Assembly (NCBI GenBank): GCA_047495785.1
Contig: JBLDXI010000028.1
Coordinates: 806,001-870,000 of the forward strand
DNA from: Lepidodermella squamata
Lineage: Eukaryota > Animalia > Gastrotricha
Direction: 5' to 3'
Length of the DNA stretch: 64,000 nucleotides
Translations under genes and position numbers: made by a program
Notes under the pieces: generated by a model
Database searches by the model: none
Told to the model about the DNA's origin: nothing
Seen by the model: the letters and a program-made list of their open reading frames with translations, nothing else
In this document: in pieces, positions 1-64,000 of the stretch
Position numbering within the stretch: position 1 is the first letter of the stretch
Layout of the letters: each line of letters begins with the position of its first letter

Positions 1-479
1 CGATCCGCGCCAGAAGATTTAGTCCGGCTTAATGCAAGTCCGCTTTATTGTAAGCCGGACTGGTCCGGTTTATAAAAAAAACAGTGCATTTCTTTACAAA
101 TTATTCAAGAATATAAGCGCTATTAAGTAATGAGCTATTTAGGTGTGTAAAAAGTTCGATTATCGCGATGGAATTAAGGTTTTGCCAATATATCGACAAC
201 TATTTTTCAATACTGCGATCATTTTTTCTATCAAAGCCACTCAAAAACAGCGTGAAGAGGGTGTTTCTGCGCCCTAGATGAAAATTATCCTGTAAGCCGG
301 ACTTTTTTAAGTAAAATTCACTAAAAATAAGTCCGTTATAACGCAAGTCCGGCTTATGACAGTCCGGCTTATTGCAACCATTTGCATGTAAAACGCTAGT
401 CCGCGGCACGAGCCAAGCAAAATGGTCCGGCTAAGCGCAAGTCCGGCTTATGATCGTCCGGCTTAACGCAAAACTACTG
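1..479. mobile_element. Right end of a non-autonomous Tc1/mariner/pogo-like DNA transposon (MITE) with internal (GT)CCGGCTTA repeats
   Basis: About 10 copies of a CCGGCTTA/TAAGCCGG motif in both orientations. The repeat ends ...GCAAAACTACTG|TA (480-481), i.e. a CAGT-type terminus followed by a TA target site. The left end lies outside the window. Confidence 0.55.
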
Positions 480-481
480 TA

Positions 482-1960
482 TGTCATTGATATTGTTTAT
501 GATGTTGGGGCGGGCGAGGCACACTGCTTGCTTTTTTTATCGCAATTGCGACCACATTTGAAGGTGAAGTAGATGAACTGCCCAGGAGGAGCAGACGGGC
601 GTTCGATCGCCAGATTTCGCTGATGGTAGGCGGCGGGTCGGTGCGACGGATGTGGGTAGCGATGTGGTCGAATCGGCGGGGAAGTGATTCCAGTAAAACA
701 AAGCGAAGTTGCCTTTCGTCCGGGTTATCGATAAGCCTCTCTCGCCCTTGGTCTCATTCATCGACTACGTTAGCTGAGTGAAGCGCCGAAGGTGCTCAGT
801 CAGCTCAGAATTGGCAGTCCAGGTATGAAAGGGAACGCTTCAGCAACTGGTTTTCAGTGGCGTTCCACGTGCGATTGAAATGCGCCTTGAGCGCCAGCCA
901 GATCTGACGAGGGTCGCGACTGGCGGCAAATTCCAGGTCCAGTGTCCAGTTGAGGCGAGATGTGCTCGACTATCATACCTGCTGCCTGTTTCATTTGAAA
1001 TTTTTTCGAAGACTTCCCCCATCAACGACTCCTGGCGTAGCTGCAGATTTGAGGTGATTGAGATTTGAGATTTGAGAGATTTGAGGTGATTGGTGGACAC
1101 CTGTTCCATATTTGCAATAACTTGAACAAGGCTTTTGGTGTTGTTAACACCCTCCGCTTGAAGTAGATTGAAGATGAAAACATCAAAGCAAAACATTTCG
1201 TCAGCAACTAACCGTCAGATTGGGACAAATAGGAAGATGTGTAATAGGTACCCGGTTGCATGTCTATAACTTCACTGGCATCTGGTAGATCGAAAACGGC
1301 AGAAATGCTCAAGATTTATCTTATTATCGTTGCTCTATCGCCGACATCTAACAATGGAGTAGCTGCGGATGAAATAACTCGTAAAAAGCGAGGGCATCGC
1401 AGAATGTACCTGTTTTATCAGTTTTTGACATGGTCCGCAAAAATAACACCTGCCGACGTTGCTTAGGCATTCACGAACAGTTTTGCTAGTTGTTTCAGAG
1501 TTCCGACCGCATAATGAATGCTGCTATTGGTCAATTCCACTCAAAGAGATGTTGTCGGCTGGGGTCCTTTCAATTAGAAACAGTTGGAACCAATTAGTCC
1601 AGGGAGTATCGGTGACAGAATTTAGTAGTGCTTCAAAATGTGTGGGCCATTCAGACTGATGCTTCTTTCTGGCGAGTTCCGAGATCCGAGGAACCCGGAA
1701 CTAATTCCTGTTCCTTAATATGGCCGCAACGAATAGCATTATGCCTAACGATAACAGCCCTTCGACCTTCTACATGTTTAATCGCGAAAGAAAAGTAAGC
1801 ATTGCAGCCCCATTGAAGCCGAGGCACCTTTGAAGTTACGTCGTTGTCGTGACAGCAACAGCTAATCAGTTTCCAATAAAATCGCAAACAATTAGTTCGA
1901 TAATTATTCTGGGTCAATGTTACAACTTTCTGCGGGGCTGATAGCAGGGCAAGCATTCAT
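482..1960 (-). pseudogene. Decayed coding-like sequence, possibly the env-like part of an LTR retroelement
   Basis: Broken minus-strand frames give a Cys-rich segment (ECLSNVGRCYFCGPC), a heptad-like segment (LKSQISITSNLQLRQESLMGEVFEKISNE) and a frameshifted hydrophobic TM-like stretch with a tail (LLLLG/FIYFTFKCGRNCDKK). There are multiple stops. Confidence 0.25.
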
Positions 1961-2083
1961 ATTTAATATTTATATTAAGCCAAAATAATTGGAAGGAGCG
2001 TTTTATCTTCGCTTGATCGAATCATCAATTGAGCGTTTTAGCTTACCAACGTGTTTTGATTTTGTTTTATTCCCTGCTTTTAG

Positions 2084-5000
2084 GTAACAACGGCATGGCG
2101 AATCCGTACGAGCCGTGTTCGGCCTGTGGCGATCGCTGCGAGCCCTCGACGTGCAAATGCCACTTGTCGGGCAATTTCTGCGAGAAATTCTGCCAGTGCC
2201 AGCCTGACCTGTGCCGATATCGGTTTCCCGGCTGCCGCTGCGAGCAGTGTACAACAACGCGCTGCCCATGCCTGGCTGCCAACCGCGAGTGCGACCCGGA
2301 CGTGTGCCGGCCGTGCCAGTCGTCGTTCGTGCAAAACAACGCCTCGCCTGATCTCGATGTGAAAGCTTTTCTAGGTAAATGATTAGTTCGACGAATAATT
2401 CGATTGACACTCAGGTTTATGTTCAAAGGGGAATTTAGAATTCCAGCACTAAATTTGAGACTCTAGCACTAGATTACCCCTAAATATGGTTTTTCGACTT
2501 CAGCCTGCAAAGCCGATATCGATTTTAAGTATCGATTTTACAAATCAGTGATTTTCCCGATACCAGCCGTCGTGGAACCCAACATCGATAATCTTTCTAC
2601 GGACTTGAGGGCTAACATTAAAATCCTAGGATCAGGGAGGGCATCAGAATCGATCAAAAACGAAAACGCCGAAATCTCAAAGATTCTGAAATATTTAGTG
2701 CTGGAACCTCATTTTTAGCGGTGGACATATTTGGGCCCGTTTCAAAGTAATGAATCTTTTTCCAATAATTTTAAGAATTTTGCCAATTTTGAGATTGGAT
2801 TGCGAATATTAATTTTAATTTTAATTTTAATTTTTTTAATTCGATTCCTTGAAAAAATCAATTTTTATTTTTAAATTCAATTGATTTTTGTTAGCCGAGC
2901 CTTCGTGTCGCAACGTGTCAATCCAGCGGTGCCAGCGCAAACGGCTGTTGATCGCGCCGTCGGACATTGCCGGCTGGGGTTGTTTCGTGAAGGACGCATG
3001 CGAACGCAACGAGTTCATATCCGAGTACGTCGGCGAGTTGATCACGCAGGAGGAGGCGGAGCGGCGCGGGCGCGTCTACGACCGCATCGGCTCGTCGTTT
3101 CTGTTCAACCTCAACTCGGAGTACGCGGTCGATGCGATGCGCAAAGGCAACAAGATTCGATTCGCGAACCACAGCCGCCAGCCGAATTGTTTCGCCCGCG
3201 TTATGCTAGTCAATGGGGATCATCGAATCGGTAAGTACATATTGGGTTTGAAAAAAAATTAGAAAAGCTATATCCGGAGTCTGACAAGTCATTCCTCTAC
3301 GGCGAAATCACACGGCCAAAAGCTTATGATTTTGTGCTGAAGTTCAACATCAACAGATGTTACTTATTTGTGCATGTCATTGAGCAATTCTTCCACTAGA
3401 CAAATGAGATATCTCATAGGCGAGCTTTGAACCAATTTTTTTTGATGGCCCACAGTTACTACAAGCTTCAGTCGCACCAGGCGAAGCCGAGCTGCGAGTG
3501 CACTTCGACGTGGATGGGTCAGATTTATAATGAGCTTCAGTCGCAGTCGATGTGTAAACCATTTCACACCATTTCAAACATTAATTTAAATTATTCAAAC
3601 AAAATTGAATTGGTCATTTTTTGGCTCGCCTACGACTTCCACCTCATCTTAAACATCAGCATTAGCAGCAACATCAGTGTCGACGCTGGCTGCACGGTCA
3701 ATTAGTTGTCTGATGCTATGCTTTTGGGGGCTTTTATTAATGGTAGGGGAATAGAATACAGGGAATTGAGCCAATCAACAGGTGGCTTCGCCACTGTTTT
3801 AATTGTTCATAATAATTGTCCACTGAAAAGTTGACGTGGGAGGATCGTACTCCGATTGGCTCCGTAGTTTTGCCCAGGCAGTCTATTCGCATTGCCTTGC
3901 AAATCAAAGCTTTTATAGTTGGTTGGTTAGTTTTATTTTTGCTCCGAACAGGATACAGGTTTTTAGGTATCCGCATCATAGAGTTTTTAATGTTATTTTT
4001 AAAGATAAGTCTGTCACTGATATCGATAATATTTGCAGGCAATTTGTTCCAGTTACTGAAAAAGCCAATTCAGGCGAGCCTACAAATATATGTTGACAGG
4101 GTTTCTGTACGAAACACGTTATACTTGAAAAAAACATCTGCTGTCACTGTGTAAAAGATGGACCAAGGTGCTGCTTGAATAGACGCAGGAAGCTCGTTAA
4201 CTTGCTTGCGACAGTCAACTCAACCTCGTCATATTACATCAATTTCTATGCCATGCAATGCCCCGTCGCAAATGCTCTCAAAGCCTCTCTGTTCGATCAT
4301 GACAGAGCCAGTTGTTATTTAATTGAGGATTCATGTTTAGTCGAACAAAAGATGGCTCTAGTCGAACCGATTTGATCCCATTTGATACCTTCTGTCAGGA
4401 TGGGGCGTAATTTGCCAAAAAGCATCCTTCAGATCAGTCTTAACGAAGAAACTAGAGCCTTGTAGTCTTTCTATCACACTATCCCACGAAAGAGGCAAAC
4501 AAAATTCGGGAACAGTTCTAGATTTAGAGGTCTAGAGTCAATCGTAAGACGAGTCTTGTCCGTGTCCCTTATTGCTCACAATAACTGAAGCAGAGAATCT
4601 GAATGGAATCTGAAACTTCTACGCACTTCTCCTTTAATAAACGATCGATGTGAAGCCTAAACTGATTTCTTCTGTAAGGACCTAGGTGGCGATTAGGAGT
4701 AACTACGCTTATCAGGATTCCTGAGACGAATCCTGTGATAAAAATTGGGGTCTGTTACACAGCCAAGAGAGCTAGAGAAAACATGTTCGTATTTTCGAAG
4801 AATAGAGTGAAGGTTAGATCTCAAAGCCACAACTGTAGAGCTTGGATTCAGCAGCTCGACTGGTTGGGAAGGATTTCATAGTGATTGGGCCGTGGCACAG
4901 AATAAAGGTCATGAAATGCTGGGCGTTCCACTTCAACAAATTGTTATTCTGTTCAATGTAGCAACTTTGAGCTACTGAACTCACACTGAAGACAGAACTA

Positions 5001-5524
5001 TTCAGAAATATTCACATTCCGATATCAAGTTATACAGCATCCGCTTAAATTGGGCAATCGTAAAACTACGAAAAATTTTAATGTTTTTTTTACATTCGGA
5101 TATTTCTCGTTATTGCGAAAATCAATAATGTGTGATAATTTTCTCTATTCCCGTTTAGGAATTTACGCAAAACGCTCGATTGCTGCCGGCGAAGAGCTGT
5201 TCTTCGACTACTACTACAATCGAGAACAGGTTAGATTTGTATCCTAAATTCTTAGCTAGTTTTCAATGCACTTTGATTTTTGACTCATCAATTTTTCCGA
5301 TGACTCGGATAAGATTTTATGAGGCCTTGGCTCAAAAGATCAACTATTTTATCATCATTCATTTTCCGAATAATTTTCGTGAGAATTTTCGTTTTATTCT
5401 ATTCGTTTTGTATTCATCTCAACTGATTTTTTCTGTCTAGCTGAAATTTGTCAGCGTCGAACGGTCGATCGCTGCCTCGTCTTCGATTGCGCTGAACCCA
5501 ACGCCCAGTACTACGGCTACATGA
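2084..5524 (+). CDS. E(z): Enhancer of zeste / EZH1/2-family H3K27 methyltransferase, 3' exons (CXC + SET); the 5' part was not found in the window
   Basis: Exons 2084-2374, 2895-3230, 5159-5229 and 5441-5524 have phase-consistent AG/GT boundaries. Motifs: [12 protein letters not shown]...RFPGCRC...RECDPDVC; SET GWGCF...[11 protein letters not shown]...SFLFNLN...[15 protein letters not shown]...[22 protein letters not shown]; terminal LKFVSVER. Confidence 0.95.
2441..2706. repeat. Short inverted-repeat element (MITE-like) in an E(z) intron
   Basis: TTCCAGCACTAAAT at 2441 and its reverse complement ATTTAGTGCTGGAA ending at 2706. Confidence 0.4.
3350..5040 (-). mobile_element. Degenerate Ty3/Gypsy LTR-retrotransposon pol remnant in an E(z) intron
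   Basis: Frameshifted minus-strand translations: [30 protein letters not shown] (pre-RT), [11 protein letters not shown] and [28 protein letters not shown] (RT motifs, ~4390-4570), [13 protein letters not shown] (integrase-like) and [21 protein letters not shown] (GPY/F-like, ~3390-3450). Confidence 0.75.
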
Positions 5525-6280
5525 CCGGCTATCGGGTCTGCTTAGAAGAACGCTCAAAAAAACTCCGCTTTTTATACTTGATTATTCCGCTTTCTTATAT
5601 ATCAGTAACCTTCCGTTTTCTCACAGCCTGCTTTTTAAATTGATTTGATCTTTCAACGTCGTTTTCTGCTGTTCGGTTGGTTTTTTTGTAAATAATTCTT
5701 TGATCTTTGGTAATAGCAGCAAATTGTTTGTTGGCTGTGATTATGAACAATAAAAATTGAGGTTTTTTATCGTCAATTTTTGTCATTTTCAAGCTGAAGT
5801 AGCAACAGCAAATTTCATTTCATAATTGCCGCACGGTTGGATGGAAATATCGGATAGTCTGACCTCATGTAGGTAAATCACAATCATTAAAAACATGAAG
5901 GAAGGTCCGCAGTGTTAAGCAACGTTTTTTCGGTTTTTGAGTTTTAGTTCGGGCGATGAAAAAGCCCTGTTGGAGATCAGACTCGAAGATGAATAATAAT
6001 TCCGAGGTACTGAAGCTGAAAGAATCGATCAGCATTAATCACCAGCCGGCTAACTATCGAAGGTATAAATATTCGGAATAGAAGGTTCTCTCCAAATCTT
6101 GGACCCGATCATATAAACTCGCAGAAAAAATTGGTAGTTTGACTGAAATAAAAAAATCCTCCTTAATTATTTCATAATAAGAGCAAAAGATGATTTTTCA
6201 AAATTCTGTTTCCACTATTTTTACACCACGTATTTATATTTATTTTCGACAAAAATCATCAGGTGAGTGTATTATTATCA

Positions 6281-6783
6281 GTAATACCGTCCCGCAGTCG
6301 CAGATTTCTAGCTTTATCAGTTTCATAGACTGCCTCCGTCAACAACAGAATCCCGTGATTGGCAAACGCCTGAATGCAATGAAGTTCGAAGTCTCTGCTG
6401 AATCTCTGAAATCATTTCGCACTTTATCAAACCGAGCGGGTTACGATCTCATACAATCGTGGTGCTACCCATATCCAATTTTGAGAAATGGCCCAAACAG
6501 GCTGCGTGTGTTGTGGAGGGCGATCAAAGTTCACAAGGATGTAAAGAATCGAAGAAAGGACGCGTTAACGCAAATCTTTGACATCGAAATCGATTTGGAC
6601 CTCGAAAAACTGCATTCCTCGCAAATGATTGCTACGATGAAAATGGAGTCGCAATCAGATTTTCTGGATTCAGCCTCGGCTAAGCCAGCTCATGAAGTCA
6701 GCACTCCGCCTCAGCCAATCAATTCAAGAATCGCTCAAATCGCGGCTGATGAAGGGAAACAGCTCACTAACGGCAATAATTGA
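6281..6783 (+). CDS. Hypothetical protein exon of unknown function (possible upstream exons at 5841-5868 and 5948-6062)
   Basis: About 165 open codons with coding-like composition after an AG near 6280, in AT-rich context. No motif recognised. Confidence 0.35.
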
Positions 6784-7888
6784 CTCACACTTTCTATTTC
6801 AATTGGTACCTACATGATCAATACCATTCATTTCAAAACGCTAAAATGACGCAGAGATGGCCGAAGTATTTCCTTTAGGTTTTATCGAATTGGTGAATAA
6901 ACAAGTTTTCAGTGCAAATTTTTGGAATTTTTAGCCCAATTCTTTAAATTGCTAACAGGTGAAGCTGGGGTTCTATGACTTCGCTGATGAACCTAACAAC
7001 ATTTTTATGCGGTTATGATCGAACCCGGATCAATCAGTATCAAGTCGAAGATTAATCCCTCCAGATTCTTCACCTCAAAGGCTTCGTTTCTCAGGGTTGA
7101 AATCCATGCCGATGAAGCCGGAAATTTTCTACTTTCAACTCGAAATTATTTATGCTGCTTCAGCTAGAAAACTTGAGATGAGTCAAAGCGAGAAAAGACG
7201 AAAATTACGACAAAACCTATCGTTTATTACAACTGAAATTGCCTCGGCACTTGGCTGGCTGCGTTTCTTTTCCGCCCTTCAATTCGTCACAAATTTACAG
7301 CAACAGAGAAAACACATTCTTTTCAAAGAATAGTAATAATAATAAGAATGATATTGACGATATCATATATTTATAATATATAAGTAAGTATAATCAATCA
7401 ATAATTGTGGAATATATTGTTTTATCGCAATCGAACGGAAAGCAGGCGAAAAATTGTCGAGACAACAATTCCTTACGATTTTTTCGTCGTATCTTGGACA
7501 GACGCATTTTCATTCATTTTCATCTAAAATTTTGCAGCAAAGTGAAGAGAAAAACAGCTGGTTTTAGTATAGCAATTAATCGACTAATTTGTTTTTTTTA
7601 TACAAGAAAGAGAGCGAATTTTCACTGTGTTTTTTCATCATTCACCTGAATAGACAAGATACAAACATCAAAATTCACACTGGTTTTGCTTGAATTCAGA
7701 GATATAAAATTCGACAATATTTATTAGACATTTTTTTCACGCGAGAATAATTTACAGACAATTTCTCTCGTATGGTCCGCGGCGGTTGAATTCTTCTCTC
7801 ATGCGAACCAGATTGTTCAATTTTTCCAACGTGATAGCTGTAAAAAAATCGGCTGTTGTTAATTTTTCCCAAGCTACGTTTCTAAGAC

Positions 7889-9752
7889 CTAATGCGCAGC
7901 ACCGTCCGACGGCTGGCCGCCCGCCTGGTGGTGGCTGGCGAGCAGGCGTTCGACGGCCGCGTTCACGTCGCCGAAGGTGGCCGTCAACGCGCGCAGATTC
8001 GCCTCGCGGTTCGGGAATCCCATCGATTCGAGCTGTTCGAGTTGCGACGAGTAGCGCTGCTCCAGATTCGCCTGGTTTTGACCACCTTGTTGTTGAGCAG
8101 TCGACAGCTGAAAATCATAAATGAAATTGATAAAATCAATATTAAATTTAATGAAATTTTGAAATTAAAAAAAAATATCATAGTCGATCAAATTGAAAAA
8201 TAAGGCTAAAAACCCGGAATGCAGCATTCCAAAATATTTACCGTTGAAAATAGACCCATCATCATTTGCGTCAACGGATCGTTCGGACCGCCCTGACCCG
8301 GGGTTCCAGTAGCGGTTCCGGTAGCAGGACTTTGCGGCTGGGTCGACCCAGCCTCACCGCCAGCAGTTGTCGCCGGCAGACCGCCGAAATTCGGAATACC
8401 CCCAGTCAAACCGGCAGTTTCCATGGACGACCAAAACTCAGGCACCTCCTGCTGCAGCGTCCTAATCGCCTCCTGCATCTGCAACATGGCCTGCATAGCC
8501 CTCGGATTGGCCATCAGACGCTGCATAGCCGGGCTGGTGAGTTGCGAGGTCAAGGTCGAGTGATTTTGCCGGATAAAGTTCTGCAATTCAGGCGATTGAC
8601 GCACCATGGGGTTCGACATCAAAATGTTGCGAGACATCTCCGGATTCTGCGACATCATGTGAAACATCGCCTGCATATACGGCGCAGACATCATGTTCTG
8701 CATCAGTTGCGGGTTCACCGAAATTTGCTGCATCAGCGATTGAAGGCCCTGCCCGCCGAATAGGTTGAAATTCGACCCGGGTTGACCTGCCGCCGCTGGT
8801 TGCTGCGTCGAAGTGTTTTGCCCACCCTGAGGCGCCCATGGATTCGGCAACGGGTCACGAACTTCCTGCCCCCGTTGTCCCTCTGACGAGTCATTCTCAC
8901 CCCGAGCCGCACCCTGGTTAGCTAGAGCTGCGAAAGGATTCGGCGCAATACTTTCCTGGGTCGCGTTCAACATCGGCTCTTGAACGTCCCGGTACAATCT
9001 TTGAAGCGCGCTGAAACCACCAGGTAGCGATTCAATATTACTCAGCGCTCGGTCGTGATTTCTCAGCAGTTCTTGGAATGCAGCCGGGTTTCGGGCCAAC
9101 TCCATGGTTTGCCGCATGACGTCCGGGTTATTCAAAATGTGCGATAATTCCGGGTTTCGCTGCATCAACTCTTGAATCTGTGGGTTTTGCAACATAAATT
9201 GCTGCATAATTTCCGGATTTCCCATCAAATTTTGCACGAAAGGATTGTCCATGACCTGACGCAGCATTTCTGGATTGTTCATGATTTCTCGTTGCATATT
9301 TTGCTGCATTTCCATGAAGTTTTGAGATCCCATTCCCATGTTACCCAGACCCTGAAGTCCGCCAAACGAGCCGAGGCCAAAGGGTTGGGCTGAAGCAGGA
9401 GGTCGTTCTTGAGCAGGCCGGGTAGACGAGGCCGCCCGAGCTGTATCTTGTTCAACGCTTCGATTCGCTTGTTTGATAACGAGATGAACTGAGAAGCCGT
9501 CTTTAATACCCTGGCTTTCGAGAGTATCCTCATCTTTCAGAATTTTACCAGCGAAGATAAGACAGATCTGCTCGACGGGAGTATCGTTAAATTCTTTGCT
9601 GACTTTATCGCGAAGCTGAAATTATCAAGAAATAAATTAACCACATTTTCTTTCATATGAAAACGTACCTCTTTCACCGTTCCGCCAGCGCGGATTTTCA
9701 CATCTTTCTTTTCTTTGGGAGTTTTAATTAAAACAGTGATTTCACCAGACAT
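7889..9752 (-). CDS. UBQLN: Ubiquilin (UBL - STI1 repeats - UBA), ~558 aa
   Basis: Exons 9752-9669, 9615-8242 and 8107-7889, all phase 0. UBL: IKTPKEK...[14 protein letters not shown]...[15 protein letters not shown]1: [53 protein letters not shown]: [35 protein letters not shown]. Confidence 0.96.
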
Positions 9753-12700
9753 TTTTGAAAATATTCCTAACGAAAAAAACGTTACACTCTAGACGCAAGT
9801 CATAATGTATCTGATATCCGATGGTAACCAAAAGTTGACTTAGACGAAATAGAAGCTGCCATAAAATATAGTATATAGTAATCCGCGCTTTCTAACCGAA
9901 GGCGTAATGCAAATTCAACCGGAAAAGATACCCAAGGGAAAAGGGTTCCAATATTAGGGAAGCACAGCCACTTCTTGCTAGATCAAAGTTCGGAGAAAAG
10001 TGTTTTATTCAATTGAATCCCCTCAATTCAATTCTATTGATTAAATACAGAATGCAGACTACACGGGTCTCAAAACCAGCAACCAGCAAATAGGGATTTC
10101 TGGAAAATTCTAGAAAATACCTGTTAATTGAGACGCATAAAAAATAAAAACTTGTCACAAGTCACAAGTAACAGAATATAACAGAAAGCCTACGTCAATG
10201 AATCAGGATTTAGAGTGGGAAAGAAAAGATAGCCGACAGCGAAAAGCATAGTACGGCCAGATTGAAAGATTGCGACTTGTGACACGTCATACGTCAGGGA
10301 ATTCCAAGCCAAACAACTTATTTCCAACTAACATTTTCCGCACAAAAACTACATCTCTCAATCCGATAAAATTTGAATAATTCAATTCATTTCGATGGAC
10401 ATTAACTCGAAATTTTGTTAACACTAATAATAATGACTTTTTATTAAAAATCGAATGCCGCAGAAAAAAATTGGCAAAATAATTTATTGTTCATGCATAG
10501 AGGGTAAGAAGGTTTTTGAGTACACAAACAGCGGCATTTTTAGTTAGTTGTTTCCGATGGGCTTCCAAAATTCCAAAAATCGTACGTCCATCGTCCATCA
10601 ACCTTCAACCTCTGCGGTGAGCGGTGATTGATGATTGATGACTGGTCCCCCGTCTCCTGAGATTAGTCAAGTGCATCGAATGAATGATTTTCTAGGCTGA
10701 ACGACTGTCTCCCGCAGTTAATGAGTAAAATGGGGTGTTTTCAGCAGCAATCCAAGTACTTATTTATAGGATATCATTGAAATTATTGTTAGCATCCATG
10801 CTAGCGGGTGCGATGCCATGTATTTTGGCTCACTGAGAAATATGAGATTGGAAAGTAACGCATAATTTGTAGTAACTTTAAATACAATCAGAAAATTGCA
10901 TCTGGGTCAATTCCTCTATTTCTTTTATTTATTGCTTTATCAAGAAACAAGAAATTTCCTGAAGTGTAGAAAGCAAGATATTTATCCAGAAGGCGACTCT
11001 CGATTCCAGATTCCAGGATATATACTGAATTTGAAAACGAGGGGTGTCGATTTGTTAATCAAATCTTGGTAGAAATAACACACACAAGTTCAGTTTTTGG
11101 TCGAATCAAGGCGTGTTTTGGGGCGTTTAAATGAACTTCTGTGCGATTTTTATTACCTGGCATGCCAGTACTAGCTAATGCCTTCGTAACTCATGAGCAA
11201 TCTAAATCGGCTCGATGTTATTTATTGATAAATGAGATAGACCCGAGGCTCACTGCTCAGCACGAAAAGTCGTTCTCGGCATTTCTCTCATGCGCAAGAC
11301 GCAAGGGTTTTATGCCTTGGCGCGTTTTTCTGGCAAATGGAGTGGTTGGCTCATCAAAACAAGATTTCTGTAATGCTTTTCTATTGCTAATAAATTTTCT
11401 CGCTCCTTAATTTCTTTCAGGCGTCAATTGTTCAAATTCTTAGTGGGGACCAATTAGACTAAGCTGTAAGCCAGTGATTGATGAACGCGTGATTTTCAAA
11501 CAGTTCCGATCAAAAATGAAATGATTTTTCTTAGCCTCGCAAACTTGAGACCAAACCATTGTTACCTTTCTAATGTTGTTATAATCACACCCAGAACTTA
11601 TAGTTTTAGGAAATACTTAACATATTTTGTTAATTTCCGTCATAGTCTTCCGCAGAGCATTGGAAATATTTCAACTGAAAGAGCATCCTTCCTAGCCGTC
11701 ATTACATTTGCTCACCGTAATGTCAGTTAATCAGAAATCACCAAAATCACTCTCTGTATTTTAACCCATAGCGACGTAGGTCACCCTCCATCCGTTTTTG
11801 AATTCATGGTTCCAATGGAAATTACGAAATATACTCTATTTAATGTGAAATCGTCGCTGTTTCAATGTCAACAGTTATCAACATCTGCGGGTTCGCACGC
11901 TCAGAGTAATTGCCTTATCATTTCTGCCCATTTAGCTGTATTGTGTATGCTTGAGTAGACAATCCTTTTATTACACCTTCGCAACGTTAGAATAATTTAT
12001 TTCTGCGCACATGAGCAATGCGATCTTTATTTCAGCAGTGGAATGAATCTCGGAGCGAGAAATATAAACAGCAGTATTTTTCTAACAAATTTGCGCACAA
12101 TCCGCTCAATTTTCCGTTTTATTGTGCTATTGATTTTTAGCCATGTGCCGAGACTTGGCCTCTGCGCACACACAGGCGCACACTAATAATCGCAATGCGT
12201 ATGTGACACATTGAAAGTATTTTTTTCCGTCTCACAATGGCCACATTTAGCTATCGCCTGGTATACATTACTTCTTGTATATGAATATTAGGAGCACTTC
12301 GATATTGATGAATTAGACAGAAAAAAGCTGCTCGTAGTTATTTGCAGCGCGTGTGTTGACTTCCCGTTAGCGGCGACTAGAAACGATCGACTTTATTTCA
12401 GAAAACAGAGTAGCGCGCGATGTAAGCTGGCGTTGTCGGCTGCTCTAAATACTAAGTTTGTTTATTTAGCTTTTTACGGTGTCATATTTCTCACGTCATA
12501 AAACAAATTTACGAGTCATTAATGCTTACACATTACCCGGCAAAAAATTTAGCTGGTTAATTTTTTCTACATAGCCATAAATTAATCCGACTTAAATTCT
12601 TGTCATTTCTGCACTGCTTTTCACGTGCGATCATTTTAACTTGAGTGAAGCTTGAATATGTTTATTGCATTAAAGAATTAGAATGGATTTGCTGGCTCTA

Positions 12701-13537
12701 ATCCTGGCTCTTGAAACGTTGAAAAGGTCAAGTACTATTCATTCATAATTTATTTTGCTAGAAATTTATTATTCGATTTGATTTTCTTCCCGTCGGAATT
12801 ATATATTTTAGGACAATCTTGTTGATGACGCTCTTCTTTTCGAATAAGGTCACAACAAATCAACTATAGATGAACCTGTTATAAGCATTTTGATCTCGAT
12901 TTTTCGGACAAGAACGATAATGAAAAGTCTTAATAGGGAACTCGGGAATTGAAAAAATAAGATTGATCCTTGCAAAATTGCAAGTAGCTCATTTTTGCAG
13001 AATTTTTCTTAGCGAAACCATATTTCATAACTCGGGACCAAACTGAAAATGGCCTGTATTCGAAAATTCTTTCCCAAAAATTGAAGATTGCGATAATTTG
13101 ACCAGGACGAGCATTCAAAGTGATGACTATGAATAACTCACGCAGAATTTCAACGTGGTAATTTTAAGGCGTAATTTATTTAAATTGCATGTAAATTCGA
13201 TAATTATTGTCTTAAAATGGTCTTAAAAGTTACTTACGATTTCGAGCTGATTTTGAGCTCATGAAATGTTAGAATTTGGTAACGCTGCGAGAAAAATTGG
13301 TCCGAGTTTTCAGAAAAATCCAACTATTTTAGATTATTATGTTTGATTTTCACCAATAATTGGAAAATTTATTTAATCTTTAATCTGCTTTAATCTTGGA
13401 TTCTGGCGAATTCTCTTAGATTAGAAGTTTCTAACCCTAGCACGTGATATTTTTCAAAAACTGTTTATTCTTTCATTTTATAGTTATTTATTTCTGTATT
13501 TACCTGACTCAAATTTCGGCGAATTTCGCGCAACTAA

Positions 13538-16500
13538 ATGGAGCGCCGCAACGGTGCTGCGCTGTGCCCGCGGCTCATCGACTATTTCGTAATAGTCGCC
13601 GGGCGCAATCCGTCCACATCCCGGCGAACCGTATGCACATCGCCGGAAATTCTACGCCGCTACCCGTTGAAAGACCACGACGACTTCCCGCTACCCGCCG
13701 ACGTTTCATTCTTCTGCCAACCCGAGGGTTGCCTCAACGTTACGCGGCAACAAATGGCTCAACTCGTCAAAAATTCGTCATTTGTCTTCTGTTTAACCGA
13801 CAAGGACACGAACAAAGTTCGCTACGGTGTCTGCTACAGTTTCTACCAGTTGAGATCGTTCGAAACTTCGCATAACACGGACGATGAGGATCGAAGTTTG
13901 CTATCAGCCCCGACGCGGCACCGCCACAGAAAGCGGTACCAGTTGATTTCGATATGCATCCTATCACACCATCCATTTTTCACGACTTTTCGCGACATTT
14001 TATTGGCGATTAAAAAATTAATTGACAAATACGAGGAGCGTATTCAACGGCTCATCCGCAGCCATCACATGGGCCGGAAATCGATTTGGGATTTTTTGTT
14101 AACCGCAACGGCTAATGCGAGCCTAGCGCAACTTGTTAATCAGGATATTCGCGAAATTGACACGTATATCCTTCGATTATTGAGTAGCCCAGTGCCGGTG
14201 CCGGGTAAAACTCGGATCGAGCTCAGCCTCGGCCCGAACTCGTTCCACCCGCCGGTTATTTTCGCCCTACCCGACCGAACCAGGTTCTCCCTGGTCGATT
14301 TTCCGATTCATTTAATCTTAGACCTGTTCGGAATTGACAAATGCCTAATCGTATTAACGGCGATTTTACTCGAGAGTAAGGTCATTTTACAGTCACGTGA
14401 CTACAACGCGTTGACTATGAGCGTTTTGGGCTTTATCGCCATGCTGTACCCGCTTGAGTATATGTTTCCGGTAATTCCGTTGTTACCGACGTGTCTGAGG
14501 GGCGCTGAAAATTTGCTATTAGCCCCGACTCCGTTTTTAATCGGAGCGCCGTCGACGTTTTTGCTGTACAAAAAGGACTTCCAAATGCCGGACGATGTTT
14601 GGCTGTTCAATTTAGACAGCGGCGAAATTCAGGCGCCGTTGAAGCTAGAAAAATTACCGAGCCTACCCGAGCCGGAAGGGTCGCTACTCAAAACTAGGTT
14701 CAGCCAGGCCCTGGCGAGTTTGTCCCTCGCAAATGTCCCAATTTCGGACAGAGGTCGCAGCCAGGTGCCGTCCGACCCTGATTCGGTCGATGTCGCTATT
14801 CGAATGGCGATGGTTCGGTTTTTCGTCTCGGAAAACGTGCTAGGCAACTGGTCTGACCATACCCGGATCATGCGGCTGTACCCGCGGCCTGTTATCGGCT
14901 TTCAGCATAATACGTTTTTGAAATCTCGCCCGGCCGGTTGCCATTTCACGGCGCAGCTCGTGAAAACGCAGGCGGTTGAGTGTTTCTGTGAATGGGCCTT
15001 GTGCCCGGATAATGACGCGTGGCTGCGCGTGTTGAGTGGCCTGACGGATGCGTCGTCGATTGGCGATAAATCGCGGTGGTTTGCGCATTCGTTGGCGCCG
15101 GTTTCGTTTCACCTGCTCGATTCGCAGTCGTCGCTGTCGAAACGACTCGCTTCACCTGATGCTGGACTTCTCGGTGAGATTTACTTTGGATAATTTAATG
15201 GTGGAAAGTGGAGATATTCCGAAAATGTTGGAAATAGTTTATGGTTTTTGATGGGTTTTAACTCAATACATCGCAACCAGAAAACTGAGCATGTAATGTG
15301 GTTCATTCGCACCTCATAAGAGCTCTAAATTTTTCCAATTTTTCTCCCCAAATTGTCAATTTCTCACAGCGAATCGTTTTCCTTTGAGAAATTACAACAT
15401 GAAATTTCTAAATATTTCGTGTGTTTAATTCTGAGAAAAATTGCCTACTCACGTGGTGAATATTTTTCCGAAAATATTCGTAATGCTTGATAGAACTCAG
15501 AATAAATGAAAAAATTCAAAAGTGGAAAGGCAACACGAGATCCTACAAAAATTTGTTTTAGCTTTGGGTCAAGCTATTCGTAAAATAACTATGTACGCTA
15601 AAATTGCTATTCGATCATAATTATGTACATGGTGTTTAAGAAAAATAACCAGTACGCGGTTTAAAATTGTCGAGCTAGAACCTGTATTTTTAGCGAATAT
15701 AGCTGAGTTAGAAAAAATTGCAAAACTATGTCTAAATAGCAATTTTTGCGTACATAGTTATTTACGAATAGCCATTCCGTTCAGCTGTTTATTAAACTTG
15801 CGAATGAAATTATTATTTCAAAGCTTTCTTGACTGCATTAGGTTTAAATTGTTGAAACTCAATTATGGAAAATTGAGCTGTTGAGGAAAATTTTTCACCT
15901 TCTTGTACATTTAATCAACCATTATTTTCTAAAAATATTTCGTAAATTGGATAAATTTAAACACATTCATGAGTTGAGAATATATGAAAAATATAATTTT
16001 CACTAATCGATAATCTAATTATTAATTTCAGGCAGTGGAACGCTGTCGATAGCCTCAAATGACCCTCCTACTGACGAATCATGCAGTGGTGAAGAATCTG
16101 ACACAGGCTCTAGCGGTAGTGTTTCGATCACGTCAATCCAAGACTACGTTCAGGACATACTGAACCAAGGCCCAGAGGCACGGCCTGAGTCCTGCGGCCC
16201 CCCAACCCGGCTGTCAGTCGAGGAGGATGAGGTCTACGCTCCGCCAGTTGAACTGCAACTACCCGAAGCTCAATCCCGGGCGCATTCAAGCGCGGCTGAT
16301 ACGACGGACAGCGATGCTGGGTCGACGGCTAGCGAAGGCCCGAGTAACAATTCGAGCCCGGGATCCAGCCGCCGGTCGAGTGTCGACCTCGATCAGCCGC
16401 TTGAAATCGGCCCAGGTGCTGCGGTTGTGTCGATGGTGGATGAGCAGCAGCAGCAGCACCAGCAGCGGGCGAGTATAGCCGAGCGGCGGGGCGGGTCGCG

Positions 16501-19500
16501 GCTGGCACCTGTCGACACGGGCCCGACGGCGCGCTCATCCGGATCGAGCGATTTCGATAGAACGCCGCAGCCAGATGGCGCGCAATTTGCGGCTCATTTT
16601 CCGCCAGATGTGAGTTTTCTTTTTTTATGATAGCTTCCCTTGAGATTTTGTGGCTTCACTTCTTCTGATTCTTTTCTCCTAGAATAAGTAATAAGTCTTC
16701 TTGTTCTTAGATGATACTCCTACTAATTTCTATTAAAATTCGGAAAATTCATAAACATGCATAATTTGAAAGGGAACTTATTTCAAAGGGAATGTCCAAA
16801 TCCTCAAAATTAATTTTGGAATTATTCGTTATCAAACGAGAATTTAGTGAATTGGAAAATAGGAATACAAAATTTAAAAATTCTCTTCTCGTGTGGATTA
16901 TAACCGAAATATTAGTCCGGTTTTGCGATATTTCCCTCGAAGCCTCACTCATTACATTCACCTGTGAAAATTCGTTAATTTTTTAAAATTAAGCTATGAA
17001 TGCTATGCAAAGCTTTGAAAGCTGAAGCTATGTTAGAAAAATGCAAAAATTGTATTCGGCCTAGTCTTTATAATCAGGATTTTCTGTCTCTTATTTACTT
17101 GTTACCGGTTTTCCTTATTGGGAATATTTTCTTCGGATTTTTCTTCTACACATTTTTTACGCATGGCTAGACTAGAATCTACTGCCAGATTTTTATTAAT
17201 TTTTTAGCTCAATTTTTTCCGTCCTACTTTAGACAAATGAAATATTTCATGAATTATCATTGCGATTTTCTAAATGAGTTTTATACGTATTTATATACAG
17301 CCTGCATCGCCGACTGCTCGAAGCGGCATACCATTTTCACCCAGCGGGTCTTCCTCGGCTTCGACCGAAAGCAGCGGGGTCGATATGACTACTCGAGATG
17401 TGTTTGCAGCTATGAAAAGTGACGTAACCGATATTGCGGCTCAAGCCAAGGCAAAGGCGCGAAATGCGACGAAGCAGTTGACTGGGTTATTAGGTATGTT
17501 TTCTCAATTTAGAACCCTTTATATTATTTTCTTCGATTTTTGAGTGGAATTTCGTTGTGTCACTTTCACTCTGATATCTTTTGTGCCGAAATATCAAAGC
17601 AGACTAAAGGCTAATAAAATGTTGTAAATTATTATTAATTGTATAGCATACTTATCCACGGGTAAATTTTTCTTAGATTTTCTGCGCAATTTTTTTAAAA
17701 ATATACTCAAAAACAATTTCGTATCATTTGTTGTGATTGTTTACTCTTTTATTTGTCGTGTCTGTGTTTATATTTAATTTTTGTCTAAAATGAAAGTTTT
17801 TAATTGTCCAACCTTGGTTTTATTCGAAATCTGTAAATTTCGATTTTGGGCTGAAATTGATTTTGCTATTGCTGTTACTAAGGTTGGACTTAAGCCTAGA
17901 AACTTAAAGCCGAATTTAGCTCACTTGACACTCCACAAAACCTGAAATTTAGTCAACACCAGATCTTTAGAAAACAAAGCAAATTTAGAAAATAGCTAAA
18001 TTCGGCTTAATATCGTCAATGGCGAATGGTCTATCTGTATCAAGTAATCTATATCTAATTCCGTTTTCTTCTGAACTGAAATGAAACCTTTCAGTTTTTG
18101 TCATGTAAAGCTTTGGGTTTTTGTTTCTGAAAGTTACCTCAGTTTCGGCAAATCTTTATTTTTTCATATCTAAATTTCAGATGAAGTCGCGGCGGCTAAA
18201 CAACGGCATGATATGGCTAAGAAACAGCAGCCTGAGCAGCCGCAAAAGCCTGGTCTAGCCCGGCAAGGGTCGGTCCAAGGCCCAGTAAGGCCGCCTCCGC
18301 CCAGCCGTGGCAATAGCACTAACCAGCCCCAACCACCTGTTGAGCAGAAAGCGCAGCAGTTACCACCGCAACCGCCGCCCCAACCAGCTCACGTTCAGCC
18401 GTTGCTGGCGGCCTCGGAAGCGATTCGCAAGCATTTGCCATCGCCACAACAGGCTCGTAGGGTGACTACGAAGATCATGGCGGCTGCAGGCGGGCAGGGT
18501 CAAACGGCACCCGGGCACCATCACAACCCGCCGGATGCGAATGAACGGACGAGCCATGTTAGGCGGTCTTACCGGGCATCGGCTGATTTAGCGCAACGGC
18601 AGCAGTCGATTGACGCGAAAAGCCAGCAACACATGTAAGAAAGCAATACAGCGTTTAGCTGGAAATTTAATCATCGTATTTGAACCTACCGATGGGGGTT
18701 CATTTGTTATTTCACCTAAGAAATTCAAAATGGATAGGAGAAACCCCCGGAAAAAACCGATGGTAACTGGTTCGGTAATTTTCGGTATTTTAGCCGGTTT
18801 GATCCAGTTTCTCCCGATTTTTTCTGGCCATGAGATCATCAAATTTCACAGGGATTTTTTATGAAATGGCTGCTCTAAATTGGGATTCTGAATAATTTTT
18901 TTAATCTGATTGATGATAAAAAATTTGATTGCTTTACACATTAAATTATAGAATCTTCAATTGGAGTTTTGAAAAAAATTTCAAGGCGTACCTTTTTATA
19001 TTGCTGATGATTTTCTACACCTTTTTTCCTTTGCAATTTCATTATTTTTATTAAAGAAACACGCGTTTATTTTTTCATGATTATCAGCGTATTCATTTTA
19101 TTCATTTTCTTACTTTTTTCTACCTAAGGATTTACTCGATCTTCGAAGGTTCGCTGTATGCGAATACGAAACCCGAATGGGATGAATTATATATCAAATT
19201 GAAGCTAGAGATCTGATCTATCTAGCTGTGATATTAAAATACTGGATGCCATTTTGTTCTTGAAGGTATTCAACGTTTTAGCCGACTGGTTGTTCGGAAA
19301 GTTTCTTCTGATTTTACCTACAATTATGTTTATTTTTCAACAAATAACTGCTAAGGAACTATTCTATTACTTAGTCTTCGCTAATTTCATCATTTCATGA
19401 TGAAACCAAAGCAATATTTGTGAAAAATACCTCAGCACCCGCGTAAGCTATTGCCTAAAATGCTACTAAAGCCAAATTTTTTGAGGTTCTATCGCTTCTA

Positions 19501-22500
19501 CTCGAGATATCACCTTCGCCTGATTGTTCTAATCATTTTTGGGGAGGAGGGAGGGGCCTTATGCCTATAAAATATAAAAACTATCCAAGGAAAACATCTT
19601 TGCAGTTCATTCTACTTACTGCTTAGTTTCTGCGAAACAAATGATGATTTTGCCGATCTGATCGCATATTTGAAAAGATTATATATCTAGCTTCAATTTG
19701 ATATATAATTCATCCCATTCGGGTTTCGTATTCGCATACAGCGAACCTTCGAAGATCGAGTAAATCCTTAGGTAGAAAAAAGTAAGAAAATGAATAAAAT
19801 GAATACGCTGATAATCATGAAAAAATAAACGCGTTTTTCTTTAATAAAAATAATGAAATTGCAAAGGAAAAAAGGTGTAGTGATTATCAGAGCCGAAGAA
19901 AACCAAAAAACTCGATGAATTATAAATTTAAGAGAATATTTATCTAATTTTTGTGGTATGCTTCTGCCATTATTTTCATGTTTTTGTTTATTTTTCCAGT
20001 GAAAATCAGCAATTTTTGTCCGATATCGTGCAAATCACCTTCGAAGGTCAAACGGTTGGTTGGCTCAAATTGAACCGTCTCCGCAAAATCCTCGAAGACG
20101 AAACGTATCGCTTATTCCTGCTGTCGAAAATCAACACGCAACTGAGCCGGAAATACCGCGACGAAGACGCGCACATCGAAGACATGGTGCTGAGCCGTAA
20201 GCAGTTCAAGGCGTTCATCGTTGTCATTCGAGCGACTGTCAGCGGGCTGGAGACGAGCTATCGCAACGGCGCATCAGGCGGCATGGCCTCGGCCTTTCTA
20301 CTGCTCGAAGTGGCGCATACGCACTACTGGCAGCCCGAGTATGGCCTGCGAGATCCGGAAATTCTAGCCGCTGCTACAGCTTCGCTTTCGTCGAATTCAG
20401 CGGCTTCTGCTGCGTCGCCAACCACTACGAGCGGGATAGCAAGGTCTAATACTGGATCGCCATTTGGATCGCGTGAACAAATTACAGGTAAATACTAATT
20501 TATTAATATGAATTTATTAATTCGTTGAAAATAATTCGTGAAAATTGAAACTGCTCCAGCCATCCGATATCCGTACTTACCATCTTTTGACTGAATTGAA
20601 CTGTTCGAAGAGTGAAAACGGGGGGAAAACCGCAGTTTGAACTTTGAAAACTAGAGGCAAAAAAAGAAACCTGGAGACTGAAAGTGCGCCGTTTTGTGCG
20701 CCATTATTACCGAGAACATATTTGAAAATTTGAAAAATTAGATTGAAATTAGGAATTTCACAATAACTAATGCGAAATTCTGTAACTTCGAAATCAAAAT
20801 TCTCTCTGACGTCTATTGAATCTATTGATTTTATTTTTGAAATTTAGGATCTAGCGGCGCAACAACCCCGCATCGCGAGGAGGTATTCCCCGTACCGACA
20901 ATCGACTCGAAGCCAGTTTTCATCGACGGCGAGCGATTCGAAAATCTGTCAACCACGCAAAAGCCACCATCGTCTTCACACCGCCCATCAGAATTACCCG
21001 TCGTGTCGATTGACCGCTCCCAGGCGCCTCGCCTCGGCTCCGGGTCACCCGGATCACCCGACCGGGCGACGATAGGGCCCACGTCAGGCGCTGGCCTGCT
21101 GAAAGCCGCCCTAATGCACCGGGGCGATTCAAGCGATTCGATTTCCAGCGGCGGCAATTCGTCGAAGCAGAACCTATCGACGACGCCGTCGAACGACCCG
21201 GCAATCGGGCCGAAAACCGCCATGACCATAGGTTTCCGCTACCGGGGCGGCAGGCTGGTCACGCTGGGCAGGGGGCAACAGCCGGTTCGTGAGTATTTGT
21301 TCCAGCATATCATCGGCAAAGAACGGTCGTGGCTGTGGGATCAAATGGGCTTTTGGGAGGAGGCATTCATCGATGCCGTAGCTCACGAGCGTGACTTGGT
21401 GGGTTATGACATGAACCCGATGGAGATGATTCAGAGATACGGCGGTCTGGCAGATGCCGAGCGGAAACGGCTCGAATTGGACGAAGATCGCCTGCTAGCT
21501 GTGCTGCTATTCAACGCAGCTAGTTACATGTTGATGATGGGGTGCAATAAGAATGAAGTGAAGCGTAAAATTCGGCGGTTATTAGGCAAATCTCACCTGG
21601 GGCTGATGGCTAGTCAGACGATTAACCAGCTGCTAGACTCGATGAACTACCTCAATGGCAATGATATTGATCTTCGAGTGCCTGTTTCACGGCTAGTCCG
21701 GCGCTACACGTTCCCCGTTCATTTAGGCACCGATAACTCGGGCGAGATGTTATTCGTTGAAGTTTGCAGTGATTCGATCCTGCTGCGATCAGTTTCCGGC
21801 CAGCAGCGCGATCGTTGGTGGTTTGATCGGCTGATCAACATGACGTACAGCCCTCGGACTAAGGTGTTGTGTCTGTGGATGAAGAATGCGGGCGATCAGG
21901 TCGAGCTGAACCAGTTCTATACGCGTAAATGCCGCGAGTTGTACAACCGCATCAAATCGGCGATGGAGCAAACCGCGGCGCTGAACCGCCTGTCGCGCCC
22001 TGGGCCGAATTTGTACGCCGAGTTTCCGGTCACGCAGATCGAGAGTGGCGCGAAAGCTGTCGTGCAAGTCACGCCGGATGGCGTCTGCATTTCTGAGCCA
22101 TCGACTTCAGTAAGTGCTATTATAGCAATCGTAACCTTGCTCATCCGAATTATGACGGGTTCATCTTCGGCATTAAACTGAAGAGTTTGGGGACCATTTT
22201 TTACATTGGTTTGATCTGCCACCACTTTCCAAGTTGAGTTCAAGTTTCAAGTAATAATGCTCGCATTTCATGGCCATAATGACGATTTCGGAATTCTTAC
22301 TTTGCATGTTCACAGCTCGACCAATTTGTCGAATTGTTGTCTCCGTTTGTACAACTTCTTGATGTTGCCTACAAGAATCTGAAACCCGAATTTCATTACT
22401 CCGTTGCTTCTCGGGAAGCGATCAATTTCAAAATTTCAAACCAAGGGGTGTTTTTTTCAAGATTTGACTTGACAGCCGTGTCCCGCAGGGTCTCATTGAC

Positions 22501-25500
22501 TACCTATTCTGTTTTTATGACTTTTCATGCAAAACTGGCAAAACGGGATGAATCTTATGAATCTATATTCAAACATCTAGGGTGATTGAAATTTTCAGTG
22601 AAATCAGAACCCGAGGCGAACTATGCGCACAAGTGGCCTACGGTTTTCGATTTTCCGACTAGTTTCTTCATTTGCCTGAAAATTCAAAAATTCGATTTTT
22701 TTGCTTGGCTGAAAAAAATTTGGCCGTGAAAGGGTTAAAAATTCCAATTACGGTAAAATACGGTAAAAAAACAGAAGTCGAAGTTGAATCAGCAAATTAC
22801 CTTTTGGTACGGGGATATTCTTGAGCTTGAAAGAACTGCTTGATGCCAGACTTCGGAATAATCATGTCATTAATCAAGTCATTATCATGAGAAATCCGTC
22901 ACATGTCTCAGTTTTCGAATTACGAACAGCTTCGCATTGGCTAGCGCATTCCTGTTCCCTGCGATGCGGCGATGTTCCCTATCACTCCGGCCGAATAAAT
23001 ATACGGAGCGACTTCTCTTAATGAATCTTTATTATGAACTCTCATCTTTAAGCATCATATCGTGCCATCATCTCAGCTCACACCAAATATGACGCGCGGC
23101 CGGTTAGACCGGTTTAATTGTGCTGGTAGTGGGTGAAAAATCTGCATTCCGTCAGCACAACGCACTCTCTGAGGCTATCTTGATACATGAATCCCCCACA
23201 TTTCCCATTTGAGGCTCGAATAGCTTCGCATTTGTTGGCGCAGTCCGTTTCGCTGATTCCTTTGATGACTTGGGAGATGCGTTCGGGTCTGAAGTCACAC
23301 ATGAAGGGCAAATAGCGGCTGTATTGATTGAGCACTTGAAAATGCAAAAGAACTATATAATTTAAATTTCAGTTGATATTTGAAATTCAATCACCTCCTG
23401 CTGGCTTCACCTCGCTGACCAGGGCTGAAACAATTAGGATAACTGCGAATTTTATGAACATGATAGTACAACTTTAACCAAAATATATGTGAAATTCAAC
23501 GAAATTTAAAATGTGAAGAATGCTCGCTGGATGCGATGAATGGCGCCAACCTGTGTCCAGAAACCAGCTGCGCTGAAGGCAAATTACACGTGGTAGTTTT
23601 TAAATCGTAAACATGTCCATAGCTCCCCTCCGCCCCCTCCGAACCCCTCATGTAAACATAGCCATAGCTCCCATCCCCGCAATTTGGCGAATGCTCGGTG
23701 GATTCGGCGATTGCGCCAGTTCGGTACAGAAAACCTGCTGCGCTCAAGGCAAATAATAACACATTGTTTTCATCTCAGTAAAATTGGCGCTAGATTCCCC
23801 CATGGTAGCTGGGTGCTTGAAAATTGGAGCAGCCAAGGTCTAAACATCATCACAAGCCTTTAGTAACGGACAGGAAAGTCGGTCGGCAAAATGTCACGCG
23901 TAAAATTGTAAAAGTTAGAACATGTTTAAAGTTGATCTGAGCCATAAAAATGAAGCCTAACCCTTTCGTGGCCATAAGGTAGATTTCGGAATTCTGAATG
24001 TTTACATGCTCACAGCTCGGCCGATTTTTCGAATTTTGTTTTTAAAGTACTACCTTCGGATGTTGCCTACACGAATCTGAATCCCGAATTTCATTACTCC
24101 GTTGCTTCTCGGAAAGGGTGATGAAAATTTTCAGTGAAATCAGAAACTGAGGCGAACTATGCGCTTAAGTGCCAAGTTTGGCATTGTCGATTTTCCGACT
24201 AGTTTCTTCATTTGCCTGAAAATTCAAAAATTCGGCTGCGAAAGGGGTAATTACCGTAGTTAATGAACTATAAGCCCCCACTCGTTTAGGTAAATTGAAA
24301 ATAGTCGATACATAGTCCTATCTCGAATAGGCTACTACGGCACGTTCGAAACGTGTGCTCTGCTGCGGCGAACCGCATTTTAAAACGAAAAATGACTGAA
24401 GATATTTAATAATCTCCGATGACCTTATATCATTCTAATTTTCAGCTATTAGACGACCTAGCTAATAACTAAAAGTGGAAACTTAGATAATTTTTGATAT
24501 GGAAAGAAGGAAAATAAAGCCAGGTCTCCTTTTCAAAAGCCTATCTCAAATTGAAGCCTAGTCTTGAACAGTAGCCTACTTTCCCCCATTTTTCGAGGTG
24601 TCATTTTTGTATAAGCCCGGGTTAGTATTTCGGTAACTTCGGTAATCGTTTATTCGTATTTTTCAGAAGTTCATCGATTTGTGTCACATCAAACGCTGTT
24701 ACGCGCAACATGGCAACGTTTTTGTCCTAGAACTATTCGGTAAGTGAACAAAATCTGAATTTACACGGGCGATTGCATTTTTCACCCGATTTCAGATCAA
24801 GAATCTGGTGCTCTTAAACAGCTCAAAATGCTGTCGGATCAGGTTAGTCATCATTACTTTTCGTTCGCTTTTTTCAGTCCTGATTTTCCCCTATTAGTCG
24901 TTGTCCGCTTTTCGTGATATTGTTGTACCACACCTATTTTATTTTCACTTATTTTTTGTGTTATTTTTCCGTTTCGTCTCGTGTCCACCCTACGTGTTGT
25001 GACCTGTCCTGTCCTGCTGCTATTTGCCGCTGCTGCTATAAAAAAGGCTATGAGCGTCGCCTTTGCCATTCATCGCGTCATCTCCTTCCAATTCACCCGG
25101 CTTTTCCTTAACACATCATCATCGCACCCGAATTTGGACCAGAGACCGCTATCACGAGCCACGTCCTTACTACCCAGCGCTATGCGGCGACCGCACCCGA
25201 ACAGACGCCCCCGTCTAGCTTCATCGGACCAACGATACGCTTCGGACTCGGAGGAGAACCACGAACCTTTTTTGAACAACGCCCTCGGTCGAAAACCGCC
25301 GCCCTCCTCGCTGAGCTACCCGCTTTCGGTGACGAGTGCTAGCAATGACAATTTAGCCTTTGGCTGTGCGAGTGCGGCGCACGGCGTCGGGGCGATGGCG
25401 ATGGCACGGCCGAATGGCAAGGCCAGGGCGCCGGTTTCGCTGACGTATACGACGCCGGTGAACGCCGATGTGATGGCGAATCGAGCGCCGTCGCCTGAAT

Positions 25501-26553
25501 GATGATGACGATGATGCTGTGAATGCGGCTTATTTTCCCAGACACACCAAATCTGCCTATATATTCTCCTTATTTTTGTTGTGCGTGATTGGTCTAGTTT
25601 TTTTTATACGTTTACTATTCAACTTTCAACGTAAAACGGCTTCCACAAAAATTTGGATCGAAACGAAGTTCATGAAATCTTGAATTCTAAATCTTGTATT
25701 CTAAATTTCAAAAACTTTAGATTTGCAAATTTCGAATTGGGCAACTTTTCGACCTTTGCCGATGAGAAGAATTGACTGAAAATTAAGTCAATTGATTACT
25801 CTAAAGTGGTCAAATTTCTAGATTTTTCAATGATGAATTTTCTTTTAACCTTTTTTTACTTAAAATTGGGCTGAAAATATTTTGAAAAAAACCAATGACT
25901 ATTCTGAATTTGCATTTCTGAACATTTATCGAAATCGTAAATTTTGCGATGGATTTCTTGAAATTTCATTTCGATCCGAATGTCAATCGAAATGGCCAAA
26001 TCCATGCCTGTTGGTGAGGATTCTATTGCCCAATTTACTTCGCTGAAGGGTAAGATCTGAGGTGAGGGCTTCCAAATGAGTGAAAAATGGACCGCCATTT
26101 CGATTGGTCTTGAATATGAATTTGGCTATTATTTATTCACGTTGTGGCTTTCCTTCAGTTTTTCCGCACTGCTGACCAAAACACCTACTTTCTCATAATC
26201 TCTATTCATTTTCCTATATTAATTTTTTTCTGATCTGAAAAAATAACAACCCGAGTCAATTTTTCATTTATAACTGATTTTCGTGCGTGAATGATTCGTC
26301 ACAGGCCGATCAGATCTGCTACAACGTGCTGTGCGTGATATCGATGGTCGCCTCGGCCGCTTCGAACCCGCCATCGGTCGCTGGCAGTACTGGGAGCAGC
26401 AGTTTGAGCGACCCGCCGCAACAGGGCGCCGCGAAAGTTGCGCAGCAGCAACCGCCGCAAATGATGCCGAGCCACGTGCCGCTGTTGCCGGCGCAGTCAA
26501 ACCCGCTGGCGGTGAATTTGAAGCTCGACAGCCTGCAGACGAAACGCTGGTAA
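13538..26553 (+). CDS. MADD: MAP kinase-activating death domain protein / Rab3 GEF (DENN domain; aex-3 ortholog), ~1659 aa
   Basis: Exons 13538-15173, 16032-16609, 17301-17493, 18181-18634, 20000-20487, 20848-22109, 24667-24739, 24796-24842 and 26305-26553 are phase-consistent (4980 nt in total). Motifs: CPRLIDYFVIV, PEILRRYP..DH.DFPLP.DV.FFCQPEGC, LQSRDYNAL, ENQQFL, LLEVAHTHYW, LWDQMGFWEEAF, RKRLELDEDRLL, LINMTYSP.TKVLCLW, ADQICY.VLCV. Confidence 0.95.
15573..15772. repeat. MITE-like inverted repeat in MADD intron 1
   Basis: GCTATTCGTAAAATAACTATGTACGCTAAAATTGCTATT at 15573 pairs with AATAGCAATTTTTGCGTACATAGTTATTTACGAATAGC ending at 15772. Confidence 0.65.
19015..19880. repeat. Long near-perfect inverted repeat (~195-bp arms, ~480-bp spacer) in MADD intron 4; foldback/MITE-like
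   Basis: Arm ~19015-19209 is the reverse complement of ~19687-19880 with very few mismatches (e.g. GATTTACTCGATCTTCGAAGGTTCGCTGTATGCGAATACG / CGTATTCGCATACAGCGAACCTTCGAAGATCGAGTAAATC). Confidence 0.9.
22262..22738 (+). mobile_element. piggyBac-like non-autonomous element, copy 1
   Basis: Homologous to 23961-24250 (shared CCCGAATTTCATTACTCCGTTGCTTCTCGG and TTTTCCGACTAGTTTCTTCATTTGCCTGAAAATTCAAAAATTCG). Ends GGCCGTGAAAGGG|TTAA. Confidence 0.6.
23114..23461 (-). CDS. Small secreted PAN/apple-like Cys-rich protein (~95 aa), nested antisense in MADD intron 6
   Basis: Exon 23461-23395 encodes signal peptide MFIKFAVILIVSALVSEVKPAG. After a 60-nt phase-1 intron, exon 23334-23114 encodes ..MCDFRPERISQVIKGISETDCANKCEA...CGGFMY.....CVVLTEC... 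A clear paralog lies at 35793-36121. Confidence 0.8.
23961..24250 (+). mobile_element. piggyBac-like non-autonomous element, copy 2 (internally deleted relative to copy 1)
   Basis: Starts (CTAA)CCCTTTCGTGGCC and ends GGCTGCGAAAGGGG(TAA), an imperfect TIR with TTAA-like target. It is a direct repeat of 22262-22738. Confidence 0.6.
25047..25502 (+). CDS. MADD: Candidate alternative terminal exon of MADD
   Basis: AG at 25045-25046 opens a phase-0 frame compatible with the donor after 24842. It begins AMSVAFAIHRVISF, which aligns gaplessly to ADQICYNVLCVISM of exon 26305, and stays open for 151 codons. Confidence 0.6.
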   Translation, partial: AMSVAFAIHRVISFQFTRLFLNTSSSHPNLDQRPLSRATSLLPSAMRRPHPNRRPRLASSDQRYASDSEENHEPFLNNALGRKPPPSSLSYPLSVTSASNDNLAFGCASAAHGVGAMAMARPNGKARAPVSLTYTTPVNADVMANRAPSPE

Positions 26554-27391
26554 TAATACACCAGTCTTAGTAATAATTATAAAAAACGATACATACTCGA
26601 AACTAAACGTGGCGAAATATGCACGTGTAATGGCGCGAAATAATTCATTAAATTTATGTTGTGAGCGAAATTTTATTTCTTGTCCATATATATTAAAAAA
26701 TGTGATGGTGACTTGAGTCTTGCAATTCGATTTTTTTCAGTGTCGTATATGAAAAAATCGAGATTTATAAATCGTTCGCTTTCGCACTGAAACCAATTTT
26801 GTTGGTTGAGTTTATAAAAAATGATAACTATTGTCTTATTTTTTTCTCGTTAACTGTGAAATTTTTATTGTGTTAATTATTCCAGAAATAATTCCATAAT
26901 GTCATCTCATTGTATTGCGCTTTAACAGGCCAGTCCGGTGGCCTCTCGTGAAATATTCCTATATACATGTTCAAATGTTGCAATTTTTTGTATCTTTTCG
27001 GCTTTTCTTTCGCTCATGTTTTCTCGGATCTACTTATTTATCTTGTATCTCTCTGTGCAATGAAAAATCCATGGCATGCTATTTATTATATTTCTGTGAA
27101 TCCTTGTCTCTGTGGCAGCTTCGTAGCGTTATTTGGGAAATAGTGTGTTATAATTGTATAATGACGATGTTAACCTTGACGAGACGTGCAAAGGCAAGTT
27201 TGCATACGATAGCCAAGTAAAAAAGTTGAAGAATAAAATCACAACTTGTGCATTTCTTGCTAAGTTCGGCTTGGATTTTTGCACGACAGCTGAGAGCCTT
27301 GAATACTTGAGAGCCTGTTGTCGTTCTATTCGGGTAAAAGTTATCGGGGCGAATCGGGGTAACTTGGCCGTATGCATATGACCGAAAATAA

Positions 27392-27577
27392 GTGAAAAGT
27401 GGCGTAAAGTCTGTTGCGGCGTTCCTAGATTTAACGGCCGCCCTCGGCACAGTGTGGCACGTCGGCCTTGTATTACCGAAACTTAAGGAGTCTGGAGCTC
27501 CTAAACCCTTTGTTCATCAATGGCTCGTTAACTTTCTCGACGACAGATCCTTCCGCGTAATCATCCATTACGTATAA
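27392..27577 (+). mobile_element. Non-LTR retrotransposon (LINE) reverse transcriptase fragment
   Basis: AAFLDLTAALGTVWHVGLVLPKL..SG......WLVNFLDDRSFRV matches the LINE RT segment FLDl.aAfDtVwH.gL..KL...G...wi.nfL.dR.frV. The fragment is truncated. Confidence 0.8.
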
Positions 27578-28700
27578 TTAAGGCAGTTGCATTAGGTCCC
27601 GATGCAATTTTTACAAATCTGATCAAAAACACTGGAGGGTCCCATACCATCAAGGGCCACGCGGAAAATTTCTGCAATTTGCATTATATAGCCCTTGCCC
27701 ATTTTCAAATGTCTTGATCTGGTCATATCTGACATATGACAGCAATACTACACGCACATAACAGAAAAAAACGATCACGTGATGAATTGCGGGATGTGCG
27801 GAATGGCTGGAGGAAAAATTGCTGTATTTACGCGCGAATTGGCTAATCAGCATTTTTGTGTTCTGATGATAATCATTTTCAATGAAAACGCCGTTTTAGT
27901 ATGGTTTTCCACGGTGTTCACTCGGAAAAATTCAATTGTATAAGGCAGCAGTTTTGCGACCTTAAGACAATGTGTGGGGGATTCAGCGATGTTTTGGGTG
28001 TACCACGTACCCATCATCAGGCTAGACTCAATTAAAGTTCGCAGATGGAGCCTGATGATGGAGTTGAGATTTGAGTAACCCGTGGTACCCGAAACGTCGC
28101 CCACACATTCCCACACATTAATGGAATAAAGTGACTCGAGGTCGCAAAACTGTTGTCATATAATAGATAATCATTTTGGCGGCAAGATGCGTGCAGACGA
28201 GCATCATCTATACTACCATAGGTCAGGGAGAAACCTTTAATTGCCCCAAGTAAATAGTCACAATCTTTTGACATGGTAATTGGCTGGACCTGCAGCAAAG
28301 TGTCCAAAAGCAGGAGAAGTTCTGTATTAAGATGGTATAAATGCGGGCAGACAGATGCCATCCAAGCCATAGTTCAGAAGGAAACCCCTAATTGCCCCAA
28401 CTAAATCGTAACGCTCTTTCTTCTCCTCCGTAATGTGATGCTTGCGTCTTAATCTGAACACAAAGATTAGCCTTACCTACTATCTATGTCTTGGGCATAG
28501 ACATTTTTTTAATTATGTCTATGGTCTTGGGTCAGAAAACTGACAAATGCCCCGACAAAATCTTCACGCCCTTTCGACTCCTCCGTAATTTCATGTTTGC
28601 GGATTTGATGAGATAGTTGAGACTGCTTATTATAGTAGCATATGGTGCTTCATATGATCTCTTCAAAAATGCACATATATTCCTTTTTGTTTCGCAGATC

Positions 28701-31010
28701 ATGACTGGCTTTTCTTACTTATTCTTTATGTCACTGGCGATATGTGGCATATCTTCGGCGAGAAAAGCTTACAACTTGACAATCCTCCATCTGACTTACA
28801 CAGTGGGAGGCGAGCCGTTGCCCCAGCGAGCTTGCAGAAGCGTCAAAGAGTTTGTCGTAGGAGAAATAAACTTACGAGACGATATCTTACCCGACTATCA
28901 CATCATCAATAGATATGCTGACGATGGGCCAGGAAGTGTATACGATGCCGCTAACGCCATCAATTTCGGTCGAGAAATGGATGAATTATACCAGAAAAGG
29001 GATCGTATATCAAATATTCCAGTAACCTATCAGTCCCCAATCATTCTTGGCGCAACTTACACACCAGGTTGCAAATCTTACGGAGCAATGGTCCACCATT
29101 TGAACAGCGTTGCGATCACATGGGCTTGTCTCAGTCCGATATACACCGCCAATCGGAGTAAGTTTCCCAACATCTACCGTACCAGAGTATCTGCCGAAGT
29201 TTGGAATTACGTTGTCATCGAGTTCCTCAAGGAAAACGATTGGAAGAAGGTCGCGCTGTACGCAAATGCGGACAATTCGTATAACACCATGCTAGCAACT
29301 CATTTCAAACAAATCAGCGATACTTCAGGCATAGATGTCATGTGGTTCAATGTTGCTTCTGGCATAACCCCGGCAATAGTCGAATCAATGAAGATGAGTG
29401 ACGCTAGGATATTCGTGATCCAAGTAGTTGAGTTACCTGTGGTTTATACCCTTTTATGCTTAGCCTACGACTACGGCATAACAGGACATCGATATGTTTT
29501 CCTACTCTCTTTGGCAGTTATCGCTGATCCCGACGCTCTGCCTGACATCATCAGCCCAGGATGTACTCGTTCAATGATAAGAGCCCAATATTTGTCAACT
29601 TTTTGGTTCGGCTCTGTCGCAATACCTTTCGAAGATTATGGAAATTCGACCTTCTTCAACTTGAACCAGAAAGGATTCGATGAGAAGTTAAGTCCACGTT
29701 TGGGAAACTTAACGCGATCCTCGGACTACCTAGAAAGGTATGGATGTTTCGACATTATGCTCCAGGGCGTTCTGGCTCTAGATCATGCTGAGAAAGCCCT
29801 AGCTGTTAAAGGGAAATCCCTTCGAGATTATCCAGAAGATCCTGTCGGAGTGATGCAAATTGTTAATCGAAGTGTTGCTGCGACGGATTACGTAGGCATC
29901 AGAGCCGGTAGGCTGAACTATTCTCAGCGCCTTGAGTATGATGACGAACCAATATATTTTCAATCATGGCGACCTAAAATAGGCTATCAAATGCACTTCA
30001 AGGGGGTAAGATATCAGAACTCTAATGACCTGGGATTTCATTTGGTCAGCTTTTCCAAAATACCATGGGTCACTCCGGATAATCGACCTCCTAGTGACTC
30101 GGCTCATTCAGCTGAGGTTGAGATGGGATTCACTTTTTTTGAAGCTTGTCTGTCAATAGCGGTTTCGTCTTTCGTCGTCTTGGCGAACGCCGGGATGTAT
30201 CTTGCAACTTGGAAAAAGTGTAAAGATAAACCTGTTTTATTAAATCACAGTGTCCTGGCCATGGGTTGCCTGGCACTCGAACTGGCTACAATATTACTGG
30301 CCCTCAATCTCCGCTGGGCTAGTTCTGGAAAGTTGTGCTCCGCCTGGATTTTTCTGCTAGTCTCCGGAGTGTGTTTATTAACAAGCAGTGCTAGCTTCAG
30401 AGTTATAGCCATGAGAAGGCATTATCTTGGCAGAATCTATCCTATTGCTGCCGATTCAATGCCAGTAATTCAAAAACGTTATTCTTCAAATCTACGAAGG
30501 ATGGCTTCCACATTCGAGCTTAATTTTCGATCGGAGCGGATCGTTGCCCTATCATCGATTCATTTCTTGATAATCAATCTTGCCATACTAGCCATTTTAG
30601 TTGTATATGATCAGCCTGCACCTCTAAGATACGAAGACACGGCACGGACACATTATGACTCCGCGGCCGATGTGATAACATATTTCTACGAACGGGCTTG
30701 TTTCTCAAAAACGGGAGGCTACTTCTACATGGCTATAATTCTGATTCATGCGATTTGCCTCTTGCCAGGATCCTGGTCGACCTACGTGCTAAACAAAAGT
30801 CATAAAGCCTTAAAGGCAGTGGATAGGGCTTACAGCATAGTTGTTGCAATAATAACTCCGCTTTTTCTAGCCGCAGTGGTAATCGGCATCATACTTCAGC
30901 CGCATCCAACTGCTCAGCTCATGTCATTCATCGGCTTTTCCTTAGTTATGTCCGTCTCAGTGACTTTCGTTGTATTTGGGCCGGTGGTTTTTGGATGGAC
31001 CAATCAATAG
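28701..31010 (+). CDS. Orphan class C GPCR, GABA-B-receptor-like (Venus flytrap + 7TM, no Cys-rich domain), copy 1, 769 aa, intronless CDS
   Basis: ATG at 28701 follows a likely 5'UTR acceptor (TTCGCAG) and encodes a signal peptide. VFT motifs: EINLRDDILPDYHI, SP..TANRSKFPNIYRT, WKKVA, MKMSDARIF, YGITGHRYVFLL. Seven hydrophobic segments, with Cys at the top of TM3 (LCSAW) and in ECL2 (RACFS), end in VVFGP. Confidence 0.88.
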   Translation: MTGFSYLFFMSLAICGISSARKAYNLTILHLTYTVGGEPLPQRACRSVKEFVVGEINLRDDILPDYHIINRYADDGPGSVYDAANAINFGREMDELYQKRDRISNIPVTYQSPIILGATYTPGCKSYGAMVHHLNSVAITWACLSPIYTANRSKFPNIYRTRVSAEVWNYVVIEFLKENDWKKVALYANADNSYNTMLATHFKQISDTSGIDVMWFNVASGITPAIVESMKMSDARIFVIQVVELPVVYTLLCLAYDYGITGHRYVFLLSLAVIADPDALPDIISPGCTRSMIRAQYLSTFWFGSVAIPFEDYGNSTFFNLNQKGFDEKLSPRLGNLTRSSDYLERYGCFDIMLQGVLALDHAEKALAVKGKSLRDYPEDPVGVMQIVNRSVAATDYVGIRAGRLNYSQRLEYDDEPIYFQSWRPKIGYQMHFKGVRYQNSNDLGFHLVSFSKIPWVTPDNRPPSDSAHSAEVEMGFTFFEACLSIAVSSFVVLANAGMYLATWKKCKDKPVLLNHSVLAMGCLALELATILLALNLRWASSGKLCSAWIFLLVSGVCLLTSSASFRVIAMRRHYLGRIYPIAADSMPVIQKRYSSNLRRMASTFELNFRSERIVALSSIHFLIINLAILAILVVYDQPAPLRYEDTARTHYDSAADVITYFYERACFSKTGGYFYMAIILIHAICLLPGSWSTYVLNKSHKALKAVDRAYSIVVAIITPLFLAAVVIGIILQPHPTAQLMSFIGFSLVMSVSVTFVVFGPVVFGWTNQ

Positions 31011-31849
31011 TTTAAAAATCAAATATTCTTGATGTTGGGAAATGCAGAGACATGAGGCTGATGAGTGAGGGATGAGCCGATCGATAAACGAAAAGGTCTG
31101 GCAAAGAAGACGTACATTAGGTTTTGATTGCACACCCCATTGCAAATCTTTAGCTCCGAGGAAAATTTGTTTCCACCAATTTAATGCTTGCCACAGCGCG
31201 AACGCGTGCCGTCAATATGTTTATAAATACCTGATGTAAATAACGGATGAACATGTATATATAGTAAGCTCTTGTCGTTCTCAGCAGATGTTCTTGTTTT
31301 TGTACATCTACTTGACTTGACTCTTGAATTCTGAACAGGACTGAACTTATCATGGTTTTGTTGCTCGTCTTGTGTGAACACGGTAAAACACCAAAATCCA
31401 ATGACTCAAGAATTTAGCCCGGTTTTTGATTAACATGTAAACTGGTTACTACTAGGTAGCTTATTTTGCACCAAGTTAAACACCGATTTTTTCCCTGTTA
31501 ACTTTTCCCACCTTTTATTTGACTGAAAATATCTCTAACCAAGCTCTCAACGCGATAAATGCTCTTCAATAAACATATCTCGTATTTTGGTTTGTTTTCA
31601 TACCCCTTTCGAGGCAATCCCTTCTAAAATGTGGCCCCGGGCTTATAGCTGAGTACATTACGTCAGCCTTTGCTGTTTGAAGTCAGGAATATTTCATTTT
31701 ATAGGTATTTCATATCACATTCGGAAAAAGCGGAAAAGTAACCATACGTTTACACGTTTCCCCGTGACTTTGGAACGGATGTGAACAAGCCTAAATCGAG
31801 TTATATCAATGACGACAACGAGATATTACCTATGTTATCGACTTCTCAT

Positions 31850-32375
31850 CTGCCAAGGCATGCGATATGTTTTCGCTGCCAAGCCTTATCAAGATTGCCT
31901 GGAGCAATATTTTTCTCACTTGCGTCAAGCTAGTGTGGTTGTGTAATGCCCCCGAGTTGTCTAATTTCTGTTGAAGAAAGGAAGAAATAGCGATCGAATC
32001 CAACTTTATCAGCACCTATGTATATCGGCGAGTGGTCGACCATGACATGTTCTACAAGTGATGAATACCATGTCGGATCAGCTAAAGGATTCCGAACCGG
32101 CAGATGATGCGTTGTGCCAAGTGCCAAGGATTCTTCCAGTCACATTATTTGATGCAAGTTGGCGAGGTGAATTTTTGGCTCAAACCCCTGCAATCGAATT
32201 AGCGCACTATCGAGAGCGTATTTGTTTATTTGATTATGATTTCATTACATTGTGGTACCGCTTGTGAGGCATGCGATGTTTTCACTGCCAAACCTTATCA
32301 GGATTGCCTGGAGCAATATTTTTCTCATTTGTGTCAAGCTGGCATGTTATCTAATACCCCAAAGTTGTCCTGTTG
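31850..32375 (+). repeat. Local direct duplication (~115 bp at ~31855 and ~32267)
   Basis: AGGCATGCGAT...CTGCCAA.CCTTATCA.GATTGCCTGGAGCAATATTTTTCTCA.TTG.GTCAAGCT occurs twice. Confidence 0.7.
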
Positions 32376-32789
32376 GAGAAATTATGGAGAGCGTATTATT
32401 TTTCATTTGATTAGTTCAATAAATGAATAGTAAATTCAGCTTAATTCGGGTGATCGCCCTCTTTCGAACAAACCCAAGATTTTAATGTCTGAAATTTTCC
32501 GATTTTTTTGGACCTAGATGTTTTCATCGGAACAACTATAACTTGTATCTGACTGTTTTTACTTAATTCATCGCAAAGTCAAAAATGGGAATATTTTTAA
32601 CTTGAACCGTCGGAAAAATAGTTACATCGCATATAATGTTACATCACGAGCTCATTTTGTCAGAAAGTTGCTGCTTTCATCGGAATATTTAGGGTGTAGA
32701 TGTTTCACTGCCCTGAAAAATACATAAAATTATGAAATACGATGGACACACTTTTTTAATTTCTGCCAAGCTGTTTTTAAACCGTGTTT

Positions 32790-33830
32790 TAGGCGGCTTC
32801 TGGGTGGTCTTTTACGGGTGGATGGCGCCAAAACGAGACGAACATGTGGATAAGAGCTGGCTATATCACCACGGCCATTATTGCGGGGTTCTGTAATATC
32901 GAGATCATCCGCCTAATGTGCTATTTTCATGTCAAGTTTAATTGCCATAAATGGTTTGGAGGTGAGTTAATTCCTTGAAATTCCGATGTCTTAAGTCAAA
33001 TTTTGCTTTTGAAGACAGCAGACTGGCGCTTTGGTACACGGTTAACGACATGCTCACTCTTTTTCAACTCGCAAGCGATTATGACGAGATAAATTTCCGA
33101 CGCTTTCAATCAAATTTGATAATTTTCCCCTATTTTTGAGGTTTTTACTGTTGTGGCACCTTGTAAAGGCTGAACTTCGAGCCAGTCCTCATGCTGGAAC
33201 CTACGAAGATTTCATCAGCTATTTTGAACCGATCTACATTTACGGTCCATTGTCAGGCTGGTATGAAGGGGCGTCTGATTTCTGCGCCACCAATAGCGGT
33301 AATGAATCGCTCAACAACAGGCTGAAGGCAGAGGAAACCGACCGGGCTGTCCACGCTCCAACGGCTTTCTTGTCCAAAACTGACGACGTTGTCAGTCACT
33401 GGGCAGCAGATTCCGTCCCGTTCGCTACTACGCCTGAGATAACCATTCGCCTCGACAAAGAAGCTTATCAACTTCACACCAAGTTCAAAGATAGCTTTGA
33501 GAAAATCGCCGATAACGGTTGGATTGTTCAGAAACCTGGGTGGAATGTGGATCCTTCGGTCAACGAAGCGCGAGCTTCAGGATCCTGGACCAGTTTGGCT
33601 CAATTCGAAAGCTCCATCGACTTCTGCGGCCTCGTCTACTTCGAAGGTGGTTCGGTTTAATGTACGTGCCGAGGAGGAATGAAGAAGATCCCCTGCCTTC
33701 ACGCTATCGCCTTGGCGCATGAGCTCGGAGAGAGGACCATCGACCCTGAGCTTCAGTCGATTCCGCTTGTACTGCGAGGGAATTGTGGTAGACCTCCTCG
33801 CCATGGCCTTGCCCTTTCACTGGTTCAACA
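32790..33830 (+). pseudogene. Mutator/MULE transposase pseudogene with SWIM zinc finger
   Basis: RLMCYFHV (CxxH motif, ~32910), FISYFE.....WYEGA....TNSGNESLNNRLK (catalytic Glu region), an in-frame stop at 33658-33660 directly before SWIM CTC......PCLHAIAL, then a GRP AT-hook-like motif. Confidence 0.8.
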
Positions 33831-33975
33831 GCGTGGCGCTGCTATCGTAGCCGCCCCTTCAGTCAACGTATACCTTGATGTTCCAGTTGGTCACGAGGTG
33901 GCTACATTATCAACGCGAGGTCGTGGCCGAGGAAGATTTCCGCAACAGCTTTCCAATCAAAGGTTTCATATTTAA

Positions 33976-35016
33976 CACTCTACGTACCGGGCTTTTTAGA
34001 AGAGCCTATTTCTCAAATACCGGCCATTTTTGGACGTGCCGACCAAAAAATTCGACCCTCAGGTTTTCATATTTTCTGAAAGAGGATCGAATTCTAAGAC
34101 TAATGGTCAATGTCCCGGATTTTTGAGATGCACCCATATTACGTAATGTCAAAAAACCTTTACACATATTTGCGTATACGGTCAGATTTTACAAAAGCTT
34201 TACGCACATTTGCGCATGTGGTTATTTTCTGCAAATACAGATTACGCACATAAGCGTATGCGGTACATTTTGCAAAAGCCTCTTACGCAAATATGAGTAT
34301 ACGGCGTTCACTGAAAATATTGTTTCCACAAATGTGCGTATACGGTCGGCAACAGATGGCGCTGTTGAAACTTGGAAATTTTCCATTTTCTACCTATTTT
34401 CAATCTGAATTCGCTCGTTTTGATCACTAAATTTGAAGCTATTCGCCTCATGTCACGTTTCAAACAAGTAATAACGTAAGTATAAAACTATAAAACATTA
34501 AAATCCTAATTTTTCCCGAAACATTTATAATTTCAATAATTTCTAAAAAATTTTTATTTCCATTTCCACAAAACTACAGCGCTGTTTGTCTTGTTCCTCT
34601 GTGTATCAATTGCTACATCCAACACCAAATTTCGTGAAGTTTTCGGAATTTTTTGTTGACTAATCTTGATCATTAAAAATATTGCAAGGATGTGAGGCGG
34701 TAGATTGAAACACGGCGAATTCAATGGTGAATAGGGAAAAAAATCAGAGTTGCCAGAAAATCGATAACCAATAATCGATAATCGATAATCACTGATTTTT
34801 CAGCTAATAAAGAGTTTTTTCGTGATTTTGACTCGAAATTCGTGTTTTTCAGGTGCTAAATGACATAGATGACATGAAGTCATGAATTTTAGGCATTCAC
34901 TCAGCGAGGAAAAAAAATCGTAAAAAAGTGATACTTCTGCATACGCAGATATGTGTATAAGGTAAATTTCTGCAAATTTTCATTTACGCAAATGTGCGTA
35001 TGTGGTACGTAGAGTG
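33976..35016. mobile_element. Intact non-autonomous piggyBac-like element (~1.04 kb)
   Basis: TTAA target sites at 33972-33975 and 35017-35020. Perfect 13-bp TIR CACTCTACGTACC / GGTACGTAGAGTG. Internal TACGCA..T.TGCGTATA repeats. Confidence 0.88.
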
Positions 35017-35792
35017 TTAAGCTGCTATCGAGAGGAATCCGTTGTTGGGAAGCTGTTGCGGGAAACGCTTCTGGTCACAGAACCTCGGGAAAAATCAACG
35101 CCCTAACGCCCGCATCGAGACCTCAAATCGATCGACTGGTGATGCCAATCGATGTAACAGGAATCAAGGTTTTCGAATTTAAACGGAATTCGTGCCATAG
35201 GAGTTAAGAATTCTCCCAGTAAAATTGAGAGATGAATTATTTGATATAAAATTGGCGACGAGGTGAATTTTGTCAAACTTAACTCACTCCACACGCCCCA
35301 GCTATGGGATTAGCGCACTACTGAAGGCGGATTTATCATTTGAATAGATTGGATAATTCACAAGTAAATTCAGTTTAATTCGAGTGGTTGTCCTCTACCG
35401 AACAATTCCATGATTTTGATGTTTGAAATTTGCCGAAAATTTAATATAATAAAACTGAATTACGAATACCAGCAACTTCAAGACATTTTTTTGCAGTACG
35501 ATGTGCACTCACGGTAGGATGATTAGCGGAGAGAGAACAGATAAAGACCACACGAAACAGTGAAAATTGCGAGAATTCCGCGTGCTCAGCCTGGGCGGGT
35601 GTAAACACGTCGAATTTAGTTAAGCAATTTGGAGTCGTCTTTGCGGCTAGATGTTTGCACTACACGCAGCAGGTTTTTCAAGTCGAGCTCGAGCGCAACC
35701 TTCCATCTAAAGAGCATTATTCGCTTTTTCAGTTTCGTCAGTTTCAGTATCCTTTAGTATCCAACTACATTATTGAAATTGTATTAGTCATC

Positions 35793-36121
35793 ATGCTAGC
35801 TAAGATAATCGTCGTAGTTGTTATCGCAGCCATGGTTTGCGAAGTGAAGCCAGGTAATGATGAATTTCCCATATTCATTTCATATGAGGAATCCTTTCTT
35901 GTCATTCAGTCCAATACAGATCATTTCCGCAGCCAATGTGCGACACGAGACCTGAGCGCATCATCGAGGTCATCAAGGGTATAAGCCAAACTGCATGTGC
36001 CGCTAGATGCGACGCAAAGAGACCCGCATGCAAGGCATTCTATTCGCTTCCTGACCGCCCGTCGGACTGCATTCTGCTGAACGATTGCGCCACGTACAAT
36101 ACCTATGTCGCCCTAGCTTGA
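35793..36121 (+). CDS. Small secreted PAN/apple-like Cys-rich protein (~90 aa), paralog of 23114-23461
   Basis: Exon 35793-35853 encodes MLAKIIVVVVIAAMVCEVKP. After a 56-nt phase-1 intron, exon 35910-36121 encodes VQYRSFPQPMCDTRPERIIEVIKGISQTACAARCDAKRPACKAFYS......CILLNDC... Confidence 0.82.
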
Positions 36122-36575
36122 AGAAATGTCACATTGGCGAGAAAAAGATCAATGGGAAAGAAGAGATGGGAAAAGTGTGAATGCTATATTGTCCTTGCGG
36201 AAGAATTTAAGTAAATCTAAATTGATTGGATCCAATATTGTATATCTGCTCCGAAATAAGCAAAATCATATTGATAGGTTTTTCATTATTTTGACCGTAA
36301 ACAGGACAAGCTGGCTTGAAATATACATTAACCCAGAACTCAAGCTTATATTCTATATTCCGCGGCTCCGAAGTAATCAGCGAAAAGGCATGAAGAACAG
36401 ACTATGTTCAACTTGACAATTCAATCATGATAATTAAAAGGAGCATCAGCAATGCTTCTACGCCCTCACAAACTGGCTACCTGTTTTTTGCCAATATAAG
36501 GTTAAGAGAAAGTAGAAAACGGAAAGGAGGAGAATTTTTTATTCAAAAGCAGTTCGCGCTTATTGATGCAGTGTC

Positions 36576-39500
36576 ATGCTGATTAAAGACACCATACGAG
36601 TCATACTTTTACTGCTGCTGATCGGTATAGCATTTGCGAAAGCAGAAAACAGTCTTTCAATCGTTGCAGCAGTGCCTTACTCTGGATTTTCATTCGCAAG
36701 TGGACCGCTATGTTCTGCAGCTTTTGATATCGCTCTAGCTAGACTTCGGAGCGTCTACTCGAACTGGCTGCCAAATTACAATCTGACCATCGATATTATC
36801 GATGACAGATGTGACGATGCTACGTCAATCGCTCGATTTGTGCAGTATATGAAGCAAATCCGTAGTCGAAGGCAGGGATTGTCAGTTCAAGTGCCGTTGG
36901 CTCTGCTTTCAGAGTGCGCGAAAGATGGGCAACGGTCGCAAGCCGCTATGCTGAAGCACTTCAACTACACAGGGGTAAGCAAGGTCAACCCTATAACCCT
37001 AAAGGCCCAACTCCTAGAATAAGTAACAATAGTAAAGCGAAACCTAGCCAAAAGCCTAACCGTGATCCTAATCCCGTAAGTACAACTCTAGAATAATCAA
37101 CACCAACCGAAAATGCCAATCTAGCTTTAGCCTTAACCAAAATCCCATCATGAAACCCCAGTCCCAGACCTACAATTCGAACTCTAGATGTATAAATCCC
37201 ACTTGAAAACCTTGAACCTAATCCTAACCCTAAACCTAAATTCTAACCCTAACCCTGAACCAAGTCTCACAAGTAATTAAACTTATAATTGTCATCAATT
37301 AATTAATTAAGTAATTAAATAAATTGTCAATTTAGGTTGGGTGTAAGAGTTTTGATTGAAGTTGGGATCCTTCGGCATTGCGAGCATTGAGGGACGGGAA
37401 GCGGCGTGATTTTGAAACCTGACAAGACTCGTTTTGATTTTCAGTTGACCGTCGCTTCGAGCAACGAGCAGTTTCGTTACAACCGCGCCATGTTTGGCTC
37501 AACGTTTGTCATGGGCGAGGACGCTGTATCAATGGCGACTGGAGTGGCAGAGTTCATGGTCAATCACAATTGGCGAAGAGTAGCCGTTTTCTCAGAAGAA
37601 ACTCCTTACGCAGCCCATATGGAGCGTAACTACCTTGCACGGTTTTCAGAAAAGGGAATTTCACCAATTATGATGGAGAAGATATTTAACGATGACTGGC
37701 AGAGGAATGAGGAGCAGATGAATGCGATTTTCACTAGTATGCTCAAGCGTGAGCCACGTATAATCCTACAAATCGCTGACAATCCTGTTGCCCTTTCTTG
37801 TTGGCTTCACCGGTATGGACTCACAGGGCCTAGTTTCATCGTAATTTCCAGCAACTGGAACTATTACGACCCCGACCATGTCTCAATACCAGATTTTCTT
37901 GCTAAATGGTGCAATCGAGATATGTTACGAGAAGCGATCAGGTCGTGGATATTTTTCGGAAGTCGGCGTATGGCTGATGTTTTTGGTGCGGATTACAAGG
38001 ACTCCACTGGGCTTACCAATTCACAATTTGACGGAGCAATGTCGCTAAGAATTGCGAATGCCGCTCAGATGGCAACTTACGACATCTGGTCACCAATTTG
38101 CTACGATCTTGCTCTTTTTACCGGATTAATGATCGGCGAAATCGATCGAAAGATAGCGATTTTAAATTCGACATGGGTCGATCCTGGGCTCGATTTGACC
38201 TCTTTATTGCGAGAGAGCCTGTTCAGCCTGAATATCTCAGGAATTCGAGGTTCATACCATTTCGACAGGAAAAGCGGTCGAAATACGAATGGATTCTCTC
38301 CCGTCGTATTCTACAGGGTTGATTCTGATGGCAGGAAAATCTATGCTTACTACAAATCAAGCGAGCAAAGTGTTTATAAGTTGAGAAATGACATCTCATG
38401 GCGAACTTATGATAACATGCCCCCAAGGGACTCCGTGACGGTAATTCTGGTTGTCTCTCCGATGCTAAGCGCGGCAGCCACTTTGTCCGCATTGGCGGGC
38501 GTGGGAATAGCCCTGTTAATGATAAATCTTTCTATTCAAATCTGTCTCATTTTTGCGGCTTGGAAAAGAAATTGCTCATCAAGCAAAATCCTCGCGAAAT
38601 TCGAAGACGTTGTCGCCAATACGGGGAATTTTTTCCTTCTTATTCATTGTTTCGTTCTCTTTTTCGAGTGGGGCGGATCGCAAAGATCTGCGAAGACACT
38701 TTGCTCGTTGCTGGCAGCTTTCTTATTGATTGGAATAGCCTTTTCCCTAATTGGATTCTTGCTTAAATTAGGCCGCGTGTCAGTCGATTCAAATGACAGC
38801 CGCTCTACGACAGAATTAACCTTATGTACGATTATGACTGGGGCTATCTGGTGCGGGCTTCATCTTGCGTTAGTCTGCTACCTACTGATCAAGGCGAGTC
38901 CGATAACTGTCAACAAAGTTATTTCAGACAAGCTGATGCAATCCAATTTTGACAAAAGCGTCTATTTCCAAGCGTACTCCTTTGAATGTCATCTTTCTTT
39001 GAACCTCGGCACAGGCCTTGAACCCCTCATCGCAATAGGCATATTGCACGTTTTGGGTCTGATAAGATTTTTCAACTTGGCCCACATCTTATTCAAGGTG
39101 ATACCACATATTAGCTTTCAATTTTCACTTTCTCGCTTTTTCATAGAAATCTGGCCGAATCCCAGCAACCGCAAAAGCTGTGTGCTATTCTTTCAACATC
39201 AAGATCATCGTTACTGCTGCCGGGTTAGCCGTAGCGATTCTCGACGAGGAGACTTTAAGCCAGCTAATAGTTAAATCCTCGCTTCTGATGTTCGTTTTCG
39301 GCAGCGCTGACTGTTTCGTGTTTTACATACCCCAGGTGAGTTGTTGAGCTTATAATGAAAATGGTAAATGGTCTTTATTTTATATTTTATAGGTATTGCG
39401 TTTAGCTTTCAAGAGAGCGTCTAGAATCGCTCCCGGGACGCATCAAGAAAACACAGATTCGACAACCACGACTCTGTGGACAATTTACAAACAAGTAAGT

Positions 39501-39582
39501 CAGATTATCTAACCTACTAACGTCATGATTATAAAATCTTACTTCAACATAGGTTCGCAGCAGTTTGGTCAGCACTTCATAA
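36576..39582 (+). CDS. Divergent class C GPCR (Venus flytrap + 7TM), 5 exons, ~790 aa
   Basis: Exons 36576-36974, 37445-39097, 39147-39335, 39393-39494 and 39553-39582, all phase 0. Signal peptide; LPNYNLTIDIIDDRC, HNWRRVAVF, REPRIIL, CWLHRYGLTGPSF, CYD, GIRGSYHFD, WRT..NMPPRD; TM helices ending VFYIPQ. Confidence 0.8.
36985..37262 (+). repeat. Degenerate (CCCTAA)n telomere-like tract in a GPCR intron
   Basis: Repeated CCTAA/CCCTAA variants, e.g. CCTAATCCTAACCCTAAACCTAAATTCTAACCCTAACCCTGAACC. Confidence 0.55.
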
Positions 39583-39647
39583 TGACATTAAATTCCCACT
39601 AACATATATTCCTCTGCATTTCCTAAACATCAACTGTTATTGAATTT

Positions 39648-41957
39648 TTATCGATTGGCCCCCCCAAACACCACCGGCCCAAATACAACAAAAGTCACTG
39701 AGACGGACAGAACTAAGGAAAAGCCGATGAATGACATGAGCTGAGCAGTTGGATGCGGCTGAAGTATGATGCCGATCACCACTGCCGCTACAAAAAGCGG
39801 AGTTATTATGGCAACAACTATGCTGTAAGCCCTATCCACTGCCTTTAAGGCTTTATGACTTTTGTTAAGCACGTAGGTCGACCAGGATCCTGGCAAGAGG
39901 CAAATCGCATGAAGCAGAATTATAGCCGTGTAGAAGTAGCCTCCCGTTTTTGAGAAACAAGCACGGTCGTAGAAATATGTAATCACATCGGCAGCGGAGT
40001 CATAATGTGTCCGTGCCGTGTCTTCGTATCTTAGAGGCGCAGGATGATCATATACAACTAAAATGGCTAGTATGGCAAGATTGATCACCAAGAAATAAAC
40101 CGATGATAGGGCAACGATCCGCTCCGATCGAAAATTAAGCTCGAATGTAGATGATACCCTTCGTAGATTTGAAGAAAAACGTGTTTGAATTACTGCCATT
40201 GAATCGACAGCAATAGAATAGATTTTGCTAAGATATTGCTTTCTCATGGTTATAACTCTGAAGCTTGAACTGCTCGTTATCAAACACACTCCGGAGACTA
40301 GCAGAAAAATCCAGGCGGAGCACAACTTTCCAGAACTAGCCCAGCGGAGATTGAGGGCCAGTAATATTGTTGCCAGTTCGAGTGCTAGGCAACCCACGGC
40401 TAGGACACTATAATTTACCAAAATAGGTTTATCTGTACACTTTTTCGAAGTTGCAAGATACATCCCCGCATTTGCTAGGGCGACGATAGACGAAACCGCT
40501 ATTGACAGACACGCTTCAATAGATGTGAATCCCATCTCAATCTGAGCTGAATGTGCTGAGTCACTCGGAGGTCGATTATCCGGAGTGATCCACGGTATTT
40601 CGGAAAAGCTGGCCAAGCGAAATCCCAGGTCAGTAGAGTTTTGATATCTTATTCCTTTGAAGTGCATTTGATAGCCTATTTTGGGTCGCCATGATTGAAA
40701 GTATATTGGCTCGTCATCATACTCAAGTCGCTGAGAATATTTCAGCCTACCGGATCTGAGACCTACGTAATCCGTCGCAGCAACACTTCGATTAACAACT
40801 TGCATCACTCCCAAAGGATCTTCTGGATAATCTCGAAGCGATTTCCCTTCAACAGTTAGGGTTTTCTCAGCTTGATGAAGTGCAAGAACGCCCTGGAGCA
40901 TAATGTCGAAACATCCATACCGTTCCAGGTAGTCCGAGGATCGAGTCAAGTTTCTCAAACGCGGACTCAACTTCTCATCGAATCTTTTCTGGTCCATGTT
41001 GAAGAAAGTGGAATTTCCATAATCCTCGAAAGGTGTTGCAACAGAGCCGAACCAAAAGGTTGACAAATATTGGGCTCTTATCATTGAGCCGGTGCATCCT
41101 GGGCTGATAACGTCAGGCAGAGCGTCGGGATCAGCGACAACCGCCAAAGAGAGTAGGAAAACATATCGATGTCCTGTTATGCCGTAGTCGTAGGCTAAGC
41201 ATAAAAGGGTATAAACCACAGGTAACTCAACTACTTGGATCACGAATATCCTAGCGTCACTCATCTTCATTGATTCGACTATTGCCGGGGTTATGCCAGA
41301 AGCAACATTGAACCACATGACATCTATGCCTGAAGTATCGCTGATTTGTTTGAAATGAGTTGCTAGCATGGTGTTATACGAGTTATCCGCATTTGCGTAT
41401 AGCGCGACCTTCTTCCAACCGTTTTCCTTGAGGAATTCAATGACAACGTAATTCCAAACTTCGGCAGATACTCTAGTACGGTAGATGTTAGGAAACTTTC
41501 TCCGATTGGCGGTGTATATCGGACTGAGACAAGCCACTGTGATCGCTACGCTGTTCAAATGATGGACCATTGCTCCGTAGGATTTGCAACCTGGTGTGTA
41601 AGTTGCGCCAAGAATGATTGGGGACTGATAGGTAACTGGAATATTTGATATACGATCCCTCTTCTGGTATAATTCCTCCATTTCTCGACTGAAATTGATG
41701 GCGATAGCGGTATCGTATACACCTCCAGGCCCTTCGTCAGCATATCTATTGATGATATGATAGTCGGGTAAGATATCATCTCGTGAATTTATTTCTTCTG
41801 CGACGAACTCTTTGACGCTTCTGCAAGCTCGCAATGGCAACGGCTCGCCTCCCACCGTATAAGTCAGATGGAGGATTGTCAAGTTGTAAGCTTTTCTCGG
41901 TGAAGATATGCCACATATCGCCAGTACAATAAAGAATATGCAATATAAGCCAGTCAT
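39648..41957 (-). CDS. Orphan class C GPCR, GABA-B-like, copy 2, 769 aa, intronless CDS
   Basis: Colinear and highly similar to copy 1 over the full length. Flanks are also homologous (28575-28635 vs 42025-42095; 31015-31050 vs 39611-39647), indicating an inverted duplication. Confidence 0.88.
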   Translation of the reverse strand: MTGLYCIFFIVLAICGISSPRKAYNLTILHLTYTVGGEPLPLRACRSVKEFVAEEINSRDDILPDYHIINRYADEGPGGVYDTAIAINFSREMEELYQKRDRISNIPVTYQSPIILGATYTPGCKSYGAMVHHLNSVAITVACLSPIYTANRRKFPNIYRTRVSAEVWNYVVIEFLKENGWKKVALYANADNSYNTMLATHFKQISDTSGIDVMWFNVASGITPAIVESMKMSDARIFVIQVVELPVVYTLLCLAYDYGITGHRYVFLLSLAVVADPDALPDVISPGCTGSMIRAQYLSTFWFGSVATPFEDYGNSTFFNMDQKRFDEKLSPRLRNLTRSSDYLERYGCFDIMLQGVLALHQAEKTLTVEGKSLRDYPEDPLGVMQVVNRSVAATDYVGLRSGRLKYSQRLEYDDEPIYFQSWRPKIGYQMHFKGIRYQNSTDLGFRLASFSEIPWITPDNRPPSDSAHSAQIEMGFTSIEACLSIAVSSIVALANAGMYLATSKKCTDKPILVNYSVLAVGCLALELATILLALNLRWASSGKLCSAWIFLLVSGVCLITSSSSFRVITMRKQYLSKIYSIAVDSMAVIQTRFSSNLRRVSSTFELNFRSERIVALSSVYFLVINLAILAILVVYDHPAPLRYEDTARTHYDSAADVITYFYDRACFSKTGGYFYTAIILLHAICLLPGSWSTYVLNKSHKALKAVDRAYSIVVAIITPLFVAAVVIGIILQPHPTAQLMSFIGFSLVLSVSVTFVVFGPVVFGGANR

Positions 41958-42280
41958 GCTCTACGAAATGAAAAAAGGAAGTTATGCGCATTATTTCAAA
42001 ATTGATAAAACTAAGCGCCATGTTTCTTTAATAAGCAATCTCAACTATCTGATCCAATTAAGACTGAAATGAACGGGAATTTACGGAGGAGTCGAAAGAA
42101 CGTGACGATTTGGTTGGTGCAGTTAGAGATTTATTTCAGGACCAATGGCTGGATGAGGTTTTATGCACGCACCTTACCGTCAGAAATATAATCATCATGA
42201 GAGGATCGCTATGTTCCCTGCCCCAATTCTAGACTTTAGCTTTAGCCAGCGATATCAGGTGTCGCCCATCATTATAAATT

Positions 42281-42576
42281 GAAGTATGAACAATAGCTAT
42301 TTGTTGCCTCGCATTTTTTCAATAACTCCATGATCATGAGGAATTTTAGAGCGGTTTTCATATTATTCGATAGATCAGGCCTTTAGTAAACTTTCCTGAA
42401 ATTTTCGTTAAATTGGGATCCGAGCGAAGGAATTGGTGACATAAATGCAGTTTTGCGGTTTTAATTAAAAACTCTCATTTTCAAAAATGTCATTTTTGCA
42501 TGCAATACCTATGGCCGTTTTAAAAATTGCAGTTATTAAAACAATGCGAGGCGAAAAAAATAATTGTCATACTTTA
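42281..42576. repeat. MITE-like imperfect inverted repeat
   Basis: AAGTATGAACAAT..CTATTTGTTGCCTCGCATT..TT.AATAACT pairs with AGTTATTAAAACAATGCGAGGCGAAAAAAATAATTGTCATACTT. Confidence 0.5.
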
Positions 42577-43206
42577 ATTATCCAATTTAGTGTTCTGGTG
42601 GCTATAAAAACAACTGCAATAAAATATCTGAGAAGAGCTTCGCTTTATTGATTTTTTGTTATTAAGTCTAATAGCAGCAGTAGGCTGTAGAACGAATCTA
42701 GGTCAGGGTTACCAACCCTTCACATCAGAAAACATAAAATGCTGCTTTTAGCCACTTCGTGCGTTAATGTTGAATATCTTCCCGTAGTCATCCCGCAGAT
42801 CCCGCAGTTCATCATGTGAACGTCCATGACTACATGAACATAGCGCGCGCTTATCTAAATTAAATCTGGCTGATAATCACGCACATTGTGTACGCATAGC
42901 CATTGGGCGATACACTTTTCCTATGTTCACATAGCCACATGCTAAACCAATGATGTGTTTCTTTCCCAGGTCGACTTTATTTGTGGTACCTGTATCGTAT
43001 GTCGTATGACTGTAACGGCCAAGGGCTGATACATATGAAGACCGAGTTCTAAACATTGAAACGCTAACTGCAACTGGTACATATTCTGCCCCCCAACGTT
43101 TTCAGATTATGATATATGTACTGCTATAGAATTTATTAATTAGAAATTTATTAATTAGCGTCAACTTCTAGCTAAAAGCTTGTTTAATATTTCCGCCACA
43201 TAACCT

Positions 43207-45516
43207 TCATCGGAAGGTTACCTTGCCAAATATGATTAAAGATATCGACAATGATGCTAACAGAAAAAATCCTACAACTGATAATTGCTGCATCACTGGG
43301 TAAGATTTGAGAAGAAATCCTATTACCACAGTGGCTGCTGAGAGAGACAAAAACTGTGCGGCAGCAAGGCCGTATGCTATATCTGATTTCCTCAGTTTCT
43401 TCTTAGATCTGTGAAGTTTATAGGCGGCTTTACATCCTGGAAGAAGGCATATGAGATGTAGAGTTATCAGAACAGCGTAATAGTATTCCTGAGATTCCGA
43501 GAAGCATGTCGTGTTGTAGTATTCCGTAATCAAATCTTTTTTGACATCATATTTTCTCCGGGCAACGTCTTCGAGCCTCAATTTCAGAGGTCGACCCTGG
43601 CCGATGCTCACTGCAACAATGATTATATTCAGAATAAAAAATAAGCAAGCCGAAACAGCCACGGTTCGTTCTGCCCTTATATTTAGCTCAAATTTCCTCC
43701 GCCTGCCTCTTCTCCTCAACGTCATTCGCAGGAAATTAGCATGAAACACGAGAAGAGCTATAGTTAAGGGATATACTTTAGGAGCAGAATTACGCTGCAG
43801 CGATACTAGTCTGAAACTTATACAACCAGCGATGAGAGAAGACCCAGATACGGCAAGAAAAGACTGCAGACTGCAGAACCCATCTTTAGGGCTATTGAAC
43901 GTGAAAACGAAATCAAGCGAAGCGAAATCCAGCGCCAAACAACCTAGCGCTAATATAGTATAATTAATCCTGATTTGTTTTCCTTCCGATTTCCTATAAG
44001 AAACAATGTATAAAAAGATATTGATTAGCGCAATAATCAATGTGATGGCTATTGCTACTGAAGTCTCCAATGTCGAGAATCTAGTTTCAATTGTAACGAC
44101 ATCAGCTGAATCTCTGGGAGGTTTACCGTTGGGAGTTGTCCAATTAATCTTCGAAAAGCTGACGAGGATAAAATTTACACCTGGAGAGCTTTCGTCTCTC
44201 AGCCCTTTGAAATGCATCTGATAACCAATCTCTGGCCGCCAAGATTGGAAGTAAATTGGTTCATCGTCGTATTCAAGACGCTGAGAATATTTCAATCTAC
44301 CGGACCTCAAGCCCACGAAATCTGTCTCAGCGATGCTTTGGTTTACGGCTTGCATAACACTATGGGGATGGTCGTAGTAATCTCTCAGAGACTTCCCATT
44401 AGTAACCAGGATTTTCTCAGCTCGATCAAGAGCTAAAACCCCCTGGAGCATTATGTCATAGCATCCGAACCGTTCCCTGTAGTCCGAGGACCGTGTCAAG
44501 TTTCTCGAACGGGGACTCAACTTCTCATCAAATCCTTTAAGGTCCAAGTTAAAGAAAGTGGAATTTCCATGGTCCTCGAACGGTATTGCAGAAGGGCCGA
44601 ACCAAATTGTTGACGTAAATTGGGCTCTTAATATTGAACGAGTGCATCCTGGGCTGACAACGTCAGGCAGAGCGTCTGGATCAACAGAAATCGCGGTAGA
44701 GAGTAGGAAAACGTATCGATGTCCTGTCATTCCGTAATCATATGCCAAACATAACAGCGAATATACGACTGGTACCTCCGCGACTTGGATTAAGAAGATT
44801 CTTGCGTCCCTCAGTTTCATCGATTCGATAATAGAGGTGTCTACTCCATAAGCAACATTGAACCAAATGAGTTCTATCCCGGACGTAGCGCTGAGTTGTT
44901 TGAAATGAGTTGCTAGCATGATGTTATACGAGTTATCCGCATTTGCATATAGCGCGACCTTCTTCCAACCGTTTTCCTTAAGGAATTCAATGACAACGTA
45001 ATTCCAAACTTCGGCAGATACTCTAGTACGGTAGATGTTGGGAAACTTTCTCCGATTGGCGGTGAATATCGGACTGAGACAAGCCCATGTGATTGCAACG
45101 CTGTTCAAATGGTGGACCATTGCTCCGTAAGACTTGCACCCCGGTGTAAAGGTAGCTCCAAGAATCAGAGGGGACTGATATGTTTCTGGAATACCTGTGA
45201 CACGGTCGCGTTTGTCATATATCTCTTCCATTTCCCTGGCGAAATGCACTGCCGAAGCTACGGCATGAAAACTCCCAGGACCATCTTCATAGTACCTGTT
45301 GATGACATGGTAATGCGGCAATATGTCACTTCTGGCATTGATCTCATCAGTGATGTATTCATCGACAGCTCTGCAAGCTTGCGATTGCGGAGGTTCACCG
45401 CCGACAGTATACCGGAAATGCATAATTGTTAGATTAAATGGTTTTCCTGTCGAGACCATTGAATACTGGGACTTGACAATCAGAAGAAACATCAAATAGC
45501 TGATTGAAGACAACAT
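43207..45516 (-). CDS. Orphan class C GPCR, GABA-B-like, copy 3 (more divergent), 769 aa, intronless CDS
   Basis: Same architecture and motifs (GGEP, EINARSDILPHYHV, NRRKFPNIYRT, YSQRLEYDDEPIYFQSWRP, 7 TM). The 7TM region is much more diverged from copies 1 and 2 than the VFT core is. Confidence 0.87.
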   Translation of the reverse strand: MLSSISYLMFLLIVKSQYSMVSTGKPFNLTIMHFRYTVGGEPPQSQACRAVDEYITDEINARSDILPHYHVINRYYEDGPGSFHAVASAVHFAREMEEIYDKRDRVTGIPETYQSPLILGATFTPGCKSYGAMVHHLNSVAITWACLSPIFTANRRKFPNIYRTRVSAEVWNYVVIEFLKENGWKKVALYANADNSYNIMLATHFKQLSATSGIELIWFNVAYGVDTSIIESMKLRDARIFLIQVAEVPVVYSLLCLAYDYGMTGHRYVFLLSTAISVDPDALPDVVSPGCTRSILRAQFTSTIWFGPSAIPFEDHGNSTFFNLDLKGFDEKLSPRSRNLTRSSDYRERFGCYDIMLQGVLALDRAEKILVTNGKSLRDYYDHPHSVMQAVNQSIAETDFVGLRSGRLKYSQRLEYDDEPIYFQSWRPEIGYQMHFKGLRDESSPGVNFILVSFSKINWTTPNGKPPRDSADVVTIETRFSTLETSVAIAITLIIALINIFLYIVSYRKSEGKQIRINYTILALGCLALDFASLDFVFTFNSPKDGFCSLQSFLAVSGSSLIAGCISFRLVSLQRNSAPKVYPLTIALLVFHANFLRMTLRRRGRRRKFELNIRAERTVAVSACLFFILNIIIVAVSIGQGRPLKLRLEDVARRKYDVKKDLITEYYNTTCFSESQEYYYAVLITLHLICLLPGCKAAYKLHRSKKKLRKSDIAYGLAAAQFLSLSAATVVIGFLLKSYPVMQQLSVVGFFLLASLSISLIIFGKVTFR

Positions 45517-46499
45517 ATGGACTGATGCGGAGATTATCTTTTACAACCTGACAGGTTTCGTAGGTAGCACTGTTTTAAAAAATCTAATTTAAAAATCGGC
45601 TGACTCATAATGTTAGCAGATAGAAATGTCAGCGATGTATAAATCCAAAGCAAACTTCAAACATTTCCATACGATACAAAAGCTGTTTATAAACTCACCT
45701 TGCCACAGGGCACAGGAATTTTTTTAAATAAAATGTAACGCAAAATTTAAAAATAAATAAAATGTAATATCTATAGTTTATTAAGCTCCGAGCGCCATTC
45801 ATTAGTTCACTGATGACGTCAATTTCGAGCTATATCCTGATGTCGCTAAGTCTTTCATTACCTTTTGCGTGGCTGGTGGCAGGACTTATTGCCATGAAAA
45901 AGCGTGAGTTTTTCGTTAGGACAGCTAATTCATTGATTTTTTTCTGTCGGTACAGCTAATTCAGTGCACTCAGTTCGCGGCAAGCCGTCCAGGCGGAAAG
46001 ATTGGAGTTCGTAGTGTGCTGCAATTTAATTTGTCTAGAGTCAAAGTTCAATATTTTGCGGAAAATGTACTTCAAAGATGTTTTCGCGTTTAGTATAAGA
46101 GTTATTTGCAGATAGGGGTACAGGTCTTTGCGCGCATCGTTTTTTATTCGTAGTGGTGATTAGTGATATACAGTGTTTGAGCAGCTCCGCAACACACAGA
46201 CAAAAGTTGACTACCTAATTATTATAAACTCGAACCTTAAGCTCGAGGTTGATTTAGTGGGGGTTGGCTACCTTTGGATCTTGCGGCGATTTAACACAAG
46301 GTTCATTAACGATTTTATTCACCAGCTTTCAAAAGGCGCTTTCCTAGTATATTATGTAAATTCCCACCGTTCCTCATCGCCTAGTTGAACTGCAAAAAAT
46401 TATTCAAACAATTTAAAAAAAAATTGAGCGGTAAAACAAAATATAGCAATTATCGGATATGCAATGGTTAATAACGTTCGAGTAAAACATGTTAAACTT

Positions 46500-49325
46500 T
46501 CAATCGACTAATCTGGCGAGTTTGTAAGGCAAAAGTGGGTGCAAATTGCGGAAAAATCGTCGCATTTCATCGAGGATAAGTCGATTCGAGCATCTAATGC
46601 TGACGTACATGACATGTTCAGCAACATAGTCGTCGATAGCCGAAACCAACGCCTGTAAATAAAATGAAGACACTCATTTAACAATTCAATTTTCAGCTTC
46701 AATTTTGATAGACACTTGAATTTTTAAACTATAAATTAATTGTTAGTCGTTTTTTTCCGAAAAATCCTTGTTCAACTGTGTTTCAAAGCTGTGAATTTCT
46801 TTAAATTTTTTTTTCATTTTTTACCTTCACTTTTTGTAGGTCGAGTGTGAATTCTAAACAGCAAATCTCAATCCGTAAAATTCGACCAAATCCACGAAGG
46901 CAGAAGGCCAAATGCCGCAAAACGACATCGTATCCGGCAAAATCGTCCGGAATCCATTCATCACTGTTCTCTATGCACGGAAATCTAGACATTTCAGAGC
47001 GACTACCGAAAGTCACGTTCAAAATTGGCAGCACTCGAATTTTCGGGCAGATCACTCGCAATCGACGCGGGTAAATGCCAGCGACAAATTTAAGCAGCGT
47101 GAAGCCATTCGAGCCCTCTCGAATTCGCAGTTCTTCAATGTTCGGAATTGTAACCAGAATTTCTGCAAACTCGTGCTCATCTAACGAGTGCCGGTGAACG
47201 TTCAAGTCGAGCTTTTTCAAGCTATGGCTAGATCTTGCCAGCATTTCTCGCATTTCGGCGTGATAGCCTCTACATCCAATGCTCGGCCTGAGGGTTAGTT
47301 CCTCCAAATTACTTGGTATTGATTTGAAAAATTGACATAGATCGTCAACAGAATCAGTTGTTCCCATGTCAAAATTTCGAAGATACAAATTTCGAATGTT
47401 CTCGAACGCCGCCAAGCAGCTGGCAAAGCTGGCCAGATTAAAATCACAACCTGAGAAAAAACAAGAAAAAAAACAAAAAATTATTATTTGCCTTAAATTG
47501 CATGGAAAAAATTAAAAGATCAATGGTTCTTTATTCCTTAATTTTCGATTTTTTTCAGCAGGTGAGACTCGACTTTTCAGACAACTTTCCATGCCAAATG
47601 AGATTTCATTTTTCGCAAAATTGGGCCCTTGATTTTATATTTACGATCTTCGAAAAATCAAAATCAAACTTAAATCAAAGAGCGCACGCAGGTTACAATT
47701 TTTTGAATGCACTTAAATCCTGAAAGAAAACGCTTTACATTTTTCGAGCGAGAACCCGCCTATATTCATTCGATTCGAAATTGGATGAATTTTATTTTGA
47801 TAAAAAAAACCGCCGGGAAATTCGAAAGTTGGCCTTTGTAAATTGCCGCGCGCGGTACTTCAAATGCAACCTGTAACTTGTGCGCGCGCAATTTTGCAAG
47901 CGGCGGACCAATCATGGTGGTCCTGAAAATGTGCAGGTTTACTTACCAACCAACTCGAGCGTTTCGAGATAAGGCTGATAATTCGACAGAACTTTCAACT
48001 CTTGCAACGAATAGCAATCACTCGAGAACGTCGTCAGAATCCCCGGCGTTAGTTCGGCCAGCATATTCAATCTCGCGCGCTCGATAGCGGCTTCCTTGCT
48101 GACGGAAGGCATCCAGCGGAATCGCAAGTGCCTGACGACATCGAAACATCGGCGCAATACGAAGCCGAATAGTTCGGGTGTCATTCGGGTAGCAACGGGC
48201 GAAAAATCAACGACTTGCCAGAATATTTTCAGCTTGAATAGATCGCGCAGTTCGCGACATGTACCCGATAAGGCCACAATTTCCTGTAAGTATCAGACCA
48301 ACATTTATCGATAGGGCCTCGAAAAATAATTCAAAAAATCCTGAAAAATCGATTTTTGAAGTGGAATGAAAAAATAAAACAAGCTTGAAAAAATTTGAAA
48401 AAAATAATCGAATTATTTTACATTAAATTTTGCAAAATTCGGATCTTAACTTTTCGCAGCCTTGAATTTTTCTTTTATCAAAACTTAAAAAAATTGAAAA
48501 ATTTTAGTTCAATAGAATGAAAGGTTCTCACAAACCGGGAGTTTCAGATAGGAGCCAAGTTGGAACGAGAAATCAAGAGGTAGCCTAGGAAGACAACTAA
48601 TCACTGGGCAGTAATCAACTTCTTGCTTCATCAAAGCGCAATATTCGAATCGATAATGAGGAATTGGGACAAAGAAAGAAGCCCAGCTTGATTCAACGGT
48701 GAAATACAGGCAATCGATGCCGAGTTTGAGGTTCACGCTATGTTGAGTGGAATCAACATTTACTGGCAGATCCAGGTGCCAAGATGGGTTCCAGCCGAGG
48801 CCGTGATGGCAACCGACAACGATTCGGGTCAACTTGAAATCGAAATTAAGGTTGCTGACGACCTCAATTTGCGCAATTCGAATTATGTTGTCCAGCTGAA
48901 AAAATTGACGTGTTTTTACATTCAGTCCCAACATTTTCTAATACTCAATTTCTATTATTTGACTAAATCCACGTCTTCTTCTTGAATGATTAAACATGAA
49001 GCTTTCTTACTCTTAAAATGTCCCAAAAATGAAAAATCAGCGTCAAACCACGAACCTGAACGAGACAAAAGCCTTTGGCCACAGGTGATTTCTCGAAAAT
49101 TCGATCAATCGAGTTAGTACACTTTCGAATCGGTTTAGCGACATCGCTCCTACCCGGTGGGCTCGCAACGCTTGACCGCTTGAAATCATCGCTGATTTCG
49201 CAAATGATTGAAACGCTAACCGAGCCGCAGTTATTGTTGACACGGTCACTGGCTGATATTGATATCTGCGGGTCTTCGCGAGCTAAGCTCGGCTCTATTT
49301 TCAGCGCCAATTTACAAAAATTCAT
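46500..49325 (-). CDS. F-box/LRR protein A (~581 aa) with a ~200-aa N-terminal domain
   Basis: Exons 49325-49056, 48895-48536, 48283-47947, 47450-46825 and 46652-46500 are phase-consistent. F-box LPRLPLDFSFQLGSYLKLP|EIVALSGTCRELRDL....FWQVVDF, followed by LRR-like units (LETLEL, IRNLYL, LEELTL, LKKLDL, IEELRI). Confidence 0.75.
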
Positions 49326-49597
49326 TGATCATAGAACAGCCCGAAAATTGGTCGATGCATCAAGCCGAAATGGCTGATCATTTTATTAGAGTGACCTGAA
49401 TCATGAAAAATGTAATAAAATTTTGGTTGCGTGACCTTGCAGCTGCGCACATCTAGGTCATCCGCAACTAAATTAATAGCCGATCAGCCGCTCTGCAATA
49501 ACCTGCCACATAAAACCAATGGCGAGCAACAATAAAATGTAAAACGCAAAAAAATCTTTAAACATAACTTTAATGAATTCGAAAACTAATTATTTCT

Positions 49598-50027
49598 TTA
49601 TGCAACAAGAATAATTTGATTGAATAATGTTAGTAGCGATAAAATAGTCAGTGCCACCAGGCTATACATTGCTGAGGACGGAGATGAGTTGCATGCGTCA
49701 GTCATGCAGCAGTATGGCTGCACAGATGTGCCACCTATCATCACCGAATTCGGGCATCCCTTGGCGCAAGTCCGAAACGCAAACGTTCCATATTGGCTGC
49801 AACGAAAAAATCGCAAAAATTGGATCAAATAATATGAAACATAACATTATAACGTACTCCTCGATTGTTTCACCAGCCACCTGGGCTCCGATACAGAAAG
49901 TTTCCGTGGTCTTGCAAGAAACAACCTCGCCTCTGGACTGGCACAGATTGCAGTAGAGACATTTTAGCCCAGAAGCTGATTCAGCCAGCAAGACCACCAA
50001 AAAAAGGAACAGCGAAAAAAATTCCAT
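49598..50027 (-). CDS. Ly6/uPAR three-finger protein, likely GPI-anchored (~122 aa)
   Basis: Exons 50027-49858 and 49796-49598 (61-nt intron, phase 2). Signal peptide, GLKCLYC start, 10 Cys, terminal CCMTDACN motif, then a Ser-rich spacer and hydrophobic tail. Confidence 0.9.
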
Positions 50028-50424
50028 AACTAGTATTTTTGTATTATAAAGCCAATGATGGATGTACGCCCATGGCCGTAACCCATGACAGTCTGATGAT
50101 ACGTACATCTCTTGATGCGCAAACCATTCATACGGCAATAAATTGCAGCCCTATTATGTCCTATGGCAAATACTCTTAAAACCTGCCACGTGCCGTAATA
50201 GTTTGGAAGCATGGCATAGGTAAGCAAATAAGTTGTAAACGGCTTTATATTGACGGAGCAGTGAAACACTACCTCGCATTAATCCCGGATAATTAAACTC
50301 CAAGTTGTAAATTGATCGCAGCATTTTTGGCAATTTTTCACATCGCTAATTTATTCAGTTTCAAATTAAATATAACTTCATTGTTAATTTTTCCTTCCTC
50401 ATCATCTGACCAAGCCAAAACAGT

Positions 50425-52641
50425 TCAGCGGCGTTCGTAGTGGAACCTGACAGGCAGCTCACGGTACCGGGATGCAACCTTGCGCAGTTTGTGGCGGGGG
50501 TTTTCTAAAATTTGATCCCCACGAATGCACAAATCGGCCAAATAAGATGCCGCATGACGGTCAAGTGCGCCAATCAGAGACTGGAAAAATTGAAAAATTC
50601 AGCAAAAACATAAAAATAGTTTTTTCAAATTATCAATTTTTATACCGTTCTATTTTAATTCATATCAAAATTAAAAATTCATACTAAAAATTGCATTTGA
50701 AATATTTTGAAATTTTTTATTAACTTGGAGAAAATGAGAAATTACCTCTATTGGTTGCCAATTTTCCAGTTCCATATCGCAACGAATTTCGAAGCGCAAA
50801 ACTCGCCCGAAACCTTTCATGCAGCCGGCAAATTCCTTGACCATGTCATCGTAATCTATGTCGCCCAGGTCATCTTCCTCGTCCAGATCATCATCGCCGT
50901 CTTCCTCAGTCCATTCCGCAACCAGGAGCGGGAAAACTCGCAAATTCGGGCATAAATCACGCAATTTATCCGGGTAAATCGCCTCGAAAAAATTGCGAAA
51001 TTTAACGCCGGGGTAGAAAAACCCGCGGATATTCAGCTCTTCTAAACAAGGTAGAGTTCTCAGAATGTCTCCGAGGAATTCGTGGTCGAACAGTGATGAT
51101 TCACCCAACCCAGACCACGGCATTTCAATATCGCCCAGTTTCAACATTTTCAAGCTTTTCCCTGATTTTCGTAGTAAATCCATTAAAATCGGACGATACA
51201 ACGCAGGATCGTCACACTCATCGACTGAAGGCGTTAACGTGAAAGATTCAAGCGCTGGTAGGGCCTTGAAAAACTGGCTAATACCATCCAAATCTTCGGC
51301 GGCCATCATAAGGAATGAAATTTCGATCAAATGAACGTGGCGAAGTTTTGTTAAAGCAGTTAAGAATTTGCAATCGTCGCCTGAAATTCGATTCCTTCTG
51401 CAATTCAGCTCAAGAGTCGTCAGATTTTGCTGAGTTTCGCCTAGGATTTGCAGCACATTTTCAGTTAGACAGTCGCTGCTGAATGTCTCCAGGTTTCCAG
51501 GCTTCAATTTCCTTAGAAAATTCGGGAAATCGACTTTGCTCGCTGCCATTGGAATCCAGCGGAATCGAAGGTGTTTCACGCTTGAGGAGCACCTTTCGAG
51601 TACGAAATCAATCAATTGCGGCGTCATTTTAGAGGCAACTGAGGTGAAATCAACTTTGATCCAAAGGGACGGATCTTTTAGGATTTTCCTAACTTCCGAA
51701 TTCGTTCCAGATAATGCGACCAGATCCTGCGAAATGGCGATAAATCGACAAAAGATGGAAATTTCGGGTAAAATAAATCATTATTGAATAGGCATCTTAA
51801 AATTCAATTCCAGCTAGCTTCGGAAGTGACAAAAGTTTGTAAAAAAAAATAAAAAAAAATAAATATCAAATTTGATGTAGGAATTCGAAAATTTGGATTT
51901 AATAATAATATTGGAAAAAAGAGAAAAAAAGAAATCTTTTACCGATAAGTCCAAGTATTGAGCGATATCCAACCAAGATTTGGCATCCAGCTTCGGCATT
52001 TTATCAGAATCGGGAAATTTTGATTTTCCAGTATCAATAAGAGGCGGTAACCGGAAAAATCCTCTCGCAAACTGTGGATCTCGATCAACAACGTAAAACG
52101 AAGATTTGTAAGATTCGAAGGTGAATCGAAGCACATTGATTGGCGGTGTTTTACCAGCTGGAATGGCGAAACTTTGCAGTTTTTCGCCTATTCTAGGAAT
52201 GTCCCGGTGCCATTTCGGCGTCCAACAGGAATCGTTGTAGTCGCCACCCGCGATTGAGACGAGTGTACAGCCATTTTTCAGATCATTCAACACATCGATT
52301 CGATAAATTTCGATCGATTTCTGAATCTATAATCAGCACAATTCAAAAAAAATTAAATCGAAATGTTGAATTTTTTAATAATATATAAGAAAATTTTACT
52401 TAACCGTTAGCTGTCCGAAGCCTCTTGCGACGTGGGTGCCATTGTTGAAAATTAGGTCAACCGTGAAATGCAAGTCTTTGTTGAGTTTGCCAACAAAATG
52501 AGCCGCTTCATCGCGACCTTCCCGATTTTTCACCGGTTTGCAGTAGATGGTAGCGAGGACCGATCCGCAATCGACGAATTCCTTGCTGTCGCCGATAAAT
52601 CCGGACGGCTTTACAGTAAACAACAACTTCGTTAATTCCAT
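50425..52641 (-). CDS. F-box/LRR protein B (~583 aa), tandem paralog of A
   Basis: Exons 52641-52405, 52320-51943, 51726-50746 and 50580-50425, all phase 0. F-box MPKLDAKSWLDIAQYLDLS|DLVALSGTNSEVRKIL....LWIKVDF. Shares MTP.L..FVL.RC...V.HLRFRW.P with A, plus LRRs. Confidence 0.78.
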
Positions 52642-53341
52642 CTAAATTGCATGAATTTAGACTTGAAATAGAATGGTACCTATTAGCCTGCTGGGGCGTT
52701 GTAATACACTCATATAAGTCATGTTGTTTTGCACCGCTTATATTTGAGACAAAGGTTATTATAGTACTATCGATTAAAGAAATAAATGATATAATAGCAA
52801 ATAGCAGTGCTAATACCTCATTACCCAACCAATTTGCTTATCGATCATTCATAAACATGTGCGTAAAAAAATGAGAAAAAATTATAACTGAAACCCAAAA
52901 CATTTCTCGACTCGTGCGCGCACGTGATTTTTTTCAAACGAAGCATCCTAATCCAATCGTTTTCAAATTCAATTAATTTCATAATACGCTAAAATGCTTT
53001 TTGAATTTGGGTAACATATACGCCCAAACTGTTAAAGAAGCAAGACTAATACTAATAGCTAGAGAATGATTGAGAATGATCAAAGTGATCGATAGGAGGT
53101 TCGATATTCTGATAAGAGAAAGTAAAACAAAGGATACTCGGGACTGTGAGTGAAAATTCTGAGGATGAGAAGCTGATGTTGCGCCCAAAAACGCGTACAA
53201 ATTTCTCTGGCCACTAGCCACATATGACTCATCGCGCGCGATTCAAAACCCGTAAAACCTCGAAGCTTTTCCAGCAGTTTCCGGCGGCGAAAGCGTCAAA
53301 TTGAAGGCAATCTCTTGCATTTTAATTCATAACGATTACGT

Positions 53342-53479
53342 ATTACTCTATGGCTTTCCATGGAGAAATCCAATATCACCACTTTCTGGAACCCCTCGAT
53401 TCGCTTGGCTGCGCCAGGCTCAGTCGGGGTATCAGAGCGAGGGGAATTTATAATTCTCCATGGTTAGCCATAGAGTAAT
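53342..53479. repeat. Short palindromic/hairpin element
   Basis: ATTACTCTATGGCTTTCCATGGAGAA ... TTCTCCATGGTTAGCCATAGAGTAAT, with a nested CCCCTCG...CGAGGGG stem. Confidence 0.7.
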
Positions 53480-54195
53480 CCCTTATTTCTTTTCCTAGTG
53501 AGTTTGAAATTTTAAAAATTTGGTTAATATACATGGAGAAAATAAATAAAATGTGGCAAATAACCGCTATCGATTTTGTTTCAATTTTCCAAGTCACCTA
53601 CAATTTCTCGATGATGTTTTCGGAGTCCTCGTGCATTTTCGCATTATTTTGCGTATATTATTTTTGTAGCTCCATTCCGATCAAATGGAGCAGAGATTCA
53701 TCGGCTCGAAAAACAGGTTTGCGATCTGAACCGAACCTGTTTTCAACATTCTGTTCGATTTTGAGATGCATCTAGAAAACCTTACCCTATGCCAATGCAA
53801 CGCCGCACGCTGATCTTTACCCCGTTTTTTCTATGATTTATGGATTGAGCAAATAATGTCAACGGCTCTTGGCTATAAATTAGTCAAGCCAGCCAAGGTC
53901 ACACCAAAGCCAACATTTTTCACTCGCTATTGTTTCCAAGGTGAGATGTTGCTGCTTTACGCGAGGTTTGCGACGATTAAATTAAAGATTCATTGCTTTT
54001 TAAGCGCATACACGTCTCTTCCATATATAAATGGCGATAAAAGAGTTAATTAGGCCAAGGGGTGAAATCATTCAGGTGCGAAGCGTTTCGTTGACGATGA
54101 GCCTCAAAAAAAGTCACACCAACCTCCCGAGTGACTTCACGCATTTCAGGGCAGAAATCGGACGAAAAACTCGAACATTTCATACGAGAAAAAAC

Positions 54196-57100
54196 ATGGA
54201 GCTTCGAATATTGCTTTTTGCAGGTTTGTTAACCGAAGGAAATGATGAAGAGAATGTTCATTTTTCTGATGATTTCAGCCTTAATTAGGGCGGCAAATGG
54301 CCAAGGCTCGGTTTACACAATGTGTTCACACACGGCGGTTAACGCTTTTACTGACATGTGGGGTTACATTCAAAGCGATGGCTACAGCGGGGCTTACGGA
54401 GTAAGCCGGGGCTGTACGTTCACAATCAATGTTCGCAACCCAGGCTACGAGTACATATCACTGGCAGTTGCTGACTGGGTCCACGACGGATCCACAGGGG
54501 ATCGTATGCAGATTTGGGCCAACTCGGGTAACGGCTTTTACTGGGTAAGTTATCTCCTTCAACATTCGAGGATGAATCATTTCAAATCCCACAGCAAAAC
54601 GATGTTTACATGCATACAGGCAGCACCTGGTTGACAACATACCGAGCTGTTGGCCACCTCAGGATTCAATGGAACTCTGACAGTAGCCGACCCCTTGGCA
54701 ATGCTTGCCGGTGGCGTTTGTACTGGACCTGGCAGAAGGCTGTTTTCGGCTGCGAACTCAGCCCTCAGCCATACATATTCCCGAATACAACTCGTAGTGG
54801 CATCATCAAATCGCCGTTTTTCCCCGATCTCTACCCACCAAGCGCTACCTGCATCACCTACATCGACGTTGATCCTCTGACAGATTCCGTTGAATTCTTC
54901 CCGACTTTGTTCGACCTGAACAGCGGCGATAACGTCAAGTTCTTCGTCGGCGATTTGCAGTATGACAATTGGATCCTATACAACTCATATACTTCACTTC
55001 CAAGCCCATTTCGCATTTACGGATCCGATGTTAAGGTCATTTTCAGTTCGAACAGCTTTGCTGCTAGTTGGGGCTATCAATTTTACTGGCGAGTTATATC
55101 TAAGGAACGCTATTCGTTTGCGAGACTGGATTCGCTTGTCGCTCTCTGGCCTTTTACCATGTACCATCGGGATGTTGATATCGTGAGCAATTGCCGAGCC
55201 AATGCTTATCCAGCTGTTGGGACTATCAGTCCGGTAGATGGTCCTTCTGGTAGATTCGGCTCGGCGCTGTATTTCCAATCGGCCTATCTCGCCATGACAT
55301 CCCCGACCTGTCAGGCTTCGACAAATTTTCCAGCTAGCTTCACCATATCTTTGTATGCACAATCCTCGATGCAAACGGCATTGATCGATTGGATAGCGGC
55401 AGCTCCTTGGGGACAGCAATTTTGGTTCTACCCCGCCGGAACTGTCCATTTCAACAATGGCTTCCTTGACACGATGACAGTAAACAGCCAATCCCCGTCG
55501 AATAGTAAATTTCAGTTTGTAACCGCAACTTTTGAGCAGCAAACCAATACATCTGGTCTTTACTTCGACGCCGTAAAAAAATCCACGAAGTCTGGGGTGA
55601 AAACTTCTGGTTCAAAAACTGGACAAGGTGTTTACATCGGTTACCGTGATAGCTCTCTTACTTTAGGCGGCGTTCCAACCATTTCTAGACTATCTTGCCT
55701 GACCATGTACAACGCAACTTTGAGCGCTGGGGAAATCGCTCAAGTACGCATTGCATGCGAGCGCTTACATTCACAGTACGAAATCTATCCAGCCAGTAGC
55801 CTGGTTGCATGGTTTCCGATGGACGGCTATGCATCAAACGGCCGCCTGGAGGATACCAGCGGCAACGCAAGACACGGCACAGTCCAGTCAACAGCCGATA
55901 TCACTCTAACTTCAGGTCCTAGTGGAGCGGCCAACACCGCGCTGAGCTTCAATGGGGCCACAAACGCCTGGATCAACTTCCAGGGTTACGATCTCAGATT
56001 CATGAAGTCGTTTACTGTAGCGTATTACGTAAAATCAAGTACGGCGTCTATTATGCCGTTGATGGAGTTCTACGATAATAACCTTGGCCGAGGGTTGATC
56101 ACATACCGATGGGATTCTTCAAGCTGTTTCCATGTCAATGGTTACGGAACGTACTACAGCGATTTCATGATGACAACTTGTGGCCACTCCTACACTTCAT
56201 GGATGCATGTAGCGTTCACATACGACTTCACCACGGGAATACTGACAACTTACAAGAATGGAGTATCAATCAATAGCATAGGCTATGGTCTTCGCTACAT
56301 TGGAGCGACTGCAAATGGTTTTGTTATTGGGCGGGAGATCGGAAACACCCTCAGATTTGTCGGCCAAATGTCATGTGCAGCAATCTACTCCTCAGCACTG
56401 ACTCCCTTTCAATTGACACAGGTCATGACGGCGTGTACATCCGGAGAGCGCAAACCACCCCGATTCCTCGAACTGCTCGGCTTTTGGCCTCTTACCTACC
56501 TGACAGGAACTCGTGACATAGGTCCTAACGGTTTTCATGGGGTTGCAAAATCAGCAAACGTCACACTGTCTCCAGGGCCTTTCGATGTTCCCGCAACAGC
56601 CTACACTATTGGCGCCGATGCTTCGAGTTACATCAATTTTCCAGGGGTGAATTTGAACCTGCAGTGGAGGAGCTGGACTATCTCTTGCTACGTGAAAACG
56701 CTGAATGCAAACGGCGGCCCTCTCTTTGAGTACCTGTTAGGGTCGAATGTGCCTGGTTCTAGTTACGGCATGAATTGGTGGCTATACAGTACAACAATGC
56801 GATTCGACTTTCAAGCAACCGCGCCAACGGTTTCAGGCTTCAGAGCGGGGACCTGGCAGTTTATTAGTGCGATGTATGATTCACCGACAAGTCAAGTTTC
56901 ACTGTGGATCAATGGGGCAAGAATCAGCGCCTGGACGGCTAATCCAGCCGCAAAGTCTGACTACGGGTTCAATTTAGGAATGCGTCAGTTTGACCAGTCA
57001 TTTTTGAATGCTCAAGTCTTTTGCTTGAGCATCTATCATGTCGCCCTTAAATATGACGAAGTTGGTCGAGTTATGTCGATGTGCCAATCCTTCGCAGCCG

Positions 57101-60100
57101 ATAGCCTACTGCAGAATGAGACCCTTCGAACGCCGGAGGTCAATTGCAATTTCGACGTTGATTTTTGCGGGTGGACTCAGGATACAAACGACGATGCAAA
57201 CTGGATTTTAGGCCATGATGCAACTCCAACTGGCGCACAGGGAATTTTCTCAACTGGACCTCGTTTCGGAATTTCGTCAAGTCGAGCTGACGGTAAAATT
57301 TATTGAGATTATTATTCCAAGTCTCATTAACTGATTTACAGCTCTTGACCAATACGCGTTAATGAGTGCTGTTGATGCAGGGGTACTGGCAGGTAACGTT
57401 GCCAGGATTATCTCACCCATGATTCCAGCTGGCTGGCGATGCGTTGAGTTTTGGTATTATATGTCCGGAACTACTGTTGTTTCTCTCAAGGTCAGCCTTG
57501 TTGCTGCAAGTCAATCATTTTGGACTCGGACCGGATCGCAACTCAAGCAGTGGAACTTCGCAACGAAATCAGTCTACTTCGCTACCCCTGATCAGATTGT
57601 TTTCGAGGCAGCGAGAGGTTCCAACATATTTTCTGATATTGCGATCGACAACGTCCGAGTGACTGAAGGCAGATGTATCGCCGCAAGTAATGTTTAAAAA
57701 ATGACTATTAGCATTGAATGTATGGTATTATCCGGATTGTATCGTAAAATATGCCTTCTTAATGGCCGAATTATAAACTCATAAAACCTTCTTCCAAGCA
57801 GGGATTTTTTGATATTTTCTAAACAGGCAGGGATTTTTTGATATTTTTATATCAAAAAATGCCCGCTTGTCCAGAAAATATCACCAAAAACCCCACTTGT
57901 CAAACACACAAGAGAAACCCAAAAAAGTTCAAGCAACACTCCAAAACTATTTTATTAAGAATCACGAAAAATGTGGCATAATTTTGGGAGAATTGGGAGA
58001 ATGCACACGCACAGGTATCGAATCGGGCAGCATTCACCCCAATCGAACAGCACTTGGCTACGAGCTCGGGAAAATCGGGCAGAACTCGTCCAGGAATTGG
58101 AGAAATTTGGGCAGAATTCGTCCAGAAATTGGCGAAATTTGGGCAGAATTCGTCCAGCATGTCGCGGAAATCAAGAAACAATCGGCCAGCATTCCGTGAA
58201 ATCCGCGAGAGCTCGGGCAGCATAGGATTCCAGAAATCGCAACACGGCATCGCTTGTGACAGTGGAAGAAAGCTAGAAGATACAGCGAATCGAGCGAAGT
58301 AGACGAATTCGAGCAAGTCTTGTTGGGCGTTTGCTGAAACCTTGACAAATTGCGGCTATTCGTTCAAGATTTCGTCGATATAGAAGCAGCTCTGCAAACC
58401 GAGTTGCCGAAGGCGCCGTGAAAGTCGCATTGATAGCCATCCGAAGCCAATCGAACAGAACCACCTTGGTGCGAGAGCCCGATTGCAAGATTTAGCACCA
58501 GCAATTTGTTTGGCGTGCCAGAAATGCGGAAAATTCGATGTGAAAAACGAACCAAAAACTCGCAAAATGAAGAATGCGAGAAAAAAATGAGCAAGAAACA
58601 AATTTCACGATTTTTTTAAGTTAGATCTTTTAATTTCAAATCAAATCAATAGAAATTCTGCGAGAGTGTACCATACAATACTAGTAACCCTGAAAATTTT
58701 ACGATTCGACCCGGATAACACACATATACGGAAGCCAATCAGGTTATATGGGTTTAAAATCGCCTTCAGGCTGATATTTCGTCCTTCGGCTGCGCCTCAG
58801 GCCGAAATATAAGCCTTCAGGCGATTATAAACCCATATACCCTTCTTGTCTTCCGTATATTATATAACATTTTTAACAGGTCCATGCCCTCCTGATTGGA
58901 TCGATTTCGGGCAAAAATGCTACTTTCCGTTTTTAAACATGAATTTTGCGTTGAGTGACTCAGCTGTGTTTTGTGTCACACGACAGCGAGCTAGGATTGC
59001 TAGACCGGAGACGCAATCTGAATTCGACTTTCTCAAGAACCTTATCGGCAGCAATACCATTGTTTTGGATGGTAACTTGGTATCTGGGGTCTGGAGAGAC
59101 AGCGATCAATATTCTATTCCATTCTTGCGTAAGCCTTTCTACTTCTTGATCTTCTTCATTTTGATCTTCTTTATTGCTTCTTAAGCATGGGCAAGTTCTC
59201 AGCCAGGTGCTGGAACCGTCCTGGGAATGACAAGCAGTGGCTTTGTCACCCTGTCCGGTGGTACCGCTCCTAGTCTATGCGAATTGGACAAGCTGGCTGC
59301 ACAGCATGTAACATTCAACTGCTCGTTCGATAACAAGCACTTATGCGGTTGGTATAATTGGAACGCTGACTCCACCGTTCCGAGCACCGGGGAAAGTATG
59401 GATTTAGACACCTGGAGTGGTATTAGTGGCCCTTGGCAGACTTACGACAATGCCAATGGCCCTGAATGGGATTGGAACCAAGGAGGTTGAATATGTCATG
59501 ATATTTGTAAATGATTCTATCATTTATGTTCGCATAGCAACTCGCGGTTTTTATCTGATGACGGCTGATATGCAAATTCCGACATGCAGCGGTAGTCCGT
59601 ACACTGATTTGCAATCTCCTTATGTTAAAGGTGGTAACCCAAAGTGCTTACGATTTCGAACCTACCAGTCTGCTATTTTCAACTCGATCGAAGTTCAAGT
59701 CGGCTGGCTCAGTTCAAGTGGTAGCCTGACGGTTCAGCCGACTTACGTAAACTCCATTCAGAGCAGCGACAGAATCTGGCGTACGTGGCAGGTTGAGGTG
59801 TTCCAATCCTTGTACTTCCGCTTCATCATCCGCATATGGAAAACCTGTACATCAAATGGCTTCGCAAATCAGGCAATTGATGACATCATGCTCTTCAACA
59901 GCACATGCTCGATCCCTCTGTTCATGGGCACAGGGGGTCCAACGACCAACAGCCAACGACCTGGCTACACAAGCTGGTCGGATGCTGTCGATTCCATCAA
60001 TGATGCCAACTTTGCTAGTTGCGATACTTCGAATCCTTGGCGAGCCCAGGGCTGGCAGGTTGATGGAACTTGGACCTGTCCGGCTTGGAATCTACCAACC

Positions 60101-62616
60101 GGCTATCGCCTAAACGGCCCGCAGTCAGATTACACGGGAGAAAACAGGTACCTGAGCGCCACCAATTCTTACGGCCTTCCGTTGGCAGGGCAGAGTCGTC
60201 TATCAGGACCAGCCGTTCCTGCAGGGCTAAAATGTTTCATATTTCATTACTTCCAGTACGGCTACGACATCGGAGAATTCCGAGTGACGGATCAAAATGA
60301 GCGGTATCTATTCGCTTTGCAACGCGGCCAATACCCTGCTTGGCGCGAGCATAGAATCTTATTCAATAGTGTCTACCCGAGTCGGTTGAACTTCACCACG
60401 ACAGCTGGTCAAAATGATACTGATACTCATTTGATGTACTGGGGTGGTATTCAACTAGACGATTTCTACGTGCGAAACGGGAGTGATCTATGCCTTGGTT
60501 TCATGGATTGCAGTTTCGACGATAGTTCGTACCTATCAGACTGTGGTTGGCAGCAAAATGATACGGATGATGGTGACTGGGTCAGGTATTCTGGGGAGAC
60601 ACCAGCCAGGAACGCAATTACAGGTCCGAATGCTGATCAGAATACCGGTAAGGGTCACTACCTGTATTTCGAAGCAACTGGAATGAAGCCAACTGCTAAA
60701 GCTCGCATTCACATGCCCCCTATGTCGGCAGGGAACCACTGTCTAACATTTTTCTACCATATGTTTGGCGAAGACATCGGATCTTTACGAGTGTTTTACG
60801 TTCCACAAAACATCTCGACCTCCTACAACGGAACTTTCCCAACTTACAACGAAGTGGAGGTTTGGAGGAAGGACGGTCGACAGGTGAATTCCTGGCTGCG
60901 GGCTATGGTTCCCCTTCAGCTGAATTACCCGCAAATCATGACTTTTGAAGCGTTGCGTGGTAATGGAGATCGAGGTGATATTGCCATTGACGACGTGACA
61001 GTTCTTCGAGGCAACTGCCCTCAAGATCGGTCTTTCGTTTGTAGCTTTGAGCGCGGCGATCTCTGCGCATGGTCCAACGACCCTGGTTCAGCTCGACGTT
61101 TTGAAGTTCGTCGCGGTAAGACTCCTGGATCGCCGATATCTGGACCTGAAGGTGACAACACCGGTGAATACGCCGGGGGCTACTACGCCTACGCACCTGG
61201 AAATGGAGGCCCAGCTGGTGCATTCGCTCGATTGATAAGCCCGTCGATCAGAGGTCCTGGGACTGTCTGCTTGCAAGCATATTACAATCTTCGCGGTCGT
61301 TCAACTGGGACTCTGACGATTTCAAGAAATTCCGAGGCGGTTTACAGACTTCGCGGGGGAACGACTGGCTATGAATGGCGGCGGATCTCTGTAACGATCG
61401 GCACGAATAGCCTGGCGTCTTTCAACATCCAAATTACTTATACCGCATCGTCAGGCTATGCCGATCTGGGTCTGGATGATATCGTAATTTCGGATGGTCC
61501 TTGCCAGAATAATGCAGGAGACACTGAAGGGTTGATGATGCAATCATTTTCGAACACCCGAGCGGGCTTTGCTCTATCCCAACACACAATTCTTAACCAA
61601 ACAGCTGATTCTCTTGTAGCTTGCTCTCGCCAATGCGTCGCTACATCAGGCTGTCAATCATTGAATTATGACTCCGCTAGCAAAGTCTGCCAACTCAACG
61701 ACGATATTGCCGAGGATGATCCGATGAACTTCAATTCGACAAGCTCGACAACAACTCATGCTTGGATTGTCAGCTCGTTCACCCAGCTGGAATCAGTATA
61801 ACTTGTTCCTCATAAATATACCTATTTTTTATTCATTAATTTTCACAGCACTTGAAAAACTTGTGCACCTTGGATTCTGTGACTTGCACTTTGACATCGA
61901 GCTGCAGCTTAATGCCTCATACTGATATGCTCGTCTGTAATTGCGTTGAGCCTAATGAAAGCTGCTACATGCCGCAAGACTGCTCAAAGCTGTACGCCAA
62001 TGGTTACAAATCAAACGGAACGTATTTGATCCAGCCAACGACAAATTCACGACCAGTAATGGTTGCATGTGAAATGGATACTATCAGCAACAAAGGTTGG
62101 ACTGTTTTTGCTAAGCGATACTCTGGAGTTTTAAGATTCCATAACCGGTTACTCTCTGAGTATCAAAACTTCTTTGGCTCGCCCAGTCATGAATACTGGA
62201 TCGGCCTTGATACGATGGTTGCTTTGACAAATCAATTCAACTACACCTACGCCTTTGACGGGGGAATTTTTAGTTCATCTTTGCCATCGATTGTTGGCAA
62301 CACAAACCAGAGATTGGTCATATCTCCAGCAAGCAGTAACTATCGCATTGTCCTATCCCAAGTTGGCACGATGACAACGACAATGTTTAATCAACCATTC
62401 CAAGCCAGGGATTCGGGCGATTCGCCCTGCTTAGCCGCGTTCGCTTTTGCAGGTTGGTGGTACGGAGCTTCGCCAAATTGTGTCGACGGCATCTTGACAG
62501 CCCCTTATCGACCCGGAGAGGCACTTTCTACCGCAAAACTTGGCATGTACGCCAATGATTTCAATGGCACTGTCGTTGGCTTGTCATCTATGAAGTGGCG
62601 CGTTACCCAAATATGA
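54196..62616 (+). CDS. Giant secreted mosaic protein (~2303 aa): SP-CUB-CUB-LamG/ConA-like x3-MAM-C-type lectin-MAM x4-PAN-EGF-like-fibrinogen C-terminal
   Basis: Exons 54196-54223, 54279-54544, 54595-57292, 57342-57686, 58880-59128, 59186-59485, 59538-61795 and 61849-62616 are phase-consistent (6912 nt). CUB: SGIIKSPFFPDLYP..ATC. LamG: LVAWFPMDG...W.HVAFTYD. MAM: CNFDVDFCGWTQ..DD..W, CLTFFYHMFG..IGSL, GDIAIDDV. CTL: CPPDWIDFGQKCY. PAN: CSRQC....GCQSLNYD....CQL. FReD: PQDCS..Y..G..SNGTY.I.P...GWTVF.KR..G...EYWIGLD...GWWY. No TM segment. Confidence 0.85.
58077..58158 (+). repeat. 32-bp tandem repeat (about 2.5 copies) within an intronic repeat element
   Basis: Unit GGGCAGAATTCGTCCAGAAATTGGCGAAATTT starts at 58077, 58109 and 58141. 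Confidence 0.75.
58742..58841. repeat. ~100-bp imperfect palindrome near an exon acceptor
   Basis: GGTTATATGGGTTTAAAATCGCCT..AGGCT.ATATTTCG.CCT ... AGGCCGAAATATAAGCCT..AGGCGATTATAAACCCATATACC. Confidence 0.7.
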
Positions 62617-63079
62617 TCTAAACTTCGTCTTGAACGCTTTCTTGTTACATTTACTTCAAAAAGATACCTTTTCAAGTTGCTTGATGTGCTTTCAGTTGGC
62701 ATTCTTTCGGCGTAGCACTTCTGTTATCAATTTTTACTTCCTGACTGCAGATACCAAAATATTACTGGGCGAATTTAGATATAATACATTCTGTCGAAAC
62801 GAAAAGATTTGAGGAAATCTAAGTGCCATTAAACTCCTCATGAACTTCGAAAGTTGTCAAAGAAAACATAAAATCCGAAGCGATGCATATGAAGCAGCTA
62901 AAATACCAAAATTGCCGAACCATTTCTAGCGGGTTTTACCGGTAAACGCTTTTGGCGGCTTTAATTTAGTAGAAGCAGCTATATTATTTGCATGAACTTT
63001 AAATCTCAAAAAATTATTGAGAATCTCTGTGAACAAGCCACTACAGGGTTATATAAGATCACTCCTTGAACATATAAAA

Positions 63080-63472
63080 TCGAGTGCCCGGAACAAAAAC
63101 CATGACATTTGTTTTTTTCAAACGTTGATGAACCCCTGACATTTAAAAGGGACTGACATTTATTTCGGGCCTGACATTTATTTATCCGAACCAATAAGTA
63201 ACTGCCTAGGTAACCAAAATGGCATACATTTCCCTGATATTTTACGTATTTTGACCCAAAATTGGTCCCTGACCTTTCTAGATGCTAAGAGTAGAAATTA
63301 GCTCCATTCGGAATGGCTATAATGACCTCATTAGTGATCTTCAGTATTGTCCCCATATTGACCTGACATTTATTTCGGGCCTGACATTTATTATTTCGAA
63401 CGACCTCTAACCTCTGACATTTATTTGAGGCTGTCATTTATTCGAGGCTGACATTTTTTTCGGGCAGTACGG
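63080..63472. mobile_element. MITE-like element with CTGACATTTA repeats (pogo/Tc2-like end)
   Basis: About 9 copies of (C)TGACATTT(ATT). Terminates CGGGCAGTACGG|TA. The left end is degenerate. Confidence 0.55.
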
Positions 63473-64000
63473 TAGTATAAAAAGTAGTATTTGCTGTTCC
63501 TTGACATTCTAATTTGAAATAAAATAAGACATTTACGAGGCTCGCCTTTATTCATTCAATGAGACTTTAACTTGTAAAACTTCAGCTCGAATCGGCAGTT
63601 CAGCACTCCGCAAGATGTGGTAACTTTGGAGAAAGAGAACTTTAATTTTCCGGTAACTATCGTATAAGTTTCTCCGATCAAGCAATGTCGAAACCTCCTA
63701 GGCCTTAAGCCTTTCCTAATTTTTCTCCATTTTTTGACAGGCGTCCAATATGGATGTTTTCGAAAAGCTCTCTTCAGATCGCTGTTCTCTGAGAATTACT
63801 CCAAAAAGCGTTTTCTACTGCGCTTAGAGTGGTTTCGTTTTAGAGAAACGGGGCAAACATCAACTTTTCCATTCCGGAAACATTTAGCCAGAAAAGCCAA
63901 TGTTAGAAGTCTCAGGCCGCTCGAGCTCTCTGAATCTCTTCCTCTATAATCCCAGGTGAGTTTAATTATTGAACAAAATCAAAATTGCATAAATGAGGTC

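Follow-up and report, generated by a model that had tools for sequence, protein, structure and literature searches.

The DNA between positions 54196 and 62616 of the window (the whole stretch of 64,000 nucleotides from Lepidodermella squamata that was analysed) very probably holds one real gene, whose product is a mosaic of 14 extracellular modules. The gene lies on the + strand and its eight exons join in frame through GT..AG introns to give 6912 nt of coding sequence, encoding 2303 aa and a stop codon. From the N-terminus, the protein is made of a signal peptide, two CUB domains, three Laminin_G_3 domains, one MAM domain, a compact C-type-lectin-like domain (CTLD), four further MAM domains, a PAN domain, an EGF-like module, and a fibrinogen-related domain (FReD). 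The mosaic is a new order of known domain families and not a new mechanism. The explanation as a whole, in which one intact gene of an old family encodes a scaffold for adhesion or matrix, has in our judgement an even chance of being right.

Table 1. Coordinates of the gene features, as positions in the window
Feature	Position	Strand	Content	Basis
Coding exon 1	54196..54223	+	Start codon and first 9 signal-peptide codons; phase 1 end, donor CAG/GTTTGTTA	
Intron 1	54224..54278	+	55 nt; contains an alternative in-frame ATG at 54242, giving a contiguous signal peptide	
Exon 2	54279..54544	+	Remainder of signal peptide (predicted cleavage after AANG) and N-terminal half of CUB1; GTAAGT donor at 54545	
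Exon 3	54595..57292	+	899 codons: C-terminal half of CUB1, CUB2, three Laminin_G_3, N-terminal part of MAM1	Pfam
CUB2 (in exon 3)	about 54736-55104	+		Pfam
Three Laminin_G_3/ConA-like domains (in exon 3)	about 55105-57129	+		Pfam
Exon 4	57342..57686	+	C-terminal two thirds of MAM1; junction phase 1	MAM 8.3e-18, profile positions 45-157
Intron 4	57687..58879	+	1193 nt; enlarged by a dispersed repeat	
Exon 5	58880..59128	+	N-terminal 82 residues of the C-type-lectin-like domain	Family profile
Exon 6	59186..59485	+	Short C-terminal lectin-like part (about 36 aa, WASSQPG, one Cys) and N-terminal part of MAM2	
Exon 7	59538..61795	+	752 codons: remainder of MAM2, MAM3, MAM4, MAM5, PAN/Apple	MAM 1.1e-70 in 4 stretches; PAN_1 3.6e-7
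Exon 8	61849..62616	+	EGF-like six-Cys module (about 42 aa), FReD (about 213 aa), TGA stop at 62614-62616	Fibrinogen_C 1.9e-19

All seven introns (55, 50, 49, 1193, 57, 52, and 53 nt) have GT..AG ends and preserve the frame at each junction, as an earlier note on this DNA had proposed for the splicing of the eight exons. The start of the gene allows two readings. Translation from the ATG at 54242 would produce a different signal peptide and an unchanged mature protein, and a contiguous signal peptide is found in the paralogs L014-L016. This ATG was considered as the main start, with the preceding 'ttgctttttgcag' as a spliced-leader acceptor. On the other hand, the closest paralog (L013) carries an identical mini-exon and donor and has no other possible start, and in L019 and L022, which are homologs found on two environmental contigs, the signal peptide is likewise split by a phase-1 intron. 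Since the mini-exon and its donor have been kept in L013 despite saturated synonymous sites, and the split recurs in L019 and L022, the ATG at 54242 stays as an alternative start beside the main model from 54196. The ORFs upstream, at 46.8-52.8 kb, have no relation to the gene; the LRR and FN3-like hints in them are all below threshold.

Intron 4 is more than 20 times longer than the other introns, and the model that joins its two sides was built from genomic DNA only. These features would suit two neighbouring genes misjoined at the 1.2-kb gap, one with CUB, LamG, and MAM domains upstream and one with CTLD, MAM, PAN, and FReD modules downstream. However, a dispersed repeat fills about 1.06 kb of the gap (roughly 57760-58820), and the large size of the intron is attributed to its insertion. 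The repeat has internal palindromes and dozens of matches on many contigs, with at least 111 pieces among the matches listed, mostly at 71-95% identity. Moreover, positions 57686 and 58880 are in phase, and the downstream half has neither a start codon nor a signal peptide. The same junction measures about 60 nt in five intact paralogs, and in L022 there is no intron at this point but a single ORF running from MAM1 into the lectin domain. A split of the gene at the long intron is rejected on the short junctions in the paralogs, the repeat in the gap, and the single ORF of L022, leaving a misjoining with hardly any probability. The single secreted protein of ~2300 aa described in the earlier note is therefore upheld at its longest junction.

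Simple hydropathy underlies the prediction of a signal peptide and of no transmembrane (TM) segment; no 19-residue window exceeds a Kyte-Doolittle value of 1.6. The protein has 19 NxS/T sites. Profile searches and fold predictions were run exon by exon, so that fold models of whole domains are confined to domains within one exon, the CTLD, CUB1, MAM1, and MAM2 being split by introns. The order of about 14 modules given in the earlier note, with a signal peptide and no TM segment, is supported. The three Laminin_G_3 domains (PF13385) score 30.3, 48.8, and 38.9 bits against a gathering cut-off of 27.6. CUB2 (PF00431) scores 25.2 bits (cut-off 21.4) and has CUB fold matches, while CUB1, which is split by an intron, is weak at 13.5 bits. 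The AlphaFold model of CUB2 with the first LamG domain, of moderate quality (mean pLDDT 64), matches the CUB domains of neuropilin (including a2) and C1r/C1s, the CUB-PTX region of Gpr126, the pentraxins, and a trans-sialidase lectin domain. The last two matches agree with the jelly-roll fold of Laminin_G_3 domains. Five MAM domains (PF00629) were found, with 65 bits in exon 4 and 237 bits over the 4 stretches in exon 7; the scores per segment range from 23.6 to 98.3 bits. Introns interrupt MAM1 and MAM2. Exon 6 alone has no Pfam match, but it is continuous with profile positions 42-158 of the MAM domain that opens exon 7. PAN_1 (PF00024) scores 30.4 bits (cut-off 21.4). The EGF-like module has no Pfam match and is modelled with only moderate confidence; its six-Cys pattern, in which the fourth and fifth Cys form a C-x-C, does not vary among 8 homologs.

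Detection of the CTLD required a family profile built from its first half (alignment A1, 8 homologs), Pfam giving just a weak UL45 match. This profile matches more than 170 solved CTLDs, the best being Clec2d11 (2.8e-9), followed by CD69, NKG2D, and LOX-1. The signature of the CTLD fold is a CPxxW...KCY start and the C1-C4 disulfide; the domain is assigned to this fold from the profile matches and the invariant residues C2, C13, and C31, and an intron splits it in every copy. Ca2+-dependent C-type lectins are defined by EPN/QPD and WND motifs, a long-loop region, and a C2-C3 disulfide. In the mosaic, the second half is limited to about 36 residues with one Cys, and reads WASSQPG with no WND, so that the earlier description of a lectin domain lacking EPN/QPD and WND stands. 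The domain is similar to the Ca2+-independent CTLDs of the NK-receptor type.

The FReD (PF00147) scores 70.8 bits. Its best fold matches are ANGPTL4, angiopoietin-2, and ficolins (Foldseek probability 1.00), and its sequence matches in the PDB are MFAP4, angiopoietins, and ficolins. The earlier note called this domain shortened and divergent. It is not shortened, as it aligns with ANGPTL2 over positions 10-213 of 227, but it is divergent in the ligand-binding (P) subdomain, where the Ca2+ loop is deleted; this subdomain is also poorly modelled (pLDDT below 50, residues 185-241). A five-residue deletion removes the loop in the studied copy and in L013 (alignment A3), and the other paralogs in the genome also lack the Ca2+-loop motif, which L019 keeps as DQDND. 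Acetyl-group binding of the ficolin/FIBCD1 type is recognised by a DxDxD-type Ca2+ loop before the first P-subdomain Cys and a His right after the second. Here the loop is gone, and the residue after the second Cys varies among V, I, H, T, and S. Since the canonical Ca2+/sugar and acetyl-group sites are absent, the ligands of the CTLD and the FReD, judged from these motifs, are probably proteins or non-classical glycans. FReDs are also very numerous in the Lepidodermella genome.

An exhaustive search of 1.84 billion representatives, together with word searches, returned no annotated protein with the same architecture, in line with the earlier suggestion that no described protein matches it. 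The accompanying term "novel system" was too strong, since the arrangement is new and the extracellular domain types are all well known. Searching the literature on adhesive proteins for this combination of domains returned nothing relevant. The closest annotated matches are the MAM repeats of MALRD1-like proteins and a Lingula LamG_3-PAN protein, all at or below 36% identity.

The MALRD1-like proteins (invertebrate MAM and LDL-receptor class A domain-containing protein 1/2-like, for example from Saccoglossus (XP_077865040.1), Acanthaster, and sea urchins) are likewise long, secreted, and rich in tandem MAM domains. Among named proteins, they give the best matches to the beginning of MAM in the 899-aa exon and to the four-MAM exon, and a Lytechinus relative combines FA58C, five MAM, PAN, and SRCR domains. 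However, the identity is limited to MAM motifs (at most about 36%), and these proteins have LDLa and/or SRCR domains of their own, with neither the CUB-CUB-LamG_3 x3 head nor the CTLD or the EGF-FReD end of the mosaic. The alternation of MAM with LDL-receptor class A domains that defines the MALRD1 family is absent, with no Ldl_recept_a match in any exon. The uncharacterised Lingula anatina proteins LOC106181945 and LOC106169280 have four Laminin_G_3 domains with or without PAN, and thus share with the mosaic a tandem of pentraxin-like domains followed by PAN. They are the best matches for the LamG region (28-29% identity, E 1e-41 to 1e-44), but are about half as long and have no CUB, MAM, CTLD, or FReD.

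Partial likenesses extend to other groups of proteins. Neuropilins and the ectodomains of Gpr126/ADGRG6 have CUB domains adjoining lectin- or pentraxin-fold modules, and neuropilin also has MAM; both are matched by the CUB2-LamG model. They differ in being membrane receptors with FA58C or GAIN/7TM regions, with far fewer modules and without FReD or PAN. The neuropilin order CUB-CUB-FA58C-FA58C-MAM-TM does not occur in the mosaic, which has no F5_F8_type_C match and no TM segment. Ficolins, snail FREPs, tenascins, angiopoietins, and MFAP4 place the FReD last in a secreted multi-module chain, as the mosaic does, and match its FReD both in sequence (E as low as 5e-19) and in fold (as low as 2e-11). 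Their N-terminal parts are instead collagen, IgSF, EGF/FN3, or coiled coil, and the mosaic FReD differs from theirs in the deleted Ca2+ loop and the non-conserved acetyl-pocket His. Contactin-associated proteins and neurexin IV also carry lectin-fold LamG, EGF, and a fibrinogen-like module on one extracellular chain. Compared with the mosaic, they are transmembrane, have a discoidin head, follow another order, and contain no MAM, CUB, CTLD, or PAN.

The gene is not a one-off. At least nine paralogous loci are present in the Lepidodermella genome, with homologs on the two environmental (metagenome) contigs; these are the only places where the family is known to date. In five intact paralogs, all exons are collinear over about 7.3 kb, and 2291 codons of the closest copy align with the studied gene. 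The same module order and tandem layout are found in L019 and L022. Compared with the closest paralog, pN is 0.154 and pS is 0.770, which is saturated. The saturated pS together with the low pN shows that the copies are old and that purifying selection acts on them. Among the full modules, MAM3 and MAM4 are the best kept (86-87% identity), while LamG-a, LamG-b, and the N-terminal half of the CTLD are the most diverged (57-66%). The comparison is made at the level of whole modules, and dN/dS per module is to be read as a bound, since most modules have reached or passed saturation in pS. Constraint across whole domains is compatible with diversifying selection at a few sites.

The locus could also be a silent or decaying copy with ORFs open by chance. 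It is the sole copy on its contig and its intron carries a repeat insertion. In addition, no transcript-derived protein was found by an exhaustive search with the 899-aa exon and a word search with the last exon, although this is not evidence of silence. Such decay is most unlikely given an open frame of 6.9 kb with all splice sites intact, and a pN far under pS in every module relative to the closest paralog.

By analogy with other proteins, the product may be a multivalent extracellular adhesion or matrix protein. This assignment is tentative, at slightly less than even probability, but we consider it likelier than a pattern-recognition receptor. The secreted and predicted glycosylated protein, with its fixed 14-module order, would act as a scaffold of the apical matrix, cuticle, egg envelope, or adhesive secretion. 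The MAM domains of meprin and RPTPmu serve in self-association and spacing, and the well-conserved MAM modules of the mosaic may do the same. The binding target of each paralog would then be set by LamG_3 a/b and the CTLD, which are lectin-fold modules of greater variability. These roles are assigned by analogy with the established biology of MAM, CUB, and LamG domains.

It is possible, but less probable, that the protein is a soluble pattern-recognition protein or agglutinin, in which the LamG, CTLD, PAN, and FReD modules bind microbial surfaces in immunity or in the capture of bacterial prey and the paralogs cover different targets. Four kinds of lectin-fold or recognition modules do occur on a single secreted chain, and lectin-fold modules with a terminal FReD are a hallmark of invertebrate recognition proteins. 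The divergence among several paralogs is also greatest in the lectin-fold modules, and FReD-based recognition is plausibly used in a genome so rich in FReDs. However, the CTLD has no Ca2+/sugar motifs, and the FReD lacks both the Ca2+ loop and the P-subdomain His. Typical expanded recognition families are short and fast-evolving, whereas the present family has few and old members, which keep the 14-module order unchanged under strong constraint. Old copies under purifying selection fit a matrix or adhesion protein better than a fast-evolving recognition receptor.

A role in the egg envelope or gamete coat, on the model of zonadhesin with its MAM domains and of CUB/PAN egg-coat proteins, is unlikely. 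It would agree with a large secreted glycoprotein (as predicted from the NxS/T sites) and with the MAM, CUB, and PAN modules known from gamete-adhesion and egg-coat proteins. On the other hand, Pfam searches of each exon gave no ZP, vWD, or mucin region, and the strong purifying selection contrasts with the rapid evolution typical of gamete-recognition proteins.

To our knowledge, there is almost no molecular biology of gastrotrichs. The published Lepidodermella genome paper does not mention fibrinogen, lectins, introns, or gene families. The adhesion or matrix reading can be taken further, into a more speculative and rather doubtful form, in which the family is a phylum-restricted structural invention. 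It would then supply the chief protein of the duo-gland adhesive of gastrotrichs, or else of the matrix of cuticular scales or the egg shell, with a self-associating MAM backbone bearing non-canonical lectin-fold heads. If true, gastrotrich adhesion or cuticle would gain its first known molecular component, with a design for temporary adhesion that has no relation to those of flatworms and echinoderms. Being conserved, multi-copy, and predicted to be secreted, the family is a well-defined candidate for the extracellular adhesion, matrix, or recognition machinery of gastrotrichs, and one at which in situ and proteomic studies can be directly aimed. It also shows that a mosaic of 14 standard modules can be kept unchanged through old duplications while single modules diverge.

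The eight-exon model proposed in the earlier note has been reproduced from stop-to-stop frames and the raw sequence. Large open frames on the plus strand between 54.2 and 62.6 kb are joined via short GT..AG introns, and the phases agree at all exon junctions. The coding exons total 6912 nt (2303 codons and a TGA), and the introns comprise six of 49–57 nt and one of 1193 nt. A 28-nt exon 1 with a CAG|GTTTGTTA donor is common to the studied gene and its closest paralog, L013, in which the exon 1 ATG is the only possible start. The signal peptide is also interrupted by a phase-1 intron in both environmental homologs. A second ATG within intron 1, giving a contiguous signal peptide, was set aside as the main start because exon 1 and its donor are kept in L013; it is treated as an alternative start, and the mature protein is identical from either one.

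Coordinates and module evidence (window positions unless a contig is named)
Feature	Position	Evidence
Exon 1	54196-54223 (+)	
Exon 2	54279-54544 (+)	
Exon 3	54595-57292 (+)	
Exon 4	57342-57686 (+)	
Exon 5	58880-59128 (+)	
Exon 6	59186-59485 (+)	
Exon 7	59538-61795 (+)	
Exon 8	61849-62616 (+)	
Alternative ATG	54242	
CUB1		weak match, 13.5 bits
CUB2		25.2 bits (cut-off 21.4)
Laminin_G_3 x3		30.3, 48.8, 38.9 bits (cut-off 27.6)
MAM x5	MAM1, exons 3/4; MAM2, exons 6/7; MAM3-5, exon 7	
C-type-lectin-like domain (CTLD)		profile A1 (first 82 residues, 8 homologs); >170 solved CTLDs matched
PAN_1		30.4 bits (cut-off 21.4)
EGF-like	exon 8, first 42 residues	six-Cys pattern as sole basis
Fibrinogen_C (FReD)		E 1.9e-19
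Intron 4	57687-58879	
Intron 4 repeat	57760-58820	
67-nt arms of repeat	58724-58860	
40-nt arms of repeat	57805-57888	
Site compared with paralog introns (pre-PAN intron absent here)	61649	
Neighbouring ORF run	46801-52828 (-)	
C32 paralogs	C32, about 4,207,300-4,248,100	
C120 inverted pair	C120:7708-9681 (-), 11053-13026 (+)	
C32 counterpart of pair	C32:4234299-4236272	
Split C7 paralog, exons 1-6	C7:3005680-3008443	
Split C7 paralog, MAM-PAN-FReD exons	C7:3024673-3027798	
FReD cluster	C24, about 1.85-4.63 Mb (e.g. 4.17-4.63 Mb)	
Laminin_G_3-like cluster	C10, about 0.97-1.51 Mb	

The 1193-nt gap could be read as separating two genes, one CUB-LamG-MAM and the other CTLD-MAM-PAN-FReD. This is very unlikely because the MAM1-to-CTLD junction measures ~60 nt in the five fetched paralogs (L013–L017), the intron houses a ~1.06-kb repeat, and one ORF runs continuously from the end of MAM1 into the CTLD in L022, an environmental metagenome contig. 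The repeat in intron 4 matches dozens of places on many contigs (111 pieces listed), with identities mostly of 71–95%, and resembles a non-autonomous transposable element. Its ends are near-palindromic, and 24-nt direct repeats flank it.

Domain searches and folds were run per exon, and the intron-split CTLD, CUB1, MAM1 and MAM2 were judged on exon pieces. Profile and pattern evidence combined in this way gives 14 modules, the total counted in the earlier note, and all are already known domain types. The EGF-like module has no match in the Pfam scan; its six Cys, the fourth and fifth of which form a C-x-C, do not vary across eight homologs. The model of CUB2 with the first LamG (mean pLDDT 64) matches Gpr126 CUB-PTX, neuropilin, C1r/C1s, pentraxins and the trans-sialidase lectin domain. 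The predicted protein carries 19 NxS/T sites and has no 19-residue window above Kyte-Doolittle 1.6.

The lectin-like domain is undetected by Pfam. The best matches of its A1 profile are Ca2+-independent NK-receptor-type domains, Clec2d11 (2.8e-9) and then CD69, NKG2D and LOX-1. Its second half has ~36 residues and one Cys, with WASSQPG present and the WND motif absent, which makes the domain a compact, non-canonical CTLD, in line with the earlier suggestion. The FReD, previously described as shortened, is full length, the ANGPTL2 alignment covering 10–213 of 227. Its model (mean pLDDT 67.6, with the ligand-binding P subdomain poorly predicted) matches ANGPTL4, angiopoietin-2 and ficolins at probability 1.00. 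The FReD Ca2+ loop is deleted, leaving a five-residue gap where metagenome contig L019 retains DQDND, and the His following the second Cys of the P subdomain is unconserved among aligned homologs.

Three exons used as queries against the whole genome (121.2 Mb, 151 contigs) identified five tandem collinear paralogs on contig C32, three collinear paralogs on C7 and duplicate copies on C120. L013–L017 hold every exon in order inside ~7.3 kb, and in-match stops of paralogs sit in paralog-specific short introns, outside the coding sequence. Over 2291 codons aligned with L013, pN is 0.154 and pS 0.770 (saturated), values that indicate old gene copies under purifying selection. Identity is highest in a short C-terminal stretch of CUB1 (96%, 47 codons) and across MAM3 and MAM4 (86–87%). 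It is lowest in the first two LamG domains (57% and 64%) and the N-terminal half of the CTLD (66%).

The inverted pair on C120, whose scores are identical to those of one C32 paralog, is better read as a palindromic chimera or a haplotig in the MDA-based assembly than as extra genes. In one C7 paralog, ~16 kb lies between exons 1–6 and the MAM-PAN-FReD exons downstream; the spacing could come from a large insertion, from two partial copies or from a misassembly. Intron positions vary among family members (L013–L017, L019 and L022 versus the studied gene): most paralogs have a pre-PAN intron that is absent from the studied copy, L022 has no intron at the MAM1-CTLD boundary, and several copies carry additional short introns within LamG, MAM or CTLD.

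The published Lepidodermella squamata assembly was made from MDA-amplified DNA (122 Mb, 157 contigs, 43% GC; PMC11660948), and the words fibrinogen, lectin, intron and gene families are absent from that paper. Window GC is ~42%. More than 100 separate fibrinogen-related-domain matches, clustered mostly on contig C24, amount to a very large set of FReDs that is separate from the mosaic family. Contig C10 holds a cluster of >20 single Laminin_G_3-like ORFs of ~200–300 aa, with 26–35% identity to the third LamG module of the studied gene. The minus-strand ORF run, which lies between the GPCR cluster and the studied gene, has only sub-threshold hints of LRR and FN3-like (LIFR_D2) domains and probably represents a separate, unrelated gene of several exons.

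Outside this genome, an exhaustive HMMER search of the 899-aa exon against 1.84 billion representatives gave just five matches below 1e-30. The best matches were a Saccoglossus MALRD-like protein, 36% identical across MAM motifs; proteins of Lingula with four LamG_3 domains, some also bearing PAN; and proteins of Ptychodera and Branchiostoma. None has the architecture of the studied protein. A 264-aa ENA protein (44% identity) pointed to metagenome contigs L019–L021. In the word search with the MAM-PAN exon, the only true relatives were P0176 and P0177, on L019-type and L022 contigs, followed by MALRD1-like proteins at ≤30% identity; the last exon gave no match at 1e-15. No transcript-derived protein was found among the protein records searched. 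L019 and L022 repeat the order of the studied gene, with LamG, MAM, CTLD, MAM repeats, PAN and FReD, after which the next tandem copy begins with a signal peptide, CUB, CUB and LamG. In three unrooted trees, one per exon, the two environmental copies group separately from every copy in this genome, each time with 100% support. The domain order, for which the earlier note recognised no described protein, is shared by none of the annotated proteins that these searches found.

The predicted protein is a genuine secreted mosaic from a family that is small, old and conserved, and its domain order has no match among the annotated proteins found. A soluble recognition receptor is an unlikely role for it, and an egg-coat role, ranked lower still, is improbable. 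We tentatively place multivalent adhesion or a matrix scaffold ahead of both, because the architecture is fixed, constraint is strong, the MAM core is conserved, and the canonical sugar and Ca2+ sites are lost.
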